NCBI GenBank assembly: GCA_951406725.2
Contig: OX597826.1
Location: 51,398,001-51,462,000 of the forward strand
Length of the DNA: 64,000 bases
Source of the DNA: Octopus vulgaris
Lineage: Eukaryota
Direction of reading: 5' to 3'
In this document: positions 1 to 64,000 of the stretch, piece by piece
How the letters are laid out: every line of letters begins with the position of its first letter
Numbering within the stretch: the stretch's first letter is position 1
Made by a program: the position numbers and the translations under genes
The notes under the pieces: model-generated
Database searches by the model: none
Told to the model about the DNA's origin: nothing
Seen by the model: only the letters and a program-made list of their open reading frames with translations

Positions 1-288
1 ATATGCATCTATGGATATGTATGTATGTATATATATATATATATAACGACCCTCTATGTTTGTTTTCGTTCGGTTTCCTTGTATGTCTCCACTGTCCTGT
101 CTTCCAAGACTCATAATGTCGTTCATTGCTCGAAATGAGGAGTAGATAGAGAGCCGACAACTGATGAAGGGTCGTTCTTTTTGTTACTTGACCTGATTTC
201 CATTTTTTCCTCTCGTTGTTTGCGTATTTAACTCATCTGTTTTCGTACTTCATGTTGTTTACTGTTGGTGACGGTCTGTGCTCGTATA

Positions 289-326
<38 letters not shown>

Positions 327-507
327 CATGTACGTATGTATGTATGTATGTATGTATATATATATATATGTATGTAGAAGTGTATGTGTATACTCATGCA
401 TTGTTATATACCTGTATACGGGTTTGTTGATATATATATATAAATGTGTATATATATATATATATATATACATATAAATATACATATGCATATATATATA
501 TATATAT

Positions 508-550
<43 letters not shown>

Positions 551-620
551 TATATATATATCAACTACAAACGTGCTTTTCTTATACTATTTTTGTGTCC
601 CCGGACCTATCCACTCTCCA

Positions 621-655
621 CATTCTGACGAAGAGCTATGCTCGTAGCGTTACAC
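621..655 (+). ncRNA. Degenerate hammerhead relic of the same family as 23563-23597
   Basis: CTGACGA-A-GAGC-TAT-GCTC-GTAGCGTT, with the GAAAC box decayed. Confidence 0.4.
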
Positions 656-759
656 TCTCCTATTTTTTCTATCTTCAACTAAGCGTCAACCAATCGCATT
701 TATTTTGAACGTTCTTTTGACTTTTCTTGTTTTTATGTCTGTTTCCGACTTGCCTGTAC

Positions 760-1004
<245 letters not shown>

Positions 1005-1227
1005 TTATATGTATTTCAAGATGTTGGTATATGAATATATTTACCTACATATATTTGCTCTACACTCATATATGTATATACAGATGTAGAGATATGATTA
1101 TATTCATAGAAACATATATCTGTATATATACGTACATTATAAATGTATATATATTTATACATGTGTAGATATATCTCTTCATAATTAAATATGTATATAT
1201 ATATACACATACATATACACATACATA

Positions 1228-2628
<1,401 letters not shown>

Positions 2629-2640
2629 AATCTATATCTA

Positions 2641-2771
<131 letters not shown>

Positions 2772-4037
2772 TTATATATACATGTATACAAACATAGTAC
2801 ACATACACACACACACACGATAGATGCTGAACTGCGGCACTGTTGCAGTATTTGTGATCAGTTCGGCAAACGCCTTTCACGGTTGAAAAGTCATTTCAAA
2901 AGATCTAAGACTTGGAAATAGCCCCCATAGATACAAGAACAGGTCAAGCTCTGCAGGGAGCAGTCAGCCTCCTTATGTACATATATATTCCTGTACTAAT
3001 ATGTAAGTTCGTCTGCGGCGAGCTGGTAGAATCGTTAGCACGACGGGCGAAATGCATAGCAGCATTTCGACCGTCTTTATGTTCTGAGTTCAGCTTCCGC
3101 CAAGGTCGACTTTGCCTTTCATCAATTCGGAGTCGATAAAATAAATCCCAACTGAGCGCTAGGATCGATGTAATCAATACACTCCTTCATCGAAATTGTT
3201 GCTGGCCTTGTGCCAAAGATTGAAACCAATATATAAATACCTCTGTTGATATATAATGCGTCTGTTCATGTACATTTTATAACATTCATATATTCATGTC
3301 CTATTTATTTATATTTATACGTAAGTATGTCTGTGTGCACTATTTCTTAGCAATAAAAAAAAATACAGCGAGATAATCTCGTTTAATGTGCCATTCTCGT
3401 CACTTCACGTTCTCTTTACAATTTTTGTTAACGTATCCAGAGTCATCATCATTTGATATGATGTGTTTTATCACTGAATCTTGCTTTTTCTGATTTATTG
3501 ATTTAACTAAGTTCGATACGTTGACTTCCAATTTATGTGTGTATGTGTAATTACGTATGTATGTGTATACCTATCCTTATATATGTAGATGTGTGTAGAT
3601 ACATAAACACATGCACACTCACACACACACACACAGACGCACGCACACATAGATACTCATAGACATAAACACATACGTATAATTTCTTTTAGTCGTAAGA
3701 CGGCCGCTGTGCTGAGGCACGTGCTTAGAGGGTTTAGTCGAAGAAACAGACTGCAGGCAAATTGCTTTTCTAGGTCTAGCACTAATTCTATCGGCCTCTT
3801 CTGCTGAGCACCGATTGTCAGGCTGCGGTGGGGGCAAATATAAACATACTACACACACACATACGCACATGCATTTACATATATATACTTATATACATGC
3901 ATATATATGCATATACATATACATATGTGTGATTGTATGTGTGGGTTAAACGTGTTTCTACCTGCTGATATATGAAGAAATGGACAGAGACTCATCTGTT
4001 TATATATATATATAATGTGTGTATATATATATATATG

Positions 4038-4102
<65 letters not shown>

Positions 4103-6378
4103 GTGCTTATACATTGCTTGACGTTATTACTTTTTATCTGTTAAAGTCACCGAGTTTGTGAAATATCCATCTTCATGATTCTCAACGATTTAAATATTTC
4201 AATATTTCAATAATAGAAAGAACACACCCACACACTTACTCATAGGTCAGACATTGCACATGCGCACGAATTCTTATTTTTAGAAACAAGTATTTCCAAA
4301 GCAAAAAAAAAGAACGTTATGTCATAATCATGTTATGTCAGTCATTTTGATGAATTGGAAATACTATTTCACTCCTAATTTTACTGGTATAAATCCCTGG
4401 TCGTTCATATCTGAATTAGTGAGGGATTTAATCGTTGAGTGTCTGTCTCCTGGATATTGTGTCCTTGTGTTAAACTTTATCGCCGTCATCATCATAACCA
4501 TCATCGTCACCATTATAATCATCGTCATCATCATCCTTATCATCAACTTCGTTTTCTTCGGCGTGCTAACTTTTCTGCGATCTGGCAGAATTGTTAGCAC
4601 GCCGGATAAATTTCTGAGTGGCATTTCGTCCGCTTTTTACTTTCTGAGTCAAATTTCGCCGAGGATCGACATTGCATTTCGATTTTCGATGAAATAAGTA
4701 CCGGTTGAGCACTGGGGCCAATCAAATCGATTAGGTCACTCACTCAAAATTTCAGTCTTGTGCCTTGAGAAGAAATGATTATTGATCTCGTTATGTTTGT
4801 TATTTACTGTGTGATAAGTGCACCGAGAGACTCCTTTTTCAGCTGCAACCTGGAAATTATTTCTGTAAGTATACTTGACGAACAAATGTTAGAAGAGAAT
4901 ACCATTGCAATAATGGTAGAACTTAGTCTTACTTTTCTTTTTCATGTATATAACTTACAAAATCGTATATATGTCCATGGCTTTCCAGACATAGTTTCGT
5001 ATCATTTCAGTTTTAGCAGTGACATATCACATTCCATAACTGCCATAATGTCTGCACTACAGTACCACTCCCTCTAGCTTCCACTGTATAGTTCGTGAAG
5101 CGATAGTAGTATAAAGATGTGACTTTAATCGGGTTGACGTTTGTCGCATCAATTCCTTTGTTTTTACTCCTGCTTTGTCTTAGGATGTCATTCATTCGAA
5201 ATTTCAAATGATTTATAGTGATAAGTTTGTTTCTTATGATAAATTTATTTATTATATTCTATTTAATTTGCTCGATCATATCAATAAAGGTAAAACTCTT
5301 GGTAGGTCTTCTTGTGAGGTGGAAATAAAGGTAGCAAGAATAATTGCTTTCCTATATGCTTCTTGACACTCCATAGTCTTCTATCACCTTCTCTTCATGG
5401 GTATGTGACTGGTCGACAGGATGTGTAGTATCTTGTGTTGTCTTCAGTGATTTCTCGTATTACGATCTTTGGTTATTAAATCCCGCCGAGGTCATTTATG
5501 CCTTTCATCATTTCGGGGTCGATAAAATAAGAATAAGCTAAGTACGGGGTTTAATGAAATCAACTAAACATCTTCCCCCTAAAATTGTCGGCCATGTGTC
5601 GAAATTTGAAATCATTATTGTTCTTATGGCGGTGAGCTGGTAGATTTCTTTCGTATGCCAGACAAAATGCTTAGTGGCATTACTTCTGTCTTTATATTGT
5701 GAGTTCAAATGCCGCTGAGGTCGACTTTGCCTTTCTTCCGTTCTGGGGCGATAAAATAAGTACCTGTTACACACTAGTATCAATATATATTTCTTTACTA
5801 CACACAAGGGGCTAAACATAGAGGGGACAAACAAGGACAGACAAAGGGATTAAGTCGATTACATCGACCCCAGTGCGAAACTGGTACTTTATTTATCGAC
5901 CCCGAAAGGATGAAAGACAAAGTCAACCTCTGAGGAATTCGAACTCATAACGTAACGACAGACGAAATACCTCTAAGCATTTCGCCCTGCGCGCTAACGT
6001 TTCTGCCAGCTCGCTGCCTTAAATCAATATAATATATATAGTATCAATATAATTGACTTGTCCCCTTTACCAAATTCCAGCCCTTATGTCTGTTATTGTT
6101 ACGTGTACTTTGACTGCAACACCAAGTGTTGTTCTGTTTTTGATTTTGCTTTGCTGTCTGTTGTATTACGATTATTTTACAGAATATGCATGCAGTGCCT
6201 AGTATTGCCATCGTTTATACGTTGTGTACATTTTATGCCTTATGGCTTGGTTAGGTATTGGTCACCAGGTTATTTCATCAATCTCAACAACACTTTATTA
6301 TAGAAATTGTCTTTGTTTTCAATTCCCCATCTTTCTTATCCCTATTAACAATTACTTATAGTTGAATATTCTATGTTG

Positions 6379-6629
6379 TGAAAGGTAGGAGAGTCCAGTT
6401 TGCTGGACATTGTTGTAGAGCTGAAAAAGAAGTAATTTCTACTCTTCTCCTCTGGAAGCCATCTACTCGCAATACCAGAGGGCGCACACTCTCCTACCCT
6501 GATGTAATCTCCAGGGATACAGGCATCCAGCAACAGGACCTCCGTAATGCTATGATGGACCGTGAAGTCTGGCGTAACATAGTAAATTCCATTGTCTCGA
6601 CTACGGTCGAACAATGATGAATGATGATG
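6379..6629 (+). mobile_element. 5'-truncated RTE-like LINE 3' end
   Basis: C-terminal ORF RRVQFAGHCCRAEKEVISTLLLWKP...AMMDREVWRNIV, (TGA)n tail and 11-bp TSD ATTCTATGTTG (6368-6378, 6630-6640). Confidence 0.85.
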
Positions 6630-7750
6630 ATTCTATGTTGAAATTGATATTTCAATGAGTAGGTATTTACACCTCCTTTTCTGGTAGCCTTGACAAAACT
6701 ATAAAGCTGAGTAGTCTTGACTTCCACGTCTGTGTGGATGGCCACAACCCAGAGAATGACCGCTTTGTCATTCACTGAAACATTTTCTGATGTATGTATA
6801 CACCCCCACTTTCTCTTACTGGCATAATGCTAAAATAACTTCTAGAGTATGAATCTAATTATATCATGCCTGTAGACGTATTTTGTCTTAGCTAAGTCTG
6901 GGCAGCCAAAGACAATGCAATCGTTGCTTCCCCATCTCTATGGAGACTGGGTTACTTAATGTATTCTGCTTCAAGATTCTTGAATAACATGGGCCTACAC
7001 ACTGCAATTATGAATGCATACTACGATCTGCGGGCTAATCTAGTGACTTCAGGTCTTGCGTTAAATACACTTATTTACTTCATGACGTTTACTCCGATCC
7101 AACCGTTTCTACGTCGTAAGACGTTCATCTTGTATCTCAATGAAGAACGTTTCAGTCTTAAGTTAAGTTTTAATTCTAGCCTTTCTCAGTCAGTGCTGCT
7201 GCTTTCGTTTGTATTCCCACCACCCACTGCCCAAGTTTTAATTTTCGCTTGTTTTCTACGCAGACTCATTTTACATCATACTTCTATCATGACAATCTGT
7301 AATAGATGTTCAGCATATATTTTAATTGTTTTCAGAGCCTCTCTTCATCTCCTTCCTCATAACTGTCTCTCAATTCCGGACCTGTTTTGTATTTCTGTCT
7401 TCATTAAAGATACAAACGAGATTTTCTATTGTTGTGTTCGTCTTTTGTAGCTCTTTTTACTAGATTTCTATTGCTGCTTAACAAATATATTTCCATACGC
7501 ACAATGGATATTTTACAATATTTTCTACTCGAATAAGGTTTCTGTCTCTTCGTACTTCTGGTAAATATACACTTTGTGTAAAAATGATTATTATTTACAT
7601 TTCATTTCTCTACAGTCAATAAGACAAATTACTAGTGAACTACTGGGATTAATTTAACTGTCTAACTTCCTACTCTAAAATTATTGGCCATGTGCTTAAA
7701 TTTGAAACCATTATTATCATCTTTTTGGCCTTGTGACAAAATTAGAAAGA

Positions 7751-7807
<57 letters not shown>

Positions 7808-7819
7808 ATTATTATTATT

Positions 7820-8320
7820 GAGTGAGAGAGCAGTGCATGCCATCAAAGTGACACTGGGGTAAAATATACGAAGCCCAGTATGCCCATCAGGACTACCCGT
7901 CTGATAAGGGTACACTAGGCACATGTATCACAACCATATGTGCGCAACATGGTGATCTCATATCAAGATAAACAGTGCATGACCTTGCAGGTGGAGCCCA
8001 GTTAGAATTTTCTTCTGGTCGAGTTACCCATCCTGCTCAAAAGGTCCCTGAAAAAAAGTTGTTTAAGGATGATGAACGAAACACCCATGTTTCCAGAGGT
8101 GAAACATGGCTATGATGCTCTCAACACATGATGCTCCCCAACTACTTCTGCTCGTGATCAGAGATGCACATATCGTCAGCCACTAAGGGACATGCTCAAC
8201 TGGTTAAGGGCAAACAACTGACAAGCAAATCGGTGGCATTGAGCAGAATATTTGCTGTAGCCTATCATTTATATCCAGACAAAACAATGTACATGATAAC
8301 ACTTCCAACCAGTTAAGATC
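7820..8320 (-). mobile_element. Non-coding insertion within (TTA)n, probably the 3' end of a TAA-targeting retroelement
   Basis: About 500 bp of complex sequence bounded on both sides by long (TTA)n tracts. Confidence 0.5.
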
Positions 8321-8340
8321 TATTATTATTATTGTTGTTG

Positions 8341-8443
<103 letters not shown>

Positions 8444-8682
8444 GGCGATGATCTAGCAGAACGATCGAGCTCGCCATACAACATTCTTAGCGGTTTTTCG
8501 TCCATGGTTATGTTCTGACCTCAAATTCCGCCGAGGTTAATTTTCATCCTTTCGGAGTCGATAAAATAAGTCTCAGTGAAGTACTGGGGTTAATGCAATC
8601 GACCTCCCCTTCCCCTCAAAAACTGCTGGCCCGTGCCAAATTTAGAAATCATGATTAATATTAATATCATTTTTATTAACGT

Positions 8683-8995
8683 CGCTTTACGAACGCCTCT
8701 CATCACAATCAAATCGGTTTACATACAATTTTTCGAACATAAAACGTCTAGGATGACAAACGGTTAACTCGAATAACGAAAACACAAGCCGGTAACAACG
8801 GATGGTGACAAGCTGGGAACATCAACGGAAGAACGTCAGATGCTGTCTGGCTTTCAGACAGTGCATACCCAAGTTCGAATTCACCGTGTCTTCTGTTGAA
8901 TTTCCTACAGAAAAAATAGTTTCGGTTTACGAACGTTTCGGGTGAGGAACTGACTGCAGGAACGAGTTAAATTCGTAAACCAACGTTCTAATGTA
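8683..8995. mobile_element. pogo/Tigger-like MITE relic
   Basis: Repeated GGTTTACGAAC-type motifs, a TTCGTAAACC...TGTA terminus and a partial inverted match at the left end. Confidence 0.5.
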
Positions 8996-9297
8996 TGAAC
9001 ATGAGTTGAAGCAAGGCAACATGTTTCAGAGACCTCTTGAAGAAATAATTTTTATTTCAATTTTTCTTTTTCTGAAAAAATAAAAAAAAAAAATAACGAA
9101 AATTAACATTTTCAGTTTTATTAACAGAAACCTTGCAGGTTATTTAAAGAACTACACTATCTCTCTTTGTGCATGTATGTATATATATACATATATGTAA
9201 GTATATATGTATGTATGTACGTATGTATGTACATATATATGCATATATATACATATACATACATGCACACACACACACGCGCGCACATATATATATA

Positions 9298-9811
9298 TCT
9301 ATATATATAAAACTGTAGTTGTGTGAGTGTCTGTCCCCTTCGATTTAGATTCCTAACTACTCCCACATTTTGCGGTGCAGTTTAACCAAATTCGGGTATC
9401 TTATAGTCATAATTCATATCAAGCCCGTCTGGGTATTAGCGCGCGTCTACGATGAGTCTACGATTTTAAAAATAATTTAACATCATTTTTTATTCCATTT
9501 TAATGCATAATTTTTCGTGTGTCGATGGCGGCGGAGTTGGCGTCCATGGTCACACCTGCACCTGTTTGCTTCTCCCCCTTCTTCCCTCCCCTCGTGAAGC
9601 TGTGGGGAAGAGAGTGTAAGGAAATCAACGTCGTAAAGCGTTGTCAAGGAGACCAGCGTTCTTTTAGAACAACGACTTCATGGCTTGAAGACACCAAAAC
9701 AGAAATGGCTAAGAAAGCCCGAATTGGCATCTATAAGGGAAGTAACTCTCTAAAAATGCTTATATAGTTATTTCCCTTACAAACCCGAGCAACGCCGGGC
9801 GATACTGCTAG
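9298..9811 (+). mobile_element. Non-autonomous Helitron
   Basis: 5' A|TCTATATATATAAAA, subterminal GC hairpin CCCGAGCAACGCCGGG (9784-9799), 3' CTAG|T, no TSD. Confidence 0.8.
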
Positions 9812-10092
9812 TATATATATATATAAATACACACACATACACACACAAATACATACATGTATGTACATATATATCCGTGGGTGTTGTAGCTGAATATGTG
9901 GAATAACGGTCTCGTGTTTGATCTTTTGTCTTGTTTCATAATATTGAAAGCGACGACTCCATAATCTCTTTAATACTGTGAAACAAACCAAAGAGTGTCT
10001 AATCAATATTATCACACCTTGTAATATGTATGATGCTCTATTATATTTCAGCTCGCTAAAAGTTCTTTTTTAACTTTCAAGTTTCATTTGTA

Positions 10093-10134
<42 letters not shown>

Positions 10135-10160
10135 TTTATTTTAAGCAGCAGAAAATTCAA

Positions 10161-10210
10161 CAAAATCTGTTACTCTGAGTTTCTCGTTGCCGTTCATCAG
10201 ACAGTTTTTG
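10161..10210 (-). ncRNA. Minimal type I hammerhead ribozyme
   Basis: Minus strand reads (CAAAAA)CTGT-CTGATGA-A-CG-GCAA-CG-A-GAAAC-TCAGA-GTA-ACAG(ATTTTG): stem I CTGT/ACAG extendable, GNRA-capped short stem II, stem III ACTC-A-GAGT. Lies between (TA)n tracts. Confidence 0.7.
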
Positions 10211-10299
10211 CTAGAATGGAACTGATATATCAATTTACTCTACCACTGGTATTTGAGTACTCTTTTTTCCACCTTGTTTCACATTTATGTGTTTACTCC

Positions 10300-10351
<52 letters not shown>

Positions 10352-10355
<4 letters not shown>

Positions 10356-10617
10356 CAACTAATAAGGGCGAGAAAATTGGATACTAATTTAATAGTACAT
10401 CCATTTAGCACCAAGTGGCTTAGTGCATAAAAAGCCCGGATTTCGATAAATTTTATACATAAATATAAGAGAGTAACCACTGTGTGGTCGACTCTAGCAC
10501 TAAAAATCGTTTGCGCTAGTAGTCGTGCTAACTTTCATCGGAAACAATTCTTTGTGGCTGAAACCTAGCGGATCTATTTTTAGTGCTAGAGTAGACCACA
10601 TAGTGGTTACTCTCTTA

Positions 10618-10625
<8 letters not shown>
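10352..10625 (-). mobile_element. Short (TA)n-flanked element with an internal inverted duplication
   Basis: 10460-10507 is inverted at 10576-10625. Its layout resembles the 36.6-37.2 kb element (ACCAAGTGG motif). Confidence 0.5.
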
Positions 10626-10691
<66 letters not shown>

Positions 10692-11621
10692 TATATGCAT
10701 TTATAATTACACAGAATGATTTTTCCTACGTTGAAAGTGTGTCAGGAATATTAACCGTTAACATATAACATACATTGGCAACTGAGTTGCTTTGTACTGC
10801 TTTATAATCAAGGCAACAGTTATCTTACTGTCTGCTTTAAAGCATATAATTTACTGTGCGACTACGTCTTGTAAACAGATGATGTTCCTTACGTAAGATA
10901 ACTTTGTCTTCACAATGATATAATATTGTCTATGGCGGTGAGTTATCAGTTACAAAAATAACAACTTCCCCATGAATACTCGGTCAGGCTGTTGAAATAT
11001 GACAGCATCCATCATTTTTGTTTTCATTAGAAATACAAATCTTTAAAAACGTCTTTTTCTTGAACCGATGCTGGTACTTGTACATATTATCGAACCTCTC
11101 TGAAATCACACATATAACATCATCTTAGAAGACGAGAGGATATATTATGAAGTGTGTTATTAGATATTCTTAAAAGAACATGATGTCACGACTGGACTAC
11201 TTTTAATCATATAACTGCTCAGTTAAAATTATCTTTGGTCACACATCTGCAGCAAAAACGAACATGTTTTATAGACAACTCGGGTAAATATGGTCCAGGA
11301 CACCCAATTCGTTTTCACAAAATGCTCTTACGCAAAGATTTTGCTTCAACTTCACGTAGTAGTAAACCATTGTTGTAATAACATCTAAAAGTATATTCCT
11401 CAATGCACTCAAATGAACTGTATTACTGGAGCATGGGCTGAGGACTTTTGCAATATCATTTACAATATTATATTTTTCAATGACATTATAAAGTGAAGTG
11501 CCTGGGACAATAGAATGGTGAGTTAATTACATATCATGGGTTTTGCTTCGTCTTTCATGGTTGAAATCCTACCAGAGTCGAAATTGGCTTTTGATTCATC
11601 CTTACAGTATTTGATAAAAAT

Positions 11622-11932
11622 ATTTGAGTCAGTAGCTATCTGTGTCCTTGAAAAAATGACTTAATACACGTAACTTCCGCTAGGATTTGAGTCAGTAGCT
11701 GTCTCTGTCCTTGAAAAATGACTTAATACACTAAACTTCCGCTAGGATTTGAGTCAGTAGCTGTCTGTGTCCTTGAAAAATGACTTTATACACGTAACTT
11801 CCGCTAGGATTTGAGTCAGTAGCTGTCTGTGTCCTTGAAAAATGACTTTATACACGTAACTTCCGCTAGAATTTGAGTCAGTAGCTGTCTGTGTCCTTGA
11901 AAAATGACTTTATACACGTAACTTCCGCTAGG
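11622..11932. repeat. 62-bp minisatellite, 5 copies
   Basis: ATTTGAGTCAGTAGCTGTCTGTGTCCTTGAAAAATGACTTTATACACGTAACTTCCGCTAGG, with units at ~11622, 11685, 11747, 11809 and 11871. Confidence 0.95.
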
Positions 11933-13607
11933 TGTCACAACTTGTTGCTATAAGCAGTAACAGCGCCGTAGAACTGTAGATAGACGTTTGATTCTGTACT
12001 ACTGAGAGTATTTTGATTAGTTATATTGTGGTAGACGTGATAAATGTCGGAAAAGATTTACCTCCTATTTGCTAAATACAACAACAAACTGAGATAAACA
12101 GAGGACAAGTGATTCCTTGAAATTTTGAAAGCTGATCATTTCAATGATTTATCTTTTATCTTTTACTTGTTTCGGTCTTTAGACTGCGGTCATGCTGGAT
12201 CACCTCTTTGAAATTTGGGTCATCTTTTTTCAAAATACCTGTGGTTTTGATCTCACTGCCATTATATAAAGGCCAGTAACACCGCCCCACCCTCAAACGA
12301 CAGTCACTTATATAAAAAAGCTTTATTAAAAAAATATGACTCAGACGTAACAGTGATATATGATAAAATAATAAAAAACAATGCAGATGACACTGGAGTG
12401 GATATAACAGTCGACTGTAAGATCGATGTACTTTGTATCACTTTAACAGCATCGTATGAACTGCTTACACAAACTATATCAGATGACATAAAATGTCATG
12501 TGATACGTATCATAAAATTTCCTACGACGTCAAATCAGCAAAAGGTAATTGTATCAACTCTAGGTTGATATCACCATATAGTGATATCTTTCAATCAATA
12601 TAAAAACGGAACGATATCACATTAATGCTTCAGCATGAACGACACGCTAAAAATATCTCCATGGCGATGATATCAGACCAAAGATAACATACCTATGACA
12701 ACACACCTACAACAGTATATAATGATATTCAGTGATACGTTTTCTGTACATAGAAAAGTAAATTTAAATTTTAAGTACTTAAACTTTGATTTTATTTTTT
12801 ATATTTCTTATATGAGCAAATGAAAAATAAGATAAATATCGAGTTTGTATGAAACTACCAGAAACACACTCGAACAAAGCTACTTCTCCACATAATCATT
12901 TAGGTACATAAACGCACACATAAGTATTAAACACACACCACCAACACATAGACACACACACAAACATCGATATGAACAGTAAAAAAAATCTAATAGTGAG
13001 CGGGTCGTACTCTTTGACGGTGCATTTGATCAGAGAAATTGCGACTTTTATCGAGTTTTGAGCAACACATGTTACCACTTTTTTGGGAAAGAATTAAAGT
13101 GTATTTAGAATTTGAAAATAATTCTGAAGATATATACACAAGTGACTGAGAGACCAGTCATTATTCTTCTCATCGCCGAAGTAGGCGAGAGTTTTCGTAT
13201 TTACTGTTACTCCCGGTTTATTATCCATATTTTCTGATTGGTTATTTAGTTTCTCATAATAACATTTGAAAGACCCTTTGACGTTCCAATACATTTTAGG
13301 ATAAATATTCTACATAAAGCAGTGACGGTGCCAATTCAAACAACATTTTCTAGCAAGAGACAAAGTACTAAGATGCGATAATTAATGAAATTGTTTAACT
13401 ATTATATCCAGGTTAAATTGTTTAACTTTAAACTCCAGGTTTATTTGACACTAACTGAGTCGAGAAGTAAACTAGAACACAGTTGTGTCTTCAGTATAAT
13501 ACGCATGTAGCTATATCCTTGCCTATATGTATGTACGTATGTATGTATGTATGTATGTATGTATGTATGTATGTATGTATGTATGTATGTATGTATGTAT
13601 GTATGTA

Positions 13608-14102
13608 TTGGCAACCCCACCAAGCTTGCTTGGTGAGGAGGGTGTTTATTGGACACCCTGCTGGATGAAAAACAAAACCCGTCAAAGGGCGGAGGAACTC
13701 TTGAGAGTCAACGGCCATCCAATAAATGTGTAATTTTTTTTCCCTTTAAGGCTTAAGGCTGTATCATGCGCGGGGACATAGAAATAATCGGATTAAATAC
13801 TCGATCGCGCGGTTAAACCATTGGGAGTGAAGGACTCCTAGCCTTTGTGAGGGCATCCTTCTAGGAGAAGGTAACTCAGGTAACTGGGATAACTCCGACA
13901 TAAAACCTGCGGCTCAGTGGTTACCGATGATGTTGACTTATTCTTCTTTTCGGATTATAGCTGCTGTTGCTTAGTGAGTGGGATTGATTCAGTGCACAGC
14001 CTTTCCTCACTTTAAAAAAAATCTTACACAGGCATTACACGATAACAACATTGATTAAGCTTCGTGCAATGGTCATACTCGATAACGAGGGGGCAGCCAC
14101 CA
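13608..14102. mobile_element. Structured non-coding repeat inserted in (TATG)n, possibly RTE 5'-related
   Basis: GC-richer island between TATG tracts, with hairpins CACCAAGC/GCTTGGTG and AGGGTGT/ACACCCT. The TCTAGGAGAAGG..AACTC motif recalls RTE leaders. Confidence 0.4.
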
Positions 14103-14104
14103 TG

Positions 14105-14165
<61 letters not shown>

Positions 14166-14329
14166 AGAGGGACAGGCAAAACAGGTTGCTTGACCGCATA
14201 CCGAAAAAATAGAAATAGCAGTCAAGAATGCTTATTTCTATCAAAGTTGGACTCCGGGCATGACAGACCCTGTAATTCACATATGCAAAACAGAAGGAAT
14301 AGATAACGAATACGAAGTCTGGCGGTTAT

Positions 14330-14440
14330 CTGTGAACATCATGTTTCTGGATTATAAACATATTGAATATATATTCCATATATTTTTGATATATATTTCA
14401 TATATATTGCATATATATTTCACATCCTTCTTCAGCACAG
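14330..14440 (-). ncRNA. Type I hammerhead ribozyme (unit 1)
   Basis: Minus strand reads CTGTG-CTGAAGA-A-GGAT...ATCC-A-GAAAC-ATGAT-GTT-CACAG: stem I CTGTG/CACAG, CUGANGA and GAAA cores, quasi-palindromic stem III (ACAT-G-ATGT), GUU triplet. Confidence 0.75.
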
Positions 14441-14971
14441 CTTTCCATTGAAAAAGATTTATCATAGATTTATCAAATGCTACGTACCTCAAACCTTCTG
14501 ACCATGCGACATCAAAATATTTGAAGAAAGTGAGCAAAGGCTAAACCTACATAGACGTTTGAATTCATAAATCTTCCCTCCAAAATTTTGCCATGCGCAT
14601 TACAAAAATAGTTCCGTAAGATGGGGAACAATTAGGTTGTCAAAGGGAGAGAAACATCCAAATAGTAATATAATGATAAGAGTAAATAATTTCTATAAAG
14701 GCTTTTAAAAAAAACCCAATTATTTACTGGTAGAATTCGGTATGTAAATATAGCCGATTACCGGCAGGAACTTCTGTAAAGTTCAGTATATATATTGTAT
14801 ATAAGAAAGAGGGACAGGCAAAACAGGTTGCTTGACCGCATACCGAAAAAATAGAAATAGCAGTCAAGAATGCTTATTTCTATCAAAGTTGGACTCCGGG
14901 CATGACAGACCCTGTAATTCACATATGCAAAACAGAAGGAATAGATAACGAATACGAAGTCTGGCGGTTAT

Positions 14972-15082
14972 CTGTGAACATCATGTTTCTGGATTATAAA
15001 CATATTGAATATATATTCCATATATTTTTGATATATATTTCATATATATTGCATATATATTTCACATCCTTCTTCAGCACAG
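14972..15082 (-). ncRNA. Type I hammerhead ribozyme (unit 2)
   Basis: Same motif as 14330-14440, offset by 642 bp. Confidence 0.75.
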
Positions 15083-15594
15083 CTTTCCATTGAAAAAGAT
15101 TTATCATAGATTTATCAAATGCTACGTACCTCAAACCTTCTGACCATGCGACATCAAAATATTTGAAGAAAGTGAGCAAAGGCTAAACCTACATAGACGT
15201 TTGAATTCATAAATCTTCCCTCCAAAATTTTGCCATGCGCATTACAAAAATAGTTCCGTAAGATGGGGAACAATTAGGTTGTCAAAGGGAGAGAAACATC
15301 CAAATAGTAATATAATGATAAGAGTAAATAATTTCTATAAAGGCTTTTAAAAAAACCCAATTATTTACTGGTAGAATTCGGTATGTAAATATAGCCGATT
15401 ACCGGCAGGAACTTCTGTAAAGTTCAGTATATATATTGTATATAAGAAAGAGGGACAGGCAAAACAGGTTGCTTGACCGCATACCGAAAAAATAGAAATA
15501 GCAGTCAAGAATGCTTATTTCTATCAAAGTTGGACTCCGGGCATGACAGACCCTGTAATTTGATAAATCTTGATAAATCTTTTTCAATGGAAAG

Positions 15595-15705
15595 CTGTGC
15601 AGAAGAAGGATGTGAAATATATATGCAATATATATGAAATATATATCAAAAATATATGGAATATATATTCAATATGTTTATAATCCAGAAACATGATGTT
15701 CACAG
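15595..15705 (+). ncRNA. Hammerhead copy in the inverted arm with a core mutation (CUGAAGA to CAGAAGA)
   Basis: CTGTG-CAGAAGA-AGGAT...ATCCA-GAAAC-ATGAT-GTT-CACAG, with T>A at 15601 relative to the other two copies. Confidence 0.65.
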
Positions 15706-16639
15706 ATAACCGCCAGACTTCGTATTCGTTATCTATTCCTTCTGTTTTGCATATGTGAATTACAGGGTCTGTCATGCCCGGAGTCCAACTTTGATAGAAA
15801 TAAGCATTCTTGACTGCTATTTCTATTTTTTCGGTATGCGGTCAAGCAACCTGTTTTGCCTGTCCCTCTTTCTTATATACAATATATATACTGAACTTTA
15901 CAGAAGTTCCTGCCGGTAATCGGCTATATTTACATACCGAATTCTACCAGTAAATAATTGGTTTTTTTTTAAAAGCCTTTATAGAAATTATTTACTCTTA
16001 TCATTATATATATATATATATGAGAAATTGAAGTGGAACACGAAAATGGATGACGGAAAAGGACAAATAAATAGAAATTCTCTCAATAGGCTCAGCGTAA
16101 TTTCGGTGCATCTAAAGTTTAAAGAATTTATCTTCCGTGGCAGTACTCATCTGGTTGCGCCAGTGATACAGGGAATGTCACTGAGAACAAAAAGGCCTAA
16201 AATAATTTTATTTGTTATAGGCCTACAGTGATGTTAGTTTTAGCTGATTCTATTGATCCCAGTACTTTGCTACCAGCCATAAAGTCAATCTGTCGTAAAG
16301 CAACATCCCTGAAATGGAGCCGAATATTCCACGCGAAGATTCTATCCTCGTTCATCAAACATTACTGAAATACACACACACACACACAACACACACACAC
16401 ACACACACACATACATACACACACGTCCGCACACGCCCGCGTATACATCAGACCTATTTTCATCAAAGGCCTTTGATTAATGGCTATGATGAAACACATT
16501 TTCTGAAATCGTTGCAGAATACGATTGAACCTGTATATACGTGTTACGAAGTTAACTTGTTCGCGATAGATGAATATCTGCGAAGTAGAAACAATTCTGT
16601 ATTATATATATATTTCCTATTATTTCTATAATTTCTATA

Positions 16640-16783
16640 TATTCATTTTATTATAAGTGCAAAACAACTCCACGGAGGAATCGACGTAAGATTGAATAAT
16701 AAACAGCGATAGGTGAACCACCATAGGCGAACAGTGATAGGTGAACCGCAATAGGTGCACCACGATATGGCGAGGGATTACTG
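16640..16783 (-). mobile_element. pogo/Tigger-like MITE end
   Basis: Minus strand starts TA|CAGTAATCCCTCGCCATATCG, followed by repeated TTCACCTAT motifs. Confidence 0.55.
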
Positions 16784-16791
16784 TATATATA

Positions 16792-16827
<36 letters not shown>

Positions 16828-16874
16828 TGTATGTATGTATGTATGTATGTATATATGTATGTATATACATATAC

Positions 16875-16933
<59 letters not shown>

Positions 16934-17331
16934 CATACATATATATACATATGTATTATGTAAATATGTTTACTGGCATAATATGCAATCAGGTAGATGA
17001 ATGTGGTAAAGAGCTTTTTAGTATTTCTGAGCTTTAAATATCTTCCATTTTCCTTTCTCTAACTGTGTATCTAACTCTCCACAAACATACACATAAACAC
17101 ACACAAACTCACACACTGACACATTCACACATACACATATTCATTCTAAAACACTTCACTGTTTCATTTGCATGCCTCGTGGCTTCTTTATGTTAATGGC
17201 CTTGCTAACAGGTCGCGTTGAATCCTCGGTTCAGCATATGTTAATGGATTTGTACTGGGAGCAAATAAAATATCAATAATTAAAGAAATCTAAAATCAAT
17301 ACCTTCAAATGACAGTACAAAACGTACACGA

Positions 17332-17425
<94 letters not shown>

Positions 17426-19730
17426 GTATATATATATACACATATATATATATGTTTATATATATAAAAATATATATGTGTGTGTATATATGTATACTTA
17501 TATATACACGCATATACATGCACACACACTCATAGATTTATATGCTTACTTATATATATATATATATATATATATATACGCATGCGCACATATCTATGTC
17601 AGTCTATCTACATATATACCTTCATACAGAAAGCGTTATGAAAGCGGTGTAAATTTCCGAAGAAACAAATTTTAAGAATCTGTAATTTTATCGATTGATT
17701 CCCACCCTTCCCTTCCTTTCCCTCCCTCCCCTTCTTCTTCTTCTTCTTCTTCTTCTTCTTCTTCTTCTTCTTCTTCTTCTTCTTCTTCTTCTTCTTCTTC
17801 TTCTTCTTCTTCTTCTTCTTCTTCTTCTTCTTCCTCTTTCGTTTTCTCTCTCTTTACTACCTCCCATATATCTGTGAACCACCTCTTCTCACACACACTT
17901 TGCCTCTATCTTCTCCAATTTTCCGACAGACATTAACAGCTAAAACTCAAATCGTTTTGTAGAAGAAACACTTAAATGTTTAAGAAAGGGAAAATAATAT
18001 TAGGGAAAAATGTAAAATGATACAAATAAATAAATAAAAGGAAACGCAAAATGTAGGGAGAGAATGCGAGAGATAGAGGGTGAAAGGAGTGAGGGACGAA
18101 ATACATTAAAGGAAGCAAAGAACAGGGATTCTCTACTGACATCAAGAGGGATATGCATACATACATACACATACATACATACATACATACATACATACAT
18201 ACATACATACATACATACATACATACATACATACATACATACATACATACATACATACATACATACATACATACATGCATACATACATACATACATACAT
18301 ACATACATACATACACACATACATACACATATACATACATACATACTTACATACATACATACATACATACAGAGAGGAACCGAGAAAAATAAAAGAGAGA
18401 GAGAGAGGTGGGGTCAGAGTGAGATATATTCGTTTACTCTTTAAGTGATTTCTATCGCTGATCTGGGTCACTGCCTTCGATCAGCTCATAGACAATTACC
18501 TGGCACAATACAATCACCTTCCCCGTTCTTCCTTCTCGGAATCTCGATCCTCTGGAATCTCGTCTTTGCCCCAGTCTTTTCCGTAGATATTCTTTCTCTA
18601 AGACTGAAGAGAAACAGTAATGACGTCAATATCACCGGTCTTAGAGGCCACGCAACAAAGGACTCTCCACGATCCCTTTAGAATCTTGGAAGCCCAGGAT
18701 TCGTGGGAGAGCGAGAAGGAAGAAGCTATCCTCAAATTGGAAACCTCATCCGAATACTTCCAAAAATATGGACTCCATACTCAAGGTGCTAGGTTGTGTT
18801 TTTTTTTTGTTAAACTTGTTAACACATTAAGTGTACCACCCAATGAGGCCATGGTGGGATTTGAATGCAGATCGCAAACTGCTAGAACAAGTATCGCAAC
18901 ACATCTAGCCTGATATTCTTACTTTTCCATCAATCTACAGCATTGTGTGTATGCATGTATGCATGTACGTATGTATGTATGTGTACATGTGTGTGTGTAT
19001 GTTATATAATTCATAGTTACACAGACACACACGTAAGTATAGAAACACAGAGAGTGAGTGAAAACAGCAATAAATGAGAGAAAGAGAGAGGGAGAGAGAG
19101 AGAAAGAGAGGGAAGTAAAAAGACATACAGAGAAATTGAGAGTCTCCATATTCACTTAATCTGATCGATGACCTAGTTTTAAAGAGTCGGTGTGTGTAAG
19201 TGAGATTAAGTAAGTCAAGGTATAACTTTCGATGTGTTACAAAGAATTACAAGGCATGAAATGCTAGTCACGTTATGTACATTTGCAGTACAATCTTCCC
19301 AGTGTCACAATACTTTCGCTGGAGGCTGTGTTTATTGATCTGTGGTAAGTATGGTATAGTGCATGTCAACAATATTTTAATAGGATATTCAGTTTCCATC
19401 TAACAACGGCCATTATGCTCCAGAATGTTGTTTTTTCTTTACAGAAACAACCTCCCGTCTACTCCACCCTCATATAAGCAAAAAATACTGCAATCGAATT
19501 ATTTAAATTTTTTTCTTTTGCTCTCTAGAAATTTTTCCAAACGATAGAAAAGAATTTCTTTTTTAAATCAAAGACGTTTTTATTTTTGTCTATTTTCACT
19601 TCAAGCTTTCTTTATGGAGCTACCTTTTGTTAGTTCCAATAGCATCTGTTAAATCCTCTCTCTTTCCCCTTCTTTTCTACTTCTTTATCTCTCTCTCACA
19701 CACTCACTTTTCTCACACCCCTTTTCTTGC

Positions 19731-19774
<44 letters not shown>

Positions 19775-22596
19775 CGAAAGAGAAAATTGTTGTTTTCTGT
19801 AGCATGAGAGAGTAAACTTCTAGATAGTCTGCATCCATCCTAACAAAGTATAAAATGTGTGACTGCGGGGGGTGGGGTGATTGTACATTAAGTATTTGAC
19901 TTCATTGCATTCAGCGTTCGAATCCAGCTGAGGCCAATGATACATATCATCCTTCCAGAGTCGCTAAAAGAAATTACTAGTGAAGATAAGTAGAATGGCG
20001 GAGGGTAGAGCGGGATGGTTCACGATATTTTTTTCTGGTTTTGTATACTGAAATCAAACCCAGGTCTGTTTGTAACCTGGTTTAACAAAATCACCTCGTC
20101 TCTGATTGTCTCTAGTAGAGCAGAGATAGGTCTTTCACACTTCTCTCTTACCACTCTACCGTCTATAAGGCTAAATGCTTTATGGATGCGAAACCATTAG
20201 TCACTCTAAGACCAGGCATATAATTAACTTCCTATAAATACATAACTGGTCTAACTTTTAGTGTGCTTCTTTTTCTGATATATGACTCGCTGACTATATA
20301 TATACACATACATACATATATATGTATGTATGTATATACCAGTTTGTTGTTTACACACCTGTCTTTGTCTTTTGCTTTTTGTAAATTCCAACTCTGTGTG
20401 TGTGTGTGTGTACTATTGTACGTGTATAATAAGTTATTAGAATGAAGAAATTTGTGGACAGCTCCAGATTTCATTTACATCCTTAATCTCTGATTAACTT
20501 GTAATTTATTTTTACTAGTGAGAAACTGACAGCATCTGATAATGTTAAGCTGTTTACTTAGTTTGTCTAGAGAAACCTTTGTTAATAAAAGGTTTGGGGT
20601 TTAAACCCGCGCAGGTAGTTCTATTTCAAATACTAATTCCAACATTTGCTAACTCATGTAATTTCGCAGAAATTTCAAGGACAGAGCCTTTCAATCTATG
20701 AAAGCAAATTCTTCACAGATTTTGATGACAGACTTTTCAAGTATTCTGTACTGACGGCGAACAAGTAATGCAGTGTACACCAGTAGCTAAAACATCATAC
20801 ACGAAAACTTCAAAGTTATAATTGTTTCTAGGTCGCACCCTACTGGCACAGGAGCGGCTGTAGCTGTGTTGTGAAGAAGTTTATTTTGCAACCAGATGTT
20901 TTCTGTTTCGATTCTACACTGCCCATCAACTAAGAAATCTTTTCTTTTGTATATTTTTTCTTGTTTGTTTTAACTAATAGAGCTGGATTTGTGTAATTCC
21001 TGATACAAAAGACATTCTTTCACCTTATAATAAATTTTAAATGTTAAAAAGAACACGGAACAGCTCATAAATTTGGTTATTCGATCTAGTTTCATGGCTT
21101 AGAACAGATGAGAAATACATTTGTTCATTGGTATGATGCCATCGCAATGCAGCTTCTTGTAATTAGTATGTATTGAAAGGTGGATCAATTTTCGCATTTA
21201 ATTCTATGTAATTAACCGAAATCCACGTTTCTGAATAATTTCGATAGAAATAATCTTTTACGAGCTATACTTCTATTAATGTTAAATTTACTCAGAAGTT
21301 TACATATTGATTATTGTTTGACTGGTAAGGGAAGCTCAGTTAACTCACTGACGGCAATGATATTGATATTCCTGACGTAGAGAAGGTGGTTTTGTTTTTC
21401 GTATGCTATGTGTATATAGAAATGCTATCTTTTGTTTCATGACTTAAGAATTCAGCCTTTGCTTGTCTTGAACTTCATAAGTTTTCAATCATTGACTTGA
21501 AAGACTGTTCTTACATCATGTGGCGTGGATGTAATTCTTTATTATTATTTTTTGGTTTTGTGATAACACAGTCTTATTTTTAAAGATTGCAATTAAGAAA
21601 ACGTTGCATAAAATTAATAGTTAGAACAAATAAGCTGATAAATTCTTACTTCGTATTCACATGCAAGCACAGACGATAAAATAGGAAAACCAAATGTTAG
21701 GGTATTCTTCTTGAATATTCGTAATTAGTAGACCCCTACGAAATAGAAGATTGCTCCGATTAACCTCAAAAGGTGATATTCCGGCATATCTGCCCATCTC
21801 TTTCTCTCTCTTTCTCTCTCTCTTTTTCTGTATGATTCGATCTCCTCCTCCTACCCCTCTTTCATCTTCGCTCAACCTTTCTGTATTTGCTCTCCTCTCT
21901 CTTTCTCTCTCTCTCCCTCTTCCCCTTAGTAGTCTTCTTTCAATCGTCTTAATCATTCCTATTCTTCCATCCTGGTCCAAATCTCCTGCTTAACGACTTT
22001 TGCCCATCTCATTTTCCCCATCTACTACTATCTCATTCAACCTTATACCCCGCCCTTCTTTATTCTATGAATAATAGTCTTTAACGTAAACTTTTTAAAC
22101 ACTTATTGGACTGCTCAATAAACTTGTGGTGAGATATTTAGTTTTAATATTCGAATTTATACGATTCCTTTTATATCAGTTACTATTATCGATTGAGGCC
22201 ATCTAATAATGCATTGTTAATGCAGCAGCTAACTTCTGCTTACACAAGCAAGCATGCACAGAACATATGATACTAAAATATACATTTAATACACCCCGCC
22301 ACGTACATATACACATACATATCTGAGTGCGTGTTTGTACGTGTGTATGTGAGTATGAGTAAGTCATTTAAACTCACTCAATAACCTGTGAAGAGGTCGA
22401 AAGAAATGTTTCTGGATTCCAAATTGCGATCAGTATATGCCATGTACAGCACAATTCTACATATATGCCATAATACAATACTACATATCAAGAATTTGCA
22501 GAATCTTAAGAATGTTCAGTTTTTTCGACAGTTTTCTATATCTATCTATCTTTAATTTTTCGTTTATATTTTCGAATCCAGATTTGTTTAACCTAC

Positions 22597-22628
<32 letters not shown>

Positions 22629-23562
22629 GTTACTTTTTCATTGGCAAGGCACTTTCTTTTCTTAGTAGATTCTCAAGACACGTTCTTTGTAGCTGCGAAC
22701 AAAAACGATTTTAAAAAATTTCAAATGTCACAAGAAAATAAACCACATCTACTCTCACAAAAGAAACTTTTTTTTCATAGGTAGTGTGATAAAACTCAGA
22801 CCAAACCAATACCAAGAATAAAAGAATCTACATGGTTAATCTGATTTTCGTCGATGTATAAGACAGTTTGCACGCAAATGTCAGTGCCTTATTCTGAATG
22901 AATACGTTGATATTTAATGTGGCAGATCCGAATTCCAGCAGATCGAAGATTTCTGCTAGTTTTCTTTTCATTAGTCACAAATATTGTTCGTCCATGTAGC
23001 GGTTAATAATTCGCAAAATCTCTGTAAATTGTAAGTCTGAACATAAGTCTGCATTTTATCTCCTATTCTATGCGAAGAAATATGTGACGAAAATCATGGG
23101 TAAAGCACTATGTCATAGATGAGTAAAATATACACTATATACACACAAAAACACACATAATTACCCATATATATATACACGCACATGCACATACACACAC
23201 ATCTAGAGGTGCAGGAAAAACATACATATATATATATATATATATCATAAGATGAACAATTGCATTCTATTTAGCCTTTGAGCAACTTGCGCGGCCACTG
23301 CCAGCATGGAAAGTTCTTAATCTTATCATTAATGGCGCGAAACTGAGTATTACCATTTAGTTGATAACTGATAAAGAATTAGGGACCTGTATCTATCTCC
23401 CGTGCGATTGTGCACACCGTACACGTTATGTCGTTTGTTTACTTATACATTTTTTCACTTTTTCATATATATATATATATATATATAAAATGTGACCGCG
23501 TGTGTACCGTTGGCGATTTTTTTTCCTCTGTCTTCCCTTCTCTGGAACTTTCCTTCTCCTAT

Positions 23563-23597
23563 GTTTCCGACGAAGAGCTCCGCTCGAAACGTTAAAC
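23563..23597 (+). ncRNA. Minimal hammerhead variant (CCGACGA core)
   Basis: GTTT-CCGACGA-A-GAGC-TCC-GCTC-GAA-ACGT-T-AAAC. A degenerate homolog with CTGACGA lies at 621-655. Confidence 0.55.
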
Positions 23598-23772
23598 CCT
23601 CCTTCCTTCCTTCTTTCCTGAGCGTCCAATAATACTATATTTGTTCCACGTCCTCGCGTTGTTGTGTTTTTCTTTTGGGCTTTCATGTTTGGATTAACTT
23701 TATATATATATATATGTTTGGATTAACTTTATATATATATATACGAGAAAGAAGCGACAAGAATGGATTAGT

Positions 23773-23863
23773 TTTTAGTACAATTGTTTCATACAAAGAC
23801 AGGCTTTATTAAAAGTTGCAAAAATTGCAGCAGATAAAAGTGTCCCGTACTCATCAGCTAAAA
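23773..23863 (-). ncRNA. Type I hammerhead ribozyme, inverted copy of 24327-24417
   Basis: Reverse complement of the 24327-24417 motif, in the left arm of the inverted repeat. Confidence 0.85.
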
Positions 23864-24326
23864 TACATATGAGTTCTCCAAACATCTTAGTGGGTGAGGC
23901 TATACTCATGAAGTATTGGAGATAATTTCATTAAAAGCAGATTTAGGTTGTAAACAGATTACCGAAGTTCTTTAATGATGATGCACAGTCTTATCACAGG
24001 TTTTAAAAAAAGCTTATTAGCTTCACAGAGAAGGTGAATTAATCCGTAGTGTAGATGTAAATTTCCAGAGATATGAGGAGGAATTTCATACTCACAGACG
24101 ATGAATTTATCCATGGTTAATCCACAATGAGGTGGGTATCATTTCATGCTATATGATAAGGTCTTTGCCACATTACTGTTCTCTCTCCCTCTCTGTTACA
24201 CACGCACATACATATATCCGGTATTCGGAAATCTGTTTACAACCTAAATCTGCTTTTAATGAAATTATCTCCAATACTTCATGAGTATAGCCTCACCCAC
24301 TAAGATGTTTGGAGAACTCATATGCA

Positions 24327-24417
24327 TTTTAGCTGATGAGTACGGGACACTTTTATCTGCTGCAATTTTTGCAACTTTTAATAAAGCCTGTCTTTGTATG
24401 AAACAATTGTACTAAAA
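24327..24417 (+). ncRNA. Type I hammerhead ribozyme, canonical core
   Basis: TTTTAG-CTGATGA-GTACGGGACA...TGTCTTTGTAT-GAAAC-AATT-GTA-CTAAAA: 6-bp stem I, G-U-rich stem II, palindromic stem III ACAATTGT, GUA triplet (predicted cleavage after 24411). Confidence 0.85.
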
Positions 24418-24557
24418 ACTAATCCATTCTTGTTGCTTCTTTCTCGTTTATAATCACCCCACATTACTGTATGGTTAACACCATATAGTTTTCTGGTGCA
24501 TCTAAGTTAAGTACCGCATTCAAGTAGATTCATTAGAATTGACTTGAATCTTAATTG

Positions 24558-24618
<61 letters not shown>

Positions 24619-25284
24619 AACTTCGTGCGTGTGTGTCTATCTATCTATTTATCTATCTATCTATGATGTTCGTCGACTGGACGTCGAACAAAATCACTAT
24701 TACACTGGAGACGTGCGTGTAACAGGTCGGATATCATTTCCACAATGGTCTCTCACTTGAATGCGTGGCTCTGATATTTTTTACATTTTAGTCAAAAATG
24801 TGACGCAGTATCTGGTGAAGAAGGACACCAACAAGAGGTCCACACTTGGCTTTCACAAAATGATCTCTCTCTCCCTCTCTGTCACACACGCACATACATA
24901 TATCCGGTATTCTTATATATCCTGTACAAAGAGGCATGCCTTTCATGCTAGCTTTTAATCTCGTTATAGGACTTCTGGTTAAACAACAACAACAACCATA
25001 CCTAACACTGCTTGAAATAATTTTCCCCAGACGGCCAGAGGATTAACCTTCGAATTGAACGAGTAAACAAGAGAAAAAAAACCCAAGAAGAATCAAAAAT
25101 GTTAACACAAAATAATTTGGGGTGAACGTTATACGTATTAGAAAGTCGAATACAAAATACCAGATGTCAGACACTTTTCATTTTTTAATATATCAGAGCT
25201 TACTTGAAAGAAAAAATGAGAGTGTATATATATATATATATATATAAAATAAATAAATAAATAAATAAATAAATAAGTAAATAA

Positions 25285-25421
<137 letters not shown>

Positions 25422-25822
25422 TAATCATGGTGGGAAAATTCGAGGCTGGCTGTTGTTGACTTCTTGTGGAGATGGAAAAAAAATCTAGTTATTTTGAATT
25501 TTTAAAGAATGCAAGTATATTATTTTTGTTCTATCATCCTATTAGTGATAGAAATGCAAGGTAGAGGGGGAAAGTCTGGCAGTTCTATTTCTGTACTATT
25601 AGTACATGCAATTTACTGACAGTTCTCGTAGAACAAGAGGTAGGCTCTTTGAGAAACAAGTCACCAGACAATTTCGACTTCTTTGGTTAGAGCTGCTATT
25701 TTTTTCTTTTTGCCAAATAAACTAAAGACCTCGAGGCAAACACGAACGTTTCACATTCTTTTTTTCTGTAAGTAGCTAGCATGGTGCCATCCAAGAAATT
25801 ACTGCAAGAATGACTACTACTT

Positions 25823-25867
<45 letters not shown>

Positions 25868-25928
25868 GAATGAGTGCTCAAAATTGAGTAATGGGTTTCT
25901 GATATATATTTATGTGTCTGTCTGCCTC

Positions 25929-26013
<85 letters not shown>

Positions 26014-26017
26014 TCTA

Positions 26018-26090
<73 letters not shown>

Positions 26091-26347
26091 TTATCTATCT
26101 ATCTATATGTATATATATATATATTTATAAATAAGGATAATATCGATATTATCAAGTGGCTAGCATGGGAAAAAATACCATACAAAGGTAATAATTTTTT
26201 ACTACTAAAAATATTATTTTTAGTTATTTATATAAATATATATCTTAGAAAGAAAGAATGAACACGCAAAACATGTGGTATCGTTTTGAAGGATGGAATT
26301 TATAATTTAAACATAATTGTAGAGCTCTTAAATTCGATGCTCTAGAG

Positions 26348-27576
26348 CAGAGGTTCGTAACGTGGGAGGCGCTGTCGAATTGTTTATTATTGTGCGGTGG
26401 CCATGTCGAATTGGGCATTATTGGGCGGTTGTCATGTCGAATTGGGCATTATTGGGCGGTGAGGTAACATAATTAACATACTAAATTTTAACTATACTAG
26501 TAACTATATCATAAATGATAAAACTAATCATGGTTATTAAATTAAAATTTGGCGTAAGTATATATCGTGGCTGAAGACATGTTTGAATAAGAATGATTAA
26601 TTTTTAAGTCTATATATCTGTCTTGAATAGTATTTTTAGATGCGTAGACTTTCTTGTTTCTTCCTATTGTGATATTCATTGTATTTTGTTTATAGATAAA
26701 ACTACATACAATTGTTGTGTACGTTATCTTTTAAAAATTTAGAACGAGTGGAAAAGGATAGTGCCGTCAATACTCGAGTGAATATTTGGAATATGGATTC
26801 GTTTCATCCATAAATAATGAGCAATTGTCACTATGTGAAAAAATGTATTAATGAGGACTTTAAGAATGATTGAACAGTTACAATGCATCCACATGCAGCC
26901 GGAGCAGATGAGGACTACTTTCGCCAGAGGAAAAACGATTTTAAAAATTACCTTACTCTCAAAGGGTTGTTTACCAAACAAGCTAGGTAAATAGAGAAGG
27001 GGTTTGTTATGTCTTGTAAACCTTCAAAATTAATTGCGAAATGTTGTAACCACATAGTCTTTGCGAAACTGTTTCCTTACCGGCTATAAATGAAAATTTG
27101 GATACTAACATTTGGCCAAATGTTATAACAACGTCAATTCCTCTCAGTAATAATACAGTAGCAGCAAGATTAGATGATTGGGCGAAAGATGTGGAAAGGA
27201 AACTATGCGATGATTTAAGAGACGAAGAAACATTTCCACAATTTGAGTCAACGTTACGCAACAATGAATCTTTGCAATAAGTTAAAGAGGAAATCATGGC
27301 TTTCTTTGACTAACATTGAACCTGATATAGAAAATTTAGCTAGATCTCATCAGGCAGAGGGAAGTCTTTAATTTGCTATGTATACAGTAAATTTACTTTT
27401 GTATAAATTTTATATCATATCACTGTTTAAAGCCTATGCAATCCATGTTTTGAGTAACATTTATACACTTTCATCTAAGTTAAGTTTAGTCGTGATATCT
27501 CACTTGCCACCTAGTTGGGTGCTAGTCATAACAAGTACTTAAAAAGGGGCGCTATAAAACAGGTTACGAACCACTC
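26348..27576 (+). mobile_element. Internally deleted hAT transposon (Charlie/Buster-like)
   Basis: TIRs CAGAGGTTCGTAAC / GTTACGAACCACTC and 8-bp TSD CTCTAGAG (26340-26347, 27577-27584). Peptide relics IPLSNNTVAARLDDWAKDVERKL and C-terminal LTNIEPDIENLARSHQAEGS. A 31-bp subterminal tandem repeat lies at 26373-26460. Confidence 0.9.
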
Positions 27577-27771
27577 CTCTAGAGCGATACTATATGTTTT
27601 ACCTGTGCATTCTTCATTCCTAATAGATATCTATCCGCCCAATGATGAACTGTTTATAACCATTCATTGCTAGGCCTCTACAACACCACCTTTGTTGTAG
27701 TCGCAGTTCAAGTCAGAGTTTGAGTGGTAAGCCAGCCTGGGACATATTGTATATGTCTAATGCATTACGCG

Positions 27772-27816
<45 letters not shown>

Positions 27817-29018
27817 GGACCGTAAAGTATGGATGCATAATGTCTTTAGACTAACTCTCTTTCCAGAAGAAAATCAAGGATATTAGAGACATTTTCTATG
27901 TATCTAGACTTTATTATCACTCTGTGTATATATACTACAAATCTAATACCGGTGTCCAGGTAATCGATTACACTTCTCTAGAAAACAACATTTGGCTCTA
28001 TATCTTTGTGCAAAAGAAAATTTACTTTTAATGTTCCTGGGTGATAAAATAAATCTCATTCAAGTACCGGGGGGAAATTTAAAGAAATAAATTTCCCTTC
28101 ACCAAAAAAACTTATGTCCCTGTATCTGTGTTAGAAATCATTATTGTTAGAACTGTCAAGTCTATAAAAATGGCGCTTAGAACTGTCTGGCATTACATCC
28201 TTAGTTTCCGAAAAAGCCAAAATGCATAATATATTTCAACAAATTGATTAAAATAGAATATAAATTTGAAATAAAGAAAAAGAAATCAACCACACACAAT
28301 ATGTTGGTTTTCCGTTTTATATCTTGCATTTACCGGTAGGTGTCGCCTTACAAGATTAAATTTATCCTAGGTTATTAGATACCAGAGCAATTTAAGAAGC
28401 AAGTTGCTTTTGTTCATTCGATAAGAATATCGGTCTGTTGCAGGCATTGGAACTGACAGTGTGAGATAGTGATTTCTAGTATCCCGTTAAATTGTTGAGG
28501 ATAATTTTAAGAACACATCTTCGTTTAGTGTATTTAAATAGTCCAATGAAGGGTATGGAAGTAGTTTGTAATTATTACCAGGTTCTACTCAAGGAGGAAT
28601 TTGATCTTAGCCATTTAAGCTAACCAGACGCAATCTAATCACAAATAACCTTATAGCTGATCCTTATCATTAATCCTTATAGTTGATTATGTATATTTTC
28701 CCATCTCATAACACTTTATTAAAGTTGTGTGTACCAGGTTGCTGAAGTAATTTAATCTCAAGTCAGCCTTGAACAATCGAATTTTAGTTTGAAAGCATTT
28801 CAAACATATATTTCTAGGAATACGCCATCTAATAAAAATCCCTCGTTTAATGTTAAAATAATATTTCTACAGTCGCAGGCGTGGCTGTATGGTGCAAAGT
28901 TTGCCTTCCAACAACATGGTTCCTGGTTCAGTCGCACTTCATGGTACCTTGGATAAGTGTCAAAACTTTGTCAGTGAATTTGGTTGACGGAAAAAGAAAC
29001 ATGACCCATTGTATGTAT

Positions 29019-29057
<39 letters not shown>

Positions 29058-29393
29058 CATATAACTACTTATCTTGGGGTATATGTCTATTAGCATGTCG
29101 ATTAAAGCGCATTCACCGGTATAACCCCAAACGTATGCTACACATTCACCGATACGACCCCAAAGTTATCCTACGCTGTGTTAGTGCACCAATGTACAAC
29201 TAGCCAGAGCAACATATCAAGGAGGTCTCAGTATATCTAGTGGGATATATTGTCCTACACCAAGCACCTGTAGTGACATGGTCTGCACTGATTGGACAGA
29301 TACGCTATTGGACAAATGCAGGATGGGTAGAAACGATCGTCGGACTGAATAAAGATTCGTACTAAATCCATCTTCCGCTTCCTTCATCAACTC

Positions 29394-31210
<1,817 letters not shown>

Positions 31211-34200
31211 GAACGAGAGAATATATACATATATATGTATTTATGCATATATGTATATATATATATGTGTGTGTGTGTGTGCGAGCCTGTGTGTATGTGT
31301 GTGTGTCCCAACACCGCTTGAAACCAGTGTTAGTGTGTTTATGTCCCTATAGTTTAGCAGTTCGAATAAATACCAGGATTTACAAAAGAAAAAAAAGAAA
31401 ATGGATGAATACTGGGATTGATAAGTCCGATTATAATTCTTCAAGACGTTGCCCCAGCATGGTCACGATCTAATGTCTGAAACAAGTAAATGATTTCAGA
31501 AATATTGAATTGATGAAGCGTCATGTAGATTAATAACGTCCTTTTGCCTTGGAGCGGAAAATTGTGTATATCTTGCAGTCATTTTAAACGGTGTCAATGT
31601 CTGCTCACGACTACATAGGCAGCTAAAATAATCACGCTACATGTTGTCTAGCTACAATTCGCTCGTTAGTAACTGAGAGCTGTATGTATTGAACAATTTA
31701 TATCTATTATTTATATTGGTAATTAATAGTAATATACGAAATTCTAAAGTGCTTATAGATTTTTAACCACAAAGAATATATGACGCCCCGAAAGCCTATA
31801 TTACACACACACACACACATCTTCTTTTCCATATATGTTACCAGCTAATGGACTGATACTAGATGTTTAACGCCATAAACCGAGATTCATGAGGCACAAA
31901 ATCTAAATCGTGATGTTTTGTTGTTCTGCTTCGTGCTTAGATTTATATATATTAATATCTATATTTTAAGAATCAATGTATCTCTGTTTTTGATACTATT
32001 GATTGAGTTTTCGTGTTTATATTTTAATGCAACGCCAAAGGTTTAATAACCGCTCTGCATCGTTATTTCAAGAGCTATACAGCAGAGTGCATTTTCATTA
32101 ATTTCGATATCAAGACTGCCAGATTGTAATTTATTTTATTGCAGCGGCGATGTAGCAATCTCGGCCTTTAGCTGATGGCTTTCCGTTATATAGTTAGAAT
32201 GCGTTTACTTAATTACTGCAGCACTAAATGGATAAATATAATTTAGAATGGAATTCAACTTACAAATATATAAACACCTGTGATGTCACTCGCACATACA
32301 CACAGGTACGCACACAGACATACATTCAGACACACAGACACGCACGCAAATGCACACACTAATACATTAATAAGTGTGACGATACACTAACATATGTACA
32401 GAAATGGTACACGCGTATGCAAATACATTAACATGTGTGATCAAACATGCGAACAAACGCACACACACAACAACAAACATTCACTCATCTGGGCGCGAAA
32501 TGTCACACTACACTGAAGTGTAAGTGCACACATGATCACAGCAAACATTGTGCCAGAATGTGCTACTAAACTCACAATGTTTTCACATCAATTCGTTATG
32601 AGCCAGCGGGTCATGTATCCCTTTTGTGTTATAGTGGAGAGCAGCAGTTGAATAATTATCATTTATATGGCGCACTTACAGCATCCTGCTAAATGTCATA
32701 GGATGTATAGTCAAGAGAAGGTTTATAAACTAATTAAAAAGAAAATGAGGGCAAAAAGCACTCTTTTTTTCACAATGAAAAATCGTTTCCTAGTAGCCGG
32801 AATTTCGCGACAAAATATATGTTTATTAAGCACAACAACCTGTAGTGCATGCCGCTGGGGATTAAAAGCCAATAGCACAAACCAAAGAGGGGCTCTGGGC
32901 CCCCTTGAATCGATAAAAAATCACTCTTTTTTTGCCATAGCAACCACATCTTTATAGCTTGCGAATTTTACCCATCTCGGGTCTCATCCTCACCACGCAT
33001 TTAGTATCCTTGCTAATTTTCCGCTCGATCCTAGCCTTGGTTTGGCTGCCATTAACCATCAAAACAAAATGTGCATACAATTTTCGTCCAATGACTGTAC
33101 TATAGATATAGATGAAATAAACATCAATTATACAGTGTTTCGTTTCTAATGTTTACAACTGTGAGCTTTCACTCCTGACTATGCTAGACCTAATCCGTTA
33201 CCCTGTTTAACTCTACTACCTTGTTCTATGAGTGACTATAGAAGGGTTCGTTCTCTTATATTCTGGTCAACATTCTTGGATAGTGAATTTTTTCCTCCTA
33301 GAAGTCACGGAGGCCTGCAGGAAGTCCATAGACCCATGAATAAACCACAAAACTCAATAGCTCATCCAATAGAGTCATTTGATTAAGTATCTTAATCAAG
33401 GACACCACGGTGAAGTATTGACATCGGGATATGATACGTCGACCCTTTGCTCGATAAATAAGCCATATCGCTTACCGACTCAGTTCCTGTTGTTTTTGTG
33501 ACAAATTTCCAATTTCCCCTTGCACTTTCTGTCGTATGTTGTCGTAGACACAATGAATAACCGTGATATGTTTTTGTGATAAGATTGTATTAAACGAAAG
33601 GAGACTGCGTAACCCACCAATTGATTAATAATGATATTAATTCATTAAGTTAAACTAATGACTTTTAATTAGCTACAGAAGCCTTTGGCCAATATATTCG
33701 AGTTTCTTACTCATTGTTAATGTCTGCAGCAGATAACGATTCATGCCTCCAAGGTAAAAATTTCACTAGTTCAATAATCTCTTCATCCGGCCAATATTGC
33801 CTTCCATTCGAAAACAATAATGAGAAAAATAAAATACTTTTCTTTTAATTAACAACTTGTATTTATGTAATAAACGCCACCTTAGAAATTGTATAGCTGT
33901 GTGTGTGTGTGTGTTTCTGTGTGTACGTTCATCAATGCTATATCGATTGTTTTTACTGATTGTGGAAGTACCGTCAGTATATTTAGTCTGCTGCTGTTGT
34001 AAGTGTAAGTTCTAAGACGGGGCAGTAATGGAATATCATCTGGCAGAGTGATAGCGAATTGAGATTAATTTACAGTTTCACGCAAGTGTTTACGTCCATC
34101 CATCTGTTGAATGAATCTGGGAATATTGATTTGCTCTTTGCATAAACTCAAGTCTTCAGATTTATACTGAAGTGTATGTGTATGCGTGCATGTGTGTGTG

Positions 34201-36639
34201 TGTGTGTGCGTGTGAGTGTGTGTGTGTGTGAGCGATAGAGAGAGAGCAAGTATATGTGTATGTTTGTGAGAGAGAGAGAAAATGTATGTATGCGTGTGTG
34301 TGAGAGAGAGTGCGTATTTGTGTGTGTGTGTGTGTGTGTGTGCGTGTGCGTATGAGTATGTGTGAATTATGATATAAAAGTTATGGATTCCCAGCATCCC
34401 AATAAGTAGAGAGTATTTTCCAGTTGGTACAACGACACAATATACACCCATTCGAATTCAGTACTCTTCACGCGTTTTCTGAAAATATGTTATGTTCTGT
34501 ATTAGAACACTTTTAACACACGTCTGCTCAAGTAGGGCTGACACGAAGTCAAGTAACAATTGGTAGTTCGTCATAAAGCAACAAGAGGCCCTTTATATAA
34601 TGAAATGATGTACTAAAAATAGCAGATATTTTTATTTCATATATTAAACAAGGGGGAGATATACTTGGTGATGGGGCGTCCTGTAGGACGAACGAATCAG
34701 CCTTGTAGAAGGTAGGAGCATAAATAAAGTCGGTGAAGATGGTTAGAGAGGGAAAACTGCAATATATTGACCATGTTGAGGGTCCAGAGCATGTACCAAC
34801 AGGTCGGGGTTGGATGGTTGGAAAATGGGCTTGCAGGCAAAAGAAGACAAATATGGAGAAAAAACATCAGGAACTGGACGAAGAAGACTCTTGTATGTGT
34901 AGAACGAAACTGTAGTGTGTGGGCATTGTATCCGAGGTCGCCAAATCTCAGCTATTAGGAGGGACTTACTCCCTCACTGATTCACATTGGATCAGATAGT
35001 AGTCGAGATAGTATAAAAAGACAGGGTGACCTCAACTTGAACCCTTCTGATCGTAAGACTACTTAATCAGGGCTGACGTTGGGTTAAGCAATAATAACTG
35101 GTTAATATCTTTATGTGCGCTGTGAATTTTAATCCAATTTATCATGAGACAATTACAATTTATTACGTAGAACAAATATTATATTTATCAGCTAAGCACC
35201 AACGATAAAGATACGCAAATAATTAAAGATTGAGGTTTTATATTGATTGTTATATTATTCTTATAACGCCATCGATAACTCACGGATTGTTTATTTTACA
35301 GAAAATAGTGTATATAAACAATATATTTTCATATGTTTCTTTTCTCTCTTCCTCTGATGAAGTTCACGCATTCGTACATTTTCTATGAATGCCTGACTAA
35401 TAGAAACACGATAGTCTCCGGAGAAGATATAGAATATATATCTACTTTAATATATTCATATTCTTGAAGTACTCGTCAAATTCTGGGATCGGTGCAATCG
35501 ACTAGCCGCCGTTCTTGAAATTTGCTGGCCTTGTAGCTTAATTAAAGCAATAAAGCTTAATTAAAGCAATAAATATATTATTGCTTTAAATCGAATATTT
35601 CACAATTATTGAGCGCTTTGCGAATTGCTTTGCTCAAAAGGGATATCTTTGTCATATTTTAAAAGTTATTTATTCCTATAATTACTGTAGCAGCTTATTT
35701 CTGTAATTTATATTTAAAATTGATCTCAAATTTTAGCACGTGGGATTACATCGACATCAGTGCTCAACTGGTACTTATTTTATCGATTCCGAAAGAGATG
35801 AACGTCAAAATCGGCCTCGGCAGAATTTGAACCCAGAACGTAAAGACAGACGAAATGCCGCTAAGCATGTTTTCCGGCATGCTTGCGGTTCTGCCAGCTC
35901 GCCACCGTAGTAAAATTTAATAGTAATAACACTATGTATTCGTCGTATATTTTTGTGTTTTTCCGATCATGTATGTTTTTATTGAATAAATGTTTGTAAA
36001 TCGGCCTATTATTGACTCAGTTATCAATTATCCAATTGATCAGCATTGTTAGTAGTATTGCCAAAACAATAATGGAGAAACTTGCCATGGGAAGCCTCCA
36101 TAGCACTTAGAATTAGGTCAGTCTATGGGCAGATATCCAAGCAAGTTCTTTGGCGTACAAGACAATTGTTTTCTTGTGTAGGATCTCTTCTGATTGGTCA
36201 TTAGAATCAATAGTTCAAATACTCTGCAGTACAAATAACGTTTATCTTTGGCTGAAATTATTCGGTTTGTTTGTTCCAGGAGTCGATAAAGAAGAAACAA
36301 AAAATGAATAAATAAATAGGAACAAAAATTACAAACCAAAACAAAGCAAAACCATTGCAAAAACTAAAGTAGTTTGTCTCTCACTAGCAATCTCTGGAGC
36401 GTTAATTCGACACAAGCCAAGTAATGAGGATCTTGGATGAATTTACTTATACATTTATCGTTCTCTCTCTGTATGTCTATCTCACTTTTATTTACTGTAT
36501 GCATACTATACATGCGCGTACACACACACTCCTTTCCTCTTTACCTCTTTATATATTTCTGATTCTTTTTGTTTACCAATATCTCTGTTTCTGAGTACCT
36601 GTCTAGCATATCTGTGTGTATATATATATACAGTATATG

Positions 36640-37160
36640 TCATCAATCATAATAAAGGGTAAAATTATTTAATCAATTAATACTTAATAATTTTACCAAG
36701 TGGTTCGGTATGTTAAAAGAACCTTATACAAAAATTCTATAATTATAAGCATGATTATAATTAGGGTTCAGCAAAATTGCTTCACCACATACCGAAATTT
36801 AGAAATAGCAGTGAAATACTATTCCACTACCATAAGATATATCTCACACAGCAATACTCCCAACTCACGCAGATAAAGAGAAAAAATAACGAATTCACCC
36901 GGCTTTGATCAACTATATAGCGTTTCTGGATTAAAGAGATGTAAAATTGTATTTTTACCCACTTATTTCCGTCTTCAGTATAGTATTTCAGTTACAAATT
37001 TGACAGTACTAATAATTAAAATATGTATTCGACCAAGCGACATCGAATAGCTTATATCCAAAAACCATTACTTCCGAATGCAATACAGACGAGTGGCGAG
37101 TTCTCATTTGTCTTGTTTGACTGCTATTTCTACATTTCGGTATGTGGTGAAGCAATTTGC
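36640..37160 (-). mobile_element. HHR-bearing element related to the 642-bp unit, with a short inverted duplication
   Basis: Shares TTCGGTATG and CATACCGAA..TAGAAATAGCAGT with the 14-16 kb unit. 36772-36816 is inverted at 37116-37160. Confidence 0.6.
36912..36984 (-). ncRNA. Type I hammerhead-like motif
   Basis: Minus strand reads ACTATA-CTGAAGA-C-GGA...TCC-A-GAAAC-GC-TA-TATAGT: 6-bp stem I and minimal stem III. Confidence 0.6.
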
Positions 37161-37449
37161 GTCTACCAATAGTTATTATGGTGCATCTGTTCTATACTCT
37201 GAACAGCTAAGTTTTTGTGTGTGTGTTGATTTTTAAAAAACAAGTCAGTTTAATTCCAATTTTTACCAAGCCACACCAAATTGTTTCTTTCCATACTTTT
37301 AGCAGTTTATAAAACCAAATTTGGACAATTCGATTTTTTATTATCTTCTGTTTTAACCAATATTCAGGTCCTCCTTTGTTATTGAGAGCACTTTCAACTT
37401 GTTCGTTTAAATTACCGACTGATAATTTTTCAAATGCAGTTTAAAGGGT

Positions 37450-38620
37450 TAATAGAAGATTCTGCTCTTGTAATTCATTTATTTATCTCTTTGCTTTCAT
37501 TGCATTGACTGATAATAAAACTTTGAAAACTCATTCAGAATTTCTGACAGTTTGATGAACAGTTATTGTCGGATTAAGTTAATCATATGTTCTTGAGATA
37601 TTCGTTGATTTACTTTCGTGAAAACTAATGAATAAGCTATATTCTTCACTCATTTCTTTCACTTTATCAAATTCATTAGTTCTCCTTAGCTGCCAGTAAT
37701 AACTACAGCATCATCGACGTATTTAAAATTGGTGGCCATTCGTCATCCAATTTCTACTTTTCCTTGAAAGTCATCCTGGCTTTTCTCATTACACTTCCTG
37801 CAGAAATTTATGGAGGAACTACACAATCTCGTCGCAGGTCTTACTCAATGTTAAACAACTCTGTGAAGCCCACATTAGTTTTGACAGTTACCATTTGTTG
37901 AGAATAAACTGGTTTTAATAATTCTATAAAAACGTTGAAGAAATCCCATTTCTGCCATCACACACCATAATTTATCTCGATTAACTTTGCCAAAAGCTTT
38001 TTAATAGTCAATAAAAGCAATAAATTACTTTTCATTTTGCTCTCAGGTTTTCTGACTAGGTTAAGAATAAAATCCTTGTTCATCTTCTAGTTCTGAAACT
38101 AGTTTCTTCCTCTGGTTATTTTCATTTCATATTTGACTTTAATCCTATCAGATATGATCTTAAGTAGGCTTTTATACACTGCTTCTTTTTTTTTACGATA
38201 TTTTATATCTCCTTTTTTATTTGTTAGGCAATGGGATCAAAATCGGTTTCGTCACATCATTCGGCCATAAATCTGAGTTCCATATTTTTGTGCACAGAGA
38301 GGGTAACAATTTCAACATGGAATTCTTAATCGTAATTCAGAAATTCCACTGCTATGCTGTTCTGCCATACATTTTGTCGATTCTTCCTTTTTGCTAAACG
38401 TAGCAAGGCTTTACTTTTGCAACTTTGAATTTGATCATTTTCGCTTCTTTACGTAATGAACGTATGTTATCTTTTTGTGAAAGCTATATCAGTATTCTTT
38501 CCATATTTATATCGTCCTCTTAATCAAGAGTGTTATCATTTTTGCCTTTGATAGTATCATGTCTTGTGAAAATCTTGTTATTAGCTTCGGCAGTGTCTAA
38601 AAGTGAATCCTTTTTATTGA
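37450..38620 (-). mobile_element. Highly degraded LINE (RTE-like) reverse transcriptase
   Basis: Minus-strand motifs WPNDVTKPILIPLPNK, AFIDY*KAFGKVN and KYVDDAVV. Boundaries approximate. Confidence 0.75.
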
Positions 38621-38769
38621 ATATTTTTGAATGCCCCACATTAGTTCTGAATGTTATATATGCATATATGCACTTACATACATATATATTCTTGTGACAG
38701 TGGCATCGAAGTTTCGCTGAGTTCCTAGTTTATGTAGGGATCTACAGCAGGTTTCAAATATTTTATTCA

Positions 38770-39075
38770 ATAACGAGGAGGATAGAGAAATGACCTGATT
38801 AGTATATTAGATTAGAATTAAAGAAGATTATGGCAATGTTGATTGACATTGACCATTTAAATACTGGATGGAAGTTTGTATGATAAGGAGTTCTAGAGAT
38901 GGTAGAGGGGAATTGATTGTTAGGAGGGTGGTAGAGATTAGCGGAGTACATCCATAGTCTAGCGGATAGAGAAGTTGGATACAGTTTGAAATAGTTAGTG
39001 GGACGGGGCGTACCTATAAGCTGTGTAGTAAAGAGGGGTTGGAGATCCTATTAGAAGGTAATAGTCACAAAAAAT
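38770..39075 (-). mobile_element. Possible LINE RT thumb-region fragment
   Basis: Minus-strand LDYGC-like motif near 38950. Otherwise degraded. Confidence 0.3.
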
Positions 39076-39147
39076 ATGACTTAGGGATTTACTGCAGACA
39101 AGGGAACCGTCAGAAATTCCACCACAATTAAAATTCTTCTTCTTCTT

Positions 39148-39213
<66 letters not shown>

Positions 39214-39264
39214 ATACTACTAATATTACTAATATCGGAAAATATGGCATACATATAATAATTA

Positions 39265-39950
39265 CAAAGTGGTATCAAAATGTTCTCATTAAGTTTTGAG
39301 ATCAATCTTCCTCAAAATGGTTAGCTTGCGCAGCTATACACTGGAATCAACAATCATGCCAGTTGGAATCCGACCTGGAAGTGGTTTTTCACGAGCGAGT
39401 CGAGAACCTTCTGCTATTTGCTCTGGATCTCAACAAAAGTGTTCAATCGGCGACCTTTTAGTTGCATTTTCATCTTGGGAAAGAGATGGACGTCCGCAAG
39501 TGCTAAATCTGTCGATTAGGGAGAGAGTACAGAAGCAATGCCATGTTTTTGGCGAGAAATTCACGAGTGAGGAGAGCTCGGTGACATGGTGCATTGTCGA
39601 AGTGAAGAATCCAGTTCTCCGCGCTCAACACTTCCTGTCGTTTTCGCCGACTCTCCCTCAAACGCTTCAAAACGTCGCAGTGGAACTCTCGACCGATGGT
39701 CTGGCCCTGGGGGACTCGATGCACAAATCATGTAGATGTCGAAAAATCAATGAGCATGCTCTTGAATAAGCTACAGATATGTCGTGCCTTCTTCGGTCGT
39801 GAAGATGAAAGCGTCTCCCATTGTGACGACTGCTACTTCGTCTCAGAATCGTACCAATAGACCCAACTCTCATCACCGGTTATGATCCTCGACATGAAGA
39901 ATGGGCCATCAGCGGTATGCTTACGGAGACCTTGACAGATTTCAAAGCAG
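39265..39950 (-). mobile_element. Mariner (Mos1/SETMAR-like) transposase pseudogene, 5'-truncated
   Basis: Minus-strand fragments RIITGDESWVYWYDSETK and GQTIGREFHCDVLKRLRE...WILHFDNAPCHRA, frameshifted. Confidence 0.88.
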
Positions 39951-41545
39951 CGAATAAGTGAATAAATGTATGTGTATACATATGTATACTCTACCCATCT
40001 GGTCCGTTTAGGGTAGTAAGGCATTCGTCAGTAAAGAGGATTTTGAAAAATCTATCTTCATGAAATCTTCTGTCCAGATTTTGTTTATGAACAGTTTTCA
40101 GAAGGGGCCTTGTAACAGGTTTTACTTTCTTGGCTACTTGCTTCAGGTAGTTCTTAGCTACCTGCTTCCCGGGATCTTTGATATTTCCAATGTCGTGTTT
40201 GTTTTGCCAAGCTCTGAGACAATGGCGGACTTCTTATTTGATATTAAAACACGTTTGTGATTCATAATAACATTGTTGCTGTTTCATGAAAATGGCCGCC
40301 GTTTGTTTACATCTGTGCGGATCTAATTTATTTTACTACAGCGCAGGCAGATGTTGCCATCATTCAGTGAGAAATATATGGATTCGAACAAATAAATACT
40401 CTGTTGTTTCGAAACAACAGAGGTGCCTAATAATTTGACACGCACTGAATAAGTGAATAAATATATGTGTTGATCGGTGTATGTATATGTATATATATAT
40501 GTAGACGTATGTATATGTATGTATATATATGGCTGTTTAAATATATGTATATATACATATGTACGTGAATGTATGTGTGTGTATGTATGTGTATGTTATT
40601 ATGAATCCCTAAATATATGAATGTATATATGCGTGTGTATGTGAATGTATGTATATGTATATATATATGTGTGTGTGAGAGAGATAGAGCGCATCTGCGT
40701 GTGTATATAGGCATATATACATAAGTTTGTTTGTGTGTGGGAGGGGATGTGTGAGTTTGTGTGTTTACGTGTCTATGTATCCGAATGTATATGTGTATAT
40801 GTGAACGTATCTGTGTGTGCATACAGACACATATACATAGGTTTGTTTGTGTGTAGGAGGGTATGTGTGAGTTTCTATGTTTGTATGTATCTGACCTCTG
40901 AATACTGAAGGTCAGCTGAAATAAGTCGCATGTGCAACCAACCATAAAGAACAGGGCAGCGATCAGCCGGTACCAAAATAAACCATCTACTACCACCCAT
41001 AGCAGTCCAACAAACATACTAGCAGCAAATAACATGAATCTACCAACTGCTACAAAATTCAAACCAAGATGGACAAATGAGATGACCTTGAGATCAAAGA
41101 TTTTAAACTAACGGAGACAACACTTGACTATCACCTGAGGAATCCCAACTGGATCTCATTATGCAAACAAACAGTTGCATAATCAAATACCTGTATTTTT
41201 GGAGAACCATGTTGGGTGTCCAACCGTACCCCTTCCAGTTGACTCCAATTTCTTCAATTTAAATTCACACACCCCGAATACCACAGCATAAACATGGAAG
41301 TACATAATAATGCTACCGGATAGTATTGGGTTATTCTGGGGGTGGACAGCTTTATTACTATACTCTGCCACTTTCTTATATATATATCAACCGAAATTGC
41401 GATGATAATCTGGTGCTTAATTGAGGAAATAAAACTTCGAATGACCCGTCCTTGTTTTTTTTTTGTATCGTCTATCTGGATGTTTTGTTGTCCCACTTTT
41501 GTATCACCTTGCTGTCCGGATGTTTTGCCTTCTTGTCCTATTTTG

Positions 41546-41643
<98 letters not shown>

Positions 41644-41670
41644 ATGTATGTATGTATGTATGTATGTATG

Positions 41671-41716
<46 letters not shown>

Positions 41717-42103
41717 GATGTTGCTCTCCATGTGCCTTCACTATATCTGTGTTTTTATTAATACTTTATTCTAAAACTTGATTTCATCAAGTATGACCAA
41801 TATAACTATAAATACGTATAGACGGCTACAGAAATATTCCAATACAGCAAGTCGATTCAATTATTTACACAGTATTTTATCTAAACATCAACTATTATTG
41901 CTTGTTCTTCCTTTTCCTACGTCCACTGGTATAACAAGTTTGTACCTGTTGTGATTGAACAAATCGTATCACTGCATGTAGTGATTAATTAACGTATTTT
42001 ATTAAATTGATATATGGGTTTATACAAATATTAATTAAAAAGTATATAGCGGACTTAAATACATAAACTTACAATCAATAATCCTGCCTATAAATTGGGA
42101 ATT

Positions 42104-42145
<42 letters not shown>

Positions 42146-42311
42146 CACGTTAATCGGCAGAAGTTAGAGTGACTCGAGGACCAAGAGATTTGTGCATTTG
42201 CACTTTATAAGTGCATTGGCACTTGATAAGCGTCATTATATGAGACTCTCGTCCGTTGATTTATTCTGTAGCTTCTACTGATTAATAACAACAACAAGAG
42301 CAACAACAATG

Positions 42312-42807
<496 letters not shown>

Positions 42808-42830
42808 ATAATAATGATAATGAATGATGA

Positions 42831-42936
<106 letters not shown>

Positions 42937-42937
42937 T

Positions 42938-43224
42938 AACCTAACTCAGATACCAGGAAACTCAAAAATGGCAGAAATTCAAAAGATAGTGCTCATGGGA
43001 ACTGCTCATATCCTACGCAAAATACTTTCTATGTAATCTCAAGGTTTAAAACAAACATAATTTTCGGTTTTTAAAAAAAATGTTTTTTTTAGACATCTTC
43101 CCCGCCCCAATATATGACACACTAGGCATAACAACAACATGAACTTCCAGCCTGTTGTCTCTTGAGGTCTCTGGGTGAGACTTGGAGCCAACTTGTACAA
43201 ATATAAAGCAAAAGTCAAACATAG
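42938..43224 (+). mobile_element. Second R4/Dong-like 3' fragment (different subfamily) in (TAA)n
   Basis: IPGNSKMAEIQKIVLMGTAHILRKILSM*, then a distinct 3' UTR and (AAT)n. Confidence 0.8.
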
Positions 43225-43699
43225 AATAATAATAATAATAATCATATATATACACATACACACATACACACATACACATTCATTGGTTTAAGAAAGAATC
43301 GTATTAGTTCTCTGTACAGTTTGTCGTAAGCGAAATATTGATTGAAAAATGACGTGGCTGGCAATAGGAACTGTTCCGTGTAGTTAACTTTTCATTGACG
43401 TATTCTCTACCTTAATGAATAATAATGAAAATTTTATCTTGTTGTCACAAGTCACAAAGTCTTATCATTGCCTGTGCGATGATTTGTGATAAGACGTCAT
43501 ATAATTTACGTAAGTAATTTAGCACTTTTGTTATATTCCATGCCACCAAAATTTGTAATAGTGATCTGTTTTGACTAAACACAAGTCAGATGTATAATGA
43601 ACGTATTTTTGTATATAAGTATTGTCTTATGAAGCTCTGATAAAATAAGTGATTCTTCCCAAGTGAATACTGTTTAAATACTTAATTTAAATGTTTATC

Positions 43700-43982
43700 T
43701 GTCTCCTATTTCACTCTGATGGACCCCATAGTCTTTCGATGTTTAAAACTAGTTTTATAGAAATTTCTTTTAAAATTCCTATTTTGTTTTTCCCGTAATA
43801 TTAGAGAAAGAAACCTAGCTGTTTCTTGCTATACATATCACTACATAGATTTAAAGCAAAATTTTTTCAGGCCTCCTTCTGATACTATTGTAGATACCCA
43901 ATTAACTGTTTTCTTGCGTGGACACCCCACCAATCTTATATGGACCCTCGTGGATCATATGGGCCCCGGTTGAGAACCACTG
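43700..43982 (+). mobile_element. hAT-type MITE right end
   Basis: Repeated TGGACCC motifs ending GGTTGAGAACCACTG. Left end uncertain. Confidence 0.5.
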
Positions 43983-45078
43983 TGCCAAGTCATGGCTTTT
44001 TAGTACCAAATAACTTTATTATAAACTGTGACATTCATATTCATTCTTAACGCATTCCAGATTTCAACGCAAATATGCTAATCGCTTCGTCACAGGAGAA
44101 CTTCTTTCTACGATGATAATGTGTTAAAAAAATATTCGAATCATTAGTGCAGGAGATTCTGGGTCACCGACATTTTGACATACGTTTCGTCAACCAGAAG
44201 GACCCAGTAAATAGAAGTTGTTCTTCTGTGATGTATGCAACAGCAACTAGCATATACGCATACGAATCTGCCGGAAGGCAATAGTATAAATACAAAAATC
44301 ATCGTTTCAGATTCCTTTGTGCACAATGCAAATGCGATTATTTTTTATTTTATCATAAGTTGCTGAAATTGTTATTCGTTAGAATCTTATGGTTCTTAAG
44401 CGCATGTGAACACACCTTGTTAGAAATATTCGATTTAATTTCCGGAATAAGCAGCATATATTAAAAAGTCTTGAAGCTCGAAACGAAGTTCAAAAATGGT
44501 AACTTAGAATTATATTACCTCAGTTGTTGAAACTTCCTATATCTCATGAATAAATAATAAATTTTATGTTTTAAATATGATTAAATGCAATATGTTATGC
44601 AAAAGTATAGATTATATAATTTATAGAGAGAAACATAATCTAATATAACTATTGAAGACTCAGCGACAACAGAAATTGCAGTAAATATGATACTTATGCC
44701 TTGCTGCCGAGAGTTTTTATTCCCCAAGTTAGATTTTACAGCAATAATATATAGGTTTGTAACATATACGTGTATTTGTTAAAGTAGGTGTCTTAAATTT
44801 CATGTTGCATTGGAATATCAATATTTACTTTATAGTTAATGTAGATGCTAATTTACGACATACTCTTATCATAGAGGCAGAGAGGCAGTATTTTGCCTCT
44901 ACGATTTAACCACCAGCTAATAGGTTGTTAGTTTTGTATCTGCTTCAGTTAAGCTTGTGGATAATACATGATCTGATGATATTACTTGATAGATCAGGTT
45001 TCTTGCGATAGATAGCTATATATATAAAATGCATATGTATTAAAAAGTTTCCCGCAATAAACGTGTACTCATTTAAAT

Positions 45079-45145
45079 GGCTCCGAGGAAGCTATAGGAT
45101 GTCACACGAACACTCAGTTTCCTGTAGTAGAAACGGCTGTAAGCT
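45079..45145 (+). ncRNA. Type I hammerhead variant (CCGAGGA core)
   Basis: GGCT-CCGAGGA-A-GCTATAGGA...TCCTGTAGT-A-GAAAC-GGCT-GTA-AGCT: 9-bp stem II and near-palindromic stem III. Confidence 0.6.
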
Positions 45146-45210
45146 AACAAATGCGGTTATGTTACTCCCATTCTTTTGAGATTCATTAATTGATATATGC
45201 ATACATGTAT

Positions 45211-45269
<59 letters not shown>

Positions 45270-46235
45270 TGTGTAGATGCATATGTATGTATATGAATGT
45301 GTGTGTGTATGTGTGTGAGAGAGAGAGGGACAGAAAGAGAGAGAGAGAGAAAGAGGGACAGAGAGTGAGAGGGAGTGAGTGAGAGAGAGTGAGAGAGAGT
45401 GAGTGAGAGAGAGAGAAAGAGAGCGTGTTGGAAATGTTCGTATCAAACATAGGTGCAGTATAGCCAAATGATTGAGCAGTTTGTTTCCTAATCACAAGCT
45501 CACGGTTTCGATCCCATGCCTGGCAATTTAGGTGAACGCCATTTTCTATATAACCTTGAATAAATTCATTCCTTATGAGTGAAATTGGGTGGACAGAAAC
45601 TAATTGGAAGTCCTTCAGGCAGATTGTACCAGTAAATTAAATATACAGCCTCGTCATGCACTGTCATTCTTTTTCTGCATAAGAATAATATTAAAGTTAC
45701 GCATGACTATGGAGTACTCAACCAATTACGCGCTGTTCCAATGAATTCGGTTGTTAAAACAATTAAACACGCAATCTCGGAAATTTACTATCGAGAACGT
45801 TCTGTTTATATATGAAATCAATTAGTGACATAATTAATATTGGTTTCAAATTTTGACACAAAACCAGCAATACGGAGAAAGGAGATAAATCGATTACATC
45901 AACCCCAATGCTCAAGTGGTACTTATTATACCGATCTCGAAAGGATAAAAGGCAAAGTCGACCTTGGCGGATTTGAACTCTGAACGTAAAGACAGACGAA
46001 ATAGAAACATAATTAATATTAGCTCATAAACGTCTCTTGAATCTCCGGAGATTTTGTAGAAGTTATATTATTGTTAAAGGTATAAACTCACCATATTAAA
46101 CATTGTATAGAATTAATATTTCTCGGCAAATTATGCATTTGTCTACTCAAAAGAATGCTCAAAATACTTATAGAAAACGCTTGGCATATTGAAAGGAGAG
46201 CGTAGAAATTCGCTTGAAGCATTGTAGTATAGGAG

Positions 46236-47280
46236 TTAAACAATAAATGGAATAAGAAATGAGGAAAGCTTCTAACAATGAAGGGGGTAAAAAAAAACGT
46301 CATATTTTGGGCACAAACGGCCTATCTTCAGAAGTCAAAGTAATGTGAGCCTACTTAGATCCTGCCATTCTGGTTGGCCGGATGGGCTGTGCCGTACCCC
46401 GTTTTAGTCTGTGTTAGTAGCAACAGCTCTCCAAATGATAATGCCATGCTGTAGAAGTTACACAGGGGATCGTGGTGGAAGACTGGCTGCAGATAGGCAG
46501 CAGTAGTGTGGTGAACGCCGTAGCTGTATTCGGTGGTCGTAATAATGGTAAATTCCGTGGAAGTAGACTTCGATGCTGTTGTGTAAATCGGTATAGATGA
46601 CAGTGGTGGTAATTTTAGTGATAGTCGATCATGGTGTTGTTGATATATTACCTCGTAGTAGTCGCTGGTTATGGTTGCAGCAATGGAGGGAGCGGTTGGT
46701 ATTACATTCACAGGTGCCACCGGCCCCACTCCGATCTACTATTGGTTTTCGGATTAAGTCGGCGGACCATTAAAGTTATCTTGATACGGAGATTACCTGT
46801 ATTCTTCTACGAGGCTAGTATGGAAGTGTTTATCTCTTTGGTGGTGGTTATTCCACCAACACCACCATCGACTACAACGATACTTACCACCATTATCAAA
46901 ACTATGCTGATATCGATTACCACCACCAATAACTACGACGACGGTGTTCTCTATCATCCACAACCGCATTTCCCACCACTGCTACCAACTTACAATCAGT
47001 CTTCCACCACTTTCTCCTGTATGATCTCTACGGCTCGGCACCAGCAACACCAACATTTGGAGAACTGCTGCTACTAGTACAAGCACTGACTAAAACGGAG
47101 CCACTACTCATCTGGCTATCGAAAATGGCAGGATCTAAGAGAAAACACATTTCTTTGATAGTATCCTTCTGGAGATGGGTCTTTGAGCTCGAAATATTAA
47201 AGTTTTTAAAACTTTCTGCATTGTTAGAAGCTTTCCCCATTTCTCATTTCATTTATTCTGCGCTTGGCTTATTGTTTAGT
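46236..47280. repeat. Ancient diverged long inverted repeat
   Basis: Colinear reverse-complement blocks GGAAAGCTTCTAACAATG, CTTAGATCCTGCCATT, CCGTTTTAGTC, CTCCAAATG and GTGGTGGAAGACTG occur in 46236-46660 and inverted in 46830-47280. Confidence 0.75.
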
Positions 47281-50200
47281 GTGTTTAGTTTACGGTCACC
47301 ACGTCATAGTTTCAAGTTTTGTACCAGGCGGTACCATCATCCTGATTCACACCACTCAGCTGTTTTGCAGGGTCAAGCGCGAGGAGTTCGAAAATATTTC
47401 CTATGTTCACATTGGCACCTAAAACAATTATCGAAAGCATAGGGCATGTCACAAAAGCATAATCGCTCGCGAGTGGTGGTTAACAGTACTGAAATTAATT
47501 GATTTCCATAAAATGCTTAAATTTACCCAACGAAAATACAGATGCAGGCATAAATGCATTCACACACACACACACCCACAAACACACACACACACACGCG
47601 CATAAGCATGTATTTCATTCATCGAGGTTTAATCTCATCTGAAATTATTCTATTTTACACTTATGTTATCTAACCGGAAATGACATCATAGTTTTCCTAA
47701 GTTCTTTCATCCCTATTTCTTAAATAATAAAAATTACCACACATTAAAAACTACAAAATAATGTAAAATTTATTTATATTGTGGGAACTAACAAATTTGA
47801 ATCGATGATGACTCATTGTCAGCAATCCGGTGACGTCAAATGTTTCGATTTTTATAGCTTTGTTGTGTTATAATATCATGTACATTTGATATTTTATAGT
47901 AAAAGCTAAGGGAAATGTTCCGCTTTAAAATCATCTGAAACAGACTCACTTTGGAACCTCTTAAGTAATCTTAGAATAATGCTGAATTCCTAAAATGCAT
48001 AACAACATTTAATGTGTTTCTCTCTGAGTTGCCTTGGACACGGTTTATGATCAAATCACTCGCAAAACAAGTACAGTTCCGAAATCTGTAATCTTACCTT
48101 TTAAGTAAAATATTTATAAGGTATTGCGTTGTATTTTAATTGTCAATTCTTAATGCAGTTGTTATGTAAGTGTAGCTGTTTTTCTTCCCCAGTTTTCAGT
48201 GTTTGAGGAAATTGACTTGCTCACTAAAAACAAACCAAAGTGATCTGTAAAAGACAGATGCCACCTATAAGGAAATTAGTATGGCAAATCAAATGCAATA
48301 ACAATAAAATGAAATCGCATGCTCACAATTGCAATTGGGAAATTTAGGAATTTTAGCCTATTATTCCTGAAGATAATATAAACCATTCTTCTGACTCTGT
48401 AACCCCATAATATTATTGCTCTAAAGAATTTTCTTTGAATAGAGTAGTCCATTCTCAAGTATGGATTCACCATTTACCGTACGATACTCACCCTCAAACT
48501 AAAATGTAATCGAAGGGAAACTGGTGGAGTAATTCCTTGTTAATTGTATTCCCTACGTAGTCGCAGCATACACTATTTTCCGATATACAAATCGACGTAG
48601 TAGACAGCGTAAAGATTCAAACACCGTTGCTATCTTTTCAAATCCTATTGCATTTCACATTGAATTTTTGGCACTTATCTTAGTGGAAAAGTCGCTCTAT
48701 CATATTTTCATATACATTTTAGTTATATTTAGACTGAAAAATTCGACTTATATGCCGGAAAATACTTATATTCTAAAACAACAACTATACAGTATCTAGA
48801 AGAAAGAACATATTAAATAAGTCAATCTAGGGGCATGCGAAAACGTATGGCTTGGTCAGGGTGTTGCACTCACCATTTCTAGAGCGTGGGTTCGATCTAG
48901 CGTGTTCTCGAACAAAGCACTTCGTTTCACGCTGTTCTGCGGGTCGAGATTGGCAGGATCGTCGGTGCATCAGCAGAGGTTGTAAACGGTGTATCTTCTA
49001 GGAATCTACTTAACAGAAGCAGTGGTGGAGAGAGAACTACGGGCCCTCTCAGGTCGTATAGAGAATACTGGAGAAGGTGCACATGCACTGAACCTGCTCG
49101 AGGACAGACAAGCCAGACAGAAGGGTCACAAGTGGAATGCTTTTTCGCAGAGGTGTGTTCCATCAGGGTTGATCTGTTGTAAACAGTTAGAACAATAGTA
49201 AGTTGGCGCGAGAATATAGAAATGTAAAAATCATAGAGTGTGATTATATATTATGGATCAAAATCACTCTAAGAACATATTTTGAGGAAACGTAATTACA
49301 GCAACTGTTACAAGATCATGCGTTTCGTAGATGCAGTTCTTCTGCTAATGTTCTTCACTTCAGACTGAAATAAAAGAATATTCACTTTCTATCTAAACCA
49401 TTTAGGTCGACTTAGAATTATGCAATTCTGGTACCTTTATTTGCTGAATTTATTCTATTTTACTGAAAAAATATTTTAAATGGCTACTAAAAATGTATAA
49501 TTCGATGGTATATATACTATCGATTATTAAAAACTGTGATAAATAATATTGAGCTAAAATGCCACCGAGGTTAGCACAGCATTTCTTTCTGGAATAAAGT
49601 ACGAGTCAAATACTTAGCAACTGACTCCACCCATTTACCCCTCGACCCGACTCAGATGCGCTGTTAGAAGAATCATGAGAGACAACTAACACTATATCTT
49701 TCTCCAAAAACGAGAAAAGTTGGGTGAGTGAGCAGCGGCCTGATCTAAAAAAAAATAATACAGAGTAAATAAACTTATATATTACTGCTCAAGGACAGGT
49801 TACTTTAAACTACACCACAGGACGGTAATAATTGTTTTCAATTGAGGCAAAAGGACGGTACTTTGTCTTAAGATGATGCTGGTAAACTTTGAACTGTAGT
49901 AATAAAGAATCGGGAGAAATACCGAAAAGTTCTAACGATTCTGCCAGTTCGAACAGAATAAATAAAGACAAATATATGACATATTTTGAAGAATATTTTA
50001 ATTGATCTTCAGATTAACTCAAGTACAGAATATTTACTTTCAGTTGAAAAACCAGGCACCCTACATGGTTGATATACCACTCCAAGCAGACCCGCCTCAC
50101 TTAAAAAGGGAAGGAGACATGAAGTAGTGAAGTTCTAGATATCCCCGGCTGATCATGTTGTAAATGTCATTGATAATAGGTCTGGTCGAAAAGAGTTGAT

Positions 50201-50369
50201 CTGAATTTAGACAAGACCATTAGAAAAGACAGAGCTATTATGAAACCAAGCATATTGTCAAAGATATTCACTCCCATACACACATACACACACATACACG
50301 CACACACACAATAAAATGTACATCCACAAAATTCATTTTATAGTTATATACAGCATACTATAATGATAA

Positions 50370-50588
50370 GGCGGCGAGCTGGCAGAAACGTTAGCACGCC
50401 GGGCGAAATGCGTAGCCGTATTTCGTCTGCCTTTACGTTCTGAGTTCAAATTCCGCCGAGGTCTACTTTGCCTTTCATCCTTTCGGGGTCGATTAAATAA
50501 GTACCAGTTACGATATAATCGACTTAATCCCTTTGTCTGTCCTTGTTTGTCTCCTCTGTGTTTAGCCCCTTGTGGGTAGTAAAGAAAT
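50370..50588 (+). mobile_element. tRNA-derived SINE family A (GGCGGCGAGCTGGCAGAA...GAGTTCAAATTCC...CCTTTCATCCTTTCGGGGTCGAT)
   Basis: Pol III A/B-box-like head plus conserved core. Other copies at ~3015-3230(+), 4575-4770(+), 5628-5775(+), 5789-6018(-), 8443-8650(+), 35745-35907(-) and 45845-46000(-). Confidence 0.85.
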
Positions 50589-50591
50589 GTG

Positions 50592-50632
<41 letters not shown>

Positions 50633-53600
50633 CTACATATATATATGTATAAAGAGGGTGGGTAAGGAACTTGTTTACCAACTACATTGTTCTGTGTTGT
50701 GTCCCGCTTCATGGGTAGATGTCTTTTACTACCAACCATAACTTTGTAAGCGAATTTGGTAGACGGAAACTGAAAGAAGGCCGTCGAATATATATATATA
50801 TATGTACACACGCACACACTCACACACAGATACATACGCACATATGTATATATATAAAGCTTTATTAAGCTATAATAAGCTATAAACAGCTTCTAAGATA
50901 TCAATACGATACGTATTGGCGATTAATTATTCTTAATGATGTATAAAATATAGCAGATAAGATCATCTTCATGTAGTCTAGAATTACATTTCATTTCTGA
51001 CAGCTGTTTTCACCATATAAAAAAATAAAAACTCCTCAGATTCACCAGATAAATATTCCAAATAAATGGTCTATAATTATAACTGTTAATAGAATCTTAC
51101 TACTCATCACTCTATACTTCTAGAATTTATCGCATGCAATTCTTACATTACTTCGTACCAAATCTCTCTGTCTCTCTACCTATCTTTCTGTTTATTTACC
51201 TATCTATCTTAATATGTATAAATATATGTATATATATATACACTCGCGCGTGTGTGCACCCCCGCATATACATATCTCTCACTCTATATATATATACTCT
51301 GTATGCTTATAATTATGTATGTCTTAGTATGTATATGTGTAGGTATAGATGTTCGACTTTGAGTATATTCATAATTTAATGCATATATGATCTCTTTTTA
51401 TATGACTTCCCAACAGTACTCAACTCTGTTATTATCCTCATCAAGGCCGATAACCTCATAAACCAGTGAACAATTCTTTTTAAGAGGCTTAAGTAAATTC
51501 TCTCGATTGGTTACTCACATATTTATATTTTAGTCGCGTTGGATATGAAAATCGTGGTTCTTTTCTGTAATGTATTTGTGACGTAAGCACGACAGAAACT
51601 GTTTTATTAGGAAGATCAAACCCTGCTCGTGGACTGCTGTATTTAAGGAGGTACCCCTTAATGCTTGTCAGTAGGTTACCTCATATCATTATTTAATTAA
51701 GTCAATTTTACCGGGGCTGACATTACTTCATATCAAATCCAAGTTTACTTGCCCGTGATAGAGTTATTGAGAAGAGGAATTCTCATTCGAACCTGAGCCC
51801 CTGTGAGCTGGACACTCAACGCAATACGTCCTGTTAAAAATATACTTCTTTATAACCGTGACTTACCTGGTTTTTGCACTGCTCAAAAGTGTGGGGATTT
51901 GTCATTCTTAAAAACGAAACAGCGCCAATAGGCTTCTTTGTTGCATAGTACCTAATTGATTTAATTTAAATTAATCAATTTAATAACCAACCCTCGTAAA
52001 ATATAAATTGAAAAGATTGAGGTCATAAGAGTAACTAGTGTAAGCCTTATGCCCGGTGTAGCTATTTTCTACGTTATTCCGATAGAAAGAAATTATAGCC
52101 AACCATCTCCCAAATCCCAACCTACATTCTTAAAAAAGAATACGCTGAATAATATAGTCTCGTGTTCTCAGCGCGTGGACGGATTATAGCTGGTATGCTG
52201 TAGATCACAAATCTACTCGATCAGAACTGACCTGCGGTTAAATAATGCAGTTGTAAGTAATTATTTAATTGACCAATTTGAAGGATGAAAAAGGGATTCC
52301 AAATTGCCTCAGAAAGAACTTAATTCAGAAGTCAAATGGATGCAACTCGCTTGCACACGGAATTAGGTCCGATTCTTAGCTCATTCTGTCATCTACGTCT
52401 TATATTTAATAAGAAACTGTAATGTTAAATTTCAATATTTTAATAAGATATTGTAATGTTAAATTATCTGTACGAAGATGAAGGGCGAGTCCCATTCGAG
52501 TCGATTTAAACATGTTTTTTTATTGCTTCGCTGTTTTAATCTTCAGAATCTTATTAAATGAATCGTTCATCTGTGTTGAATTAGGATTCCTCATGTAAAC
52601 TTGAACAGCTCCCAAACAAGTTTAGGTCTGCATTAATCCTGCTCTGCAGTTACACACAATGTTCCATAGCTCATGTTTTAAGCATGGCATAATATTATCC
52701 TATTTTAGTTGAGAACACTGACATTGTATACCCGATATACACACGTTAGCGCCGAACTAAATGCTTTACACGAATTACTTTTTGTATTTATGTATAAAAA
52801 ACAAATAGTTCTTGGAATTATTGTGTCTTGTATGCTTCGACTACGTTTCTGTGATATAGGGAGAAATTATTGCGATTGTATTAAAAATGAAGAACTTCTG
52901 CAATGGGGCAATCATAAAACGAATATTGGAAGATAAGAAGATAAAGTAGGGGTATCGAAAAGAAAAACGAAACAAAAGGAAAGAGAGATAGGAAGACAGT
53001 GAGGGGTGAAGGTAAAAAAGAAGGCTTAATGAAGCTGAGATAAACTAGTCACGAAAACCTTTCGTTGCTTCAAGATAACAATTCTGCGAATTATGAAATA
53101 GAAACGACTAGTAGCATATAGATGACGTGACCATATGTTTATGTCATTTAGCAATAATAGAAGTTTGTCCGTTCTTAATATTCTGAAATATTGTTAGAAG
53201 TACTGGAGAAATATCCTTGTATATAGAGTCTAATTCCGCAGGCGTAAGTCTCTGTGATATAGAACACTGGGAACTGGCCACGGTCATATTGGCAATAAAT
53301 AGCATTTGGCAAATAATATATTCTTATTGTGGTCAGTTGGCAGAAAGATCCAGTCACGCATTGCTGAGTTCATGTTTTACTCCGTGGCCTACGGAAGGAA
53401 ACTTCCTCTTTCATTATCACCTTGATCGGATTGATGACATAAATGGGAATAATGAATAAAGATTGATTCAGTTGTGTCTGCCATCTCCCAGAATAAATCT
53501 GGTTGTGTGTCTAGTCGAAAGAAATTATTACCTTTTAATTATTTTATTTGTTTGTAATTAGTGTCTGTACTAATTAGTATCAGATAAAAAAAAAAACACT

Positions 53601-54747
53601 AATTGCAGAAGTGTTCACCTTGGAATGTTCCCAAGAGGAAAGGTGAATTAGTATTTATTCCTATAGGTCTTCAATAAAAAATATTTCAAGAAGAAAAATC
53701 AACCAAATGTTAATCGAAACCGCTGGTAACAAATGTCTGCTACCGATGTCATTAGTTCCAAGCAAAGAAAGATTAAGTTACGTTTGGTGAGATTTATGCT
53801 CACAACGTAAAACTACACAAATAAATTGTGTAAAATACAACCTGGTACGTTAAGCTTCTACTGTTTGAATCCAAAACCTAAAAGAATGTAACTAAGTACA
53901 AAGAATATATACGATACCCTTTTACATCAACATCACTAGAAAAAAAGAAAAAAGGAAACGAAGATAATGGTGGATACTTTTTCCCGAGCTTACATAGATT
54001 TCTAATTTACGCCTGAGGTCGTATATATTTTAGGGAACTGTGCTATGTATTCCGTGAAGGTTTTAATGGCCTAAGGGTATTGGCAAAGCTGATGATGTCA
54101 GTTGGCCCCGAGGGAAGTAGCGAATTGAATTCAGGCTGCAAAGGAATATAAACTAAATACAACGAAGTACTAGATGTGACTCTCTACCAGTTATGCAACC
54201 CACTGTCTAAGTAATTGTTATCATACCAGAATACTGTAATATAATTTACGTGTTTGAAGATCTAAAATGAATCCATCTCCTAGCAAGTCATTCGACCTGA
54301 TTCAAACAGAAGCCAAACTATATCATTCTGTATTTACAAAAGGGAGGAAATACTGAATATTTCCTCCGAATCTATGTTGAACTTGTGGATTTCAATACTG
54401 TAAATTGTAATAATACGAAATTAAATATGTCTGGCCTTCCATTTAGTAGGAATTTTGACTGCTTCAAATCAGGGATTTTGAAAATAAACAATTATACAAT
54501 AACTTCCTGAAAAATCTAATAATGTTGTATTTATATATATATATATGTGTGTGTGTGTGTGCTACTGTCTGTATCGATTAATCACAATATCTATATATTG
54601 ATCAATCAAAATAATGAAATTACAAACGTCTCTGTCTTCTAATAATTCATATAACTAGAACTCATTCGGATTTCGGATTTAACTCATCTCTGCTTATATG
54701 TCTGTTTATTTTGTCTGTCTTCTCTCGCTGTCTACCTATATTTTTAT

Positions 54748-54798
<51 letters not shown>

Positions 54799-55061
54799 TT
54801 TACGAACATCATGAAAGTCACCGCTGTATTCCACTTCCATAGAATACAACGCACATTGAAGATCATTGCAGTGAAATAACAGTTGCACGGAAATAAAATC
54901 CGTCCCTCCCCCAGTTAATCAGTTCCCTACCCCAAAACTTCGGGCCTTGTGCCTATAATAGAAAGGATTATTTCTGTAAAAAGCCAAAACTTTTTGTATT
55001 AAGGCACCGGAAGTTTTACATTGAAACAGTCTCGTACTAAGACGCATCATAGCTGATCGAT

Positions 55062-55327
55062 GTAAAAAATAAATAAATGCGCCCTTTTTAAAGCCTAGTC
55101 AGGCTCATGGGCCCGGTTTCCCAGTTTCAATGGCGTATGTGTTCCCCAGCTGAACGGGACACCAGTCCATCGCAGCGTTACTCATTTTTGTCAGCTGAGT
55201 GGACTGGAGCAACGTGAAATGAAGTGTTTTGCTCAAGAACACAACGCGTCGCCCGGTCCAGGAATCGAAACCATAATCTTATGATCATGATGCTGACAAC
55301 CTAACTACTAAGCTACGCGCCTCCACA
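55062..55327 (-). mobile_element. tRNA-derived SINE family C
   Basis: Minus-strand head GTGGAGGCGCGTAGCTTAGTAGTTAGG...GGTTTCGATTCC, core TGTGTTCTTGAGCAAAACAC and TTTA-rich tail. A degenerate relative lies at ~48830-49160(+). Confidence 0.75.
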
Positions 55328-55949
55328 CCTGTTCAATGTAATGATCCCAAAATAACTGTTTCTTTTTATCTAAACGACAAACATCTAAGAAGCTATGTTT
55401 TAGTTATTGCCATTTGCCTCAAGTCGATCATAATCGACTAAGTGCCATCGTCGAAGATATTTTAATCGTTTTAGGTAAATCTTTTAATTTTTGCTTGTTT
55501 AATTCACTAGACAGGGGTCATGCTGGAGTGCTGCCTTGAATTTTTGGTCGAATGATTTGACTCCTGTACTTCTTTTTAAAGCTTGGTAGCAATTCTATCG
55601 ATCTCTTTTGCCCAGCCACTAGATTTCAGGAATGCAAACACAACATCACCGGTTGTCAAGTGGTAGTGGCGGGACAAATACAGAGAGGAAACACACACAC
55701 ACACACATTGATATACATAGATTATATATATATAAGCGGTGCTCCAGCATGGAGTCAAATGACTAAAACAAGTAAAAGAAAGAACACACAGACACACACA
55801 TACAAATCTACCGTAGGATTTATTATGTTTTTAAAGCCTAGTACATATTCTATCAGTGTCTTTTGCCGAACTGCTAGGCTACGCAGGCGTAAATACACCA
55901 GCGCCGGTTATCAAAGAGGTGATGTGCGGAGGAACAAATACAGACACAT

Positions 55950-55993
<44 letters not shown>

Positions 55994-56824
55994 GACAGGA
56001 ATCTTTCAATTTCCGTCTACCAAATTCACTCACAAGGCTTTGATTCGCCCGGGGCTATAGTAGAAAACACTTGCTCAATGTGCCATGTAGTGGGACAAAA
56101 CCCGGAACCATGTGATTGGAAAGCAAGCTTCTTACCACATAGCCACGCATGCGCTTGGAATTATATTACATATGTACGTTCATTATTTAAAACGGCGCGC
56201 TATACTTGGATGGAGTTTGTCTTCTATTTGTAGAAGGTCTGACAGCCACGTTGAGCCTTCTATGTTAGCACAAGAATCAGTATTACAGTAAAACGCTATA
56301 AAAGATTAAGATTCATTCTTCTTCAAAGAAAGACAAAGAACAAATCAAAAGAGGCTGGAAAAACGACAAGAACAGTATGGAAGCTGATTTCTAAAATAAG
56401 ATAACAAAATACAATAACGAAAATGTTTATGACAGGACCATGTTTGTAATTCTACTGCGTAAATAACGATCTTTCTGAAATAAGTCTCCAAGCGTATTGT
56501 TGAACCATATGCAGGTCTGAGCAGATAACATTATGCATTAAGATGATGTACTCGATATAAGATAGAAAGACAAAAATAACTTATGCATTTGTGATTTAAG
56601 GACTTAATTATGAATACAAATTTCAGTATAAGATAATAATAATTATTATAGTTCTTATAATAATGTTTCTATAATCCTCAAGTGCTCTGTGACGTTAGCT
56701 ATTGGTGTGTATTCATTCATACATACATACATACATACATACATACATACATACATACATACATACATACATACATACATACATACATACAAACATACAT
56801 ACATACATACATACATGCATGCAT

Positions 56825-56872
<48 letters not shown>

Positions 56873-56970
56873 GAAATACACTTACATACACAAACATGAA
56901 TGTGTGTGTGTATATATGTATATATATATATATATATGCATGTATGTATGTATGTATGTATGTATATATG

Positions 56971-57023
<53 letters not shown>

Positions 57024-57685
57024 TTATACATAAAATTAGAAACACGTCAAAATACTACGACCCTTTATCGTGTCTTCGTTGATTGTGTTATATATTTGAA
57101 TGTCTTCTCGACACTTCTCAGACCTGCCTGTATTCAGCCTGTTGGGATCACCTGAATGTAGATTACTTTAGATTACTACCTCTTTAACATATAAAATATA
57201 TACGGCGGTGTATATTTTCTCCACACATACTGCAGTTTAAATAAATATTATATTTTTTAAATGTTTAAATCTGAAGTAATTTACCTGCATATTGTATCAT
57301 TACACTAAATATCAACGCCGTCCCGTTTTCCTCACTCTTGTTAATGGTATGTCAAACACTTGAAGAGTTCCCTGTGAAAAGCCATGTCCGTAATAACACG
57401 CCTTACATAGGCCCACCAAGCTACAGTCCTTATCTATTATATGCAGTGATGGAGGTAACACATGGTCCATTATCTTCAAAACCTTTCTGAGCAGTTTCTT
57501 ACTTTGCAACAATTTCAACTACAATGTCACGGCGACAGAGTGTGGGCAAATAACATACCCTATCATGATAACTATTTTCTATATGTACAAGACTGTCATG
57601 ACTTCTTTAGTACCAAACTGCATGGTTACTGATTTCAAGTATCATATCAGCTGGTCCGACACATGATGTAATGCAATATAAATAT

Positions 57686-58314
57686 ATTCTTTTCTACTCT
57701 AGGCACAAGGTCCGAAATTTGGGGGGAGGAGCCAGTCAATTAGATCGATCCCAGTACGTAACTGGTACTTAATTTATCGACTCCGAAAGGATGAAAGGTA
57801 AAGTCGACCTCGGTGGAATTTGAACTCAGAACATAAAGACAGACGAAATGCCGCTAACCATTTCGCCCGGCGTACTAACGTTTCTGCCAGCTAACCGCCT
57901 TAGTAATACAAATATATTCTTTTCTATTCTAGGCACAAGGTCCGAAATTTTGGGGGAGGGGGCCAGTCAATTTGATCGTCTCCAGTACGCAACTGGTGCT
58001 AAATTTATCGACCCCGAAAGGATGAAAAGTAAAGTCGACCTCGGCAGATTTTGAACTCAGAACGTAAAGACAGACGAAATGCCTATTTCTTTACTACCCA
58101 CAAGGGGCTAAACACAGAGGGGACAAACAAGGACAGACAAACGGATTAAATCGATTACATCAACCCCAGTGCGTAACTGGTACTTAATTTATCGACCCCG
58201 AAAGGATGAAAGGCAAAGTCGACCTCGGCGGAATTTGAACTCAGAACGTAAAGGCAGGCGAAATACAGCTACGCATTCCGCCCGGCCTGCTAACGTTTCT
58301 GCCAGCTCGCCGCC
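57686..58314 (-). mobile_element. Cluster of three family-A SINE copies
   Basis: Three successive GAAAGGATGAAA..AAAGTCGACCTCGG cores. The flank G(C/T)AATA(T/C)AAATATATT is repeated at 57673, 57903 and 58318. Confidence 0.85.
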
Positions 58315-58807
58315 TTAGCAATACAAATATATTACATGATATATTAGTACATAAAAAAACTGATTCATATGCATTTGTCTGGTTCAACTAGACAACCTGA
58401 AGATTTTTTCGTCCTGATGTGAAACTGATGCAGTGAAATAAACGTTGACATCTTTATTGCCTAAACTCTTAGTTGTTTCTTTGATTAGACTGCGGCCATG
58501 CTGGGGCCCCGCTTTAAATAATTTTTATTCGAATGATTTCGACCCTAACACTTATTTTGTTAAGCGTGGTACTTATTCTATCGGTCTCTCTCAGCCGAAC
58601 CGCTAGGATACGAGAATGTAACCATACTAATACTGGTTGTCAAGCAGTGGTGGGGAGAAACACAAAGACATGCACACACACATACATACATTAAAGTACT
58701 GAGTAAAAGCAAACAGTTAGTCAAGGCAGGGCAAGGACATTTGATTCATTTAATTCAATCTTAGCTACATAACCAATGGCAAAAGTAGTACAAAATGGTA
58801 AAGATAG

Positions 58808-58910
58808 CCTCTGACAGCTGTTTCTTGGATATCCCAGATACTGGAGCATCGTATGGAGGGAAGAATCTACAAGTTGGGTATTCCGTCATCGACAAAATAT
58901 AGGTTAGAGG
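58808..58910 (-). ncRNA. Degenerate hammerhead-like relic
   Basis: Minus strand reads TCGATGA-C-GGAATACCCA...TGGGATATCC-AA-GAAAC-AGCT-GTC-AGAGG. Palindromic ACAGCTGT and GUC are intact, but the first core box and stem I register are altered. Confidence 0.35.
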
Positions 58911-58980
58911 AATGGAAAAATGCTCCTCATCAATGATATTAGTTGTGGTTCATTATGCGTTTTGAGCACTCAAAACGCAT

Positions 58981-59063
58981 ATGTTGTTACACATTGCTGG
59001 TCACAATGGTCTTTGCATCGTTTTAACCTTCGAATGATGCCACCCAGGTGACTAGCTGAGTAG

Positions 59064-59099
<36 letters not shown>

Positions 59100-59455
59100 A
59101 TCAATATAGGGTGGCAAAAAAAAATTATAGGCCATTCACCCACTAGAAATAACAGCCAAAAGCTTCAACCGCAAAATAACATCAATTCCGTAAACCAGGA
59201 GAAAATTAAAAAAAAATGGTGCATCGTATAAGAAATTTATATATATGCAAAGAGAGGGAGAGAGAGAAAGAGAGACAGACAGACAAACAGACAGACAGAT
59301 AGACAGACAGGCAAAGGATACGAGGAGTTATGCGTTTGAGTCATCCTGACCATAACTCCTCGTATCCTCTGCCTGTCTGTCTGTCTATCTGCTTGTCTGT
59401 TTGTCTGTCTGTCTCTCTTTCTCTCCCTCCCTCCCTCCCTCCCTCCCTTTGTATT

Positions 59456-59503
<48 letters not shown>

Positions 59504-59586
59504 GTACTCAGCTAGTCACCTGGGTGGCGTCATTCGAAGGCTAAAACGATGCAAACACCATTGTGACCAGCAATGTGTAACAACAT
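58981..59586. repeat. Nested inverted repeat (foldback)
   Basis: Outer arms 58981-59070 / 59497-59586, inner arms ~59238-59332 / 59351-59465, 18-bp spacer. Confidence 0.85.
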
Positions 59587-60195
59587 CTGATAGTCTGGTC
59601 AGTCACGTGGTAGACACATACACACACAAACACACACACACACACATACATGCACACACACACACAAGCACTATACATGTACTATTTTATTTTGTTCAAC
59701 AAAGGAGGCACCACCATACATTGAAGTAAGGAATTAGACGATTTTAAACGAGTGAAAAGGACGAGTATAAATCGTAGCTATGGAACTATCACTATTAACA
59801 GTTTTTATAGGAAACAGAAATTTTTGTATGTTCTCTGCACATTCTTCATTGGAACGAAGACGTAATGAAAACTTTCCACTGTTGAATAGCTTCATTTCAT
59901 CATTTAATTGTTAAACGTCAAAGCAAACAAAGCCATCACAATTATACAATTACATATTCAAAATCACATCGATTCAGTTTCAAGAATGGAAGCCAAATCA
60001 AAGAAAAGGAAAAAAAAAAAAAGATAAAGAAGTGAAACAGGAGAAAGAAATTAAAGAAATGAAGGAAATTATATTTGAAGGCGTAATGTGTAGTTCCTCT
60101 TTCACAATAACGGAGGATTTGTATGCATTGACTATGGATGTGTGCGTTTGTGTATCAACGCAGAGGATGATTCTGCTTGACATGGTGAGTCTGTG

Positions 60196-60228
<33 letters not shown>

Positions 60229-60229
60229 T

Positions 60230-60288
<59 letters not shown>

Positions 60289-60424
60289 ATGACGTCTATG
60301 TCTATATGTTCAAGATGGAGGGAAAAGAAAAATATAATTTTAATACTGCGCATCGTAAAACTGATAGTGTGGAGAAGTGTGTATTTTGCGTATGCATGCA
60401 TGTATGTATATGTGTATCAATGCA

Positions 60425-60496
<72 letters not shown>

Positions 60497-61330
60497 TACA
60501 TGCATACATATATATATATACATACACACACATAAACACACACACAAACACACACACACATACATATACATAAATATGTACCTAGGATAAATCTTCTATT
60601 TATCGAGGTGTGTAGATGACAGATTAATGTGTAGCTATATACTTATAAATGTACTCACTTTTCTCATTGTCTGAGATTGCCGTACCTAGTACACTACAAG
60701 CACATGAACAGACAGACAAACAGGCAGACACACACATACATACATACGTACATACAGACACAGGCAGACACACAGACGTACAAATATTGTACGCACAGTC
60801 ACCACACACGTGCGAGTATAGTTGTGTAAGATGTATAGGCCAAGTATTTTAGGTAGCTATGTAGCCGACATGGGATCGAGACCCAACAGAATAGCAGACC
60901 GGCAGTAGCAACCAACAGGAGTTAATTTATAGTTCAGCATATTGGAAGTACAAAAATTTAAGGGTTTTGCTCAGGGATACAACCAATGCATTATCGTTTC
61001 GTTTTCCCCATTAAATTTACTGTTTTCCCTACATGTAAATTTTCCCTATAAGACGCAGGTATTGCTTCACAACCACACGGTTGCCACTGCGTGTCTCCTT
61101 GGGTGAAGGACTTCTACTATAAACTCAGGCAGACCAAAGCCTTTTGAGTGGAGTTTGTATATGAGGACAGAAAGAAGCCAATCACAGACACGCTCACACA
61201 CCTAGCCCCCACACAGACACACGCACATACACACATATATATGATATATATATATATATATATACATACATATATATATACATACACACACACATGTACG
61301 AATGTGTATATATATATATATTTATGAATG

Positions 61331-61384
<54 letters not shown>

Positions 61385-61405
61385 CATATAAATATAATTA
61401 TTTAC

Positions 61406-61454
<49 letters not shown>

Positions 61455-62063
61455 GCATCTTATACGCGTTTATTTATTTATATGAACATACATGAGATAT
61501 ATGTATGTTTCTCTTTATGTATATGTATATATATGTGTGTTTTTACCTAGACATATTTTCGTGCCAGAAATATATGTGAGTGTATATATGTAAATATGTA
61601 TTTGCGTGTGTATGTATGCATAGATATATGTATATGTATGTATATATACAGATATGTGTGTGTGCGTGTGAGTGTGTAAGTTTGTGTATGTGTGCGTGTA
61701 TTTTAGTATGCATGTATTCAAATATAATTCCACACAGGCTGTCTTGTAGAAAACGAGAAATTGCACAAGATTTTTTTTAATTTCTGTACCGAACATCAAA
61801 ATTAGGAGTTACAATGTGACAATGGTTAAGTTGAAAAAATATATATATATATAAAAAAAGTAAATAAAATTTACAGAATACAAATAAAAATGGTTTTAGC
61901 GCCATTCAAAGAACCTACATTCCCAATAGAAGATGCTGACAACAGTTTTATTGATTACTGAAATCATACAAAAGTACAGTAATTTTTACTTTCTCTTCTC
62001 TTTTACTTTCCCTTTCTCAGTTATTTCTCTCTTTTATTCCGTCCTCTCACTCCCTCTCCAACC

Positions 62064-62104
<41 letters not shown>

Positions 62105-62376
62105 GCTTTCTCTCTCTCTCTCTGTCTCACTCTCTCTTCTCGTTCTCGATTTGGACTCCTCTTATTCACTTACACCTCTCTAACACTGCTGCTTTTTATT
62201 TTCTCATAGCTTTCCTCGATCAGAACTGATAATAATCTTTACGTTTCGCGATTGTTGTGAGACGACTCGTCTAGATATATATATATTATATATATTAGGC
62301 GTTCATAATGTCGATTCTAAATTTTATGTGATTGATTGCCTATTGATTGATGATATATTTACTTAAGTGGTCACCC

Positions 62377-62447
<71 letters not shown>

Positions 62448-62735
62448 GAGAGACAGAAAGAAGTGGACGGGATTTTTCGCTTTTCTTTTGGTCTACTTGA
62501 AGTGATTTGCTTAATCTCTGCAACTGCAGGTAACATTTCCGCGTACAATTATCTGTTGGTACCTGCTTATATATATATGTAAATATGCATAAAGATATAG
62601 ATGCAAATGTACATGTATGCCCATACATATATACATACATACATACATACATGCATACATACATACATATATACATACATACATACATACATACATACAT
62701 ACATTCATACATACATTCATACATACATACATACA

Positions 62736-62771
<36 letters not shown>

Positions 62772-62940
62772 TGAATATATATCTCAGACACACACACACA
62801 CACACACAGATATATATATATCCAGCTATTGTGTATGTAGTTCACTCTTAGCCTTGAATGTAATGATATATGAATAATATATGGCGTGTACTGATACACC
62901 GGCGATTATAATTAATTTTATTGTATCGCATTTATCTTTG

Positions 62941-63002
<62 letters not shown>

Positions 63003-63059
63003 TAAATACATTCATATATACGCGTATATGTAAAGTCAATATGCGGTTATTATGTTCGA

Positions 63060-63595
63060 GCGAAATGCGTAGCAGTATTTTGTTTGCCGTTACGTTCTGA
63101 GTTCAAATTCCGCCGAGGTAGACTTTGCCTTTCATCCTTTCGGTGTCGATTAAATAAGTACCAGTTACGCACTGAGGCCGATGTAATCGACTTAATCCGT
63201 TTGTCTGTCCTTGTTTGTTCGCTCTGTGTTTAGCCCCCTGTGGGTAGTAAAGAAATAAGTATTTCGTCTGCCGCTACGTTCTGAGTTCAAAATCCGCCGA
63301 GGTCGACTTTACCTTTCATCGTTTCGGGGTAGATTAAATAAGTAAGAGTTACGCACTGGGATAGATATAATCAACTTAATCCGTTTGTCTTTTCTGTGTT
63401 TAGCCTCTTGTGGGTAGTAAGAAATAGGTATTTCGTCTGTCTTTACGTTCTGAGTTCAAAATCCGCCGAGGTCAACTGTACCTTTCATCCTTTCGGAGTC
63501 GATAAATTAAGTACCAGTTGCGTACTGGGGTTGATCTAATCGTGTCGTCCCCTCACCCCAAATGTTGGGCCTCGTGCCTAGAGTAGAAAATATTA
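63060..63595 (+). mobile_element. Head-to-tail chain of three family-A SINE bodies
   Basis: Three TTCTGAGTTCAAA..CCGCCGAGGT cores joined through GTAAAGAAATA(A/G)GTATTTCGTCTG. Confidence 0.85.
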
Positions 63596-64000
63596 TTTTA
63601 ATAGAAGTACAAGAAGGACGAGGAAATACTTATTTCCTTGTCCCTCCTCTCAGTAATTTTAAATTTTAAAAATTTATTCAAGGCTCGCCAGGTAGCCTAT
63701 TGAATCAATTTTAATATAGTGCCAGGGAAAGCTCAATATTTCAGTCAACACGAATCTTTCGTATGTGCACGTGTGTGTGTGTGTATATGTGTGCGTATGT
63801 ATTCTCGTATTCTGTTACTTCTCATAGTCATTTGATTGCAGCCATGCTGGAGCACCGCCTTAAGAGGTTTTATTTGTAGAAATCGACCCCGGGACTTATT
63901 CTTCGTAATCTTAGAATTTATTCTATCGGGATCGTAGCCGAACCACTAAGTTACAGGGATGTAAACACACCAACGTCGGTTGTCAAGCGATGGTTGGGGC

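What the first reader, a model, noticed from the sequence alone, without database searches (positions are those of the whole stretch)
23743..24447. Two canonical hammerheads in opposite orientation in ~224-bp inverted arms
This is the cleanest HHR in the window (CUGAUGA, GAAAC-AAUU-GUA, 6-bp stem I), present on both strands, so a transcript of either strand carries a ribozyme. A read-through transcript could instead fold into long dsRNA that sequesters it, a potential ADAR or small-RNA substrate. The layout matches inverted pseudo-LTRs of Penelope-like insertions. Short direct repeats (CCACATTACTGT at ~24167 and ~24459; a ~46-bp copy at 24181-24226 and ~24868-24913) suggest template switching during integration.
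Basis: partly seen in the sequence, partly recalled or inferred. Interest (0 to 1): 0.72.

Follow-up and report, generated by a model that had tools for sequence, protein, structure and literature searches.

The report
Head-to-head Penelope stubs with hammerheads
The two mirror-image ribozyme motifs are two truncated ends of one Penelope-type jumping gene sitting back to back in a TA repeat, a layout already described; the pattern across about 90 sister insertions suggests that each cut DNA end likely primes its own copy of the element's RNA, and the ribozymes at this spot are predicted to be masked by the opposite arm.

Summary
Observation confirmed. The arms are the hammerhead-bearing terminal repeat of a young Hydra-clade Penelope-like retrotransposon family (709 exact motif copies; full-length 4.6-kb parents with a ~950-aa RT/GIY-YIG ORF found). 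Opposite-strand hammerhead pairs, inverted pseudo-LTRs, a one-sided tail and (TA)n targeting are all in print, and this scan has noted the same layout on other DNA of this genome. The hammerhead covaries across sister families (stem I, self-complementary helix III, a hairpin inside a 60-nt stem II) but likely needs a dimer, and in either read-through direction the antisense arm comes first, so it is probably silent here. Useful additions: 89 of 91 head-to-head pairs join one end at +35 and one at about +150 from the cut site; both arms share variants; either arm can be longer; the two exceptions look like fold-backs. This favours priming at both target ends over the published antisense self-priming idea. 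The 47-bp insert is a genuine copy of flanking host DNA (unique in the genome); the 12-mer is simply part of the element, not a switching scar. No cleavage, editing or empty-site data could be obtained.

The parts
23491..23700 (+). Older, separate SINE-like repeat with a minimal hammerhead-like core (core at 23567) whose TA tail is the insertion site
   Evidence: 89.7% match to a copy in L188; 10,987 exact matches of its 26-nt core, control 0; copies flanked by (TA)n
23685..23743 (.). 29-bp tandem duplication (end of the older repeat plus TA); its last TA run, 23730-23743, is the left target remnant
   Evidence: TRF period 29, 2.0 copies, 100%; sequence; origin relative to the insertion not determined
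23744..24184 (-). Left arm: 5'-truncated element end stopping at the proximal site (+35 from the cut site), about 440 nt, no tail
   Evidence: matches family copies at 97-99% over 23738-24184; end class; extent
23773..23863 (-). Type I hammerhead motif, left copy; predicted cut 23779/23778
   Evidence: mirror of the right copy, identical over the motif
24168..24179 (+). 12-mer, first copy: part of the parent's 3' UTR read on the opposite strand
   Evidence: present about 390 nt upstream of the cut in parents L125 (12/12) and L124 (11), 10 nt in subfamily B, absent in family C
24180..24226 (+). 47-nt insert between the arms, copied from host DNA at 24866-24912; 5-nt and 3-nt overlaps with the left and right arm
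   Evidence: 46/47 identical; a 28-mer of it occurs twice in 2.8 Gb, both here; not covered by the element; overlaps read
24224..24562 (+). Right arm: 5'-truncated element end stopping at the distal site (about +150), with the tail
   Evidence: 97-99% to family copies; continues into the 5' UTR and ATG in full-length copies
24327..24417 (+). Type I hammerhead motif: 6-bp stem I, intact core, 60-nt stem II insert with inner hairpin, palindromic helix III; predicted cut 24411/24412
   Evidence: covariation across 11 family representatives
24447..24562 (+). Tail (about 115 nt) = first part of the parent's 5' UTR; starts with a TA-like tract and a conserved AC-rich motif; holds the second 12-mer (24459-24470)
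   Evidence: alignment to full-length parents
24562..24615 (.). (TA)27, right target remnant
   Evidence: TRF
24866..24912 (+). Host donor of the 47-nt insert, about 250 nt beyond the TA tract
   Evidence: contigs of two other organisms cover 24669-25190 and 24702-25078 with 14-17 differences, so this flank is older than the insertion (inferred)

Best explanation
This is one truncated, non-coding insertion of a Hydra-clade Penelope-like retrotransposon in a TA microsatellite, made of two element ends joined head to head, each carrying the family's hammerhead motif; it likely arose when both ends of the cut target primed reverse transcription on the same sense RNA (or RNAs of one source copy) at two fixed internal sites, +35 and about +150 nt from the predicted ribozyme cut, and the two unfinished cDNAs were then likely joined by microhomology, one of them first copying 47 nt of nearby host DNA. 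Shown: identity of the family, layout, two fixed end sites, one-of-each pairing, shared variants, local origin of the insert. Inferred: twin priming, annealing of the TA primer to TA-like tracts at both sites, end joining. The hammerhead is a conserved part of the parent RNA that probably cuts as a dimer (inferred from the covarying palindrome and from published tests on similar motifs); at this locus it is predicted to be locked in a 220-bp hairpin and the insertion is likely inert.
For: Full-length parents: pLTR-5'UTR-ORF (949-957 aa in L112, L113, L116)-3'UTR-pLTR, unit 4.6-4.7 kb. Hydra motifs in the L113 protein. Of 138 ends, 69 proximal, 62 distal, 7 run on into the ORF; in an earlier pass 122 of 124 terminal ends abut (TA)n. 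Head-to-head pairs with one proximal and one distal end: 45 of 45 among BLAST-picked loci (41 places), 23 of 24 picked in genome order (two of the 23 classed by eye), 21 of 22 in two sister families. Arms of one insertion differ by 1.3 per 135 nt vs 5.3 between insertions (39 pairs; within subfamily A 1.4 vs 4.2, 0 of 20,000 permutations as low). Proximal arm longer in 18, distal in 18, equal in 9 of 45; here the proximal arm holds about 220 nt the distal arm lacks and the distal arm holds the tail, so neither is a copy of the other. Both end sites coincide with TA-like tracts of the parent RNA. The two exceptions (L217, L261) are near-perfect palindromes with same-type ends; L261 shares a deletion found nowhere else in the genome and runs on into a copy of its own flank before a short proximal piece, i.e. 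fold-back gives same-type ends. Hammerhead: 92% of cells paired, 7 pairs with two-sided changes, slid controls 29-48%. Read-through fold -466 kcal/mol with the motif inside the duplex. Two internal RT start sites bounding the tail were shown in vitro for a Poseidon element (PMC11167929).
Against: All mechanism steps rest on genomic footprints. The flank-copied insert was seen only here (1 case among the 91 pairs looked at; other long inserts map to the element or to a later SINE; family-D junctions could not be mapped for lack of a reference), and it could also stem from a later break and repair at the palindrome centre. Fold-back does occur (L217, L261, short extra inversions in L223, L224, L226). 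Arm extents of about six long pairs were mis-measured by the script. The active monomer fold is 3.7 kcal/mol above the minimum and the structure tested was drawn from the window's own sequence, which favours it over slid controls. [quoted passage not shown] Many sampled copies are single proximal-ended arms without a detected partner.
Confidence: 0.72

Rival explanations
1. Self-priming fold-back, on an antisense template as proposed by Arkhipova et al. 2013 or by snap-back of one cDNA, builds the inverted repeat; the endonuclease then trims the two ends unequally, leaving the tail on one side. The 47-nt insert and unequal arms would be later damage.
For: Published for head-to-head Penelope inversions with palindromic junctions (PMC3846280, passages); shared variants between arms fit copying; L217 and L261 are fold-backs; 9 of 45 pairs have nearly equal arms.
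Against: Either arm can be the longer one (18 vs 18); the clear fold-backs have same-type ends, unlike 89 of 91 pairs; the junction here holds DNA from the target's flank, which a hairpin formed before integration could not hold.
Confidence: 0.17
2. The locus is a selected ambisense ribozyme switch or dsRNA substrate (ADAR editing, small RNAs) that acts on a host transcript.
For: Both cores are intact; the hairpin would be a good dsRNA substrate; family sequence occurs in contigs of runs guessed to be RNA.
Against: 48 of the first 100 listed motif copies sit in the same head-to-head layout, so intact twin cores are the default of a young family; the arms already carry 3 private changes; no host exon was found near the site (Pfam scan of 149 of 253 candidate frames: only 4367-4636 and a transposase-like HTH at 29617-29886).
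Confidence: 0.06
3. A non-autonomous retrozyme or MITE-like unit with terminal inverted repeats rather than a stub of the coding element.
For: No ORF in the insertion; inverted termini; retrozymes derive from PLE pLTRs (bioRxiv 10.64898/2026.07.22.740005, part 1 of 5).
Against: Every part except the 47-nt insert maps to the coding parent; inner breakpoints differ from copy to copy (40 to over 4,000 nt); no tandem monomers.
Confidence: 0.04

Closest known systems
Hydra clade of C-terminal EN+ Penelope-like elements (Craig et al. 2021, PMC8557442; abstract, passages, sections 11 and 15, supplement searches), incl. Hydra-1_Obim
   Same: Single ORF with RT and C-terminal GIY-YIG; RWK, DKT, CxCX5C, CxxC and CxH motifs; hammerhead in the pLTR; (TA)n targets; inverted 5'-truncated copy and one-sided tail
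   Different: Not Hydra-1_Obim (N-terminus and hammerhead differ by eye). Unit 4.6-4.7 kb against 'generally <3 kb'; asparagine-rich expansion between RT and EN; 1.6-kb 3' UTR; tail about 115 nt against 30-40 bp; stem II with a 60-nt insert
[quoted passage not shown]
   Same: Type I topology, 6-bp helix I, short helix III with palindromic loop, dimer-dependent design; that paper already reports pairs 100-700 bp apart on opposite strands
   Different: Long stem II with a conserved inner hairpin; position 10.1-11.1 is G-U in this subfamily (G-C in 5 of 11 representatives)
Poseidon element of Anolis (Frangieh et al. 2024, PMC11167929; parts 1-2 of 4 read)
   Same: Two internal RT start sites bounding the tail, downstream of an uncleaved hammerhead; AC-rich motif at the start region; both target strands cut and extended
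   Different: There the ORF starts inside the hammerhead and the sites lie in the ORF; here ATG is about 210 nt downstream and both sites lie in the 5' UTR at TA-like tracts matching the target
Adineta vaga Penelope elements (Arkhipova et al. 2013, PMC3846280; passages read)
   Same: Inverted pLTRs, optional tail, asparagine-rich inserts between RT and EN, microhomology junctions
   Different: Their inversions were read as antisense self-priming; most pairs here fit two separately primed cDNAs better

Membership tests
Hydra-clade Penelope-like element | Single ORF with RT and C-terminal GIY-YIG endonuclease | tested here: met
   949-957-aa ORFs in parents; weak Pfam RVT_1 hit, E 5.9e-5, below cutoff; GIY-YIG read by eye as VIY...YIG, no Pfam hit
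Hydra-clade Penelope-like element | RWK motif, DKT in place of DKG | tested here: met
   RIRWK and PADKTG in L113 against the definition
Hydra-clade Penelope-like element | CxCX5C linker; CxxC and CxH in EN; no CCHH | tested here: met
   CKCRIKSKC, CQLC, CVH; CCHH not seen by eye
Hydra-clade Penelope-like element | Hammerhead in direct/inverted pLTRs, tail on one end | tested here: met
Hydra-clade Penelope-like element | Insertion into (TA)n | tested here: met
   122 of 124 terminal ends
Hydra-clade Penelope-like element | Placement in the Hydra clade of an RT tree | not tested
   No tree built; motif-level match to the supplement's Hydra alignment by eye only
Hydra-clade Penelope-like element | Length generally under 3 kb (descriptive, not diagnostic) | tested here: not met
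   Unit 4,599-4,722 bp in 9 loci
Type I hammerhead ribozyme | Core CUGANGA / GAAA / UH with stems I-III | tested here: met
   covariation
Type I hammerhead ribozyme | Match to an Rfam hammerhead model | tested here: not met
   No hit at gathering or E<=10; the long stem II is the likely cause (inference)
Type I hammerhead ribozyme | Self-cleavage at the UH site | not testable with these tools
   Needs a bench assay or raw reads; only contigs were served
Non-LTR retrozyme | Tandem non-coding monomers each with a same-strand hammerhead | tested here: not met
   Arms are opposite-strand stubs of a coding 4.6-kb unit

The most novel reading that the evidence does not exclude
Hydra-clade elements integrate by obligate twin priming: one RT dimer on one sense RNA (possibly circularised through the dimeric hammerhead) anneals the two cut TA ends to two TA-like tracts 115 nt apart, makes one cDNA from each, and leaves two free cDNA ends that copy nearby DNA and are joined at the target. 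This would explain the one-sided tail, the head-to-head inversions and TA targeting in one scheme, replace the antisense self-priming model, and the flank-copied insert in this window would be a direct footprint of junction closure at the target.
Probability: 0.5. Interest if true: 0.58.

Novelty: new member of a known kind. Interest (0 to 1): 0.3.

Why it matters
The locus itself is most likely transposon debris. Its value is as a footprint: how Penelope-like elements form inverted repeats and tails is named as an open question by Craig et al. 2021, and this family offers a near-strict one-proximal/one-distal rule, young intact ORFs and defined RNA sites for an in vitro test. The long-stem-II hammerhead, missed by Rfam, shows that such motifs are undercounted (709 + 1,061 exact copies for two motif variants). 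Hundreds of such hairpins could be editing substrates, but that was not testable here.

Tried and rejected
Rfam: no hammerhead hit. Folding against shuffles: no signal; a first constrained fold failed through an indexing slip and was redone. Sequencing runs: no RNA holder on record and only contigs; laying them gave no read ends, no splice joint in the 5' UTR, no usable editing signal and no contig across the empty site; none of this counts for or against expression. 5' UTR intron: candidate GT/AG sites exist but no spliced form was seen. 12-mer as long-range pairing: conserved only in close subfamilies, no covariation; five arm breakpoints fall at 426-440 nt near it, a post-hoc hint only. L261 first read as a natural mutant lacking the proximal site; the deletion is private to that locus, so it was re-read as a fold-back. 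Circular versus linear template: 5' pLTRs extend 55-1,165 nt upstream of the cut and match their own 3' pLTR by 0-2 differences in 8 of 9 loci, but the own partner was sole best in 4, tied in 3 and second in 2; suggestive only. The left-flank repeat as pLTR of a second Hydra family: adjacent to such an ORF in L188 but not in L187; rejected. Host gene: none found near the site. Protein search: 41 hits, nearly all unnamed, 32-44% identity, one octopus gene model at 70%. Literature searches for twin priming in Penelope elements gave nothing relevant; the library lacks most subscription papers, and older Penelope mechanism papers were not read. No structure or complex prediction was run.

Full report
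Observation. The window holds two arms, 23738-23966 and 24224-24452, 98% complementary. Each has CUGAUGA, GAAAC-AAUU-GUA and a 6-bp stem I, pointing outward; the predicted cut on + is 24411/24412. The motif is less canonical than stated: 60 nt lie between the two core halves, helix III is 2 bp with a palindromic loop, Rfam finds nothing, and the active monomer fold is -9.1 against a minimum of -12.8 kcal/mol.

Identity. The arm is a repeat of the window's own 2.8-Gb genome (1,756 candidates, best 40 at 98-100%; 709 exact matches of a 28-mer, control 0). The host is probably an octopus (70% hit to an octopus gene model; inference). [quoted passage not shown] Full-length copies read pLTR with hammerhead, 210-nt 5' UTR, ORF of 949-957 aa, 1.6-kb 3' UTR, pLTR; the unit is 4,599-4,722 bp in 9 loci. 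The L113 protein has RWK, DKT, CxCX5C, CxxC and CxH, the diagnostic set for the Hydra clade (Craig 2021, section 11). It is not the published Hydra-1_Obim (compared by eye). Sister families at 80%, 60% and 53% identity exist in the genome.

Anatomy here. Left TA run; left arm 23744-24184 on the minus strand; 47-nt insert; right arm 24224-24562; (TA)27. The target was the TA tail of an older SINE-like repeat at 23491-23700. The 'spacer' between the arms is mostly element: 23967-24184 is parent 3' UTR. The 115 nt after the right arm is the tail, equal to the start of the parent's 5' UTR. The 12-mer sits at both places in the parent, so it records no switch. The 47-nt insert does: a 28-mer of it occurs twice in the genome, both here, with 5-nt and 3-nt overlaps to the arms. 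The arms differ at 3 internal sites in about 224 nt, so the insertion is young.

End rule. Family ends stop at two sites, +35 (proximal) and about +150 (distal) from the cut site: 69 proximal, 62 distal and 7 running into the ORF among 138 ends; 122 of 124 terminal ends in an earlier, less strictly deduplicated pass abut (TA)n. Both sites coincide with TA-like tracts in the parent RNA. Head-to-head pairs join one proximal and one distal end in 45 of 45 BLAST-picked pairs (41 places; part of the set was fetched with the tail as query), 23 of 24 pairs taken in genome order from the first 100 of 709 matches (L207 and L225 classed by eye) and 21 of 22 pairs of two sister families (20 of 23 listed pairs fetched anew plus two held). 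Arms of one insertion are closer to each other than to other insertions (1.3 vs 5.3 differences per 135 nt in the 39 pairs long enough; own partner closest or tied in 29 of 39). Either arm may be longer (18, 18, 9 equal, with some long pairs mis-measured; 5, 10, 6 among the 21 measured genome-order pairs, read). Of 16 apparent singletons, most show only a proximal end.

Exceptions. L217 (proximal + proximal) and L261 (distal + distal) are near-perfect palindromes. L261's arms share a deletion found only there, the second arm runs into a copy of the first arm's flank, and a short proximal piece follows. I read both as fold-back copies; fold-back therefore occurs, and where it is clear it gives same-type ends.

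Mechanism. Shown: the above. Inferred: the endonuclease cuts both strands in (TA)n; each end primes reverse transcription inside the same source RNA, one at each site, through the uncut hammerhead; both cDNAs stop early; a free end copies nearby DNA (here 47 nt of flank) and the ends are joined by microhomology. Two internal start sites bounding the tail, cutting and extension of both strands, and dispensable hammerhead cleavage were shown in vitro for a Poseidon element (PMC11167929). The main rival is antisense self-priming (PMC3846280); it explains shared variants but not the free choice of the longer arm or a flank copy at the junction unless later damage is invoked.

Ribozyme. Across 11 family representatives 92% of cells in the drawn structure pair, 7 of 22 pairs change on both sides, and slid controls give 29-48% (the structure was drawn from the window copy; RNAalifold by itself recovers only the inner hairpin and predicts alternative pairings for the core). 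The helix III palindrome stays self-complementary in all 11 through A-U, G-U and G-C forms, as expected for dimer cleavage; published motifs of this design cut poorly or not at all as monomers (PMC4209133). At this locus the antisense arm precedes the sense arm on both strands and the read-through RNA folds into one long duplex (-466 kcal/mol), so cleavage is unlikely. Expression, editing and read ends could not be examined.

Comparison and novelty. Opposite-strand hammerhead pairs 100-700 bp apart are described; inverted truncated pLTRs with a one-sided tail and (TA)n targeting are described; asparagine-rich inserts are described. I found no paper stating the one-of-each rule or twin priming for these elements (limited library), nor a hammerhead study of octopus beyond Craig 2021. 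This scan's earlier notes on other DNA of this genome report the same layout, twin priming and long stem II (unchecked AI notes, seen); one led me to the antisense paper. Papers seen: PMC11167929 and PMC4209133, parts 1-2 of 4; PMC8557442, abstract, passages, sections 11 and 15, supplement searches (figures S7-S8 seen only as extracted text); PMC3846280 and PMC13282606, passages; bioRxiv 10.64898/2026.07.22.740005, part 1 of 5, supplements not seen.

Verdict. A new family of a known clade in a known layout; the locus is probably inert. Interest 0.3, carried by the mechanistic footprint.

Noticed in passing
window 23491-23700 (+): SINE-like repeat of about 230 nt with a minimal hammerhead-like core (CCGACGA or CUGACGA, 4-bp stem II, ACGU palindrome); 10,987 exact matches of a 26-mer in the genome; copies bounded by (TA)n. 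Mobilising element not identified.
   Followed up: partly
L261 (G000:C1:127917200-127919500): Distal-ended palindrome whose arms share a private deletion of the proximal-site region, followed by a copy of its own flank and a short proximal piece: a clear cDNA fold-back record.
   Followed up: yes
L156/L161 (G000:C2:37619050-37625853): Two ORF starts of the family facing away from each other on opposite strands, both with intact 5' hammerheads: a head-to-head pair of long copies.
   Followed up: no
L191, L192 (family C), L113: Asparagine-rich expansions lengthen the ORF from 836-842 aa (60% family) to 950-1,070 aa without breaking the frame.
   Followed up: partly
window 4367-4636 (-): 90-aa frame matching Pfam DUF7657 (PF24677, E 3.2e-6, just above cutoff); possibly a host exon.
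   Followed up: no
window 29617-29886 (+): HTH_32-like frame (E 1.6e-5, below cutoff); likely a DNA-transposon remnant.
   Followed up: no
window 14360-15675: An 11/22-bp repeat block recurs at 14360 and 15002 and, inverted, at 15613: spacing suggests another tandem-plus-inverted insertion.
   Followed up: no
window 11622-11932 and 63074-63541: 62-bp minisatellite (5 copies, 95%) and a 184-bp tandem of a SINE-like sequence (2.7 copies).
   Followed up: no
L163:939 (+), L184:140 (-), L135 (+): Further long-stem-II hammerhead-like motifs of other families next to these insertions, one with an ACAUAUGU palindrome.
   Followed up: no
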